This document shows, piece after piece, positions 1-64,000 of a DNA stretch of 64,000 bases (position 1 is its first letter; every line of letters begins with the position of its first letter). The stretch spans positions 248,001-312,000 of the forward strand of contig CDRNST010000078.1 in NCBI GenBank assembly GCA_977016875.1, written 5' to 3'. A model generated the notes under the pieces. That model was not told where the DNA came from. It made no database searches and saw nothing but the letters and a program-made list of their open reading frames with translations. The translations under genes were made by a program, and so were the position numbers. The DNA is from Pavona decussata (lineage: Eukaryota).

Positions 1-12764: not shown

Positions 12765-13409
12765 GACAACTCGCCCCCCAGAAAATTAGCCCCAGACTAC
12801 TCGCCCCCGATCTTTAGACAACTAGCCCCCAATATGTAGACGATTAGTACCCAACACGAAAACTTCAGACAAATGTACTTTTGAGCTGAGAAAGTAATAA
12901 TTTCGTGAAAGAAGAACGCTCTGCTGCAAGTACATACGAGACCAAAACTGAAGCTTACGATCGTATCGATCGCATCGTTCGCGTAACACATAAACGTGGA
13001 CATTTTGTAACCCAAAAATCCAGCTCAAAAATTTAATTTACCTGCGATGAAACAGCTCTTACCTTTTTTGTTTTATAATTAGAAGCACTCTAATTTTATC
13101 TAGCAAAAAAACGACATTCTTGTGCTAAATGTTGTTTTAGTGAACGCGATGTTCAGCTGTAATAAAAACAAATTTTGATGTTACTTACCAGTGTTACAGG
13201 TTACAAAATGTTCATGTGTTACACGATTGATAGGCTCGATCATAAGGTTTGGTCTCAGATTTACTTACAGAAGAGCGTTCTTCTTTAACAAAATTTATTC
13301 CTTACTATTTGGGGGGCTAATCGTCTTTATACTAGGGGCTAGTTGTCTAAAGATAGGGGGAGCGAGTAGTCTGGAGCTAATTGTCTGGGGAGCGAGTTGT
13401 CCAGATACC
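12765..13409. mobile_element. TIR element with internally repetitive (gacaactcgccccc) inverted ends; left tip missing
   Basis: 12765-12850 is the reverse complement of ~13313-13401. The right end continues CAGATACC. Confidence 0.75.
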
Positions 13410-13571
13410 GTCCAACCAATCATGTTTCTAGTATTCGCCCTGCGCCCGTTCCCCTTTCCCCATCTTTTCCCATTGCCTTATTCTTTTTCGCCCCCAGTCC
13501 CCTTCGACTAAGAGGTATGAGCGCTTGGGGCCTGGAAACAGGCGCCAATTTCATTTGCATTGTTTTCCAAG

Positions 13572-16500
13572 ATGGACGAATATTTCAACAAGGTTGTGTC
13601 AGTCCATCTTAAATCGGCAAGCCGTGAAAACAGGTAATGCTTCTAATCGTTAGATTTGCAAAATCGTACGATGACATATTTAACTAATTATTGCAAGCTT
13701 TTTTTGTCTGCAGACAGTCTGCTGTTAGGATCAATGTTGCTTTTCGTTCAAGCTCTTCGCCAACGAATAAGGTTTGCACTGTACGGTCAAATAGTTTTAG
13801 AGTCGTATTTGTTTATGTAAGCTTACACAGTTGAACAGTTTTACTCCTAACATCGTTTCTAAGTACATTTTATAATTTCAAAGTTGTGAATTATACTGAA
13901 TATGGACGGAAATCTTGGGGTTGAAATCTTCGTTTCGCCTTCCCGCCCGGCTTCTCTCCATATGCTCGATAGGTTTATACTTCCTTTATTTTGTGTGTAG
14001 GAACTAGTCGTCCGAATCACGGATGAAGAGGATCTGTTTTTCCTTTACAATCTGGTTCTAGGGGAGAGTGATTTCCATACGTAAGTTTTTATTGTATATA
14101 TTTATTGGATACATCTCTAGCGGCCGGAGAATTCCAGCAAATGTATACGTTATATGTCTGTGTCTTGTATANNNNNNNNNNNNNNNNNNNNNNNNNNNNN
14201 NNNNNNNNNNNNNNNNNNNNNNNNNNNNNNNNNNNNNNNNNNNNNNNNNNNNNNNNNNNNNNNNNNNNNNNNNNNNNNNNNNNNNNNNNNNNNNNNNNNN
14301 NNNNAGGTGCGGTTACACTAGCCATGTTACCCTTGGGTAAATGGCTGTTGCCCACGGGGAAGCAACGTTTTGTGTGTGACCAATTTTCCCAGAGTGAAAT
14401 TACCTTCAAGAAATTTCCGTGGATACGTCAAAAAGAATTAAAGAATTCCCCATGACAGTTCCCGAGGTAACTTGTATGAGTTAATAAGAACCCAAAGCGG
14501 CTCAACCAATCATGAGAAGGTGAAATGTACCAAACGCTAGAAATCACGTGTTGTTTACGTGCTGTGTTAATCGTAAGGTCAAATCGTACCCGCCACTGTA
14601 TTTCAAGCTCGACAAGCATGGCTCTCTCTTTCCACCAGTGGTCGAGAATCCTATCGTTCAGGGTTCGCTGAAACCAATTTTGTGGTCGCGTAAATACCCA
14701 AGTTCGCCCACGATGGTGAACAACGAGTCGGCGTGTTCTTAAATATAAAACGAAAAACTGCAAGCTCTGGAAAAAGTGTATTTGTTGTCGGCGTCGACAT
14801 TCTCTCCTTGAAATAAAGTCATGCTCAATTACTAAACCTGTTTGAGGTGGAGGTTGTAATATAAGCGGCAGAATTACCCATAACATTTTATGATTCGTGT
14901 CAAACATTTTGTCTGTATATACCCCTAGTTTTTAGCTTCTTTAGTTTACTTGTAATTAGTTAATTGCAAACGACCCCACAAGCTCATGTAGCTTTAATAC
15001 TCATTGTTTTAAAATAAAGGCTATCTATCTATCTATCTATTCATGTTTACGTTTATCAGTGTTTCTCGTAGCCTCCCACGCAGTCGTTTTTAGGGTACTC
15101 GTATTACCTCCTCCCCACAAACGCCTGCTTACCCAAGCGTCACATTCCTTTCCCATTGTTTACCTCCCCAAGCACCCTACCCAATCACCATCGAGTCATT
15201 GTCTGATGATATCAAATCAAATTGCTGGTTACAATGGCCGCTTCCGTTTACCGCGAGCTTTGTACAGTCTCTGGTACATGTGAGTCTTGAGAGATGAGGG
15301 AGCCAAGTTGGAATATATATTTTTTTCACTTCTGAAATGGCTGGTTGTGGCTGAAACGCCAAAACAAATAACGAATTTGAATACAAGCGCTTCTTGTGCG
15401 ACGTGTTCTCCTGGGAGACTCAAAATCTTGGGGAAAGTGTAATCGATCTTCCCCGCCTGATTGAGTTGACAGTCGGTAAAGATATCACCTCTTACGGGTA
15501 CGGAAACTCTGGAGCAGATTTGTTTGTTTGTACGAAGTGCCAGGTGAGACTTACCTGATTCGAGAAAGCAAAGAAGAATGTAGAAGGTATCAAGGCGAGA
15601 TCTGCAGTATTTATCAGTCCATTAAAGACTATTAAACGGAAAGTTAAACGACAAAGAGCCGATCAACTTGTGGTCGGGTCCTTGTGGAAAATGTCGCACG
15701 TGCCTCCGAACAAATTGCTACTACAAAGCGAATTTCAACTGCCAAATCTTCGAAGTTTACCGACATATCGGGTAATATTTCGCCACACCGACAAGGTCGA
15801 CAAGATTGAAGGCAGAGCTTGATAAATATTAAAGCGACTTTGCGTAACCAGTCGGCAAATTGACAAAAATATAGCTTTTTCCCGTCCTAAATTCTTTGAT
15901 TGCAGTCAGTTTATAGGCATTTAAACGACAAATTTTGAACGTGCACTCAAAGCTTACGTAAGCTCGGTCAAGTTCTGTCTCCGCCGTGATGTTTTTCACT
16001 GTTCCCGCGAGAGGCGTCCTGAGGTCAAGGTCAACCTTCCAGATTTTAGAAGGTTCACTGTGATTGGCTCAGCGGCGGAAAGGAATGTGGCGCTTGGGTA
16101 AGCAGGCGTTTGTGGGGAGGAGGTAATACGAGTCCCCTAAAAACGACTGCGTGGGAGGCTATGTTTCTCGTCAAATAGGGTAAAGGCTTTCCGTTCCCCT
16201 TGGGCAATTTATCAACGTGTAACCGCAAACATGAAATAGATCAAAACCCAGACTGAACCCAACCCAAGCTATTTTCCCAAGGGGAGCTTTGGGGAAGAGG
16301 TCTAGTTTAACATAACATAACATAACATAACATAACATAACATAACATAACATAACATAACATAACATAACATAACATAACATAACATAACATAACATTC
16401 TAGTTTATCCAGGATTATTTCACATTAACCTTTACAGTTAATTCAGCTGCTGAGGGGAGTTTACAGTGAGAATATACTACAGATTTACCAACCTTACGAG

Positions 16501-19500
16501 CAGAATTATTACAGACATGTTCTGTTGCTATTTACTTAGTACATACATATTTACAGGTTAAAAAGTCAGCAAGGATTGCTGGTTGACTTTTGTGCCTTTC
16601 CTCAAAAGTTTGTTGATCTGCTAGAACTGTGTCGGGATCAGGAACAACACGAAAATCCAAAGTAAGTTCACCAGACAAGTGTGTACTGTAAATTAGTAAA
16701 CAGCATACAGCTTCTGTTTTTCCTTCCTGTATTAGGCCTGCAGTCAAACAAGAAAGTTCTTTATACATCATTCAATTCCAGCTGTGCTTATGAAACAGTA
16801 TCCTTTCAAAATGAGTTTCTGCAAAAAAAACTAGAGGTTTGGGTAATGATTGTCTTTTGTATTGACATTTTTATGTATTTTATCTGTATACAGGTTTCTG
16901 CTTCAGTTTGTTGTTGGCAGTGGGTTGGATCAAGGTGTTGCTACTCTTCATGTTGTAGAAACCAACCCATTTAAACACTTAACGCACCTGTCATTAAAGT
17001 TTCTTCCTGGATCTGATGCTGAAGTAAAAAAATACCTTGCAAAATGCCTTAAAACTCTACAGGTACAGTCATGTGAAATTATGATATATCATCATGGATG
17101 TTCTATGAGCTACATGTTAGTAGGTTCTTGAAGCTCAGTGCAAAAGGCCAAATGTCACCGATGATGTTCTCTCCTTTAGGCCCCTCCAATATTTTCATGA
17201 AGTTCATTTGGTCTTTTGTAGGATGAGAAGCAGACATTAGAAAGACACCTTGCTAGCACAGAAGCTGATCTTCAACAAAAGCTAAAGAGCTGTCAAGAGG
17301 TACTTTATAAAATGCCTACAAAATATCCATCTTCCTACTGCTCTCATTAGACCTTCGATAGACTTTCATTTTTTTCGCAGAATGTGGCTTTGGGATCACC
17401 AATTTTTGTTATCTAGCTAAACAGTGCCCCATAGCATACAAGAAGCTCAGCATAATCAGCTTTGCAGTAGACGTTGCCCTCAAAAGGTGCTTAGCTGCCA
17501 GTGTGGTTAGGAACTTAATTCCCAGCAGCAGTGTACTTTTGTGAATTGCATGTACAAATTGTAACCTCATGAAAATTTTGGCTCAGGGTGTTCAGATGAA
17601 CCCTTAAGTCCCCAGCATCAAGAGCCATATTCTCCTCATTTCTCTGCACATATTTCCTGTTACTAGTTGGGAGAATTTGTTTGAATATCAAGACATGTTA
17701 TCTTTGGAGATCATTTCTTGAATTCTCACTGCCTGTTTATTTGATTAAGCAGTGGTGTAGTGAGGTGAAATTAGATGCTCATCATTGTTGGGGTTTAGAT
17801 ATGGAGATGACGCTTTTTTAGGGCACCATAATAAAGTGTTCATAACTTAATAAAAAGATGAACTTATCAATGCATCGTCATACAACAGTGGGTTATTCAA
17901 ATTATTATTTCAAGGTCCTTGCAATCAAAGCAAGGGAGTTAAATTCAGTGCAATTCGACTGCTCTGCAAAGTCAAGTCAGATGGAGAACAAACATGTACA
18001 AGAACTAACAGCTGAGAGGGAGAAAGCTCTGCAGGTATTTCATATTACAAAGAGAATTTAAAGTATTTTTAATGTATATATACGTAATATACAATCAGGA
18101 AAAAATAGTTCAGGCTTCAGAAGTGATTCATCGTTTTATTGCTACAGCTCTGTTTCGTATGATCAGGAGCTGACCACACTTATCAGGCAACTTCAATGAA
18201 TTCATGACCGGTAAAGATTTAAAAGCTGGCTATACAAAGGAATCAAAAACTGGTGGTTGCTAAGCGATAAAATACAATCCCACGTGCCGTGATAGAATTC
18301 ACGTGCCATGATACAAACGGTTACGTTACGCTATACAAGAGGTTTTTGGAAGATATCTATTTACATGAGGGCGATTCGAAACAAGCGGTTGCTGGGCGAT
18401 GAAATACTAATGCACGTGGCGTGATACAATACACGTGCCATGATACAAACGGTCACTTTACGTAATTCAAGAGGTTTTGAGTACGTAATATATATATTTT
18501 TATAGTAGAAATTTGTTTAGCTACCCAAAGCTACAGTAGTTTACAGGTATTCCATTCTGAAATAACGGGAAAGAAATAATAATCAAATTAAACATAACAA
18601 GTTAAAAATCTATAGATAGTCACCTATTTATTATGTACATCAGTTATTGTTTAATATTATTCACAGTACATCTCTGCCAGTTGTGTTGTGCAGTAATACT
18701 GTCTTTACATGAAAATTGTATTAATTTACTTTATTTTATTTAGATGGCCACTAGCAACCAACAGAAGTTTGAGAGGGAAAAGCGAGAGATGGAACAGAAT
18801 CATCAGTCACAGGTATTAATGCATTTTAATGTCAAGTCACTGAGAGAACTGCAGTCTGTCTTTTCTTTCACAGATAGCTTAAACAGTAGCAAGTAGGGGT
18901 TCTTTTTAAATTTTAATCTTTTTTACAGAACTCTATAAATTTGAATGAAGTTTTATTGTTCAGCCTGTCAGCCTTTATTATTAATATTTTTTCTTTGTCT
19001 TTAGGTCACGAAACTTGAGGCCAGACTTAAGGATGTGGAAAATTCTAATAGGGTAACTTACTGGTTGTTACTTTTGATTCAGCCAGTTAAATGGTGTTTT
19101 AACAGCCTTGTGTTGTTTGTGTTTGTTTTGATTGGTTTATAGAGTTTTAATTTTACAGCACTCAAATGAAACTCTAGGAACCAATTTTCCACAGTACTTC
19201 CATACTTCCTTAATTTTTACTCCATAAATTTATTGCTACCATCTATGCTTTACCTGTGCACAGTACATTTTTATGTAATGATTACATAAATTTCATCTTA
19301 ACTTTTAACAGGACCTGACGCAAAAGAAATACCAAGCAGATTCCTGCATCAGGGACTTGCGATCAAAACTGACAGCTCTTGATGAGGTGAGGATAAGCTT
19401 CTGACACCTAAGTTTCTTCACCTACAAATCTGCTCTTGAGCTTAACTAATTTTTTTATTAGTTTCTAGTATTGCTTTTCAATTTAATTAAAGTTAATTAT

Positions 19501-22247
19501 ATTTGAAGGAGTGCATGGAATAAGGCCTTAACTGACTTTTGTTTCACAAGAAAATACAAGGCAGTTTGGAAGGAGAATCAAGCAATTTATCAGAAGTCAT
19601 TTAGGGCTTTTTCCAGGCATCCCTTCAATTGTGGTGGTATTTGTTATTTAACATTTACAGTGTATTTTTCCATCATCAGGAATGCAAATATGCCAAGGAA
19701 GAACTTCACAAACTTCGTCGTGAGAATGGTTCACTTGACTCAGAGCGACATGAACACAGTAAAACTCTCAGCCAACTGCAGACCAAGGTGGCAGTGCTGG
19801 AGCAGGAACTTAGAGATAAAGAACAGGTTATGATCAGACAATTCACCAAATCGGGCTCTAAACTGCATCAGTGTATCAAGCCTTAAAGAGTACTCTAGGG
19901 AGACAACATGGCTGAGTGGTTAGAGAAACAGACTCCAAGTCCCCTCGGTTCTGACCACTAGATGGATTTGTTTCATTGTAGTCCCCTGTTCAAATAGCAC
20001 ACTACTGAGCCTCCCTGCCAGTTGGGACAGTAGAGATATTTTTGTTTCATTGACATAATTTCTTTCAGTTATTTATAGAGTCCCCAATTCCTTTATGCCT
20101 TCCTAACTACATCGTCACACCACGCTCTCTAGATTCGTTACGGCACAAATTCTGGTTTCTTACAATAATTGCTAGAGACCGCTCTAAGTATATCAAAATT
20201 CTAGCTTGCCCTCAAGGTGTAAAGGAATAAAACAAAGTAATTGATGGTTCAACTATGAATTTCGATTTATTTTGTTTATTCCCTGAAACCTCGGGTCCAA
20301 GTAAGACTATTTAGAATAGTGTTATTGTAGTTTTTGTCTTAATGGCTTCTTGCTTACACCCTGTTAAATCCACATATTACCTATGCTGCGAATCACTGCC
20401 CACTGAAGACTATGATTACTTCTTTTCTCCAAGCGCTAATTAAGATCAAACTAAAACTGAAGGGTTTACAGTGTGTTCCGTCTGTATTGCGTTGTCCAGG
20501 TCATAGCACGGACTAATGAACTGATGGAGAACTCCAGTGAACAGCGCAGGAAACAAGAAAAGATACTGGAAGAAAGACAAGACCAGATCAACAAACTTGA
20601 AGCTACAATGAAATCTGTGTCAGCTGAGGTGATCAAGGTATGTGTACATAAAAATCATGGGTCAAACGAGGTCAAAATCATTCTCAGTGTAGACTTTCGC
20701 AAGGACATGAGCACTAATCTGAGATACCCTAGGCCTAGCCGTGCGTCAGCATTCTACTTTGCGTTCAGTCTTCTGGCATGGACACACAATACAACTGATT
20801 TAAGTTGCACGCAGTTTTATACCGCTGTTGTACCATTAACGCAAACTTGTCAAGAGTAAAAATAAATTTAATCCAGATTTGTTTTTTATGCGTTTTTACT
20901 GTGCCACGTTCGTCACCGATTGTGTAGTCTCCCTTGGGGTTGTGATTGGTTTTTAATCGCATTTTTTGAGGATTTTGATTTATAGGCGTACAAAAAAATT
21001 TGCTTTTGCTACTTTTTTAGGGAAATGAAATAATCCAGAGATTGCAGTCTGAATTACGCAGCTACAAATCCAAGGTGAGATAAATATTTTGCCAATTTTT
21101 ACCTCGGATTCGGAGCTCAGAAGCGATGTATCTTGCCAAAATACCGCATCTTTAAATCTCTGTCGCGGATTTCAGTCATTGAGATTACGAAATCGTCCTG
21201 AAAGTCTTCTCAAGTGAAACGAATTGTTATTTAATTTTAAATATTGTTTTGCAGATGAAGTTGAAAAATGTGGTGACCACCAAACAAGAAAAACTTTTAT
21301 CGGAAAAGGTAAGTTTTGGTGAAGAAGGGTGTGGTTTGTTCAGTGTTAAGATGCTGTACTTGTTTTTCAGGTAGATTTTGTTCGGCATTCCCGAACGCAA
21401 CTATAATTTGGGATTGTCAGGTATGGTGTTTGATGTCCTTCATAAACAGAGGTTTTCACCGTATCTTCCCCCAACCCGGCTCAAGTGAGAATTAAAGCAG
21501 GTTCTGCTGCGGTCTTCTTTCATGCCGACTTGCACCGGTTCTTATGTTAGTTTGGCGGGATAATAAGAAAGCTTTTATCGGACTGAAATTCGCACAGAAT
21601 TTGTAGCCCGAAGTTTTGCACCATTACACCATAGTACAACTCAATATCAGCGGATAACTGTTCCAGAGTTTTGCTCTTGCCCAACATGTGTGCTATCTTG
21701 CTTGTGATTTAGGAAACAGCTCTTGAAAAGTGTCAACAGGAAAATGTCAGTTTGCAGAGCGGTCTGAGGAATAAAGAGGAAGAGGTAACTGACTATAGAA
21801 CACACAGTACCATGTAATGACTTGCCATATAAGCATTATCAGTCATTTTATGACCATTTCTCCTAAGTCGGCGGAATACCAAGAACTCAGTCAGTGGTCA
21901 ATCGAAAGACTCACCCCCAAGAATCGCCGCGTAAGTTCGCGCTTTTGGTGACTGTCGAGTTTACTGCGTGAATTTTACCAAAAAAACAATTGAGAAGAGA
22001 CTGTTTTGGAGTCTAAGAGAGAGAGGTTCGAGATGGCTTGTGTATTAAGAGATAATGACTGAAAACTGACAAACTGAGCCAGAGAAACATTTCACTTCGT
22101 AGTAGTAGTAGTTCTTTATTTAAACTCGATTAAAAATCTTGAGTAATGACAGTAATATTTTAATTACAATCATTTGCAAAAATTAAAATAACTATAAAAA
22201 ACTGGTTTGCAAGATTGCCGTGTGGGAATCGAATGTTTCAAGTATGC

Positions 22248-22281
<34 letters not shown>

Positions 22282-23598
22282 GATCGCCCTAATACTTTCA
22301 GGAGGATAATTCCATAGTAAGGCACCGCTATAGCTAAAGCTACGTTTCGTAGCAACATTCCGTCTCTTCGTGATAGTTCTCTAGTTTTTTATTAACTACA
22401 AGCTTTACAGATCAAAGCTAGTAGACGTTTATTTTTAAGCTTTCCGATTTCTGGATGTAATGTTAATTCTATATGAATGTTCATGTAGGTGAAGAAGCTG
22501 AGTGAGTCACTTGAGACAACTACAGCCAAGCTAGAAGAAAGCAAGCAGTTGTTGAAAACTAACGAAAATGGTAAGAAATGAAACTACAGTCGTGCTTTTA
22601 GGTGAGCATCTAATCACTAAAACTTAATATTGGACGTATTATAAATGGTTACTCGAACATGTTGACCACAGTAGTAGAGAACTTTGGTTAAGTAAGGTAA
22701 GGGAAAGGATAGGCTCCTTAGACCAGCTTCTTTGAGAATTCTCAGTACGGTATTACCCACCAGGTGAAAACCATTCACCAACTGGGACTAAACACTGTAC
22801 TTAACTGTGTAAGATTGATTCCGCCGGTTCAGGTGTTTGAGATGTCAGTTATTATCGACAATAACTTTTTAAAAGACTTCCCTCACAAATATGTACACCG
22901 GATTTTAATTTGGTGTTTTTAATTGCAGTTATTAACTGGCTGAACAAACAAATGAATGACCAAATGATGTCTCAGCAGCGGCTTGGACCTTTCGAAATGC
23001 ACACAAAGACTGTATCCTCAAGAGGGCCCCCTTTGGCGCCTTATAACAAGGTACTCCCTGATCTGTTTGTTTTAATCGGGCTCCGCATGATATGGTACCA
23101 ATCACTTGTCTGGTCCCTGCTTTTGTAGATGTCAAGCGCGACTGCTGGCTCCAGTTCAGCTGGGAACAGAACAGATGTACCCCGGTTTAATCAGCCTGCA
23201 CAGGTAAACAAAATTGGGAAAATTTTCAAAAGGCTACTGAAAAAACTCATAACGTTTCCAAATTTCTTGTATTATAACTAAACTGATCTTTATTCACTGT
23301 TACTTTGCAGGTAGCCTACAGGAAGCCAGGGCCCCGCCCAGCGATGCTACCTCACCCAGTAGGGCAGTCGACTCCTAATCTGCCCCCAGGACCCCTGTCA
23401 GGAGGGGGTGTCACCCCCCTAAGCCGCCCTCTCACCCTCACCGGAAGCAGTAGTACTGCTAACAGCACTGAACCAATACTTGACGCCAAGTACTTTCATC
23501 CAACCGGAAGTGAAGCTAACTATCAGAAACCTGGACCCGAACCGCCTCTCATGTCAGCTTACTTCCCGAAACCACGTGGCACTTTACCTACCACGTGA
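13572..23598 (+). CDS. SASS6: Spindle assembly abnormal protein 6 (SAS-6), centriolar cartwheel protein, about 19 coding exons
   Basis: Exons: 13572-13633, 13714-13771, 14001-14080, 16557-16660, 16894-17062, 17222-17299, 17915-18034, ~18744-18812, ~19005-19052, 19312-19386, 19680-19826, 20500-20637, 21021-21074, 21255-21308, 21713-21784, 22489-22570, 22929-23050, 23129-23203, 23311-23598. Head-domain motifs [40 protein letters not shown] and [16 protein letters not shown], then a long coiled coil with GNEIIQRLQ and [14 protein letters not shown], and a Pro-rich tail ending SAYFP. Confidence 0.95.
14305..14830 (-). mobile_element. PIF/Harbinger-like transposon remnant
   Basis: The minus strand reads [27 protein letters not shown], resembling the N-terminus of Harbinger/HARBI1-type transposases. 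A Harbinger-like terminus AGGTGCGGTTACACT sits next to the gap. Confidence 0.55.
15069..16161. mobile_element. 1.1-kb non-autonomous element with TAG...CTA termini and 9-bp TSD, AcademH-like
   Basis: Near-perfect TIR of about 85 bp (TAGCCTCCCACGCAGTCGTTTTTAGGG...). TSD TGTTTCTCG at 15060-15068 and 16162-16170. Lies in SAS-6 intron 3. Confidence 0.92.
16308..16398 (+). repeat. (TAACA)n microsatellite, about 18 units
   Basis: Directly visible. Confidence 0.98.
18080..18495. repeat. Probable insertion in a TA tract containing a ~130-bp tandem duplication
   Basis: Units at ~18255-18348 and ~18388-18479 share gttgct..gcgat..cacgtgccatgatacaaacggt..caagaggtttt. tacgtaatata occurs on both flanks. 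Confidence 0.55.
19898..20030 (+). mobile_element. Degenerate tRNA-derived SINE; inverted relative at ~39575-39725
   Basis: A-box-like tggctgagtggttag, followed by ctgaccactag..gatttg and gccagttggga. Confidence 0.5.
22098..22400 (-). mobile_element. 3' end fragment of a non-LTR (CR1/L2-like) retrotransposon
   Basis: The minus strand gives a degenerate RT C-terminus ([10 protein letters not shown]-like), tcccacacggcaatcttg, AATAAA and a (TAC)n tail. Confidence 0.55.
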
Positions 23599-24364
23599 CG
23601 GCCGCGTGAACACTACGTCAGCCTGAACTCGGTGAACATTGTATCTTACTATGTCGTTCCAAAATGTTGAAGCTACGTCTAAATGTTGCTAAATTCATAC
23701 AGCCTTTTTTCGCAGCTCCCCACTATTAGTGAAATGAAATGAAAAGTCTTCATATCGATAAAGTAGGAACTTATCTGTGTCGATAATGCATATGCCTTGA
23801 ACACTCGTTAGAGGCACCCTATGGTTTGCTTAAAATAAAGAACTACTTGTATAATAAATGTCTTAGTGATGTTGGCTATCTCATGAGCCTGTGCAAACGA
23901 AACATTCCACACTAAGGAGGCCCCAGAGTCGATTATAAAGGAACGAAACTAATAACTGCTGCGATAAAAATAGAAAAATTCTCTAAAACTGTTTCAGATC
24001 GCGCAGAAAATATTGCATGTGAAACAATGACATTCTTTCGAGGCAAAACTTGGGAGGACTGATATATTTTGTCAGTTTTCACAAACATTTGGTAGTGTAT
24101 CATGGCGAACAAAATCATTTCTAGTACAAATTAACTCGGTTAAAATAAGTGATTTTCTAAGGAAAAAATTCAACTATTGGCTTGTTTTTCAGGCTAAATA
24201 AACAGCTGCCTAAGGTGCTATTTGACCGCAAAGGTCTATTTCCTGTTCGGATACAAAGAAACGACTTCCTTCATATAAATTATTGAAACGTTTTTATCCA
24301 TTACGAGTTGGGACAAATGTTGTTCAGTAACAGAACAGGGAAACTGGAAGTCTTACAGTTTCGC

Positions 24365-26774
24365 AGTAACATATCAGCATGCATGTGCTAATTAGCACCT
24401 ATTGTATGTTATATTTTGTATACGCATATTTAAGTAGGCTAACACGTTTATGTAAAAAGCAGAAAGCACACGCGCCCTGTGTGCAGGAGTCGGATGAAAT
24501 AAAGTCTTCGACAACATACTACATGGTGGCAGCGTTTTACAAGAATAATCCTTAAAGTTAAGTAGAGAGAGGTCAATACAAGCGAATGATGACAGCAGCA
24601 ACGTCTTTCGCATCGCCGCAGATGGACTGGGACGCCCCTGACCCAATAACTGCATTCGCAAGATTCAAACAAAAATGCCAGCTTATGTTTTCAAGCGTTC
24701 TCAAAGGCACCGACGACGAAGAAAAAGTGAGCTACATCCTACTCTGGTCAGGAGAAAAAGGCTTGGATATATACAACAGCTGGGCATTCACAAAGGAGGA
24801 AGACAGGAAAAAGCCGGACGTTATTTTCGAACGGTTCGAAAATCAATTGGAGCCAAAAACGAGTCATCGAATTCATAGATACACGCTTCAAGGAATACGA
24901 CAAGAGCAAGGGGAGCCAGTGGATGATTTTATTTCAAGATTAAAAAATCTAGCAGCGAAGTGCCAATTTCGCGACAACGCCGAAATTGAAGACAGAGTCC
25001 TAGATCAGCTTATTTGGGGATCAAGAAATCCTGATGTTCAAAAGTCTCTCATAAGTCGAGACAAATCACTAACCCTTGCGGCCGCTATTGAGATTGCAAG
25101 GAGCCACGAGGCAACAAGTAAACACATGAAGACACTAGCAGGAAGTAGCAGAAACTTCCAAGAGGACAGGAGTATTAATGCCATTCGTAGGGAACAAGAA
25201 AGAGAGTTCTGTAACAACTGTGGAAAACAACACCCGAGGAACAAATGTCCAGCCTACGGCACATCATGTCGAAAATGTGGCAAAGCTAATCATTGGCAAT
25301 CTGTTTGCCGATCCGGCAAACGGAAACAACTTAACCAAGGAACGAAGTCGGTCTTCAAAAAAGTTATCCACGCGATTGAGGATAAGGACGACGACGACGA
25401 CGATGAAATTCTGACAATCAGTAGCATCGAGGTTAACGCCATAGAAGACACGCAACACTCGATACACGACACACGCGACGAAGCCTTTGCAACACTTGAG
25501 ATAACTCAGCCAGAAAAAAAGCGGAAAATTAATCTTCAATGTAAAGTAGATACGGGCGCACAGAGCAATGTTTTACCCGTAAGGCTACTGCGCATAATCG
25601 CCCCAGAGAAGTTTGACGACGAAGGAAATCCCAAACCAGAAGCACTGGAAAAAAACAAAGCCGTCCTTTCAGCATACGGGGGGTCTATAGTCAAGCAGCT
25701 TGGCACTATAAACATCCCTTGCAAGTACAAAGAGAAGAAGATAAACTGCATTTTTTACGTCACAGATACTCCAGGGCCAGCTATTCTCGGTCTAAAGGCA
25801 TGCACGGCACTGAAACTAATCTCATTACACTGTTCACTCAAGACAAATCAACTAGACCAGGCTGCTCCGACAAACAGCTTCGTGACCCCAGCTCAAAGCT
25901 CAGGTACTCGAAAGAAACGCCCGAATTACATCGAAAGTCAAGTACCACTCAAAGAGCGGCCACCAATCAGAAATAAGCAAGAACTGATGGAGATGTACCC
26001 AGAATGCTTCAATGGTACCGTTGGACCATCAAAGAACCAAGAAGAAGTTAGAGATTGGCACAAAGCGAGACAAGACAATCAGAGCTACTACTACAACAGG
26101 CATACCAGGGATCTCCCTAAAATACACATGGACCAAGCCATCTTTGCACAAGATCCAGTGAGAAAAACGTGGAGCCGTGCTAGAGTCATAGATCAAGGAA
26201 ACACACCCCGCTCATATATTGTACAAACTAGAGCTGGTGCCCAACTACGAAGAAATAGGATCCATCTTAGACCAAACAATGCTTCCAACAACCTGGCAAA
26301 CAACTTGTCTAACTACATTCCCCAAGGAAGTATGGCTAAGCAATCTTCAAGCGCCAATCCACGAGAGAAGAAGCAATGCACGACCCTCAAGCGCCAATCC
26401 ACAATGTTCCACCTTAGCAGAAACCGAGGGGGGTCCAAGAAAAATCTCGCTCGGGACGTGAAGTCCAGGCACCAGAAAGACTTAACCTCTGACTCTTGTT
26501 TTAGTAGATATTATTAGTATGATGTATGATCTCTAGACAGTGAACCCTATTCGAATGAATGTTTTTGTTTTGTTTGTTTTCGTTTCAATTAACATAGCTT
26601 TTTAAAAGAAGGGGATGTAACATATCAGCATGCATGTGCTAATTAGCACCTACTGTATGTTATATTTTGTATACGCATATTTAAGTAGGCTAACACGTTT
26701 ATGTAAAAAGCAGAAAGCACACGCGCCCTGTGTGCAGGAGTCGGATGAAATAAAGTCTTCGACAACATACTACA
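24365..26774 (+). mobile_element. Ty3/gypsy LTR retrotransposon, internally deleted (non-autonomous)
   Basis: 159-bp LTRs at 24365-24523 and 26616-26774 (TGTAAC...TACA; two differences seen). PBS TGGTGGCAGCG at 24524-24534, complementary to a tRNA-Leu 3' end. Polypurine tract AAAAGAAGGGGA at 26604-26615. Confidence 0.95.
24586..26517 (+). CDS. Gag (capsid-like region plus zinc knuckles) and aspartic protease fused in frame to an integrase C-terminal remnant
   Basis: 643-aa open ORF with QEQGEPVDDFISRLKNLAAKCQF, knuckles CNNCGKQHPRNKC and CRKCGKANHWQSVC, and protease VDTGAQSNVLP...AILG. YPECFNGTVG joins directly to RQDNQSYYYNRHTRDLP...PRSYIVQT...LRRNRIHLR. No YxDD RT motif. Confidence 0.9.
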   Translation: MMTAATSFASPQMDWDAPDPITAFARFKQKCQLMFSSVLKGTDDEEKVSYILLWSGEKGLDIYNSWAFTKEEDRKKPDVIFERFENQLEPKTSHRIHRYTLQGIRQEQGEPVDDFISRLKNLAAKCQFRDNAEIEDRVLDQLIWGSRNPDVQKSLISRDKSLTLAAAIEIARSHEATSKHMKTLAGSSRNFQEDRSINAIRREQEREFCNNCGKQHPRNKCPAYGTSCRKCGKANHWQSVCRSGKRKQLNQGTKSVFKKVIHAIEDKDDDDDDEILTISSIEVNAIEDTQHSIHDTRDEAFATLEITQPEKKRKINLQCKVDTGAQSNVLPVRLLRIIAPEKFDDEGNPKPEALEKNKAVLSAYGGSIVKQLGTINIPCKYKEKKINCIFYVTDTPGPAILGLKACTALKLISLHCSLKTNQLDQAAPTNSFVTPAQSSGTRKKRPNYIESQVPLKERPPIRNKQELMEMYPECFNGTVGPSKNQEEVRDWHKARQDNQSYYYNRHTRDLPKIHMDQAIFAQDPVRKTWSRARVIDQGNTPRSYIVQTRAGAQLRRNRIHLRPNNASNNLANNLSNYIPQGSMAKQSSSANPREKKQCTTLKRQSTMFHLSRNRGGSKKNLARDVKSRHQKDLTSDSCFSRYY

Positions 26775-26937
26775 TAATTTGTCCCACGTTACAACAATGC
26801 TATTTATACAGAGCGAATTCTAACGTTTAAATATTTATAAACTAAACTCTAAAAACCAACAGCGTCAAGAAAAACACTATAGCTAAGGAACTCTTTACAG
26901 CAATTCTGACGGCAAAGTTGAACTGAGGAATATCAAA

Positions 26938-27283
26938 ATGCCACAGCATTTTCGCTACATTAAAGTCAGTTTCATTTTTCTTGTACATGTTTGTCAAGTT
27001 GTTCTGTGCAGTGAAACCTCTATTAGCCAAGGATCAAAGATAAAGTATGCCCTTTTCAAGGATCATCAGTATCGCGCCTTGGATGCAACAAAGATCGAAC
27101 AAGCTTATATTCCAAGTGGAATACACTGTTTGTTGAGATGCGTTAAAAATTGTGAAACTGCAAACGTTACTGTTGTTCCAGCAACAGACGGCCGAGTGTT
27201 GTGTGAGCTGCTTTTGTCTGACAAGTACAGTTCATCGGAAAACGTTGGACAGACTGACTCGCTTTCATCATTACAGTATTGCT
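26938..27283 (+). pseudogene. Orphan signal peptide plus PAN/apple-like exon, probably degenerate
   Basis: Hydrophobic leader followed by CLLRCVKNC...N...CELLLSDKY. The expected terminal FHHYSI before the GTAAGT donor (27284) is out of frame. No downstream exon was recognised. Confidence 0.55.
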
Positions 27284-27603
27284 GTAAGTAACTGACTTCA
27301 TCTGAATTTAACAATCTTGATGATTATTTCGGTCTTAGTCTAATTTTTGTCGTATTTTGTAACCACTAGAAAAGTTAGTTGATCTTGAATATATGAACCT
27401 AGCCTAGAATAAAGAACGATAGATTGTCTGCTCTCAAAACCAAGCAAGCATGACACCGTATGCGTCTAACTTATATCAGCCAATGAAACTGCACAAAAAA
27501 AGCCCCGGTATGCAATAACGATTGATATTTGTATTTCGGTTGTAAGTTGTTTTGCACTGTTCCGCGTTAATCTGGATATTTTCCATCCAGCAGCGAAAAC
27601 ATC

Positions 27604-27670
27604 ATGGCGATCTGTGGGACCTATGTTTGCTTTGCAGTGCTGTTTACCGTCAGATTTGTTTCATCATTTG
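27604..27670 (+). CDS. Isolated phase-1 signal-peptide exon (MAICGTYVCFAVLFTVRFVSSF), possibly belonging to the Ig receptor cluster
   Basis: aaacatcATGGCG start context similar to the leader at 39325 (gacatcATGGCA). Ends G|GTAAG in the same phase as the three Ig-gene leader exons. Confidence 0.4.
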
Positions 27671-29091
27671 GTAAGAGAACCTTTAACTGATTTGTGTATA
27701 AGTACATAACGTATACTTTCCGATACATATGTTTATTATTGCGGTAATGAGCTCACCCAAGAACGAAATGTGCTCCTAAAATATTTTGGCGATATCCTCC
27801 GACGGAGCTTATGTGGCGAAAGGCAGCATTTAGAAAGAAACACCCTGCAGAGAGGAAGTTTAAGTTCAGCTTTGTGTACCAATCACGCTTCGAATTTCTG
27901 AGTAAATTTTCTTAACATTATAACTCGTGATCGGTTACCAAGAATGTATATGAGACACAATAAGATGTCACTGAGTTCTACAATATTGTTCATCTTCGTG
28001 ATATTATATTTCTGTTTAGTTCTAACTATCTTCATTACTTTCGTTTGAGTCGTTTATATGCCAAAACAACGGAACATATCTACCTTGTACTAAAACTAGA
28101 TATCGTTAAAAGTTATCGTAATTGTTCCCCTCAAAAGTTTTCAAGCATAAATGTCACCGCCGTTTGGCTTGTACGTTTAATTAATGCAAAGAACTTTTCA
28201 TTTTTTCCAGTTCCGTGAGATAGAAACTCAATTCACGTCATATTGTTAAGTACCAATTGCAACTACAATTCCTCGATAAAATGCGGATCCAATACAACAA
28301 CTCGATGTTGCAATTATCACGTGAACAGCTTGTGCCAATTACTTCGCTTGCTGGCACACGCCGCTTACACCAGTACATGAGTATGTGAAATGAGAANNNN
28401 NNNNNNNNNNNNNNNNNNNNNNNNNNNNNNNNNNNNNNNNNNNNNNNNNNNNNNNNNNNNNNNNNNNNNNNNNNNNNNNNNNNNNNNNNNNNNNNNNNNN
28501 NNNNNNNNNNNNNNNNNNNNNNNNNNNNNNNNNNNNNNNNNNNNNNNNNNNNNNNNNNNNNNNNNNNNNNNNNNNNNNNNNNNNNNNNNNNNNNNNNNNN
28601 NNNNNNNNNNNNNNNNNNNNNNNNNNNNNNNNNNNNNNNNNNNNNNNNNNNNNNNNNNNNNNNNNNNNNNNNNNNNNNNNNNNNNNNNNNNNNNNNNNNN
28701 NNNNNNNNNNNNNNNNNNNNNNNNNNNNNNNNNNGTTAGCTCCAAATATATAAACATTTTTTCAGTTTCGTTGAAATTTCTAAATATACGTCATAACGCG
28801 GAAATGCAATTTTTTGGCAACAACGATAATTAATTAAAAATAATCGTACTCTGGATGACATCCACTTCTGTTTAATATGCAATCTAACAGTTTCGATTAC
28901 AGTCCTCTAGTTAGTGGCTAAAACACAGCAAAATTACTTATGCTTTGTTCCATAAGGCACTGAACTGCTGTTAAGTTCAGTTTACTTTGATTTAGATATG
29001 GAATGATTAGCAGTGCAGCTTATCATTCTCAAATCTTACAGAAAATGTGAAAATGGCAAACTGGGAAAAGTTTCAAAAAATGAAGAAAAGG

Positions 29092-29300
29092 GATTCAGGG
29101 ATGGCGCAGTGATGAGAGCACTCGTCTCTCACCAGCGCGGGCCGGATTCGGCGTCATATGAAGGTTGAGTTTATTGTTGGTTCTCGTCCTTTGCTCTGAG
29201 AGGTTTTCCTTCAAGTACGCCATTCGGTCTCCCACCTTCTCAAAAAACAACATCTCCATATCATCCAATTCGATCCGGAATTTATAGACCGCAGGTTTGT
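29092..29300 (+). mobile_element. tRNA-derived SINE
   Basis: gggatggcgcagtgatgagagcactcg (A box), followed by the body ggcgtcatatg..ggttgagttt..ttggttctcgtcc..gagaggtttt. Confidence 0.65.
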
Positions 29301-31058
29301 TAATTATTAGACTTAATTATCAACCTCTTTCAAAGAACGTCGATTAACCATGATAAAGCAATACTTACTGCGTTCGATTTTAGAAACAGAAAACATTTTC
29401 CGTGTGTAGTCATGTTGTCTGAAGAGATCTTGAGTAGAAATGTTTTGGTTCAATATTAATTTTCCTTTGTTTCTGTGTGTACCAAAGGAAAAAATTGAAC
29501 GACGAATAAAATTATCGATCTACAACATAACCAGCATGAGAAGTTTGAGAGAATGAGAAAATGTCGTCAGAGAAGCACGTGACCGGAAGTGGGTCAGCAT
29601 TTCCACTGTAGGCTATTTCGAGTTCTCCCAAGTTTATGAGAGTGTTTTCCATTAACCCTACAAACTAATACATTGCAAAATGTGCCTTTCTAAAATAACT
29701 CATGTCAGGTTTCCAGAAATTTACGGAAACATATCTTTCAACCAATCACAGAGCGCGCTCACTAAAGTTTATTTTATATAACGGGAAACATGATTGGTCC
29801 ACTCTTTCTGGACACACCAAAGCTGACCAAGAACACTAAAGGACACTGACAAATATTAACTAGGCAGCCCCTTCCCTACCTCTCCACCTCAGCCTAACAC
29901 GGTTTATATTATCAAAACTCTTAAAATAAAACTCATTTAGAATGCTTTATTACGTCTTTTAAAATAAACAACACTTAAAGTCGAACTAAAGAGCGTATTA
30001 CCACTTAACAATAACAGAATTAATACACGCCAAACAAAAGAACAGGAGATTTTTTTAGAAAAGGTTTTTCTTTATTTATATCCTAATACATTTTAAAGTT
30101 AACCCACAGGAAGAACGATTAACGTTTTTTTTTTTAAATGATAGCGTAAGGGTGAGTATTAAAAAAGAGACTAAAGCAGAAAACGTTAGCGAAACGGTTA
30201 CCGATGTCCAAACTCACCTAATGGAACGCTGTGACAATCTTCTTGTTTTTACCAGTCTTGAACGATTTAGACAGGTCTACATTTCAATGGATGTCATCCA
30301 TAGATTCAAAAGGTTAGAGTTAACGACGTAGAACGTGATAAGAAGAACCAAAGGAACTAAAGCAATACTCGGCAAAAGCTTACATTTTAAAAATAGACAC
30401 ATTTGCTAATTCTCAATGGTTAGAACCACCGTTGTACAACAAAATAAACAGTACCACAGGAAATAACTTCTCAGTAGCTTTCATTTAAATGATTTCATTC
30501 ACAGAGACAAAAGTTAGAATCACCTTGCATGACTTATGTTAAGACTCCTCTTTAAAAGTCGCCCCAAAATAAATTGCCATGAAATTGCGACCTGATAGAG
30601 ATAACAGGGCATCTACTAATGACGTAGTTGGAAAGTTAATTATATCGATTGAATTGTTGCTCAATATTGCATCACCAGTTGCACAGATGGAATACAACTC
30701 TTGCAGATTATTTTGACTCGAATTTGGACTTTAGACTTTCCTTTGCCGCTTTTATATTTCAAGTATTGCCATTCATGACTTTTGTTATAACTCCAGATCA
30801 AGCTACATGTTCAAAAATGAACGACAATAAGACTAAATTTCAAATTGTAATGTTTTAATATTGCAAAGAGTGACGTTGTTTCCCCAATATGCAAAATTCG
30901 GATGATAAATTCAACAAGCTAGACACTTTAGTGTATTAGTCTAGCCCGTGTATATTTATGTTTTTCAAGTCATGCTGTGTGTGTAGGCTAATATACCTAA
31001 AAATATCGCGACGAAATTTTTGCACTTTGGCGTGTCGAGTGAGAGAGAAAACAGCGTA

Positions 31059-34000
31059 ATGGCGGCTTCCAGGTTGAACGCTATGTACGCGTGCGCTTTT
31101 CAAGTAGTGTCTTTGGCTTTTCACATCGCAGTTGCGAATGGTAAGATAATACTGTGACTGTAATTCTTTGACTTACATATGAAATAATTGGATCCAAAGG
31201 CGTACAATAGGCAAGAACGATCGTGCTTCATTATATTGAGTTTGTCAACTTACAAATTATAGCTTGCAGATTCGGTTAAAAATCGGGAAGAGAAGTACTT
31301 GCCTCGAATCCATTCAACAAAGAGTTGAAACTGAACCAGTTTAGACCTGATAAGTGAGAACAATCTGCGTGGTTTTTAGGAAAAGTAAAATTACCAAGTA
31401 CTTTTTTATCTCTAGACGATAAGACAACTGAAAAATTACTTTTATTAGTATTCACAAAACATCAATACATTGGAGAGAAAACGTTCATGTAATAATTATT
31501 AATTGCAGAGCTTCTTAGCTATTAAATTTAACGTTCGTTTAATTACCATTAACATGGTGTTGGTTTGTTAAGTCTTTGGAGATGAATATTCAAAATATGG
31601 TATCTTTAACTTTGGTAAAATATTACAATCGAAGGCCAAGAGCCGAGCGATCCAGGTGTTTTTGATATAAGTTTACTGTGGCTACCCTTCGATAATTACT
31701 TTGCTTTTTGAACGATCAGTTTTCGCATTGGAAGATCTCGGATACCTTGTTTAAAAAAAGCGATTTAATTAATTACCTATACCATGACGATTAAAATAAA
31801 TTGGTCGCTAATTCATTCTGTTGTCGGTCAACTTTTCAATGTACAGAACTCAGTCTGAGGTACGTTCTAGAAACAACAGCGAAACAATTAAACTTTAGGG
31901 CGTTTGAGGATATGAAAACAATTGCACCTGTAATTAAGACTGTGCAAGATTTAAATTCATGACTGATTTATCATTAGAACTGTTATGGATTGAGATCCCT
32001 CATCCAGGTATCAACTCAGTGTTCATTTCATTTTCTCGGCTTTACTCAATTTTAATGTTGGAAATTTCTTAGCAGCCTATTGACCACCGTCAACTACAAA
32101 CATTTGTAAGGCTATACCATGCTATCAGACAGAGACATAATCTACGCCGGCAAATTTCATTCACAAATTCTATTTCCACATTTTTCGTCGGTGTATGAAG
32201 AGCCGGTTCTTTTTAAGCTACTCAATAGTCTCAGTGGTTCATACATTCGTAAGATTTGACTGCTCAGTTTCATGACGAGGCTTGTGTCAGATGTTGAATT
32301 TATAGCAATCAGGCTCACTTTTTCTCTTGACATTAAGCCTGCTCACTGCTCACGGCCCGATACTGTTCGCTCTATCCGCTCATTATCCGCTGATTGATGC
32401 ATAGCCTTATCTAAATCTGCGTTATTATGTAAAGTTAAGTTTTTTTTTCTGTTTTCCAGCATGTTTGTAATTCACTGTAATTTTTTTTCCTTTATGTTCT
32501 CGTGCTCTTCTTGTCCCACCTCGACCATCTTTGTGGCTATTTGCGGGACAAGCCCCTTATGTAATCTGAATTTAATTTATAAATAAATTGTTGTTGTTGT
32601 CATTAAAACAACAATCTTGGCCAGACAGCCATATGGTGAGGTATGGCAGAGGTTGCAGACTTTACAGCTGGGCAAGGCCAAAAATATGTCCAAATTAGGT
32701 ATGATAGGGTTAGATCAAACCTAAGTAAGCAGTATTCAGTATGCAGGTAGATCTACGCTGCAATGCCTCTAAGCTCACTATTGGTCCCGTAATATTTGTG
32801 CTCAGTATTACAAATTTCAATATTCCTAGGTTGAAGGTCATAGTTTTTTTTCCAACTGTTATTCAATTGTCTCTTCACTTGTCTCTTCAAAAGCTCTGTT
32901 ATGAACTATTTGTAGCCGGTTTGGTTCCGCTGCCACACCGTTTGAGCCGTGCATGAAACGTTGCACGTTCTACTAGACTTCGTGGCAACCGTAAGTCCTT
33001 GAACTTAAATATCGCACGAACTCATCTGCACTCTTGACATCGCCTCCAGCTTAGTCAGGAAAAGCTAGAAATACTTACCGTCACAAACTGCAATTAAAAG
33101 AAAAAAAACCTACAAAGGAATCTTATGCTCCAACAAGAATCTAGTCTAACTGAGAAGCCTTGTGCTGTCCTCACGCCGAAGATTGTCCGTATATTGTAAT
33201 GTAGTTGGACAACCTCGTTAAAAACGACCAAATATTATGTTGTCAGATGAAAAAGAGCAAGTTTTGAACAGGCTTGTAAAGTACATCAAAGACAAGGCCT
33301 GAAGTCAAACGTGGGCGCTGCTTTGGTTGATTTGGAAAATGAATCGTTTGCTATTAGCCAATAGGAAGATAGATGTTACAATGCACAATGGGCTGAGAGA
33401 TCTCAATAGCTATCGGCCGAGATTACGACACGTCGAGTGTACAAAAAGTTACAAAAAGACATTTAAGTGCACAGTTGGGACGGTAAAATTTGTCCAAAAA
33501 AATTAACTGTAAAGTGAAAATTGCGGAATCACCTAACATTTGATTTCAACTTACCACCATCCTACTCCAAATCACACCCTCGCGAGACAGCAGCAACCTT
33601 CCTAAACCAAAGATATTTTTCTCTGTTTCGTTTCAGAGCATCTTTCACTCGACACGAATCTCACAAGGCAAGAGATCACCACTCTGCTTAACCATCGTGT
33701 CAATCTCGGTTGCTATGTGATCAAAACTAACTCGTCCCAGAATCCCACTTCACTGACCTTCGTCTGGTCAAAAGGAAATTCTTCTATCACGCAATCTCCA
33801 AGCAAAAGAATTCATGGTAACGTCCTCGTGGTGAAGCCAGAAGGCGATGAGGACTTTGGAAAATACGAGTGTAACGCTACCAATGGAGTATCGAGTATTC
33901 GATGCAGTATCCTGTTGTTACAAGGATGGAGGGTAAATGGTAAGTGTAATGTAAATTTGTTTTGATCATTAACTTCATCTCTCTCTAGGAAGATGTAATA

Positions 34001-35401
34001 TCCTACCACTTGCCAAATAAGACACAGTTCTCTGTCCGCCTTGTTTAATTCCTTCCCCTGCCTTGTTGAACGCATGAAGCTGCTTTCCGCCTGTTGTTCT
34101 TCATTCACTCAATTTATCCCTCTCTAACATATACACATGATTTCCAAGATGGACACCTATCTTTTATAGGGGTGGACACCTCTCTATAAAGATATATGAC
34201 TCCCTGTATAAGATGAACACATGTGGTTCACCCTGTTGTGTTCCAGGCCTTTTATTTGGACGCATGTAGCTGGTCCCTACTGTACCTCAGTCCAACGGTT
34301 AACTGGGACAAACACCTCTCTACTATAGACACTTCTTTAAGAACAATGCTCAAATGTCCATGGAGTTGACTCATTTCCCTCTATGGCAGACACAGTTGAT
34401 CTCTGTTGATCTTCAGTCCTCTACCCCTCTATTGTACGGTACATGTGGGGTATACTCCTGCTATACTCCAGTCCTTTCTTCTTCTCCCCTAATAAACACA
34501 ATTCCTCAAGAGAGACACGATTTCCCAATTGTTCTGAAGTCCTTTACTTCATCCTCTAAGAACTTGCATTTCTCGTTTTGTCATTTCAGGGCTCAAAACA
34601 ACGCCAAGCGCTGGCTGCGTGAACGTTTCAGTTCTAATGCCGGTCCTAGCTGTTGCAGTTCTGTCTTGTCTTTTGTTTGTTCATCTTGTAATCAGACGGA
34701 AGGAGCCCAAAGTCCTGTTGCCATCGCACAAGCGACGAAAATCTACGGTAGGCATAGCTCACCCACATGCAGAACAACGCAGCAGATCACGTGACCTGCT
34801 ATACAACCGTTTCGACAACGACACATTGAACAATAAAGAAAAGAAACAAGAGGTGGTTTCCATAGAGATGAACGTAAGAAGCTGTGTCTCTAGCCCAACA
34901 GATCGACCAGAGGATAATTGCGTCAACGAAAGCAGGCGGAAACGAAGATCAGGATTTTCTAATAAATCTTTTCGAGATCATTCTCTAGACATGGATGATG
35001 CAGAAGTTGGATCTCAAACGTCAAATGAGTCAAAGAATTCAAGCAGCGGAGTAACATCTCGTGCGTCAGAATTCTCAAGTGTTAACGAGAACAAGAAAGA
35101 TGAGCCGAATGGATTCTACAATAAAACCTACAAGAACGATTCCATTGATTACAGTGATGGTGAGCTCACCACACATCCAGTGGGGGAAACAGTGGGTGTT
35201 GACCAGCCCAAAGGAGGTAAGACAAAAGGCTTCATCAACAAAACTTATCATTCTGAATCTATGGATCTCGATGATGGGGAACGAAGCGCTCAAGCTTCTG
35301 GGAAAAGCGTGATTCCTGGTACCGCAAAAGGAGCCCAAGCTGCAAGCGAAGAACACAAGGTTGAAACAGAGCATAAAGCTTCTATGGAAACGCATTTTTA
35401 A
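31059..35401 (+). CDS. Single-Ig-domain type I membrane protein, paralog 1
   Basis: Exons 31059-31140 (leader), 33637-33939 (Ig: NLGCY...FVWSK...LVVKP..DEDFGKYECNATNG) and 34590-35401 (GCVNVSVLMPVLAV TM plus ~235-aa tail). All introns are phase 1 with GT/AG. Confidence 0.85.
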
Positions 35402-36001
35402 TCAATCTCGGACATAAGAGCCTGCGTTCCTTTTGGTCATCTTTACACAACTGCTTGTCAGGATGAAGTAAAATGGAGGCTCTGATTACTATATTTAGGG
35501 ACAACTTTATTTGACAAGTCCAGCGGTTTCATTTAAAATTGCTATTATAAGTACTCGATGAGTTTTTTAAGTGAAAAATCTTGTTAAAAATTAGACATCC
35601 CCGTCGAAATTTCTCAAACAAGTTGTCAATTGTTCATTGGAAAACCGCTAAATTAAGCTGTCGCTAGAAATAGTAGCAATGAAAAAGGACCTTTGAATAA
35701 TGGGTAACTAAGATCCAAGAATATTGCGTATTTTTTATCAGTTTCTTTTTAGCCACTAACGAAAACAGAATGGTTTACGTATGCTTGAAATTACTCGCGA
35801 ATTTCTTTGAATACTCTAATTAAAAATAAATTTAGATGGTAAATATGCAAAATACTCTTTCGCAGAGTTGCCAACCTCTAGACATCTGAAACTTCCGGTA
35901 CTCATGCCTCATCGCCGCTCCTCCCCCCCCCCCCTCCCTTCACCAAAGCAAATGACCCAAATCAATCCATCCCCCCCCCCCCGAAAAAACAAAACAAAAA
36001 C

Positions 36002-36647
36002 AGGGGTATCGAATGGACTTTGCGAGCAGTGTGTTTATTTTTGCGACCACGAGCAGTTGACAAATTTTTCTTGCGAGCAGCGAGCACTTTAAAAATACAG
36101 ATGGAAAGCGTCTTTAGAAAAATACAAATGGCGAGCGTCTTTAGAAAAATACAGATGGCGAGCGTCTTTAGAAAAATACAGATGGCGAGCGTCTTTAGAA
36201 AATACAGATGGCGAGCGTCTTTAGAAAAATGGCGAGCACCGAACACTTCGAGTACTTCGTAAATTTTCCGCTAGCAGGAATCTCTCTTTTATTTAAAATA
36301 GGATACGTTGTTTTGCGCCAAGCAATAGCTAATAATCTGGCTGACACCTCCAAAACAGAACAATAGTTACAGGCTGAACTCAGTTGAAGAAAGACTGAAG
36401 CCAGAGGTAAGGATGTTTCAAACTTTTTGTTTTAACCATGTCATGACTGATTTATCCTTTATATATGTATAAAATATAACTACAAAGGATCAGCAATTAA
36501 CGAAATTTCGAGCAATCGAGCACATGTTAACGAGCATGCGAGCAGTTCAAAAATTTTGCGAGCACCCGTGTAATTTTTGCGAGCAATTCGAGCAGAGGCC
36601 AAATTTTGTGAGCTCTTTTAAATTGAATGAGACCATTGGATACCCCT
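36002..36647. mobile_element. TIR element containing a 27-bp minisatellite (about 5 copies, 36092-36236)
   Basis: AGGGGTATCGAATGG ... CCATTGGATACCCCT, with AAAAAC on both flanks. Repeat unit aatacagatggcgagcgtctttagaaa. Many gcgagca subterminal motifs. Confidence 0.8.
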
Positions 36648-39324
36648 AAAAACTAAAAAAAAAAAAAAAAATTGACTGCTCACAATTTTCCTGCAAATTC
36701 CTGTTTCTTTTAGTTTCTCTTTAAACGTTTGTAACAAAATGGTGTACGAAATGCACCAAAAAACCCGGGAGATTTGGCATAAATGCTTTCGGTTTGCCTT
36801 GTACAGTGTTTTATGCTACATTTTTTATGGTGCAATACCCAATTGCTGTATCATTTACTGAGTGTGAATGAGGGGTATTTTGAAACAATTTATATTCCGT
36901 TCATGTTGTCCTTCAGCAGCATGGTTAAGAATATATGAAACTTCTTTTGAGGCCTTAAACGGCTGTTTAAAAGGTTTTACTTTTAAAAAGCAGTTTAAGG
37001 CCTCAAAAGAACAGTTTTATATAATTTATATTCCCTTAGAGATTTATATTGTAAATAGTTCCAGGTAAATATGGTGATTGTAAGCTACTGTAGTAAAGGG
37101 GTTTGATTATTCCAATAAAGATAACTTTAAAACTACCAATTTTTTTGGGTGACAATTTTTATATAAATAACTAAGAAGTTGTGAAATATATAAAGTCGGT
37201 AGCTAATTCAAAAATATGTTGGATGTAACTCTTTTAAAGGTTTGTAATTTTTTACCAGATCTTTTATGCTCAAAGAATGCGTCATATAATGAAGGCTTTA
37301 AGTAATTTTGACTGAATTTGTGGATGAATGATCTTTGTGTGAATATTAAAATAAAAGCTACTGAGCAGTATTTTACTCTGGTACTGATTATTATGCTGTA
37401 TAAGGTGGTTCTAATGCTTGAGATTATGAATGAAATCCTAAAGTGTGACAGTTCAAATGAAAGCTATTGGGCAATACTTTCCTGTGGTGCTATTTATTAT
37501 GCTGTATAATTTGGTTCTCACTGAAGGTAAGTTTGTAGTATCGTCATCCAATTTACAGCCAAACCTGTCTTTAGGAGACGATTGTGGAAAATCTGCAAGT
37601 GTTCGCATCAGATACACGGCCACTGCCACTGACCAAAGTTGAGTCTGAACACAGGTGACGAGTTTTGAATGTTAACATAATTTAACATATTAAATTTTGC
37701 GTCGTTTTACACAAACAATACCAGTATATATTCGGTTTTACAATGAGTGTTGCTCACGTCAAGTCTAGTTATAGGAAAAAAATAATCTACACTTAGCATT
37801 AACCAGTTGTTCCTTTTTTTCTTGTCTCTCTTGTAAGAGGGTCATCATGTTAAATTTTGTTTCTGCTACATGACAAAGGTATGATAAAATAAAACATTGA
37901 TACTGTGCTGCCATAAATATCTGATTCGGCGTAAAATTGTCGCCACAGCCTTTAATAGAGACTGCTTTCAAGTTTATGTATTTTATGCTTAAAATATTTC
38001 ATAATTTGTCAACTACCTTCTAATATAAGCTGTGTTTATCTTTATAGAGCTTGTTAGAATATGATGTACATATTCTTTAGATGCTGTTCAATAAAACCCA
38101 AATTAAGCACTTATTAAGTTGAGGGAGAATTTGCCATAACTATGCAAGGATCAAATGGATGAACAATCGATAAATTCACCTACACGGTACCTGAGTTCTT
38201 TCCAGCTGCCTTCAGTCCCCTTCAACAGTCGTAAAACATTTGGAATAGTGCTCACAACCATTTTACACAGTCTCGTGATCAACGAAACCCCGAGAAATTG
38301 AAATGACATAAGAATCGCTTGGAATTATCATTAATACAGAAAACGGTTAATAAAATGCACTATTAAATCATAAAAGGCAATCAAACTTATGAAAGAAGAG
38401 GTTTATAAGTGATATTGATCTAATGACTTTATCCAATACTGACACACTCTCGACCTTGAAATCATTTTGAATCATACCGTACATGCTGTCACTTGCCAAA
38501 GCTCGTTGTGCTTACCTCAACCTATCCTCTAGGGGTCGCCATTTCTCCTGACTCTACAGAGGGGGTAGGGGGATCTCCTTCGGAATTTTTGAAGGGAGGA
38601 TTTTACTGATCTAGATAATAAGATTTTATCTCTTCTAGCCAAGAAGTAACGACAAAAAAATCATATCTTACTCTAGTAATCTGTAACATATTTTTTGACC
38701 CAGAAACGGCTCAAAAATTTCACAAGCTTTGGCCCCATACAAACCTTCACAGCGTATATAAGAGACCACCCCCTTCGGGCGACAGGCTAAATTCACCGAT
38801 TTGTGATTTGCATGCATATGCTTATTATGATTTTGATTGATTAACAAGTACACCAGAAAAAATTAGTATAATGCTGTTAAAAAATAATCAAATTAAAAAA
38901 ACCTTGTTCCGACGCTAGTAGGCTTTCAAAAACGCGACGTTATAGTTAGTCCAAGTAATTTGAAACTAATAATCATGATTTTTCCCTCCTGTTGAGGGGT
39001 TTCGCTACAAGAATCTATCTACTGACATGTAAGATTGTGATGCGTTAAAACTGACCACAACGGCTTGAGTAATATGTATTTAAGGAAGTAATATAATATC
39101 GATCTGCTTTCTACGCAAATTACGCGTATTAGTTCTATTATTAATATTACCATTAACAACCACACAGCGTAAATACAGCATGATTGCGTCTTTTGGCGAG
39201 TCATGAGCGGTGATTTAGCAAGATGGCTACTTAAGAAATATTGAGAAATATATTTGTACATGTGTCTCACTTTGTTTTTCATTATTTTATTAGAGTTAGA
39301 AAGCAAAGAAGGAAAACTGACATC

Positions 39325-42300
39325 ATGGCAAACTTGAGGACCTGTTTTAGCTGTGTGTGTTCGTTCCAAGTAATGTTTCTCCTTGTCAGCTTGGCTGTAT
39401 GGAATGGTAAGCAGATATCAACCTAGTAGATCTAACCTCCTTCATACATTGACTGAGAGAACCAAACAAATTACGTTTATTATAACAAATGCCTCGGCAG
39501 TGTTTAAAGCACACAACATACCAATGAGAGTGAAAGTTAGAACATTATAAACAAATATTTCATGAAAATGAACATGGAAGCAGACCAGTTGGTTATTTAA
39601 AAAAGTTACTGAGGGGTTGATCTCAGGACTACACTATAAAACAACTCCGGTTAGCGGTCAGAGCAGATGGAACCCGGGACCTTCGTATTTCGTTCGGTGC
39701 CCTAACAACACTCCTTGACACTGCTCCCACATGGAGGTAGATTTTACGCGGATTCTGGCCATGGTTTCTCGGGGACCATGCAAGGGAGCTGTCTTTGATA
39801 AGAAGTTGTCAGTAATTTCTGTAAAAGTAGAGTTTTGAGCTACTTTTTGTCTTGTTGGGATCAAGGCAAGAGTTTCAACGACAAATGGTCTCTTCAGCAT
39901 CAAATAAAATAAAATGCCCCATATTTAACGAGTCTCTACCGGCCAAGTAAACCGTCTTATCCTTAAGGAGCGGTGTCCGAATTATAAATTAAGGAAAAAA
40001 GGGTTTACTTATAGCGACGGATTCAGTTGTGAACTGAACTGTTGAATTAATTTTAAGGTACATTTGGATATTGTTTATCTACAATATAGTAAACCTATGT
40101 TGGTAGCAAATCAATGCATCATATTTCGTTAAAAGGCCGTTTAAGTTAAGTTAGCAACCAGCTTTCACCGCGTGTCAGTGCATGTCCTTGCCACAAGGTA
40201 ACTACAGGCAATTTCTCTTGCCTTTCAACAACGTCAGTTAGGTATAAAGAGCAAGATACACGTTGTAAAACTTGGTTTCAGTTTTTCAGTTCGAATCGGT
40301 TAAGAAAATGTTGAGTCTCCGACGGCCAAGTCAAATACCATGACCTTTCGCGAATGTCGGTCGAATGTTCTAACCACTGAAAAACAGGGAAACTCGTGGT
40401 GAGCTACTCATACACTGATCCTGCATACAATCGAAATTGTTTAGGAGTCTGTCGTCATCATTGTCATTGATCATGCTAGGAACACCATTATTTTACCTCC
40501 GCTTCTCTTGAATTCCTTTCTTTTTGAAGTATGCAATAGTTCAGTTTTAAAGTGGAGTTGCTGTACGAAAACAAAAATATTCAAAGGTCATATATAAAGG
40601 TGGTATGTTGGTTCAACAAATTGAAAGTTAAATATAGTTAACAAAACTTCTTCTTAAAGTATTAAACAGCCGTCAGTGTTGACAAGATAGCGTGAACACT
40701 TACCTCAATGACAATCTCTAGGCTATGCAAGACAAACACTACAGGTTTAAAACAGTACGGGAAGACTGTCCTTTACTATCTACTAAAATCTATTCAGTAT
40801 AAAATGAAAAACAAAATTACTTTCATTTATCCCTACCTCTTGGAACTGGCAATCAATACCACTTTTTAACGTTGTATTGATTGATTGTTAGTGAATGTTT
40901 TCGTTTAATTCTCTGTTAATTTTCCGTGTAAATGTGATTAAATTGCAATGTTCTTTTCTGACAATATAAAATAGTCTGAACTTGTTTATTGTTGACTTTA
41001 GGTAATAAACGGACCCCGTTTTTACCTAACCATGTGTCCCACTGTGCACATGAAAGACTTAGAGCAACTACGTCACTCTTAATGCCTCTTACACGTAACA
41101 AAGAGCGTAAATTTCATATTTTAAAGTTCTCCCTCCATAATCTGTCTTAGTCTTACTCCACCCATAAAACTTACAAAGACACCAGTTCTTTCAGGGCTAC
41201 GTTTACCATACAACTAGAAGAAAATTCTGTACATTGTGCTTGAGTTAGCATCTTAAATATTCTAATTGTGTTGTCCTTTTTTCCCTTGTATAAGCCGCAG
41301 AATAAAATACACAATATAGCATTGTAAGGTCGAGAAACGTAAAAGAGAATCAGTAACTATCCGTAAAGTTAATTACCCATAATTAATGGTGTACGTATGT
41401 CTGTAAAATATTGCACGCTTCAGAGATATGTCTACCTCATGTTAAACTCAACAAGGATCGTACTTAATCCTGATCTAGTGTGGTCGAATTCAGAAACAAG
41501 AATGACGATGAAATATCGGGTTATATTGCATCCAAGTGAAATTAGTCTCCAAACGTTACATTTATAAGAGGTAGTCAAATAGCTTATATTGAAGGTTTCC
41601 AGGAGGAATGTTGAGACGGCAGCAGCTTATCAGCGCTTAAAAGAGCGATTACTTGAGTCAACTTTACATGAAGTACCTCGTCTTTTAGAGTTGCTATTTC
41701 ATAAGCTGTCTACATTTATCAGCATTATGAAATACAAAAAAACCCTAATCTTATCACCTCCTGGCTTAGGCATTTTTTAAAAATAGTTAGTATTAGCAAC
41801 AATTTGTAAAAGACATTCAAGCAAACGGTGTTTGAGGCTGGAGGAAAACCTGCTTTACTGGGTTTGGAAACAACAAAGACTATGACGATGATGATAATTA
41901 ACAAGTAAACCAACGTGTTTAATTGAAAACCACTTTCCCTACGAGCAAAATGATATCCTTCATAATCTGGCTTGTTCCCGTCCCAGTGTAATCTTTTGTT
42001 CTCTGTTGAAAAACTCACGTTCCTTTTTCGTTGCCCATGGTTCCTTGTTGTGAAATAGCAGTGTTTTCTTTCTTTATTCACTAGATATTATAGGGAAATT
42101 GTAACAGGCAAATGATAAATTAAAAGATAAGCTATTTTGCTTCTTGCCAAATTTCCACTGATGTAACTCATAATTTCTTTTATTTTTTGCAGAGGCATTA
42201 GAACTTGATTTCAATCTTACACGGAAGGAAATCATAACTTTTCTTGGACAGAAGGCAAATCTCGGTTGCTATGCAACCAATACAAACTCGCCTTTGACTT

Positions 42301-43364
42301 ATTTCTGGACAAAAGACAATCAAACAGTCACGCAATCGTCAAACGTAAGAGCTTTTGGCTACCTACTTGTAGTCACGCCAGAGGAGGATAAAGATTTTGG
42401 AACATATGAATGTAACATCACCAACGGAGTGTCAAGTACTCGATGCACTATCTTGCTGTCGAAAGGCCTTAATAAAACAGGTAAGTACAGATGCACTGGA
42501 TGGATTTGTACCATTATTGCAACGCTCTTTGAGGCGTTCAAATCTAATCCGATCTTTCCACGTTTAGAGTGTAGGCTCAATTAACGGGAACAAGTCTAGT
42601 GTTTTGCTTCTTGTATCCAGATCTCCCACCGCCAGGATGAACGCAAGTGGGATCTGTCTTGTATCCTAACGCTGAATTTCTACAAATACTTTATTTGACT
42701 CGTCCATTACTTCCAACCGGAGATAGTGATCAAACCAATTACTGTGTCAAAAAGTGACAGTGATGTTATTACACTTTCTCCTTTTAGTAAGAAAACTTGT
42801 CATATAATACTTGAACCAACTGTTTTTCTCGCAATACATTTTCCGGTGGTTTACGCCAATTACAGATATTTGAGGTCGAGTGTTTGTTAGATCTAATTGT
42901 CCAGTTCAACACCTTAGGTTTAATTTACCACCCAGTTGAAAGACGCTCTAAACTTTTTTAAATTTCCTTTTGTTACAGAGAATGATGGGGGAAATTCCCA
43001 AAGTAAGCGTACGACTGGATGCGTGAACATTTCAGTTTTGATGCCTGTATTGGCTGTAGCAGTGATGTCACTCCTTCTGTTTGTTCATCTTGTAATACGT
43101 GGAAGGCCGACCTCAAAAGATCAAATGATAGCAAGAAGGATGAAACAAAGTGAGGAGACCAGCAGTCGCCAAAGCGAAGCAAGTACTTCTGTCATCGAAG
43201 AATCCATTGAAATGCATGTCAACAAACATTCGTCACAACCACCTGTCAATGGGCACGTGTCACGCTCAGCTATTAATGAGCACGCGTCACACTCGCCTGT
43301 CAACGAGTACGGGTCACAGCTGCCAAACCAGGAAGCTCAAAACAACAACGCCACACAATTTTAA
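39325..43364 (+). CDS. Single-Ig-domain type I membrane protein, paralog 2
   Basis: Exons 39325-39406, 42193-42480 (NLGCY...YFWTKD...LVVTP..DKDFGTYECNITNG) and 42979-43364 (GCVNISVLMPVLAV TM plus ~90-aa tail). Confidence 0.85.
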
Positions 43365-45009
43365 GAGAAATGCTAGCAAGTCAACATGTGAACTGGAAAA
43401 ATTGAAAATTTAGAAAAGTCTGATAGAACCTCAATATCTATCTCCACAAAAATCCCTTATTGTTACGACAGTCAAGAAATAAAATGTATTCTCTTGGGAC
43501 AGTTAAGTTGGTCACAGAAAACTCTGCGGGGGCCTCGGAACGAGGACCTAGCACTAAGGCCCCCAGTGGCTAAGAGGGACAGAAGGCTCTGGTGACGAGA
43601 ATGACTCCATATATGGTGCGAATATATGACATCACATTCTGATGTCATTCTGATATTTTAGCCCACACTCCCCTGACAAAACGCTTTGGGCTCTGGGGCC
43701 AGCTGCAAATTCTCCGTAGTTAACTTTTTTTTGTATTTCTTGTACGTTTGTATCGTGCAAATATCAAGGCACTGGAGAATGTAATTTTTGTTGACGGCAG
43801 CAAAAAATCATGACTCGCACAAAAAACAAAACAATACTACTCGAAATAATAACACAACTTGCGTATGTTTAGTTTATTTCGGCTGATGTCTATTTAAAAG
43901 TATGCAATAATTACAAACGTCAAAAATGTTTATGAATGTAACTACATGTAATGGAAACAGCTAAAAAATTAGGAAATTTAAGTATTTTCTTTGTTATGCC
44001 ATTTCGCATAATATTTCGTTGAAAGTTGTTTTTTTCGATTTGAATTCCAACTTGATAACAACTCTTTTTCTACAATACTGTAATGCTAACGACTCTTAAA
44101 ATTGGAAGAACTTGACTCTATTGATGTGTAAAAAATGTTAATTTTAATGTTTATCAATCTTTGCCTTACTAGAGCAAAAGCTGGAACTCTCGGTAGCAAA
44201 GGTCAACATTTCTAATTAAAAATCTTACAAGAACCTGCCAAAAGTCTAAGAAAAGGGCATTTTGAGATTCCCTGTTGAACTATATTTTATATAAAACACA
44301 TATGCTTGAGAAATAAGCAAAAACGGCCTTTCAGACTTCGAATATAAACTCGAGACTACCTAAAATGTTTCATTTTGACCTGACCTGTGTCAACTTTGCC
44401 GTAAGATCTAGTTTGTGATTGGAAACCAAAGATAACTATGTACTGCTAGCATTGTATTTAGAGAAAAATCATTAGTTGTATACGCGCAGGTGCTTCAATA
44501 TCACATCATCCACATTCATTTCGCGACGTAATCTTAACGCAGTTTCTCGCGCATACCTCGGAGAACCCCGCCTCCAACCCATCTCCTCAACCATCTGCCT
44601 TTACAAAACGTCACCTACAAAACGATTTTCGTTTCAACTTTGTCCTTGGCATATGGTTTTCAACAGCCACTAGATAAACAAAAATCAAAACACTCTCGTT
44701 CGCACGTTCAAAACCTTGTTCCTTTTCCCAATAAAGAACAACCTAATATAGAACTAACATTGTTCGACTAACCAACCAGATTGCTGGAAACTGAGTGACG
44801 TCAAAGAGAATCGATTGATCTCTAGAAAGTTCTAGGAATTGAATCAATCGAAATCCACGCCCGTTTAGCCAATCAAATTACTAACTCCAGCTCGTTTGGG
44901 TTTTGTTCGCGCGTAATAATTTTCAGGTCAAACGAAAGTCGTTGTTTCAGCGCCTAAAAATAAGCAGGACGTCATCTGATATTGGACTAAAACCACAGTC
45001 CTATTTTTA

Positions 45010-48000
45010 TCATTTTAAAACCGGTTCTTCTTTATCATTTTCTTCTTCAAAAGACATTTTCTCCATATAATGACTAACTTGAGGCTCTTCATCAGGTTCA
45101 TTGTCCTCGTTTCCTTGTTCAAAGTCCATTTTCTCCATATAATGACTAACCTGAGGCTCTTCGTCAGGTTCATCCTCCTCATTTCCATGTTCAAAGTCCA
45201 TTTTCTCCATATAATGACTAACCAGCGGTTCTTCGGATCCCTGGCTCACGGCTTCACCGTCACTTTCGTCACCAGGTAAGAAGAAATCTGCTATTCTTGG
45301 AGCCTGCGCTACAGCTGACTTGTGGTTTACATCGGAAGAAGCAGGCGTTTCTCCTTGGTGATCATCTTTTTCTGCTTCGCGAAGGATTTCTTCCAAGCGT
45401 GGGATCGCTTGCGTGCGCGGGCTTTCTAACACACCTGGGATGTCCTTCACATCCGGGCTGTCTTCCTGAACGCGGAGAATGTCTTCCAAACGTGGAATCT
45501 CTTGTACTCGCGGGCTGTCTAACGAGCGCGGACTGTCTAATGCAAGCGAACTGTCTAACCCGCGCGGACTTTCCATTGTGCGTGGACTGTCTGCGTATGA
45601 CTTGTCTTTCGCGATCGGACTGATTTCTGGCACACGAAGGATGTCTTCCAAACGTGGTATCTCTTTGTCGCTCGTGGTGTCTGATGATCGTGGGGTGTCT
45701 AGGGTGCGTGGACTATCTTGTGCTTGTGAACTGTCTTGTGTGCGTGCAACGTCTAAGTTTTCCCGCATTTCAATTTTCTCGCCTATGTGATGTTTTTCAT
45801 GTTCCACGATATGCTGATCAATTTCCTCTTTTTGTTTTCGTCGTTTCCTGAATCCACCGCAGCACGTTTTATTTTCCTTTTCTTCAATTTCTTCTTCCAC
45901 TTGCTCTGCATGATTCGCTTCTAAGGGTTCCTGGGCCATGTGTAACTGCAAAATGTCTTCTTCAGGGAGAAGCCATTGACGTCTCCGTCTCCACTGAACT
46001 AAGAAATGAATGTTTAAAAGAAGCGATACCATCATGACAGCCAGGACAGGCATCAGCACTGATAGATTTACACATCCAGTAACAACTCCAGGATAAGTTT
46101 GCGCTTCTGAAAAAAACACAAACACAAAAACGAACAAACTCTTAAAAGCGTTTGACACGAATGATGCTCTGTGATTAGTCACACGCGTGCGACCAACGCC
46201 TATGTTACAAAAATGCTTTGGCATGTGAGAATTTGTGAGAATCACCGAAGGCACACGAGAGGCAAGGAAAGGACACAAGAGAATCAGGCCAAAAGAGAGT
46301 AAAGATTTGGACTGTTATTGACTCTAGTTGTATATTGTAGTTCTAATGTCTTTCTCCTTACCAGTATTATTACATCCTGGACGCAAAGAAATACTGTATT
46401 TTGTACTAGTCCTGCCGTTGCTAACGTGACATTCATACGTTCCAAAGTCTGATTGTTTCTCTGGAGTTACTACAAGCGTGTTGTTATAGACTTTTATGTT
46501 TGATGATTGCGTGACGGTCACATTGTCCTTTGTCCAGGAATAGATAAGGGACGAGGAATTGGAGTGAGTCGCGTAGCAACCGAGATTTGCTGGCTGACCG
46601 AACGAAGTTGTGACTTCTCGTCGTGTGAGGTGCATGTCAAGTGTTGGGCCGTCTGAAAAACAAAACAAAGTCAAGTCCACGATCAATAGCTTAGGCTATG
46701 TTCACACTACACCAGCTAGCTTTTGTGGTGGCACGATACCAGATTATCCTTTTGTTCACACATGATACTATAACAATGGCGCAATTTTTCTACTGGAGCG
46801 CTGAAGCACCGCTCCGATTTCGAAGGTAGAGAACTTGGTAACGGAAAACTTTCGTATTCGCCTAATTAGCAGTGTGATCAGGTAACCGGATCGGCACGCC
46901 TACTAATTTTGTGCGGCAGGAAACCTATCCGGCTAAGGGCTACGTTGTGCCGTATCTGTGTAAACATCCAGACATATTTACCTTTGCTGATCCCTTCCTT
47001 TATTCTCAAGACCTGAATGTTTGATCAACTAATGACGTTGTAAGGAGAAATTTGATGCTGATCATTATTATCATTAGCGTTGAGAGTCCAGAGTCATTTG
47101 TCTCTACAAACCTCTTACAGTTTCTACCACGTAAAACTTCTAGTCCTTCGAACCCAAAACACACAAACCGGCTTTCCAGGATTTACCGAACCGACTGAAG
47201 AAAGCTTTAGGGTCATTTTAAAAAACTTAACGTTTTAATTTTCTAGTTGTTGTTCAGCCAGAGAGTCAGAATAGGGTCTGTTTGATATTTAGTCCTGTGT
47301 GAAAAATAAATGACAATTATCAGGCAGTAAAGACATTAATAAAAAAAACAATAAGATGCAAATTATTCTGCTCAACGATCACCTTCGGTTGATTTCACAT
47401 GCCATTAAAACAATTAGAAGGAGCAAACGATAGCTCGAAATACACGCAAACTGTATTTTATCGCCTTAGTTTTATCAAAAGGCTGTTATCCATTCTAATG
47501 ACCAAGTTAGGTAAGATATTTTTCACCGGAGGCCCTTAATGCGTTTCTTTGCTTCAGAGCTCAAGGTGGATCGATATCGCCTTTTTGGGGGCATTTCTAG
47601 AACAATTTGTTTTGGCACGAAAAACAATAAAGTATTTCAGCTAAAAAAAAAATTATGTTCAAGTTTTTTCGAATTTTGCCTACCAAATATTTACTTGGAA
47701 ACCGGACATTTTTCCTGTTTCCAGTTGGAAGATTATTTTACATTACAAAATATTCATCACGGATGAAGTGATTTGAGGTTGACGTAAGAAAGCAAAAAGG
47801 ATTACAAAATATCTATTTTACATTCTCCTCAAGAAAGAAGTTGAGATTAAGTCACAGAAAGGTTAGCTTAGAAACTTCGATTCTAATCAAACACTATTTT
47901 AGAAAATTTAGATCTCCTGACCATTCCGCTTCTAGAGGACAACAATTCTACGTTTTCTTGGGCCTGTGAAACAATAAAGTGACCATTCAAATGAAAGCTA

Positions 48001-49547
48001 CAGAGCAGAACTTTCCGTTGATGCATTTTACAGCGGTAAATGTTAGCTACACCGTCTTTCGAGTTTGGTGATTAAATTAAATCCTTAAGTATCACAATTC
48101 ACATAGAAAATACAGTAAGAGCTATACTTCCAAGTGGTCCTGTTTATTATGCTGTATGAGGTGTTTCTAGCTTTTGATTGTAAAATCCTTACGTGTGACC
48201 ATTCAACTGAATGAAAGCTACTAAGCAGTACTTTCCTGTGGTGTTGTTTATTATGCTGTACAAGGTTGGCTTCTAACTTTTGAATCACACTTTAGGATTT
48301 TATCCACAGACTCAAAAGTTAGAACCACTTTGTAAATGATTAAACAGCACCAGCTGACCTTGAACAACATGCCGCTAGCCACTGTGGTCAGTAAGATGGT
48401 ACACCTGTAAGTTTTATTTTAGCATACATTGGTCCTCTTGCTTCGCTGAGTGAAGCCCAAACAGGACAAACACCGGCAAGAACAAGGTAATAATTTACTA
48501 AGAATCGAGGTAAGGATCCCGTAGCATTCCTGGCTTTTGGAAAGAGAGGTTTTGATTTGAATGGCCACACTTTAGAATTTCATCCACAAAAAAGTTAGAA
48601 CCATTTGTCGCATTAAAATAAACAGCACCATGAGAAAGTGCTGCTCAGTACATTTCACCCACAGTACACCGACCATGTACATTACATATCTCAGAAATCA
48701 ATTTTAGTGCACAGAACAATGGAAAACTTGAAATAAATTGAAGTATAATTGTAATGAGATTCTAGCCATCAAAACTTGAGCTTAAAATATTGTTCTTGTA
48801 TCTTGTTCACATTGCAGTTTGTCGCCCCAATATAGAGCCCTAAAACCCATCACCACATCTACATTAGAACAACAGTGAACAAAACCTATTTAATTTCATC
48901 GTGCTTCGCAGAAAGCCTTGGTTTATATGTTTCATATATTCATAACAGAAAGTATTGGTTAACATTTAACCTAAGTTTCCTGATTCCTGACGATTGGAAG
49001 AAATTATGTTACGTGTTGCTTTACAATTTTTCAGATCCAATTTTGGCAAGATTTCCGCACAGCCTCATACGTACATCAATTATACATATTTTGCGACTCA
49101 AACGCTATTCATGCTCGTTCTTCGTGTAAGAGGGTTAGTATGACAGTGATGTAAAGTGATGTATGTAAAACAACAATATTAATGTATGGCAGTATGGGAC
49201 TATGCGGAAATCTCTCCCAGGTTTTTGATTAGTCTCGAACTAATATCTCTTGATCACGATCGATACACACAGATATTCCTCAAGAGGTCAACACACAGCA
49301 GCAAACATATCGAGATAAAAAAAAATGCTGATGAACTGCGCTAAATCGGTTAAACAGTTTGAGTTTGGTCTGTATCAAAGGACTTCAAAACATTACAAAC
49401 ACGAACAGATTATGATGGAAATAAGGTAACTTTCTAAAAGATATAGCTTACTGATACCTACTTACCATTTTTAACAGCAAAGGTGACAAAAACAAGCATT
49501 CCTTGAAAAATACAAACATGCCAGAGACATGTCCATGTAACCGCCAT
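45010..49547 (-). CDS. Single-Ig-domain type I membrane protein, paralog 3, with a long acidic repetitive tail
   Basis: Exons 49547-49466 (MAVTWTCLWHVCIFQGMLVFVTFAVKN), 46652-46362 (NLGCY...YSWTKD...LVVTP..QSDFGTYECHVSNG) and 46106-45010 (GCVNLSVLMPVLAV TM plus ~325-aa tail). Confidence 0.88.
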
Positions 49548-50499
49548 CTTGATTCTTTGTTTATCACCTGAACTTAACCATTACGCAAATTTGTCCCCGA
49601 TTATAACTCTCAAAATCCCCAAAAGCCACCGTGATGGTTGAATTTGGAGAGGACTTTACATTAGGGAAATCCGAAAACCAAAAACAAGCAAACTAAAACT
49701 GTATAAAAGTTCAGCGTACTTCAGCGAACAAAGTAATCAACATGACGACGGTGTTGTGTGACCACTTGGCGCGTGACATGGAAAACTCAGCCCAGCTCTC
49801 TCTCGGACCCTCGTCACGTTTTTAAACATATAAATTGATCGAGGAAGAGTTACAATAATGGTCCGTTTTTCTTAACAATAACCCTACTAATACAAGGGAT
49901 AATGAACATTATTACATTTCATGTTTGGTTACAGATGACCAGGATGGAATTAAATTGCAACTGAAAAAAAAAACCCTAAGATAAATGGCCAATTTTTAAA
50001 ATTTCTTCCGGGATTTCTTCTCTTTAGTACTACGAAAAGCGCTGAAACGTACTGGTCAATCTAGAATTGAAATCACCTGATATTTTCGTCTCAGGGCCCT
50101 ACTGAAGAGCTATTTCAAAGTTGAGCAAAGGCTGCTTGTCAGATATTTTGTGCAGTTTTGACCAAGACACAGCAGATCTCGATCTCCTCCGACAATTTCA
50201 CTCTTATCGTTACGGGACAGATTTTGGTGTTTCCTCACACCGACACACACTGTAGTTCCAGAGAACACTTTATTCCTTGTTTCTCAGTCCGACGACCAAT
50301 TGAAACAGTCCTTTTCAAGACCTTGTATTTATGTGATTTGACCACATTCATCATTTCACACATTTTTAATGGAAAAAGCAATATTGTCTTGCAGAATGGG
50401 GTGACTTCAGCTGTTCCCTACCTCCAGGTCATCAGCTTAATTACAATATTTTTTCCATTACAGTTGCGAATCAAGCTCAAATCAAACACATGTTTGGCG

Positions 50500-51428
50500 A
50501 TGTTGCATCACTGGTTCAAGCTCATGTTCTCAATTCCTCGACGAGAGCCGATGACGAGGACAGAGAAGTTCATTCAGTGGTCTTCCCTGGTTGCTTACTG
50601 TATCGGTGGCTTCTCCTTTCTAGCCGCCCCACAGTTATATAACATCATACTGCAACTGGACTACCGAGGACACTCCGAAGGATTCATACGATTAGTGGGA
50701 CTCGGAATTGTTGATGTTGGTTTGATATTCGTCGTATTGGCTCGTTGCGATCATAAAATATACCGGATGGGTACCATATCAGCCTCAACCTTTAGCCGTC
50801 TGCTCTGGGTACCGGCCAAGGGTCTGATGCTGATCTTTAGAGATATGTTACCTCTAGCATTTGCACTGATTTTCATGGCTCTCGATTCGTCCCTCTCTTT
50901 GAGCACCCTAGTGATTTGGTACTGTGAGACGGAAGAGCCTTCGTCTCGCGCCTTTTTCAAAGAATTACTCTCATTTGTACGAGACTGCCGTGGACTTAAA
51001 TCGGGAGGCTCGATCTTGGTGGCTTTCATTCTTGGTGTAATTCAAGTGATCTTTTGGTACGTCTTCGTGGTGAGGCCAGATTTTGCTCAAATAATATTCA
51101 ACCTCGATCAATTTGAGGGATTTGCCAGTAGATATTTGTCCACATTCATTTACCTACTCCAATACACGGCTTATATCACGTACTCTGCGCTAACAATGTT
51201 AACCGCTGCCTTGTGCCCATCTCTTTAAGCTATCGAGTCTTAATTGACCTGCCAGTCTTGCTAGTGCTGTTTCTTGTTGATCAAATTGAGAGAAATCTCT
51301 TTCTAGCAATACTGATTATTAATCTCCTAAGTGTCATCATTTTTCTATTGTCGATAGCAATTGAAAAGCGATCTAGGGAGAATACCGCAATCGACACGAA
51401 CAATGGACAAGACGATTCCCCTTTATAA
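50500..51428 (+). pseudogene. Uncharacterised ~8-TM membrane protein with intronless coding region, copy 1, apparent 1-bp frameshift at ~51159
   Basis: ORFs 50158-51228 and 51213-51428 join if one base is restored. Copy 1 reads ctactc-caatacac where copy 2 reads ctgctctcaattcac. Confidence 0.75.
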
Positions 51429-51714
51429 GCTAAAAAACACGATGATCATAGTGCCTCAAGTTGTCAGTGACATCGAGAGTATTATAGAACAATCGAAGTC
51501 CTCCTTTTCATTTAGATACTTGGCCAATTTTTTAAGGACGTTCGCGTGAAATTCTTCTACCCCATAGATTTTTTGTCAAATTTTAGCGATGGTCAGCTAA
51601 TAAGATAATGATGCCAGAAATGCAAAAAAAAATTTAAAAACATAAAAAAAATGGGGGTCACCGATTTCGTTTCAGAAATATAGTGCGGGAAAATACCCTG
51701 ATTTCGAAAAGTTG

Positions 51715-51804
51715 TAGTCTGAAATGTCAGCCGTCTCCTCCCCCTAACCCACAGGAGGCGCCCCCTGTGGGTTAGGGGGAGGAGACGGCTGACATTTCAG
51801 ACTA
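51715..51804. mobile_element. 90-bp hairpin MITE, TAG...CTA, 9-bp TSD
   Basis: Near-perfect palindrome with ~41-bp arms. TSD GAAAAGTTG at 51706-51714 and 51805-51813. Confidence 0.93.
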
Positions 51805-51969
51805 GAAAAGTTGCGCCTTCGTAACTCAAAATGTTCTCCATAGTTTAAGTTTAAAATATTAAAGATGAATAACAGGTGACAAACTATTTTAGTAAAATTT
51901 TATCAAAGGGGGCATGTTTCGCACATTATTTCAACTGGTGTCATTCTTTTAATTAAATTTAGACCTTAA

Positions 51970-52378
51970 GTTGGGGGTAAACGTGAATTTGAATGGAATT
52001 TTAAGAGGATTAAAGAAGGGATAAAAGAAAGAAAATTATTTTTGGAACACCAACAGACAGTTGGCCCCAGCCCAAGAGCACACCAGGTTGGCAGGGGACT
52101 GTTTGGGTGTCCATATATCAATTTTTAACTTCAAATTCTAATTTTTAAACTACATCAAATCTTAACTATTTCTTATTTCTCCAAATTTTACCATTCTTTT
52201 GAGAAAAACTATCTCCTCCCAAATATACCTAAAAATCACGAAAAAAATTACATAACACCCCAAAACATTGATTTGTGTTTTACGCTTACGGTTTTTGTAT
52301 TGCTTGAAACGCGAACGAGCTATTTTCCTTTAACCGATTTTAAGCGGCGTGAAAACGGCTTTCAGGTGTACGCCTGCC
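51970..52378 (-). mobile_element. TTAA-flanked Kolobok-like MITE, inverted copy of 11384-11790
   Basis: TTAA at 51966-51969 and 52379-52382; sequence similarity along the full length. Confidence 0.8.
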
Positions 52379-53331
52379 TTAAAGAAGACATTCACGATCG
52401 TCATACAGCCAAAAAAGGGTGCAATTCGATGGCGGGCGGGCAGAAAAATAGAAAGTAATCAAACTTCCGTCCCATAGATTTTTTTTCATTTTATAATGGG
52501 TAAAGGAAATGATCCATTGAAAAAAAAACTAGGGCTCGCCGAACATCTGAGAGATCAGAGTTATAATCTAGACAAAATAGTCCGGCGCTGTGGTGACAGA
52601 TTCCAAAGACACGTTTTTGTGTGACAGGTCGGAGAAGGACTGGCACCAAAACAGGGATATCTATCCCATGATTCACAGCTCACAATGGTTACTCGATGCT
52701 CGATGTTCTCGTTCGATTGTTTTGTCTAAACTCTGAACGTTTAATTTGTTCATAGTTAATTGAGGGACTGGTTATGAAACTTTGCCATGAAAACAATGGT
52801 GCTGCAAATTAATGTTGGAAGGGCCAGGACAGTGCACAATCATTTGTTTGAATGTTCACACTACAGTTGAATATCTTAACACGAACGTTTCTATTGGTCA
52901 GTTGCTCCAACATATTTCAAAATCTATTGTCGTCTGTGCACTGTCAAGACCAATAACAAAAACATTTAACAAAGAAATTTGTCAGGCTTCATAACCATTG
53001 CCCTTTATTAACTTTAATTTGTTTCTTGTTAGTCTATCGACGCCAAGAAAATGCATCTTTAGCCCGAGCCGTTTAATAGCGTGGCGAAAATGTGAGAAGT
53101 AAACTTATTTATTTACCTAGAATGTTTGGGTAATACGTGGAGACTGATTATACACTACCCTAGCAGAGCCTTTCTTTTGCTTGCTCAATTTTGGCGTTCT
53201 CGAGAAAAACTCTGTATGAATCGAGTAAGAGCATGCGCTGGATGTTGCCAGGATACAGTTTCGAACCCAGGTCTAATATGCCTGATTGGCGCGCGCTTGC
53301 CGCCATTTGAAGTCCTCCAACTTACAGCATT

Positions 53332-53688
53332 TCAAGCCGAGCTTTTCATCTGATCTTTTATCAGGGCAATGAGAGGAGAAACCACCAATAACATTGGGTG
53401 CGAAGGAACGTGAAACGAAAGTTCATCTGACCCCTTGGATAACTGTTTCATTAACGGAATCGCCAGTTGATAAATTAAGGATATGCCGTGTCCGGTAGGA
53501 AGAGAGACGAACGTATCTGAGCCAGAAACAAAGAACTTTAAGGCAGTTGACTGCTGTATTGACAAACCATGCAATACGTGGAACATACCAATTATATTAA
53601 GAAGAATCTCGTCGAGAATATTAAACTGGTGCTTGGCTTCGAGCAGATCTCGCCGCCACCTTGATTTTTCATGGTTCAGCGGGCTCAA
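53332..53688 (-). pseudogene. RecQ-like SF2 helicase N-terminal fragment, probably transposon-borne (AcademH-type)
   Basis: QQSTALKFFVSGSDTFVSLPTGHGISLIYQ (Q motif plus degenerate Walker A, GKS to GIS) and LVVSPLIALIKDQ (motif Ia), then truncation. Confidence 0.75.
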
Positions 53689-54411
53689 TCACAACCATCG
53701 GTTTTATCACTAAACGGATGCTCGCACTGGAAAAACCAGTTTAACGAGAGAAAACAAGATTGACTAGTCCAGAAGTTCGGGCTGCGACAGCTTCAAAGAG
53801 TTGACGCATTTCAGGCAGATCCTGCTTTTCTCCTCCTCAGTATTGAAGAAAAAGACAAAAGGAGGCGATTGTACACAAGATTGGTGAACAATAAAGTTGC
53901 TCTCTTGTAAGGTAAGACTTTCTTGTTTATTATCAAAACTTAAAAAAGATTAAAAGTGACTTGGTATGACTAATAGACTACATAAAGTATTACATTTCAA
54001 TTATTTTGTTATATCGAGGGTCAAGTCTCTTGGCGCAAATGTTCCGCAGATATCAACGCCTTTTCCTAGACTTTCGGCTTGCAACCTTAACCCGTCTAAT
54101 CGTTTCACGTCGTGTAGTAGTTTTTTAAACTGTGCAGTGAAGGTAAATTTTCCCCCTTTCCCTCTTTTTAATGCTGCCACGTCGGCTGACATGTTTTTTT
54201 CCTTCGTGCTTCGTGTTGTAAACTGCCCAGTTTGCATTACGTGTTCAGATTTTATGACCAAATTTGGAAAAAGGGTTTTTTAGGTTTTACGGAACACACG
54301 TGCTCGCTCGAAAACACTTGGTTTTGGATTTTGTACTGTAACACTGCATTTTTCTCGCATTGGTTGGTTGGCATGAAGATGGAATAAACAAGTTAAACAG
54401 TCAACTGTCAA

Positions 54412-54995
54412 AAGGAAGAAAGATCCTCGCTGTTACTACGCAACTTAAGCAGTTGCGAAAAGAAAGCCTGAAAAAAATTCAGGCTTGAACGGGATTCGAA
54501 CCCATAACCGTTGCGATGTCGGTGCAGTGCTCTACCAACTGAGCTATCAAGTCAACTGGGAGCTGGTCATATTGTAAGTTCGTAATATACCCGTGAAAGA
54601 TGAATAAATAATTGTAAATATTTGAAGCCTGTTTGAAACAAATATTTTGAACTGCGGATGAAAGATCAAATAGAAGAAAGATCCTCGCAGTTACTACGCA
54701 ACTTAAGCAGTTTCAAAAAGAAAGCCTGCATGAAAAAAATTCAGGCTTAAACGGGATTCGAACCCGTAACCCTTGCGATGCCGGTGCAGATGCCGGTATA
54801 TTACGAACTAACAATATGACCAGCTCCCAGTTGGCTTGATAGCTCAGTTGGTAATCTCGTACCCCGATCTCGGGAATGTCGAACCGTGGGAGATCTGGGT
54901 ACGAGATTACTCAGTTGGTAGAGCACTGCACCGGTATTTCAGAGGTCATGGGTTCGAGTCTCGTTCAAGCCTGAATTTTTTTCAGGCTCTCTTTT
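54412..54995. repeat. tRNA-derived repeat array: one full and one partial copy in tandem, plus one inverted copy
   Basis: Units start at ~54414 and ~54672; the inverted unit spans ~54797-54990. tRNA-like core ggcttgatagctcagttggtagagcactgcaccggtat..cagaggtcatgggttcga..c.cgttcaagcct. Confidence 0.8.
54852..54909. mobile_element. 58-bp MITE with 9-bp TSD, inserted into a tRNA-like A box
   Basis: TAATCTCGTACCC ... GGGTACGAGATTA. TSD CTCAGTTGG at 54843-54851 and 54910-54918. Confidence 0.9.
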
Positions 54996-56759
54996 CTTTC
55001 TCATTTAAGTAAACTGTCTCCACATTCATCAACCTTGAATTGCGCGTGACATTGCGTGGCGTGTGTCTTTCTTGCGGATACGTGAATTTTCATTATGCTG
55101 GCGCGAGAAACAAGGCCAGTTTTAGCCTGAAAACTAAGGCTATTTTAACGAGTTTTGCACTGTGAATTTTTCTGAAAATTGGCTCAATATTAGGATTTAG
55201 CTGGTATTTGTACTCCAAAAAAATCTTAGGGAGAATTATACGTGAACAACTCCAATAAATGGTAAAAACGAAAATTGGCCAAACGTATGAACAGAATTTG
55301 TTTTGACTTTACGAGGAGATACTTTGGAGTTTCTCTCTTCTTTACACAAAAAATAGCGAAATTTTACCTCGCAAAATTCGGACAAACCCGTTTTGAAACT
55401 AGCTGGGAGTGAAGGAATCAACATATGTATCATCCGCTGGTTGCCATGGAAACGGGGTTTACCAGTTGTAAGGGTGTTTTTAGCAAAGCATAAGGACTTA
55501 GGTACTCGAAACTATGTTTGAACCCAGATATTTTCACAGGGCTGAAAGAACCAGAACACCAAGAAAAATATATATCACTACTAGCGAAAACTGAAGAAAT
55601 GGTATAGAGCCCCCTTAAATTTCTTCTCTTTAGTACTACGAAAAGCGCTGAAACGAACTGGTCAATCGAGAATTGAAATCACCTGACATTTTCGTCCCGG
55701 GGCCCTACTGAAGAGCTATTTCATGTTTGAGCAAAGGCTGCTTGTCAGATATTTTGGGCAGTTTTGACCAAGACACAGCAGATCTTCCCCGGCAATTCTC
55801 CTTTAACAAGAAAAACAAACTCTTATTGTTACCGGACAGATTTGGGCGTTTCCTCACACTACACACACTGTAGTTTCAGAGAACACTTTATTCCTTGTTT
55901 CTCAGTCCGACGACCAATTGCAACAGTCGTTTTCAAGACCTGGTATTTATGTGATTTGACCATATTCATCATTTCACAAATTTTTAATGGAAAATAGCAG
56001 TATTGTTTTGCAGAATAGGGTGACTTCAGCTGTTCGGTACCTCTATGTCATCAGCTTAATTACGATATTTTTTCCATTTAATACAGTCACGAATCAAGCT
56101 CAAATCAAACACATGTTTGGCGATGTTGCATCACTGGTTCAAGCTCATGTTCTCCATTCCTCGACGAGAGCCGATGACGAGGACAGAGAAGTTCATGCAG
56201 TGGTCTTCCCTGGTTGCTTACTGTATCGGTGGCTTCTCCTTTCTAGCCGCCCCACAGTTATATAACATCATACTGCAACTGGACTACCGAGGACACTCCC
56301 AAGGATTCATACGATTAGTGGGACTCGGAATTGTTGATGTTGGTTTGATATTCGTCGTATTGGCTCGTTGCGATCATAAAATATACCGGATGGGTACCAT
56401 ATCAGCCTCAATCCTTAGCCGTCTGCTCTGGGTACCGGCCACTGGTCTGATGCTGATCTTTAGAGATATGTTACCTCTAGCATTTGCACTGATTTTCATG
56501 ACTCTCGATTCGTCCCTCTCTTTGAGCACCCTAGTGACTTGGTACTGTGAGACGGAAGAGCCTTTGTTTCGAGCCTTTTTCAAAGAATTACTCGAATCAA
56601 TACGAGACTGCCGTGGACTTAAATCGGGGGTCTTGATCTTGGTGGCTTTCATTCTTGGCGTAATTCAAGTGATCTTTTGGTACGTCTTCGTGGTGAGGCC
56701 AGATTTTGCTCAAATAATATTCAACCTCGATCAATTTGAGGGATTTGCCAGCGGATATT

Positions 56760-59700
56760 TATGAGGGGTGATCTCCGCCAAAATTATGTTTCAAATTGTG
56801 TTATGCAGAATCTCCAATTTTTCTTATTGGCAATCAAATTCTTTTCTAACGAGATTGGAGCGGTAATTGATATATCACAAAAGAAATTGAAGAAACAGAA
56901 CAGAATTTAAGACACGCGAAGTGAAATAAAGACATTAAAACAGAAATTGAAGCAACAGAACAGAAATTACAACACAATTAACAACCGATCCAATTTCTGT
57001 TCTGTTGCTTCAATTTCTGTTCTGATGGGGGTGTGGCTCAAACGGGGAACCGAGCAGAACCTGGGTAAGAACTAGTTCTACATTATAATTTATGAAAATC
57101 TATTCGATGATCTTCCCGCGTAAAGAAATTTTTTCCGATTCCAAGATGGCCGCTGATGAGAATGTATTTCGGCGAAGTATTCTAGATGTTGTGGGAGAAG
57201 TATTGAGAGATCTACAAGCTTCTATGACTGAAAGAGCTTTGTTTCGTCCTGACTGGCTACTCGATGTTGTGAACAGATACGCAGATTCGTTGGGATTTAA
57301 AAGTGTTGACGGGCCTACACGACTCCTGCAGTTCGCATATAGATTGGTCTTAAAGCCTTTATAGCTTAGCTCTTACAAGGGTGTCTTTTAGGGATTTTCC
57401 TTTGCGATATGAAATGAGGGGAGGCTCCTTAAATATATTTCTCAGATATGGTTGATTGTGTATAAGGTGCCATTTCCCCATAAGTATGTTCTTGAGGTTG
57501 GGTAACGCAGGGTGGTATTGCGTTACAAAGGGCAGTATTTTCTTACGTGCATTTTTGTTTCTCTGTTCCAGTGCTTTCTTTCTGTCAGTGAAAATGACCT
57601 CCGAGAGATGTTTTTCTACAGTTGTAGCTGGGTAATCTCTATTCTTGAGGCGTGTTGCAAAATTCCTCATATTCTCTTGAAAAGTGTTATCAGAGGAATT
57701 TGTTCTTAGAATAACGCTTCTCCTTTGATAAAACCTTTCGTGACGCCTGGTGGGTGGCAAGAATAGAAATTCGTGTATTGGAAGGTCTCTGTAGGCTTGA
57801 AGTTTGTTCGCACGTCAAGGATAGAATCCTTGTTGAGTCTGACACCTTTGTACACTATCGTGTCCAAGAATGTAGTTTCTGTTTCTGAGATTTCAGCCGT
57901 GAATTTGATTGTGGGATGGAATTGCTTTTAGAAGGAATTCTTCTATTTTGTTTCTGCTTGTATCCCATACTGATATGACGTCATCGATAAACCTTTTCCA
58001 AAAGATAGGCTTAATGCTGCTCTCTCTGAGTATTTCTTTTTCTATTTTGGCCATGAAGGTGTTAGCAAAGGTTACGGCCATTTTCGTGCCCATGGCTGTT
58101 CCATGGGTTTGAAGATAATCTTTCCCGTTAAATTGAAACGAGTTTTCTTGTAGGATCAGACTAAGCATCTCGCTTAAAAACCTGGTAGGAACTGGAGGGT
58201 TTCCTTGGTGAAATTCTTCGTATCCATTGCATACAGTGGTAATACCCTCTTGTGGTATGTTCGTGTATAGGCTTCTGTCGTCCATTGAAACAAGTATAGC
58301 ACTTTTAGGCAGTTTAATCTTCTCGATGAAGTTAATAAAGTCTGTCGTATCTTTAAGATACGAAGCTTGTTGTTGTGCTATTGGCTGAATAAGGTGGTCA
58401 ACAAATGCTGAGATCCGTTCTGTAGGGCCGGAACACCCTGGGATAATAGGTCTTCCGACAAGTGTCGGTTTGTGAATCTTAGTGAGTGTGTAAAACACTG
58501 GAATTCGCGGAGTATCAGGTGTAAGAGAGAGCCATTTAGCCGTCATTTCGTCAATGTGGCCTTCTGAAAGCAGTGATTTAATAGGTTGTTGAGCTTTTTT
58601 GGCTGTAGTTTCAGCCATTGGTTTGTCTAGGGGTAGGTAGTTATTTAAATCATTAGTAGAACTTGACCCTCGTTAAGTTTGTCTTGTCTGCTTATCAATA
58701 CGGTTGTGCTCCCCTTATCAGATTTTTTAAGAATAATGCTTTTGTTACGCGATAGCTCTTTGAGAGCTTGGTGCTCTCCCCTAGATATATTATCTTTTGG
58801 CTTGTCAAATTCTATACTTGCGAGCTCAAATTTGACCTCCTCTAGGAAGGTCTCTAGAGCTACTGATGGCTGGACTGGTGGTTTCCAGTCTGACTTAACG
58901 TGGAAAGGATGAGGTTCGCTTTCTTCTCCGTGAAAAATATACTGTAGTCGGGTCTAGTCGCATTCGTCTCGCAAATTGATCAAAATCCGCGAGAAGTTTG
59001 CGCCTGATAAGATTTTCTTTTGTCACGGGTGTTGGGATAAACTTAAGACCACGCGATAGTAAAGTAATTTGCTCATCTGTCAGTTGTTCATTTGACAGGT
59101 TTTTGACATGCTGTTTGCGTGACTCAATGGCGTTACAAAAGTGCTTTTTGTCTTTGATTTTTCTCCGCTCTTTTCTTTTTCGGTTTTTGGCCGTTTTGTT
59201 AACTCTGTGGTTTGCTTTCCCTTTTCCCCTTACTTCTAAGGAGTCTGATAAGACACAAGGGTAAGATTCACTCTGTTTATTCTCACGTACTTGTGATCTC
59301 ATTTGTTCTAACAGTACATGACTAGCTATGACTACGCGTACATGACTCCGGGCTAATGTCTCATCGCCATTCATTGTGGTGTTGGTCGCTGTGTTGCTCC
59401 AACCCTCGATAACTTCTTTAACCTCCTCTAACAAGGAGATACATCGAGCTGAAAGTCCTCCCTCGCAGGTGCTTTCCTCTCGAGTGGCCATTTCAAACAA
59501 GGAAATAATTTTCTATACGCGGCAGCGCGGCAACTTAGTAATCGGATGTATTTTCATAAATTATAATGTAAAACTAGTTCTTACCCAGGTTCTGCTCGGT
59601 TCCCCGTTTGAGCCACACCCCCATCAGAACAGAAATTGAAGCAACAGAACAGAAATTGGATCGGTTGTTAATTGTGTTGTAATTTCTGTTCTGTTGCTTC

Positions 59701-59888
59701 AATTTCTGTTTTAATGTCTTTATTTCACTTCGCGTGTCTTAAATTCTGTTCTGTTTCTTCAATTTCTTTTGTGATATGTCAATTACCGCTCCATTCTCGT
59801 TAGAAAAGAATTTGATTGCCAATAAGAAAAATTGGAGATCTGTATAACACAATTTGAAACATAATTTTGGCGGAGATCACCCCTCATA
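56760..59888. mobile_element. Composite DNA transposon with 340-bp TIRs and 6-bp TSD (IS3EU-like ends) carrying a Penelope-like RT
   Basis: TIRs 56760-57099 and 59550-59888, termini TATGAGGGG...CCCCTCATA, TSD GATATT at 56754-56759 and 59889-59894. Confidence 0.9.
57296..59370 (-). mobile_element. Degenerate Penelope-like element reverse transcriptase, lacking a GIY-YIG endonuclease
   Basis: Minus-strand ORF pieces contain NLSNEQLT..LLSRGLKFIPTP, FYTLTKIHKP..GRPII, YLKDTTDF, SLYTNIP, GTAMGTKMA, WKRFIDDV, LPFVTQYHP and KSLKDTLVRAKL*, with several frameshifts and stops. Confidence 0.9.
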
Positions 59889-60510
59889 GATATTTGTCCA
59901 TATTCCTTTACCTGCTCTCAATTCACGGCTTATATCACGTACTCTGCGCTAACAATGTTAACCGCTGCCTTGTGCCCATCTCTTTAAGCTATCGAGTCTT
60001 AATTGACCTGCCAGTCTTGCTAGTGCTGTTTCTTGCTGATCAAATTGAGAGAAATCTCTTTCTAGCAATATTGATTATTAATCTCCTAAGTGTTATCATT
60101 TTTCTATCGTCGATAGCAATTGAAAGGCGATGTAGGAGGAATACCGCATTCGACCCGAACACTGGACAAGACGATTTCCCTTTATTAGCTAAAAAACAAG
60201 ATGATCATAGTGCCTCAAGTCGTCAGTGACATCGAGAGCATTACAGAACAATGGAAGTCCACTTTTTTACTTAAAATCCTTCAAGTGTTTATTTGCGGGA
60301 GCACAATCACAGATTCTCAAGCGCTACACTTATCTCCTCTCAATGAAACCAATTCTCCGTCCCGTGATCCTTCCGTGTTACAAAGGATCAGTGCTTCCGC
60401 CAGAGAAAAAAAAGACTGCACACAGTTTAGAAGACTGGCTTACGAGAAGGCCCACTTCTTAGAGTTTCACGCAAGTCCTCCACAGAGGCTTCTTCAAGCC
60501 GCTTCTCTTC

Positions 60511-60835
60511 CATCCTCGTTCCCAGAGCCTACGATCTTTTGGTCAGCGGTTGGATGGTAGGCCCTGGTACCAGCTGTTACCGGATGTCGTGAATTTCACG
60601 ACATCTGGTAGCGTACGCTCAGTGTGATAAATTACCATTGCGCTTGCTCAGTATTATTATAATTATTGCTCAGTATTGGTAAATAAAGACAAATGCACAG
60701 AAGCGTAGCATTTTTCACCTCATAGGGCATCAGGTTTTCTACAGCCAATAAAAAAAAAAAAGATATTTTTGGATGGACCCAGAGCCACTCGTTCATTAAT
60801 AAAAAAAAAAAGTTGGGGCTCTGGGGACGAGAATG
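60511..60835. mobile_element. MITE with CA...TG termini and 9-bp TSD; another copy starts at ~63967 at the window edge
   Basis: CATCCTCGTTCCCAGAGCC ... GGCTCTGGGGACGAGAATG. TSD CTTCTCTTC at 60502-60510 and 60836-60844. Confidence 0.88.
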
Positions 60836-61557
60836 CTTCTCTTCAGTCTCCGCTCAATTATTACCCGTGAGAGAAGCCTCACAGGAGGAGGGAGGCGAAA
60901 GGAGATCCAAGAACTTTATGCTCGCTTTCTCGTAAATCTAAGTTTTGTAGCAAGATGCTTATGAGAGACTTAAACAAGATGGTCTTTGTCGTAGACTAGC
61001 CTTCTTTTTTTTTTTTTCAAAAGATCGTCGAAGACGTCGAACGGGAGGATTTTCCAAAAATTGAGTACTTTAAAACAGCTCAGAAGCCATACCCTTTCGA
61101 GCCGCACGTATTATTAGTAGATGAAAAACTTCCTTTAAGTGGGTATTAAAAAAAGCCGGGAAAACCAATAAGCTATCAAAAAGTATGAATTTATTAGAAA
61201 CACGATCATATCTTTATAGCATAATCAACTAAAATAATTTTAGGCCAAAACTGCTTCTAAATAATTCCAGGAACTTGGGCGGCTTAACAGGTGTCGTGGT
61301 CCGTCGTGGATCGAACTAACACAGCCCTCAAATTACATTATTTCTACCTCTCGTGGAACATCTTCCTTCAATCTGAAGAAACTGGTATCTGAGTAACAAA
61401 AGTAGAAACTGATATACGTTACATGTAAATAACTGATAATATATTGTTATGAAGCTAATGTGTGTTTTCGACTTTAATTTACATTTACTTATTTACATAT
61501 ATTAGGTCGGCAAAATCGTTAAGATATCACACCAACCGTAAAAATAAAAAAAAAATA

Positions 61558-61598
61558 GATAAATAAATAAGTAAATAAATAAATAAATAAATAAATAA
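61558..61598 (+). repeat. (TAAA)n microsatellite
   Basis: Directly visible. Confidence 0.9.
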
Positions 61599-62144
61599 GG
61601 TAAGTAAATGAATAAAATACAGATATATTAAAATATAAAATAATGATATAAAAATTAAATAGGGAAAACTACGTGAGTTGTATTTAACTATTATTTAAGA
61701 AAAGCTGATAACCTATATTTAAACATTTCTAAGAAAGTTGATGAAACAATGGCCTAAGGAAGGCAGTTCCAGTCCGCTGTAGTTCTTGGAAAAAACGAAA
61801 ATTTAAAAATGTCCATTTTAGAATACAGTTGCCATTTCCTTTCGGTAAAAGTTTGGGAAAAGTTCTTAAATTTTGGTAATTTTGGTAATTTTGGTTATTT
61901 TGATAGCCTTTCGTGATTTTCACTACTACATTGCTGCGTATTTTTGCTGTTTTTATCTGTTACACTAGCTTGATGCATCGGGGAAGATGCCTAAATTAAC
62001 AAGGGGGGCATGTTGTGAAACTAATGTAAGAGTGTGTTTTCGACATTAATTTTAGAATACAGTTGTTATTTCCTTTCGGTAGTTTTGATGGATATTTTTC
62101 AGATTATTTAACATTTTCCTGTTGTTCAAAGATTATAAGTGCCC

Positions 62145-62690
62145 CTGGGACGAAAATTTCATTTTCCATCTTTTTGCATTTTCGTGTAGAATATGACCTT
62201 CTTACTCATGTTACCAAATTTCAATCCTTTACGGCGATTGGAAGTATTTTTTTTTTAGCTTTTTATTCGAGATTTCACGGCCGCCATTACTTGGCCTTGT
62301 TCCGGAAGTTAAGACTCAAATTACAGGAAGTGACGTCATTGGCTCAACACGAAAAATTCCACATGGCTAATTTTCACATGGATTCTACTTCATAAACTGT
62401 ATTCTGCTGTTGCGAACTAAATAACAGTAGAATACAGTTTATGAAGTAGAATCCATGTGAAAATTAGCCATGTGGATATTTTCGTGTTGAGCCAATGACG
62501 TCACTTCCTGTAATTTGAGCCTTAACTTCCGGAACAAGGCCAAGTAATGGCGGCCGTGAAATCTCGAATAAAAAGCTAAAAAAAAAAATACTTCCAATCG
62601 CCGTAAAGGATTGAAATTTGGTAACATGAGTAAGAAGGTCATATTCTACACGAAAATGCAAAAAGATGGAAAATGAAATTTTCGTCCCAG
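62145..62690. repeat. 546-bp near-perfect palindrome (foldback element)
   Basis: Arms ~62145-62410 and ~62423-62690 are reverse complements with few mismatches, around a loop of about 11 nt. Confidence 0.92.
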
Positions 62691-64000
62691 TTGTGCAGGT
62701 TTGCCTACTTCCTTAAACCTTGGCTTGGGCCTCCTCGAAGGCTGAAATCAAGGCAAAATACATAAGGATTTTGTCAGCCTGATTGGTTTCCCTTTCTAGC
62801 TATTTTCTGAGAACAGTTGCGTTGTTTTTTCCTGTTGGTATATTTTGGCAAAACCAATTCTTATCTCTGGTTGGGACCATCTGGCCTTGGCTGAATTACA
62901 GTCGTAGATATGTTTACAGCACACTACTAGGTGTGATTTGAGTGATACTCGTAGATAATATGTAGAATAGAGGCAGATTAGAGTAAATTTGTGTATAATT
63001 GATGAAGTGAAGAACCAGTCCTTAAAGAATAAAGAAGAGCTACAAAGATTCCTGGTGCCTCTCTGCTAAGCCAAGCGAGTGTCCTACAATATGGATGTAA
63101 CTGATATCGTAAGACAGACGTGAAAAAGTCTTCACTTTTTCAGGGAAGAAAGAAACAAGTGAGTATGAAATTTTTTTTCTATAGCTAGAATATTTAAGTC
63201 TCCATGACAGGAAATTTTGTTGACAGGGTGCAATTGAGTTGCAGAATATTTGTTTGTTTTCTTAGAAGGTGGGAAATTTTTCCTAGCTAATGTCAGCAAG
63301 AATGTAAAATTGCATGAGATAGCTGTAAAAGAAAATGTCCAAGCGGTTAGTTTAATCATAAGTGGAAGCCATCGCCTCTGTTTTGGTAACTGGAACTTTT
63401 ATGCAACCCTTTCAAAGAAGAAAATAGCGAAATAAGAAAAAAAAAAGTAGTATCGTGAAATAAACAGCTTTAAAATCAAAATACTTTCCAATAGTTTTCA
63501 TTAATTTATATGGTCATTTGTTAGGATGTTATCCACCGACTCAAACTTTGAACAACCTTGATCTTGAACAATAGAACTTACAAACAGCATAGCTTTGGTT
63601 TGAAACGATAGAAGTTTCTCCCACAAAATCAAAAACTAGAGCAGATAAATGAAAGACCATGAAATAAAACAAGGCTCTATCCGCGCGGTATGTTACTTAC
63701 CACTTTTGAATTTCTTTTAAAACTACGCCGTCTATTTTCCAAAGCTGCCGGCCTTTTCTAGCTTACTTTTTGGCTCATCCACCTCAGCCAACTCGATAAC
63801 TTCCTCCTCCCAGCTGATCAACGCACCAGATTCGCTTTCTCTTCTAAGTTTGTGACGCGTTAAGGAACAACTACCTTTTCGGCATTGCCTTCTCTTGCCT
63901 GTAAACAAGTTCAGATGTACATCATTCTTTTATTGTCACCCATCTGAATGTAATCAGCCTTGAACCTTCCTCGTTCCCAGTGCCTACGACTTTTTGGTCA

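Follow-up and report, generated by a model that had tools for sequence, protein, structure and literature searches.

What do three neighbouring genes encode when their products are alike outside the membrane and differ inside it? The genes, called A, B and C here, lie in a 64,000-nucleotide stretch of the stony coral Pavona decussata (contig CDRNST010000078.1; this whole stretch is the window). A sequence-only reading of the window had proposed a cnidarian family of recognition or adhesion receptors, and brought to mind both the allorecognition (Alr) genes of Hydractinia and the paired receptors of vertebrate immunity. We find that A, B and C are real genes, of which at least two (B and C) are expressed. 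The reading we prefer, to which we give about an even chance, is that they encode dimeric adhesion or scaffold receptors of the ordinary immunoglobulin superfamily (IgSF) kind, with three differing tails. The other readings are weighed below where the evidence bears on them.

Three genes with one Ig exon each

Each gene has three exons, A and B on the forward strand and C on the reverse (Table 1). When the full window was searched on both strands for a leader pattern (ATG, an open frame and AATG/GTAAG), exactly three matches of 82 nt each turned up, one per gene. The Ig exons are all bounded by AG and GTAAG, and the joined frames are open, giving 398 aa in A, 251 aa in B and 489 aa in C. The architecture that the sequence-only reading had given to the two forward genes and the one reverse gene is reproduced by the leader scan, the exon boundaries and the open frames, including the single Ig exon in all three genes and the near-invariant G-C-V-N-x-S-V-L-M-P-V-L-A-V segment that opens their last exons. 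The window genes were searched exon by exon; the joined frames served for frame continuity, motif scans and comparison with known proteins, and database orthologue proteins were used for folding.

Table 1. Positions of gene features in the window.
Feature	Position	Strand	Content
Gene A exon 1	31059..31140	+	start codon and signal peptide, 82 nt, ends AATG/gtaag
Gene A exon 2	33637..33939	+	I-set Ig domain, both ends phase 1
Gene A exon 3	34590..35401	+	stalk, juxtamembrane Cys, membrane segment, 235-aa tail, stop codon
Gene A membrane block	34613-34705	+	inside exon 3
Gene A tail motifs	exon 3		Y-N-R-F, I-E-M, three F-x-N-K-[ST]-[FY], C-terminal T-H-F
Gene B exon 1	39325..39406	+	signal peptide, 82 nt
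Gene B exon 2	42193..42480	+	I-set Ig domain, both ends phase 1
Gene B exon 3	42979..43364	+	stalk, Cys, membrane segment, 88-aa tail with I-E-M, C-terminal T-Q-F
Gene B membrane block	43017-43109	+	inside exon 3
Gene B 27-nt tandem repeat	43231-43318	+	in tail, exon 3
Stretch between B and C	43365..45009	.	convergent stop codons on either side; RNA-like contig coverage
Gene C exon 1	49466..49547	-	signal peptide, 82 nt
Gene C exon 2	46362..46652	-	I-set Ig domain, both ends phase 1
Gene C exon 3	45010..46106	-	stalk, Cys, membrane segment, 328-aa tail with I-E-M
Gene C membrane block	46077-45985	-	inside exon 3
Gene C 18-nt repeat	45509-45592	-	S-P-R / P-R-L-E-D-I-L repeats in tail
Gene C 72-nt repeat	45055-45235	-	91% matches; three V-S-H-Y-M-E-K-M units
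Gene C further tail motif	exon 3	-	P-R-I-A-D-F-F

RNA-like contigs from four studies have the exon joints of B and C exactly as in the gene models. The joint between exons 2 and 3 of C (46106/46362) is seen in all four runs and that of B (42480/42979) in two (X1 and X8). The leaders are joined too: the last 30 nt of the B leader precede exon 2 (as a loose end before 42192), and in C the loose end at 46653, seen in every one of the four runs, corresponds to the last 30 nt of exon 1 in reverse complement. The introns between exons 2 and 3 of both genes have no coverage by RNA-like contigs. B and C are transcribed and spliced; gene A rests on its sequence model. The stretch between the two convergent stop codons probably holds the 3′ UTRs of B and C, since RNA-like contigs cover it. 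Hidden extra Ig exons, a concern raised with the first reading of the locus, are ruled out in the introns of B and C by the RNA joints, which run from the leader through the Ig exon to the last exon with nothing between, and no further Ig match was found in the region of the three genes.

The Ig exons match the Pfam families Ig_3, ig and I-set with E-values of 1e-6 to 1e-9. Taking a match to PF07679 or PF13927 above the curated cut-off as membership, all three are Ig domains: those of B and C score 37.9-38.3 bits with Ig_3 (cut-off 30) and 29.5-32.3 bits with I-set (cut-off 23.7), and that of A scores 27.0 bits with ig (cut-off 21.8) and 25.0 bits with I-set. The exons are 45-57% identical to that of A, and among their 38 invariant columns are the canonical residues C25, W43 and D72-F-G-x-Y-E-C78. 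In the AlphaFold2 model of a Montipora B-type protein (P0082), the Ig domain has pLDDT above 95, a helix spans residues 144-187 and the tail is disordered; its best Foldseek matches are the I-set domains of NCAM, Robo1, titin and contactin. The domains are canonical I-set, with no V-set among them. Searches of the PDB by sequence, of the PDB with Foldseek and of the ESM Atlas returned generic I-set or IgSF proteins only, and no specific family.

Membrane segment and juxtamembrane cysteine

The best-conserved part of the protein is the membrane segment. Across 29 full-length members, conservation is 0.82 in the juxtamembrane and membrane segment, 0.67 in the Ig domain and 0.28 in the stalk, which is short (12-25 aa) and variable in A, B and C. 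Of the 31 residues of the membrane block 17 do not vary between the paralogues, and differing codons are used for 12 of them. The block is thus kept at the protein level rather than the DNA level, and gene conversion as its source was rejected on the same count. The segments of A, B and C are alike and have no Lys, Arg, Asp or Glu. They contain Pro, Ser and His, which in a membrane helix are typical of specific helix packing. An invariant Cys lies about 6 residues ahead of the helix.

A homodimer model of the Montipora B-type protein suggests a role for this Cys. The model, alignment-free and of a type that often lays Ig domains side by side, has an ipSAE of 0.49 against 0.03 for the best control. 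At least 89% of contacts recur among its three runs, and partner pLDDT is at least 79. The model passes a mark that 21 of 30 solved homodimers attain and 0 of 23 solved monomers; in eukaryotes only 1 of 7 solved homodimers that have no older solved relative attains it. The juxtamembrane cysteines are brought together in the model (a Cys138-Cys138 contact), and an interchain disulfide is predicted there. The interface positions of the Ig domain are marginally more conserved than its remainder (0.76 vs. 0.65, p = 0.056).

On the dimeric reading, each gene would yield a membrane glycoprotein of type I, made up of signal peptide, I-set Ig domain, stalk, Cys, helix and a disordered tail. The protein would stand at the cell surface as a parallel dimer, held by the Ig face (A′, B and E strands), by the disulfide and by helix-helix packing. 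As the dimer-forming parts are common to A, B and C, both homodimers and heterodimers would be possible among them.

Docking to a third partner, a multi-pass protein, would account equally well for an invariant membrane helix. The three proteins might then be accessory subunits of a pump, transporter or channel, the helix docking and the Ig domain and tail tuning the partner. Basigin, neuroplastin and embigin are such subunits for MCTs and PMCAs, and Nav-beta for sodium channels. The higher conservation of the membrane segment than of the Ig domain suits this role, as do the Pro, Ser and His and the invariance of the helix, at the protein level, in paralogues that share only about half of their Ig residues. 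Foldseek, moreover, finds an alignment of the Ig domain and helix with the neuroplastin chain of the PMCA complex (6a69_B), and neuroplastin and basigin are among the PDB and Atlas leads. Such matches are, however, generic for an Ig domain followed by a helix, and the helix has no acidic residue, the hallmark of the basigin family. Part of the conservation of helix and Cys is explained by the homodimer model, and long, motif-rich tails with PDZ-type ends suit scaffolding receptors better. On balance we consider an accessory role unlikely.

Orthologues, copy number and cytoplasmic tails

The 602-Mb genome has only these three copies of the family, and each gene has orthologues in complex corals (Acropora, Montipora and Porites) and in robust corals (Stylophora, Orbicella, Oculina and Desmophyllum). 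The trio is thus old and conserved, and not an expanding variable family. The tree has an A clade (100/99), a B clade (95/85) and a joint A+B clade (97/96), with C as a basal grade; on these sequences the orthologues are one-to-one across complex and robust corals. The P. evermanni protein and B share only 53% identity. Gene adjacency is probably conserved in Stylophora (LOC111325661 and LOC111325662) and Oculina (ACROYT_G044141 and G044142), judging from consecutive identifiers on one contig. The Ig dN/dS between the paralogues, 0.23-0.26, marks the family as one under purifying selection.

All named members are from Scleractinia, a statement that leaves aside the ENA fragments P0159, P0168 and P0190, and so the initial attribution to cnidarians at large was too wide. 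The deep profile search lists single-domain matches down to 79 bits, amid giant multi-Ig proteins, and more distant single-Ig relatives may lie beyond the matches listed. Every named orthologue is annotated "uncharacterized" or "hypothetical". A literature search by LOC or locus tag (six) and by protein accession (six) brought up no paper on the family, and a general search on IgSF in corals found nothing on it; the Stylophora accessions were absent from the accessible part of the Stylophora cell atlas supplements (PMC8162421). The family appears to be undescribed, as first suggested, although of a known kind.

These findings make a polymorphic self/non-self recognition cluster analogous to Alr very improbable. 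Samples do differ: the B Ig exon departs at up to 12 of 285 positions (run X8), and 66 nt of the B tail are skipped in frame. In the C Ig exon 0-5 of 292 nt differ, which is an ordinary level for corals. The cluster of IgSF membrane proteins in a colonial cnidarian and the divergence of the tails do recall Alr (PMC9546547). Alr, however, is a large family, whose complex holds dozens of genes and spans at least 11.8 Mb. The ectodomain of its proteins combines a V-set-like domain 1 with I-set-like domains 2 and 3 and an Fn3-like spacer; Pfam misses most of them, and an ITAM or ITIM is frequent in their tails (PMC9546547). Here there are three genes with one-to-one orthologues and a low Ig dN/dS, a single I-set domain with neither V-set domain 1 nor Fn3-like spacer, and tails with no such motif.

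The tails measure 235, 88 and 328 aa in A, B and C, close to the first estimates (~235, ~90 and ~325 aa). In profile-profile comparison they align at the I-E-M block only, and the internal repeat differs from gene to gene: F-x-N-K-[ST]-[FY] units in A, a 27-nt repeat in B and 72-nt and 18-nt repeats in C. The description of the tails as unrelated and independently repeat-expanded is thus right between paralogues; within each orthologue group the tail is conserved over the complex/robust split. By this comparison the tails are not free-running junk. Each consists of short repeated motifs, whose copy number differs between species; Pfam found nothing above noise in any of the three.

A feature absent from the first reading is the C-terminal T-x-F that A and B have in common, C ending in V-L-K. 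Among A-tail matches 27 of 33 end in T-[YH]-F. Nine of the 16 B-type sequences listed end in V-T-[QP]-F and two in H-K-F, and some gene models have other ends. The C-termini of A and B, but not that of C, fit the class I PDZ-ligand pattern ([S/T]-x-hydrophobic-COOH), which makes T-x-F a putative PDZ ligand. The PDZ, PTB and sorting readings of the tails are short-motif pattern matches, a class prone to error.

Could the tails instead be those of paired activating and inhibitory immune receptors with a common ligand-binding domain, as like ectodomains on tails of such different length might suggest? This is highly unlikely: a regular-expression scan found no ITIM, ITAM or ITSM in the three tails (ITAM and ITIM as defined in PMC9546547), short-tailed B does not differ from A and C in its uncharged membrane segment and so has nothing to recruit an adaptor, and the genes are old and conserved, without rapid turnover.

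A, B and C are three old paralogues of a family so far named in stony corals only. If they encode dimeric adhesion or scaffold receptors, each tail would offer partners a series of short docking motifs. The T-x-F ends would tie A and B to PDZ scaffolds. In the A tail a Y-x-x-Phi motif may serve in sorting, and hydrophobic-x-N-x-x-[Y/F], present in 3-7 copies, resembles a PTB ligand; the C repeats P-R-I-A-D-F-F and P-L-V-S-H-Y-M-E-K-M-D-F-E would dock putative partners. The whole would work like the small IgSF adhesion or scaffold receptors (JAM/CAR, TMIGD1, CD28) and not as a variable recognition system. That one ectodomain is wired to different outputs is a fair hypothesis on these sequences. 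It is a long shot to go further and regard disulfide-linked homo- and heterodimers, with a shared ectodomain and either PDZ-anchored A or B tails or motif-repeat C tails, as a combinatorial receptor system of stony corals only. With named members in Scleractinia only, a coral-specific task is possible for such a system, which could be the anchoring of skeleton-forming tissue or symbiont handling.

Significance and closest known systems

Many coral genes are lineage-restricted and have no known function, and few of these are small, conserved and easily tested. The trio offers a compact test case: one Ig domain, a helix that outdoes the ectodomain in conservation and three motif-built tails. If the predicted disulfide dimer and the PDZ-type ends hold, it would give a handle on cell-surface scaffolds of coral epithelia and a natural case of one ectodomain with several outputs. 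There is also a negative lesson: a cluster of Ig receptors whose tails diverge does not in itself point to allorecognition. Separately, the same genome has better candidates for a variable Ig family elsewhere.

The nearest named non-coral relative of the trio's Ig domain is the third Ig of a Nematostella vectensis protein (A7RTW2 / XP_001637163). It scores 76 bits in a local comparison that gave generic Ig domains at most 31, shares 41-43% identity with the C and B exons and is the outgroup in the tree. That protein has an F5/8 type C (discoidin) domain and three Ig domains where the trio has one, and its membrane segment and tail are different, without the G-C-V-N...M-P-V-L-A-V block.

Like the trio, Hydractinia Alr are clustered cnidarian type I IgSF proteins whose tails are more divergent than their ectodomains; the trio differs in gene number, in its single canonical I-set, in having no ITAM or ITIM and in its one-to-one orthologues. 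Basigin, neuroplastin and embigin are likewise small type I IgSF proteins with the helix as the best-conserved part, and neuroplastin is among both the sequence and the fold matches. The basigin family, however, has two or more Ig domains (two or three in these three proteins) and a conserved glutamate within the membrane helix, whereas the trio has one Ig domain and no acidic residue in its helix. CD28 and CTLA-4 share one Ig domain, a stalk Cys, one helix and a short-motif tail with the trio. Their Cys links a homodimer by a disulfide, which for the trio is predicted, and their tails signal through short motifs alone; they are vertebrate proteins with a V-set domain, and the tail motifs are unrelated to those of the I-set trio. 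JAM/CAR/ESAM (CTX) and TMIGD1 are type I IgSF proteins that form cis dimers via an Ig face and have short disordered tails, with a PDZ-binding C-terminus that leads to junction and polarity scaffolds; A and B have T-x-F ends, and a homodimer is predicted for the Montipora B-type protein. Theirs are two Ig domains (V and C2) against one I-set in the coral trio, the sequence relationship is that of generic Ig only, and the near-invariant helix with its juxtamembrane Cys belongs to the coral proteins and is not a feature of JAM/CAR/ESAM.

Three single-Ig genes and the RNA evidence

The architecture described from sequence alone, a leader exon, one Ig exon and a last exon with the membrane block, is fully present in genes A, B and C, as judged by pattern scan, Pfam and joined frames. 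On the two strands of the entire 64-kb window, the combination of ATG, open frame and AATG/GTAAG occurs exactly three times, at the three leader exons. In each gene a single Ig exon lies 2.5-2.8 kb downstream of the leader, and the last exon begins after a further gap of 255-650 nt. When the exons are joined by script, the frame stays open over 398 aa in A, 251 aa in B and 489 aa in C. The Ig exons match Pfam Ig_3, ig and I-set (E 1e-6 to 1e-9); their identity to A is 57% for B and 45% for C, with 38 invariant columns. The last exons have the membrane block, G-C-V-N-x-S-V-L-M-P-V-L-A-V, in common and are otherwise little alike.

Exon coordinates of genes A, B and C in the window
Gene	Exon	Positions	Strand	Basis
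A	Leader, hydrophobic signal peptide, 82 nt	31059-31140	+	Pattern scan
A	Ig	33637-33939	+	AG/GTAAG bounds, phase 1 both ends
A	Last	34590-35401	+	
B	Leader, hydrophobic signal peptide, 82 nt	39325-39406	+	Pattern scan
B	Ig	42193-42480	+	AG/GTAAG bounds, phase 1 both ends
B	Last	42979-43364	+	
C	Leader, hydrophobic signal peptide, 82 nt	49547-49466	-	Pattern scan
C	Ig	46652-46362	-	AG/GTAAG bounds, phase 1 both ends
C	Last	46106-45010	-	

The interval 42000-47000 was compared with contigs of four public runs, which come from four studies and at least three samples and whose run type on record is a guess. The contigs behave as RNA, since the exons are covered and no contig falls in the exon 2-3 intron of either B or C. 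The joint 46106/46362, from exon 3 to exon 2 of C, is present in all four runs, and in all four the contigs past 46653 match the end of the C leader exon exactly in reverse complement. For B, the joint 42480/42979 occurs in two runs, and contigs of three runs, checked against the window, enter the leader exon end past 42192. These joints link leader, Ig and last exon and therefore show that both B and C are transcribed, with the proposed splicing; no additional exon appears in their RNA-like contigs from the four runs over 42000-47000. The evidence for gene A is indirect and comes from sequences of other corals. Contigs of 1,631 and 1,571 nt encode A-type proteins in full length (405 and 441 aa, respectively) and can only be spliced RNA, and RefSeq models of A-type genes have the same single-Ig architecture. 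These sequences support A as a probable spliced single-Ig gene.

B and C converge, and the 1.6 kb between their stop codons (43365-45009) is also covered by RNA-like contigs, in two runs more deeply than either coding region; it probably represents overlapping or abutting 3' UTRs, or else a further transcript or repeat. In the B Ig exon (42192-42476), the contig of one run, X8, has 12 mismatches to the window in 285 nt, vs 2 in 228 nt for another, X1; X8 could carry a diverged allele or come from a cryptic lineage. The C Ig exon differs at 0-5 of 292 nt among run contigs. The interval between A and B holds a 27-nt tandem repeat (36091-36230; 5.2 copies, 94% matches) with short repetitive ORFs on both strands. 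Just past C exon 1, a 356-aa open frame with many hydrophobic stretches (50158-51228, +) has no Pfam match.

Range and age of the family

Database searches with the window genes were made exon by exon. In the 602-Mb assembly, A, B and C are the only loci that match the Ig exon profile at E ~1e-50, the next Ig matches being at 1e-10, and the membrane block was not found elsewhere. Separate orthologues for each gene were recovered by word-index searches whose queries were the last exons and a Montipora B-type protein. A-type orthologues come from Acropora millepora, Oculina patagonica, Desmophyllum pertusum and Porites harrisoni; B-type from Montipora foliosa, M. capricornis, Acropora cervicornis, Porites evermanni, Orbicella faveolata, O. 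patagonica and Stylophora pistillata; and C-type from M. capricornis, Acropora palmata and S. pistillata. All are labeled "uncharacterized", "hypothetical" or "Ig-like domain-containing".

In an ML tree of 44 Ig domains, A (100/99) and B (95/85) form clades that are sisters (97/96), and the C-types form a basal grade. Each type includes both complex and robust corals, and the triplication is therefore older than the split of living stony corals. Identifiers that follow one another on a single contig, in Stylophora (LOC111325661, C; LOC111325662, B) and in Oculina (ACROYT_G044141, A; G044142, B), suggest that family genes adjoin in robust corals too.

Among named sequences from outside Scleractinia, the one relative is the third Ig, nearest the membrane, in a Nematostella discoidin and three-Ig protein. 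This Ig scores 76 bits vs at most 31 for generic Ig domains scored alongside; the membrane segment of that protein differs from that of A, B and C. Three unnamed ENA exon fragments (P0159, P0168, P0190) group with this third Ig in the tree, and their best match in the P. decussata genome is gene C, at 47% identity. As the deep profile search covers the best 150 matches, mostly giant multi-Ig proteins, restriction to Scleractinia would describe the named members and is not a proven limit. The sequence-only reading had proposed an undescribed cnidarian family: "undescribed" stands, all orthologues carrying only such generic labels, while "cnidarian" is too wide for named members that are stony corals.

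Elsewhere in the assembly, large tandem arrays of apparently single-exon, stop-free frames of ~390-440 aa lie on contig C162 (~1.62-2.09 Mb; ~30 copies on one strand), with similar arrays on C404 (26-122 kb), C86 (963-987 kb) and C331 (557-575 kb). Each frame matches two I-set Ig domains, with 27-32% identity to the Nematostella protein P0112. Arrays of ~200-aa Ig frames occur on C288, C36, C273 and C519. These expanded arrays look more like candidates for variable recognition than the A/B/C trio does.

Conserved outer parts and divergent tails

The claim that a conserved outside is joined to different insides is supported: Ig and membrane block are alike, and the tails align only at I-E-M. 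Conservation, taken as the average frequency of the most common residue over 29 different full-length members, is 0.67 for the Ig, 0.28 for the stalk and 0.82 for the juxtamembrane Cys with the membrane helix. Of the 31 residues of the membrane block, 17 are invariant among A, B and C. Gene conversion as the source of this likeness is ruled out by the codons, which differ at 12 of the 17. Third-position identity is 0.35-0.61; together with the differing codons, this indicates that the block is kept by selection on the peptide. For the Ig exon, dN/dS among the paralogues is 0.23-0.26, with dS saturated (1.3-1.9).

The tails (A 235, B 88, C 328 aa) are conserved within each type. Between types, profile-profile comparison of orthologue alignments finds likeness solely near I-E-M (E 0.005 for A-B, 0.0014 for B-C, 0.09 for A-C). 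A-type tails keep H-P-H-A-E-Q-R, R-S-R-D-L-L-Y-N-x-F and V-V-S-I-E-M-H, carry 3-7 copies of G-F-x-N-K-[ST]-[FY]...S-x-D, and end in T-[YH]-F in 27 of 33. B-type tails keep I-E-[ML], with a V-T-[QP]-F end in 9 of the 16 listed sequences. C-type tails keep W-R-R-R, I-E-M-Q and an E-P-V-L-K end, with 1-5 copies of P-R-[IL]-[AE]-[DE]-[FI]-[FL] and 1-3 of P-L-V-S-H-Y-M-E-K-M-D-F-E.

The tails had also been called independently repeat-expanded, rightly so: B and C have different tandem repeats, and motif copy number varies among A-type and C-type tails. In the window, gene C has a 72-nt repeat (2.5 copies, 91% matches), amounting to three peptide units vs one or two units for the majority of other corals, and an 18-nt repeat; gene B has a 27-nt repeat. 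Within the latter, the X8 contig skips 66 nt in frame (43252-43319). The skip may be a length allele, because its ends (GC..CA) are not splice-like. Judged from sequence, it is short, conserved motifs that expand and not random stretches of low complexity.

A motif scan found no ITIM, ITAM or ITSM in any of the three tails. Both A and B end in T-x-F, a putative class I PDZ ligand, and in the A tail a single Y-x-x-Phi pattern occurs along with three of the hydrophobic-x-N-x-x-[Y/F] type; all of these readings stay at the level of motifs.

Predicted dimer and known systems

An AlphaFold2 model of the M. foliosa B-type protein (34-row alignment) has a signal helix, an Ig sandwich with pLDDT >95, an unstructured stalk, a single long helix at 144-187 and a disordered tail. 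Foldseek and PDB sequence matches are I-set domains of NCAM, Robo1, titin, contactins, LRIG1 and neuroplastin, with no specific related family among them. When residues 29-172 of the Montipora B-type protein were modeled in two copies, the homodimer scored 0.49 in each run vs 0.03 for the best of three controls, with at least 89% of contacts agreeing and partner pLDDT of at least 79. In calibration, 21 of the 30 solved homodimers and none of the 23 solved monomers came up to the mark used; among solved eukaryotic homodimers without an older solved relative only 1 of 7 did, and the pass may therefore partly reflect memory of Ig dimers. The predicted dimer is parallel. It would use the A'/B/E face (L37, R39, I43, N51, V83, V86, V88), the G strand end, Cys138-Cys138 and L144 and L148 of the helix. 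Interface positions exceed the remaining Ig positions in conservation by only a small margin (0.76 vs 0.65, p = 0.056). The model thus lends modest support to a disulfide-linked cis dimer. Because the contact parts are common to A, B and C, heterodimers are conceivable.

Although A, B and C lack the acidic residue that basigin-family proteins have in the membrane segment, the main rival view is still that the proteins act as accessory subunits through the invariant helix. The analogy to Hydractinia Alr is not borne out: architecture, ITAM/ITIM and family size, the defining features tested, all fail (PMC9546547). That to paired receptors fails likewise on its tested defining features, the tails having none of the three signaling motifs scanned for. 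A, B and C are IgSF type I receptors of a previously undescribed family. In outline they resemble CD28-type disulfide dimers, and the closest working likeness is to the small junctional or scaffold IgSF receptors JAM/CAR and TMIGD1, although they are members of neither group.

What the first reader, a model, noticed from the sequence alone, without database searches (positions are those of the whole stretch)
56760..59888. Cut-and-paste transposon shell that carries a Penelope-like reverse transcriptase as its only cargo
Seen: near-identical 340-bp TIRs and an intact 6-bp TSD. Just inside each TIR is the start of an inward-pointing ORF (MAADENVFRRSILDVVGEVL... on +, MATREESTCEGGLSARCISLLEEVKE... 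on -). Both stubs are cut off after roughly 40-50 codons, and everything between them is PLE RT sequence. Known: TAY..RTA termini with a 6-bp TSD fit the IS3EU DNA transposon superfamily, which has two ORFs. Inference: the transposase interior was replaced by a retroelement, giving a class I/class II chimera. If it moved as a unit, DNA transposition would be spreading an RT gene.
Basis: partly seen in the sequence, partly recalled or inferred. Interest (0 to 1): 0.78.

Follow-up and report, generated by a model that had tools for sequence, protein, structure and literature searches.

The report
DNA transposon carrying a dead Penelope-like RT
A cut-and-paste jumping gene in a stony-coral genome lost its own genes, had the gap filled by a broken copy of a retroelement's reverse transcriptase, and was then moved as one unit to at least nine places; this is a real but fairly ordinary passenger, of interest mainly for how it formed.

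Summary
Window 56760-59888 is a 3,129-bp element with 349-bp inverted ends, TA..TA tips and a GATATT target duplication. A tandem paralogue of the interrupted host ORF has one GATATT.

The shell is a non-autonomous IS3EU/GingerRoot transposon. A 10.3-kb relative with the same ends encodes an integrase-type (rva_4) transposase and a HECT-like gene. The two stubs are the starts of those genes.

The interior is residues 186-838 of a Penelope-like RT family that has no endonuclease. Its 3' end is the natural one. Its 5' end is truncated and joined through microhomology and a templated filler.

At least nine loci share the junctions but have different flanks and duplications, so the chimera moved as a unit. 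The copy on C218 is 99.7% identical.

Every copy has a broken RT frame. One frameshift is shared by six copies, so the RT is a dead passenger, not a working gene being spread.

A second derivative carries a different Penelope-like 3' fragment in the same orientation. This points to reverse transcription primed at a break inside the transposon.

Earlier scan notes cover the endonuclease-less RT family and the IS3EU-HECT pairing elsewhere in this genome, but not this chimera.

Presence/absence polymorphism was not shown.

The parts
56754..56759 (.). left copy of the 6-bp target-site duplication GATATT
   Evidence: The paralogous site at window ~51121 has one copy only.
56760..57108 (+). left terminal inverted repeat, 349 bp, tip TATGAGGGG; holds subterminal repeats and a 36-nt hairpin at 56933-57027
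   Evidence: I1, I2, I5. The same TIR occurs at 17 or more loci.
57147..57294 (+). 5' stub (49 codons) of the IS3EU transposase gene
   Evidence: 94% identical to residues 1-51 of the 210-aa first ORF of the autonomous-like copy (L036 4978-5610, minus strand), which is followed by the rva_4 core.
57295..59319 (-). fragment of an endonuclease-less Penelope-like element (family A): residues 186-838 of the RT, the stop codon and about 64 bp of 3' tail; frame broken several times
   Evidence: 96.5% identical to free copy L051 3044-5070. tblastn against P0002. The 3' tail matches that of 18 free tail copies.
59320..59334 (.). junction filler: 5 nt shared by all chimeric copies, plus 10 nt found only in this copy and the C218 copy
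59335..59491 (-). 5' stub (about 50 codons) of the second IS3EU gene, the HECT-like gene
   Evidence: Same start as ORF L035 877-1626, which lies upstream of HECT-matching ORFs on the same strand.
59541..59888 (-). right terminal inverted repeat
59889..59894 (.). right copy of the target-site duplication GATATT
56117..56759 (+). upstream part of the host ORF that the element interrupts; the frame continues at 59895-60229
   Evidence: Paralogues have open frames of 320-370 aa.

Best explanation
This is a non-autonomous IS3EU/GingerRoot cut-and-paste transposon. It keeps only the cis parts of its parent: two 349-bp TIRs, both promoter-proximal regions, and the first ~50 codons of the two inward-facing genes (transposase and a HECT-like gene). 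The roughly 9 kb between them was replaced in a single ancestral event by a 5'-truncated copy of an endonuclease-less Penelope-like retroelement.

The most likely origin (inferred) is as follows. A free 3' end on the top strand of the transposase-side arm was exposed by a break or an unfinished repair gap inside the transposon. That end primed reverse transcription at the 3' end of the retroelement RNA. The cDNA was then joined to the other arm by microhomology-mediated end joining.

The chimera was afterwards moved in trans by an IS3EU transposase, producing a fresh 6-bp duplication at each site, to at least nine loci. It kept moving after the RT frame was broken. The RT is therefore passive cargo. 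The window copy is one of the youngest and sits inside a host ORF.
For: Shell and mobility:
- TIRs, TA..TA tips and the 6-bp duplication are present.
- Eight other loci carry the same TIR-stub-RT structure: C218, C233, C31, C51, C188, C354, C289 and C91.
- Flanks are unrelated at all nine loci. Matching duplications differ at the six loci where both ends can be read: GATATT, AGATGG, CTTTTC, AAAATC, GAAAAG and CGTTAC/CATTAC.
- The C218 copy is 99.7% identical over 3,133 bp.
- The autonomous-like copy C362:76733-86995 has the duplication CAATTC, an HTH-bearing N-terminal ORF, an rva_4 core and HECT-like ORFs.
- Published IS3EU/GingerRoot features are TA..TA tips and a 6-bp duplication, and the superfamily is known in corals (PMC10045372, PMC6839031).

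Cargo:
- Free copies of family A extend at least 226 bp further at the 5' end and stop 4-6 nt beyond the chimera's 3' boundary.
- Eighteen free copies of the tail end variably after TTTTAAA, and the chimera ends within that range.
- Related full-length proteins (838-902 aa) all stop at ...LV(R/K)AKL. This is exactly where a canonical 1,026-aa element of the same genome continues into its CCHH and GIY-YIG domains (36% identity over 652 aa, E=9e-125).
- The 5' junction has ATGTA microhomology and a filler that recreates a 9-nt copy of adjacent transposon sequence.

Independent repeat of the event:
- The 1,549-bp derivative at C299 (duplication TATATC) holds the last ~490 bp of a different RT family of the same type. 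It has the same orientation, its homologous natural 3' end is flush with the transposase-side arm, and its breakpoints lie 25 and 9-18 bp from those of the main chimera.

Dead cargo:
- Every copy has frameshifts or stops.
- A 5-nt deletion near 57920 is shared by six copies. It is absent from two other chimeric copies and from the free retroelements.
Against: - No intermediate or empty precursor was found, so the one-step origin is inferred from junction anatomy only.
- Only one autonomous-like copy exists in the assembly, and its integrity was not established.
- Placement of the transposase among curated IS3EU sequences could not be done because Repbase is not available here.
- Breakpoints of four derivative types cluster within about 30 bp on the left and about 80 bp on the right. 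This could mean serial descent rather than independent events, which would weaken the argument from two independent fills.
- No RNA-run contig crosses a chimeric junction.
Confidence: 0.8

Rival explanations
1. This was an ordinary nested insertion. A Penelope-like element retrotransposed into a full-length or already deleted IS3EU element, and later unrelated deletions removed the rest of the interior, ending by chance at the edges of the retroelement.
For: Penelope-like elements are very abundant in this genome: 915 or more and 933 or more first-pass candidates. Nested insertions do occur in this family; for example, the C289 copy carries a further 3.7-kb insertion with another RT fragment.
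Against: The natural 3' end of the retroelement lies exactly at the junction in two different derivatives. No transposon interior remains on either side. The 5' junction carries microhomology and a templated filler, which is typical of a one-step joining.
Confidence: 0.12
2. This was DNA-level capture. During gap repair after excision, the repair polymerase switched template to a genomic DNA copy of the retroelement, as with filler DNA in Ds or P-element derivatives or Pack-MULE-type capture. No reverse transcription was involved.
For: Microhomology and a templated filler at the 5' junction. Breakpoints cluster about 510-610 bp from each tip, as expected if repair synthesis stalls.
Against: Template switching into a DNA copy has no reason to start at the RNA 3' terminus. 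Yet both fills, families A and B, begin there and have the same polarity relative to the priming arm.
Confidence: 0.06
3. The cargo is functional. Either the chimera supplies RT activity, or its two convergent promoters make double-stranded RNA that silences the retroelement family.
For: Both promoter-proximal regions and both start codons are kept and face each other across the RT sequence. In the window and C218 copies the stub ORF happens to be in frame with the RT.
Against: In the majority form of the junction the stub is out of frame and stops at once. All copies have broken RT frames, and one frameshift predates most transpositions. No junction-spanning contig appears in the RNA-type runs. 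Silencing was not tested at all.
Confidence: 0.02

Closest known systems
IS3EU/GingerRoot DNA transposons (Repbase superfamily; Cerbin et al. 2019, PMC6839031; Kojima and Bao 2023, PMC10045372)
   Same: TA..TA tips, a 6-bp target duplication, TIRs, and an integrase-related DDE transposase without an HHCC finger. The superfamily is already known from corals.
   Different: The TIRs are longer (349 bp against the 100-150 bp reported for GingerRoot). This copy encodes no transposase. Its interior is retroelement sequence.
Internally deleted non-autonomous DNA transposons formed by abortive gap repair with filler DNA (Ds from Ac, P-element derivatives; recalled from the literature, not read here)
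   Same: The ends and subterminal regions are kept, the interior is lost, and the new junction shows microhomology and short templated filler.
   Different: The filler here is 2 kb of reverse-transcribed retroelement that starts at the RNA's natural 3' end.
Endonuclease-independent retroelement insertion or cDNA capture at DNA breaks (L1 in repair-deficient cells, Ty1 cDNA at HO breaks; EN-minus Penelope-like Athena/Coprina at telomeres, summarised in PMC8557442)
   Same: An RT without its own nuclease, a free DNA 3' end used as primer, 5' truncation, microhomology at the distal junction, and loss of target DNA.
   Different: The break lies inside a DNA transposon at an internal chromosomal site. 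The product stayed mobile as a class II element.
Pack-MULEs, Helitron capture and other cargo-carrying DNA transposons (reviewed in PMC6431247)
   Same: Foreign sequence lies between functional transposon ends and is amplified in trans.
   Different: The cargo is another mobile element's RT, not host gene fragments. The junctions point to RNA-templated rather than DNA-templated acquisition.

Membership tests
IS3EU/GingerRoot superfamily | 6-bp target-site duplication | tested here: met
   Matching 6-bp repeats that differ between loci were found at the window and at 10 further elements of the TIR family and its distant relatives. The paralogous empty site has one copy.
IS3EU/GingerRoot superfamily | TA..TA termini | tested here: met
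   All copies begin TATGAGGGG and end CCCCTCATA. The criterion comes from PMC10045372.
IS3EU/GingerRoot superfamily | Autonomous members encode an integrase-related DDE transposase akin to IS3/IS481 | tested here: met
   The C362 copy matches rva_4 (PF24764) at E=5e-72 and rve at 9e-6. NCBIfam gives IS481 at 2e-5 and IS3 at 1e-3 for the core, and IS3 at 7e-4 for the N-terminal HTH part.
IS3EU/GingerRoot superfamily | Transposase groups with curated IS3EU/GingerRoot sequences in a tree | not testable with these tools
Penelope-like elements | RT homologous to that of GIY-YIG-bearing Penelope-like elements | tested here: met
   P0002 against the 1,026-aa RT+GIY-YIG ORF of the same genome (L062): 36% identity over 652 aa, E=9e-125, collinear up to the RT/EN boundary.
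Penelope-like elements (canonical EN+ clades) | C-terminal CCHH linker and GIY-YIG endonuclease | tested here: not met
   The source family and its relatives end at ...LV(R/K)AKL followed by a stop. Free copies end about 70 bp later. It is therefore an EN-minus lineage.
Penelope-like elements | Hammerhead ribozyme in terminal repeats | tested here: inconclusive
   No hammerhead match in window 55000-62000 or in L051/L073 at E<=0.1-1. The fragment lacks the element's 5' part, and full-length copies were not examined.
Penelope-like elements | 5' truncation and variable 3' ends of insertions | tested here: met
   Free copies start at different points. In 18 tail copies the last 0-6 nt vary.
Pack-MULE-type transduplication | Captured host gene fragments acquired at the DNA level | tested here: not met
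   The cargo is a retroelement that begins at its natural RNA 3' end.

The most novel reading that the evidence does not exclude
Breaks or unfinished repair gaps inside IS3EU transposons are a regular entry port for endonuclease-less Penelope-like elements. Their RT primes on the exposed 3' end of the transposon arm, patches the gap, and the patch is then spread by DNA transposition. If so, this family's derivative series would be a natural record of how EN-minus Penelope-like elements reach internal chromosomal sites.
Probability: 0.3. Interest if true: 0.65.

Novelty: new variant of a known kind. Interest (0 to 1): 0.42.

Why it matters
- The finding gives a documented case in which a class II element has mobilised class I sequence as a unit. 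The junctions are clean enough to read the order of events.
- How Penelope-like elements without an endonuclease insert away from telomeres is an open question; PMC8557442 says so for its EN-minus families.
- Here two independent fills in one transposon family begin at the natural RNA 3' end, abut a deletion breakpoint and share the same polarity. This is the signature expected if the RT uses pre-existing DNA ends.
- The idea can be tested genome-wide in corals.
- For annotation, the case warns that RT hits flanked by long TIRs can be dead passengers of DNA transposons.

Tried and rejected
1. Presence/absence polymorphism. A contig of run X1 joins 56751 to 59887, and I first read it as an empty allele. 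It is almost certainly the tandem paralogue at window 51012-51305. That paralogue carries the same CG-to-TA change, and its 59923 T-to-A change is the one read laying listed for this contig; the contig's mismatch counts (one on the left, five on the right) also match the paralogue. Polymorphism is therefore untested.

2. Expression. The runs guessed to be RNA (X14, X16) and one metatranscriptome (X19) gave only short contigs, none bridging a chimeric junction. One X16 contig runs from 57087-57294 into the autonomous transposase sequence. Nothing can be concluded about the chimera.

3. A third reverse-transcribed fill. The interior of the C137/C114 derivatives looked like an inverted Penelope-style insertion. 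It turned out to be a ~900-bp element with its own ~20-bp TIRs (CAGTGTAAAAAGG...) plus an inverted partial copy. That makes it a class II nested element, not a retroelement.

4. The TIRs as Penelope pseudo-LTRs in inverted orientation. Rejected, because the TIR family occurs without any RT, has 6-bp duplications and encloses an integrase-type transposase.

5. An in-frame stub-RT fusion protein. This holds only in the window and C218 copies, through a 10-bp lineage-specific insertion. The majority junction is out of frame.

6. Rfam. Only weak miRNA-like hits to the TIR hairpin, all far below gathering scores.

7. Pfam on the interrupted host ORF gave no match.

Copies were only compared.

Full report
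**What is in the sequence**

Window 56760-59888 is bounded by inverted repeats. One pair of arms is 299 nt and 98% complementary, the other 55 nt and 96%. Together they form 349-bp TIRs with the tips TATGAGGGG...CCCCTCATA. The hexamer GATATT lies directly outside both tips.

Inside the left TIR an ORF starts at 57147 on the + strand. Inside the right TIR an ORF starts at 59491 on the - strand. Between 57295 and 59319, on the minus strand, lie ORF pieces with a weak RVT_1 match.

The element interrupts a host ORF whose frame continues across the predicted empty site. That ORF belongs to a family of about ten single-exon ORFs of 320-370 codons. A tandem paralogue at window 51012-51305 is 96.9% identical to the predicted empty site and holds a single GATATT. 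It serves as a proxy for the unoccupied target.

**The shell is an IS3EU/GingerRoot transposon**

The same TIR occurs at 17 or more loci of the 602-Mb genome. Fetched copies end exactly at the TA tips. They carry 6-bp duplications that differ from locus to locus.

One copy, C362:76733-86995, is 10.3 kb with the duplication CAATTC.
- A 210-aa ORF begins with the same residues as the left stub and contains a helix-turn-helix region.
- It is followed on the same strand by an ORF matching the Pfam integrase core rva_4 at E=5e-72.
- On the opposite strand, an ORF begins like the right stub and is followed by pieces matching the HECT domain.
- NCBIfam gives weak IS481 and IS3 similarity.

TA..TA termini with 6-bp duplications are the stated hallmark of IS3EU, and IS3EU and GingerRoot form one lineage (PMC10045372). 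GingerRoot relatives were reported in corals (PMC6839031). Only this one copy of this transposase family is in the assembly; the next relatives are at most 73% identical.

The nearest named proteins come from stony corals.

**The cargo is a Penelope-like RT without an endonuclease**

The interior is 96.5% identical to free repeat copies, for example L051 3044-5070. Related database proteins of 838-902 aa, in clusters of tens to more than a hundred members, all end at ...LV(R/K)AKL.

An intact 1,026-aa ORF of the same genome carries RT, a CCHH linker and GIY-YIG. It aligns with P0002 at 36% identity over 652 residues (E=9e-125). The alignment ends exactly at its ...LVSAKL, where the endonuclease part begins.

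Free copies of the family end about 70 bp after the stop codon, and their flanks then diverge. The source is therefore an EN-minus Penelope-like lineage. This agrees with an earlier scan note on other DNA of this genome (s1-497878).

**Anatomy of the chimera**

The fragment covers residues 186-838. Free copies extend at least 226 bp further upstream.

At the 3' side, the retroelement tail ends at ...TTTTAAAC. Eighteen free tails end variably 0-6 nt beyond TTTTAAA. The boundary therefore falls within the natural range.

At the 5' side, the majority of chimeric copies have a 5-nt filler. Together with the first retroelement bases it recreates a 9-nt copy of transposon sequence lying 5 nt away, and ATGTA is common to both partners. 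The window and C218 copies have ten more bases there.

The polarity fits one picture. The + strand of the transposase-side arm, ending at 57294, is the strand whose 3' end would prime first-strand cDNA at the RNA's 3' end. This step is inferred.

**It moved as a unit**

The left junction is found at nine loci and the right junction at eight; the C91 copy is truncated. Homology to the window stops at the TIR tips in all of them.

Duplications are distinct: five perfect pairs, one pair with a single mismatch, and three copies where only one end can be read.

Well-aligned copies differ by 0.2-3%. The C218 copy is 99.7% identical over 3,133 bp but sits in unrelated flanks with the duplication AGATGG. 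The chimera accounts for about half of the loci found for this TIR family. These counts are lower bounds.

**The RT is dead cargo**

Each copy has frameshifts or stops, mostly private to that copy. A 5-nt deletion near 57920 is shared by six copies. It is absent from the C289 and C91 copies and from free retroelements; the C51 copy has a variant of it. Transposition therefore went on after the frame was lost.

In the majority junction the stub ORF is out of frame with the RT and stops at once. The in-frame reading seen in the window comes from the ten extra bases.

**A second, independent fill**

The 1,549-bp derivative at C299 (duplication TATATC) contains about 490 bp encoding residues 706-836 of a different RT of the same type (52% identity), plus its tail. 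That family has at least 915 first-pass candidate copies.

The fragment has the same orientation as family A. Its tail is homologous to that of family A and ends at the homologous position, flush with the transposase-side arm. Another copy of that family diverges from it exactly there. Its breakpoints (57269 and 59343) lie 25 and 9-18 bp from those of the main chimera.

**Other derivatives differ**

- The C137/C114 type holds a ~900-bp element with its own short TIRs plus an inverted partial copy. This is a class II nested element.
- C226 is a plain deletion.
- A distant TIR family has foldback copies of the transposase 5' region.

Breakpoints of the four derivative types are nested and clustered about 510-610 bp from each tip, apart from the left breakpoint of the plain deletion, which lies inside the TIR about 250 bp from the tip. 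This means either a stalling or fragile region, or serial descent from the palindrome-bearing type. I cannot tell which.

**What failed**

- The apparent empty-site contig in run X1 is the paralogue, so polymorphism is not shown.
- RNA-type runs gave no junction-spanning contig.
- No hammerhead was found.

**Verdict**

The element is a new variant of known kinds: a cargo-bearing non-autonomous DNA transposon, formed by reverse-transcriptase-mediated break repair. Its main value is the junction evidence on how endonuclease-less Penelope-like elements enter internal sites.

Noticed in passing
window 56117-56759 and 59895-60229; paralogue at window 50494-51305: The element interrupts one member of a small family (about 10 copies) of single-exon ORFs of 320-370 codons that look like multi-pass membrane proteins (no Pfam match). 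An intact tandem paralogue lies 5.6 kb upstream. That paralogue can mimic an empty allele in short-read contigs.
   Followed up: partly
L038 1044-1946 (C137) and L042 (C114); at least 750 first-pass candidates genome-wide: A ~900-bp non-coding element with ~20-bp TIRs starting CAGTGTAAAAAGG. Inside the IS3EU derivative it is present as a full copy plus an inverted 365-bp partial copy, with the same terminus flush against transposon sequence on both sides. The superfamily is unknown. This may record an aberrant transposition that deleted the IS3EU interior.
   Followed up: partly
window 57296-57373; L073 (C62:559900-561750); L051 1320-1397 and 2540-2617: The last 78 bp of the RT family (last codons plus tail) are shared at 94-96% with many copies of another repeat. 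That repeat often occurs as inverted pairs about 1.4 kb apart. It is probably a non-autonomous element that borrows the same RT.
   Followed up: no
left breakpoints 57269, 57294 and 57296-98; right breakpoints at L035 ~1030, 1042, 1075 and 1108: Deletion breakpoints of four different derivative types of one IS3EU family cluster within about 30 bp (left) and about 80 bp (right). Both clusters lie near codon 45-70 of the two inward genes, and the breakpoints form a nested series.
   Followed up: partly
L041 1499-5164 (C289): One chimeric copy carries a further 3.7-kb insertion. It contains a fragment of the second RT family in the opposite orientation, so Penelope-like sequence has entered this element more than once.
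   Followed up: partly
L048, L049, L050 (C87, C233, C58): Elements of about 1.9 kb with TIRs 70-73% identical to those of the window and matching 6-bp duplications. They hold transposase N-terminal fragments in both orientations (foldback), as an earlier scan note described.
   Followed up: no
window 56933-57027 and 59622-59716: Each TIR contains a 36-nt perfect-stem hairpin built from the subterminal repeat AACAGAAATTGAAGCAACAGAACAGAAATT. Rfam gives only sub-threshold miRNA-like hits. These repeats may be transposase-binding sites.
   Followed up: no
L062 828-3908 (C179) and L064 (C273): Intact ORFs of 1,026 and 888 aa from a canonical RT+GIY-YIG Penelope-like element. There are at least 933 GIY-YIG first-pass candidates in the genome, so EN-plus and EN-minus lineages coexist.
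   Followed up: partly
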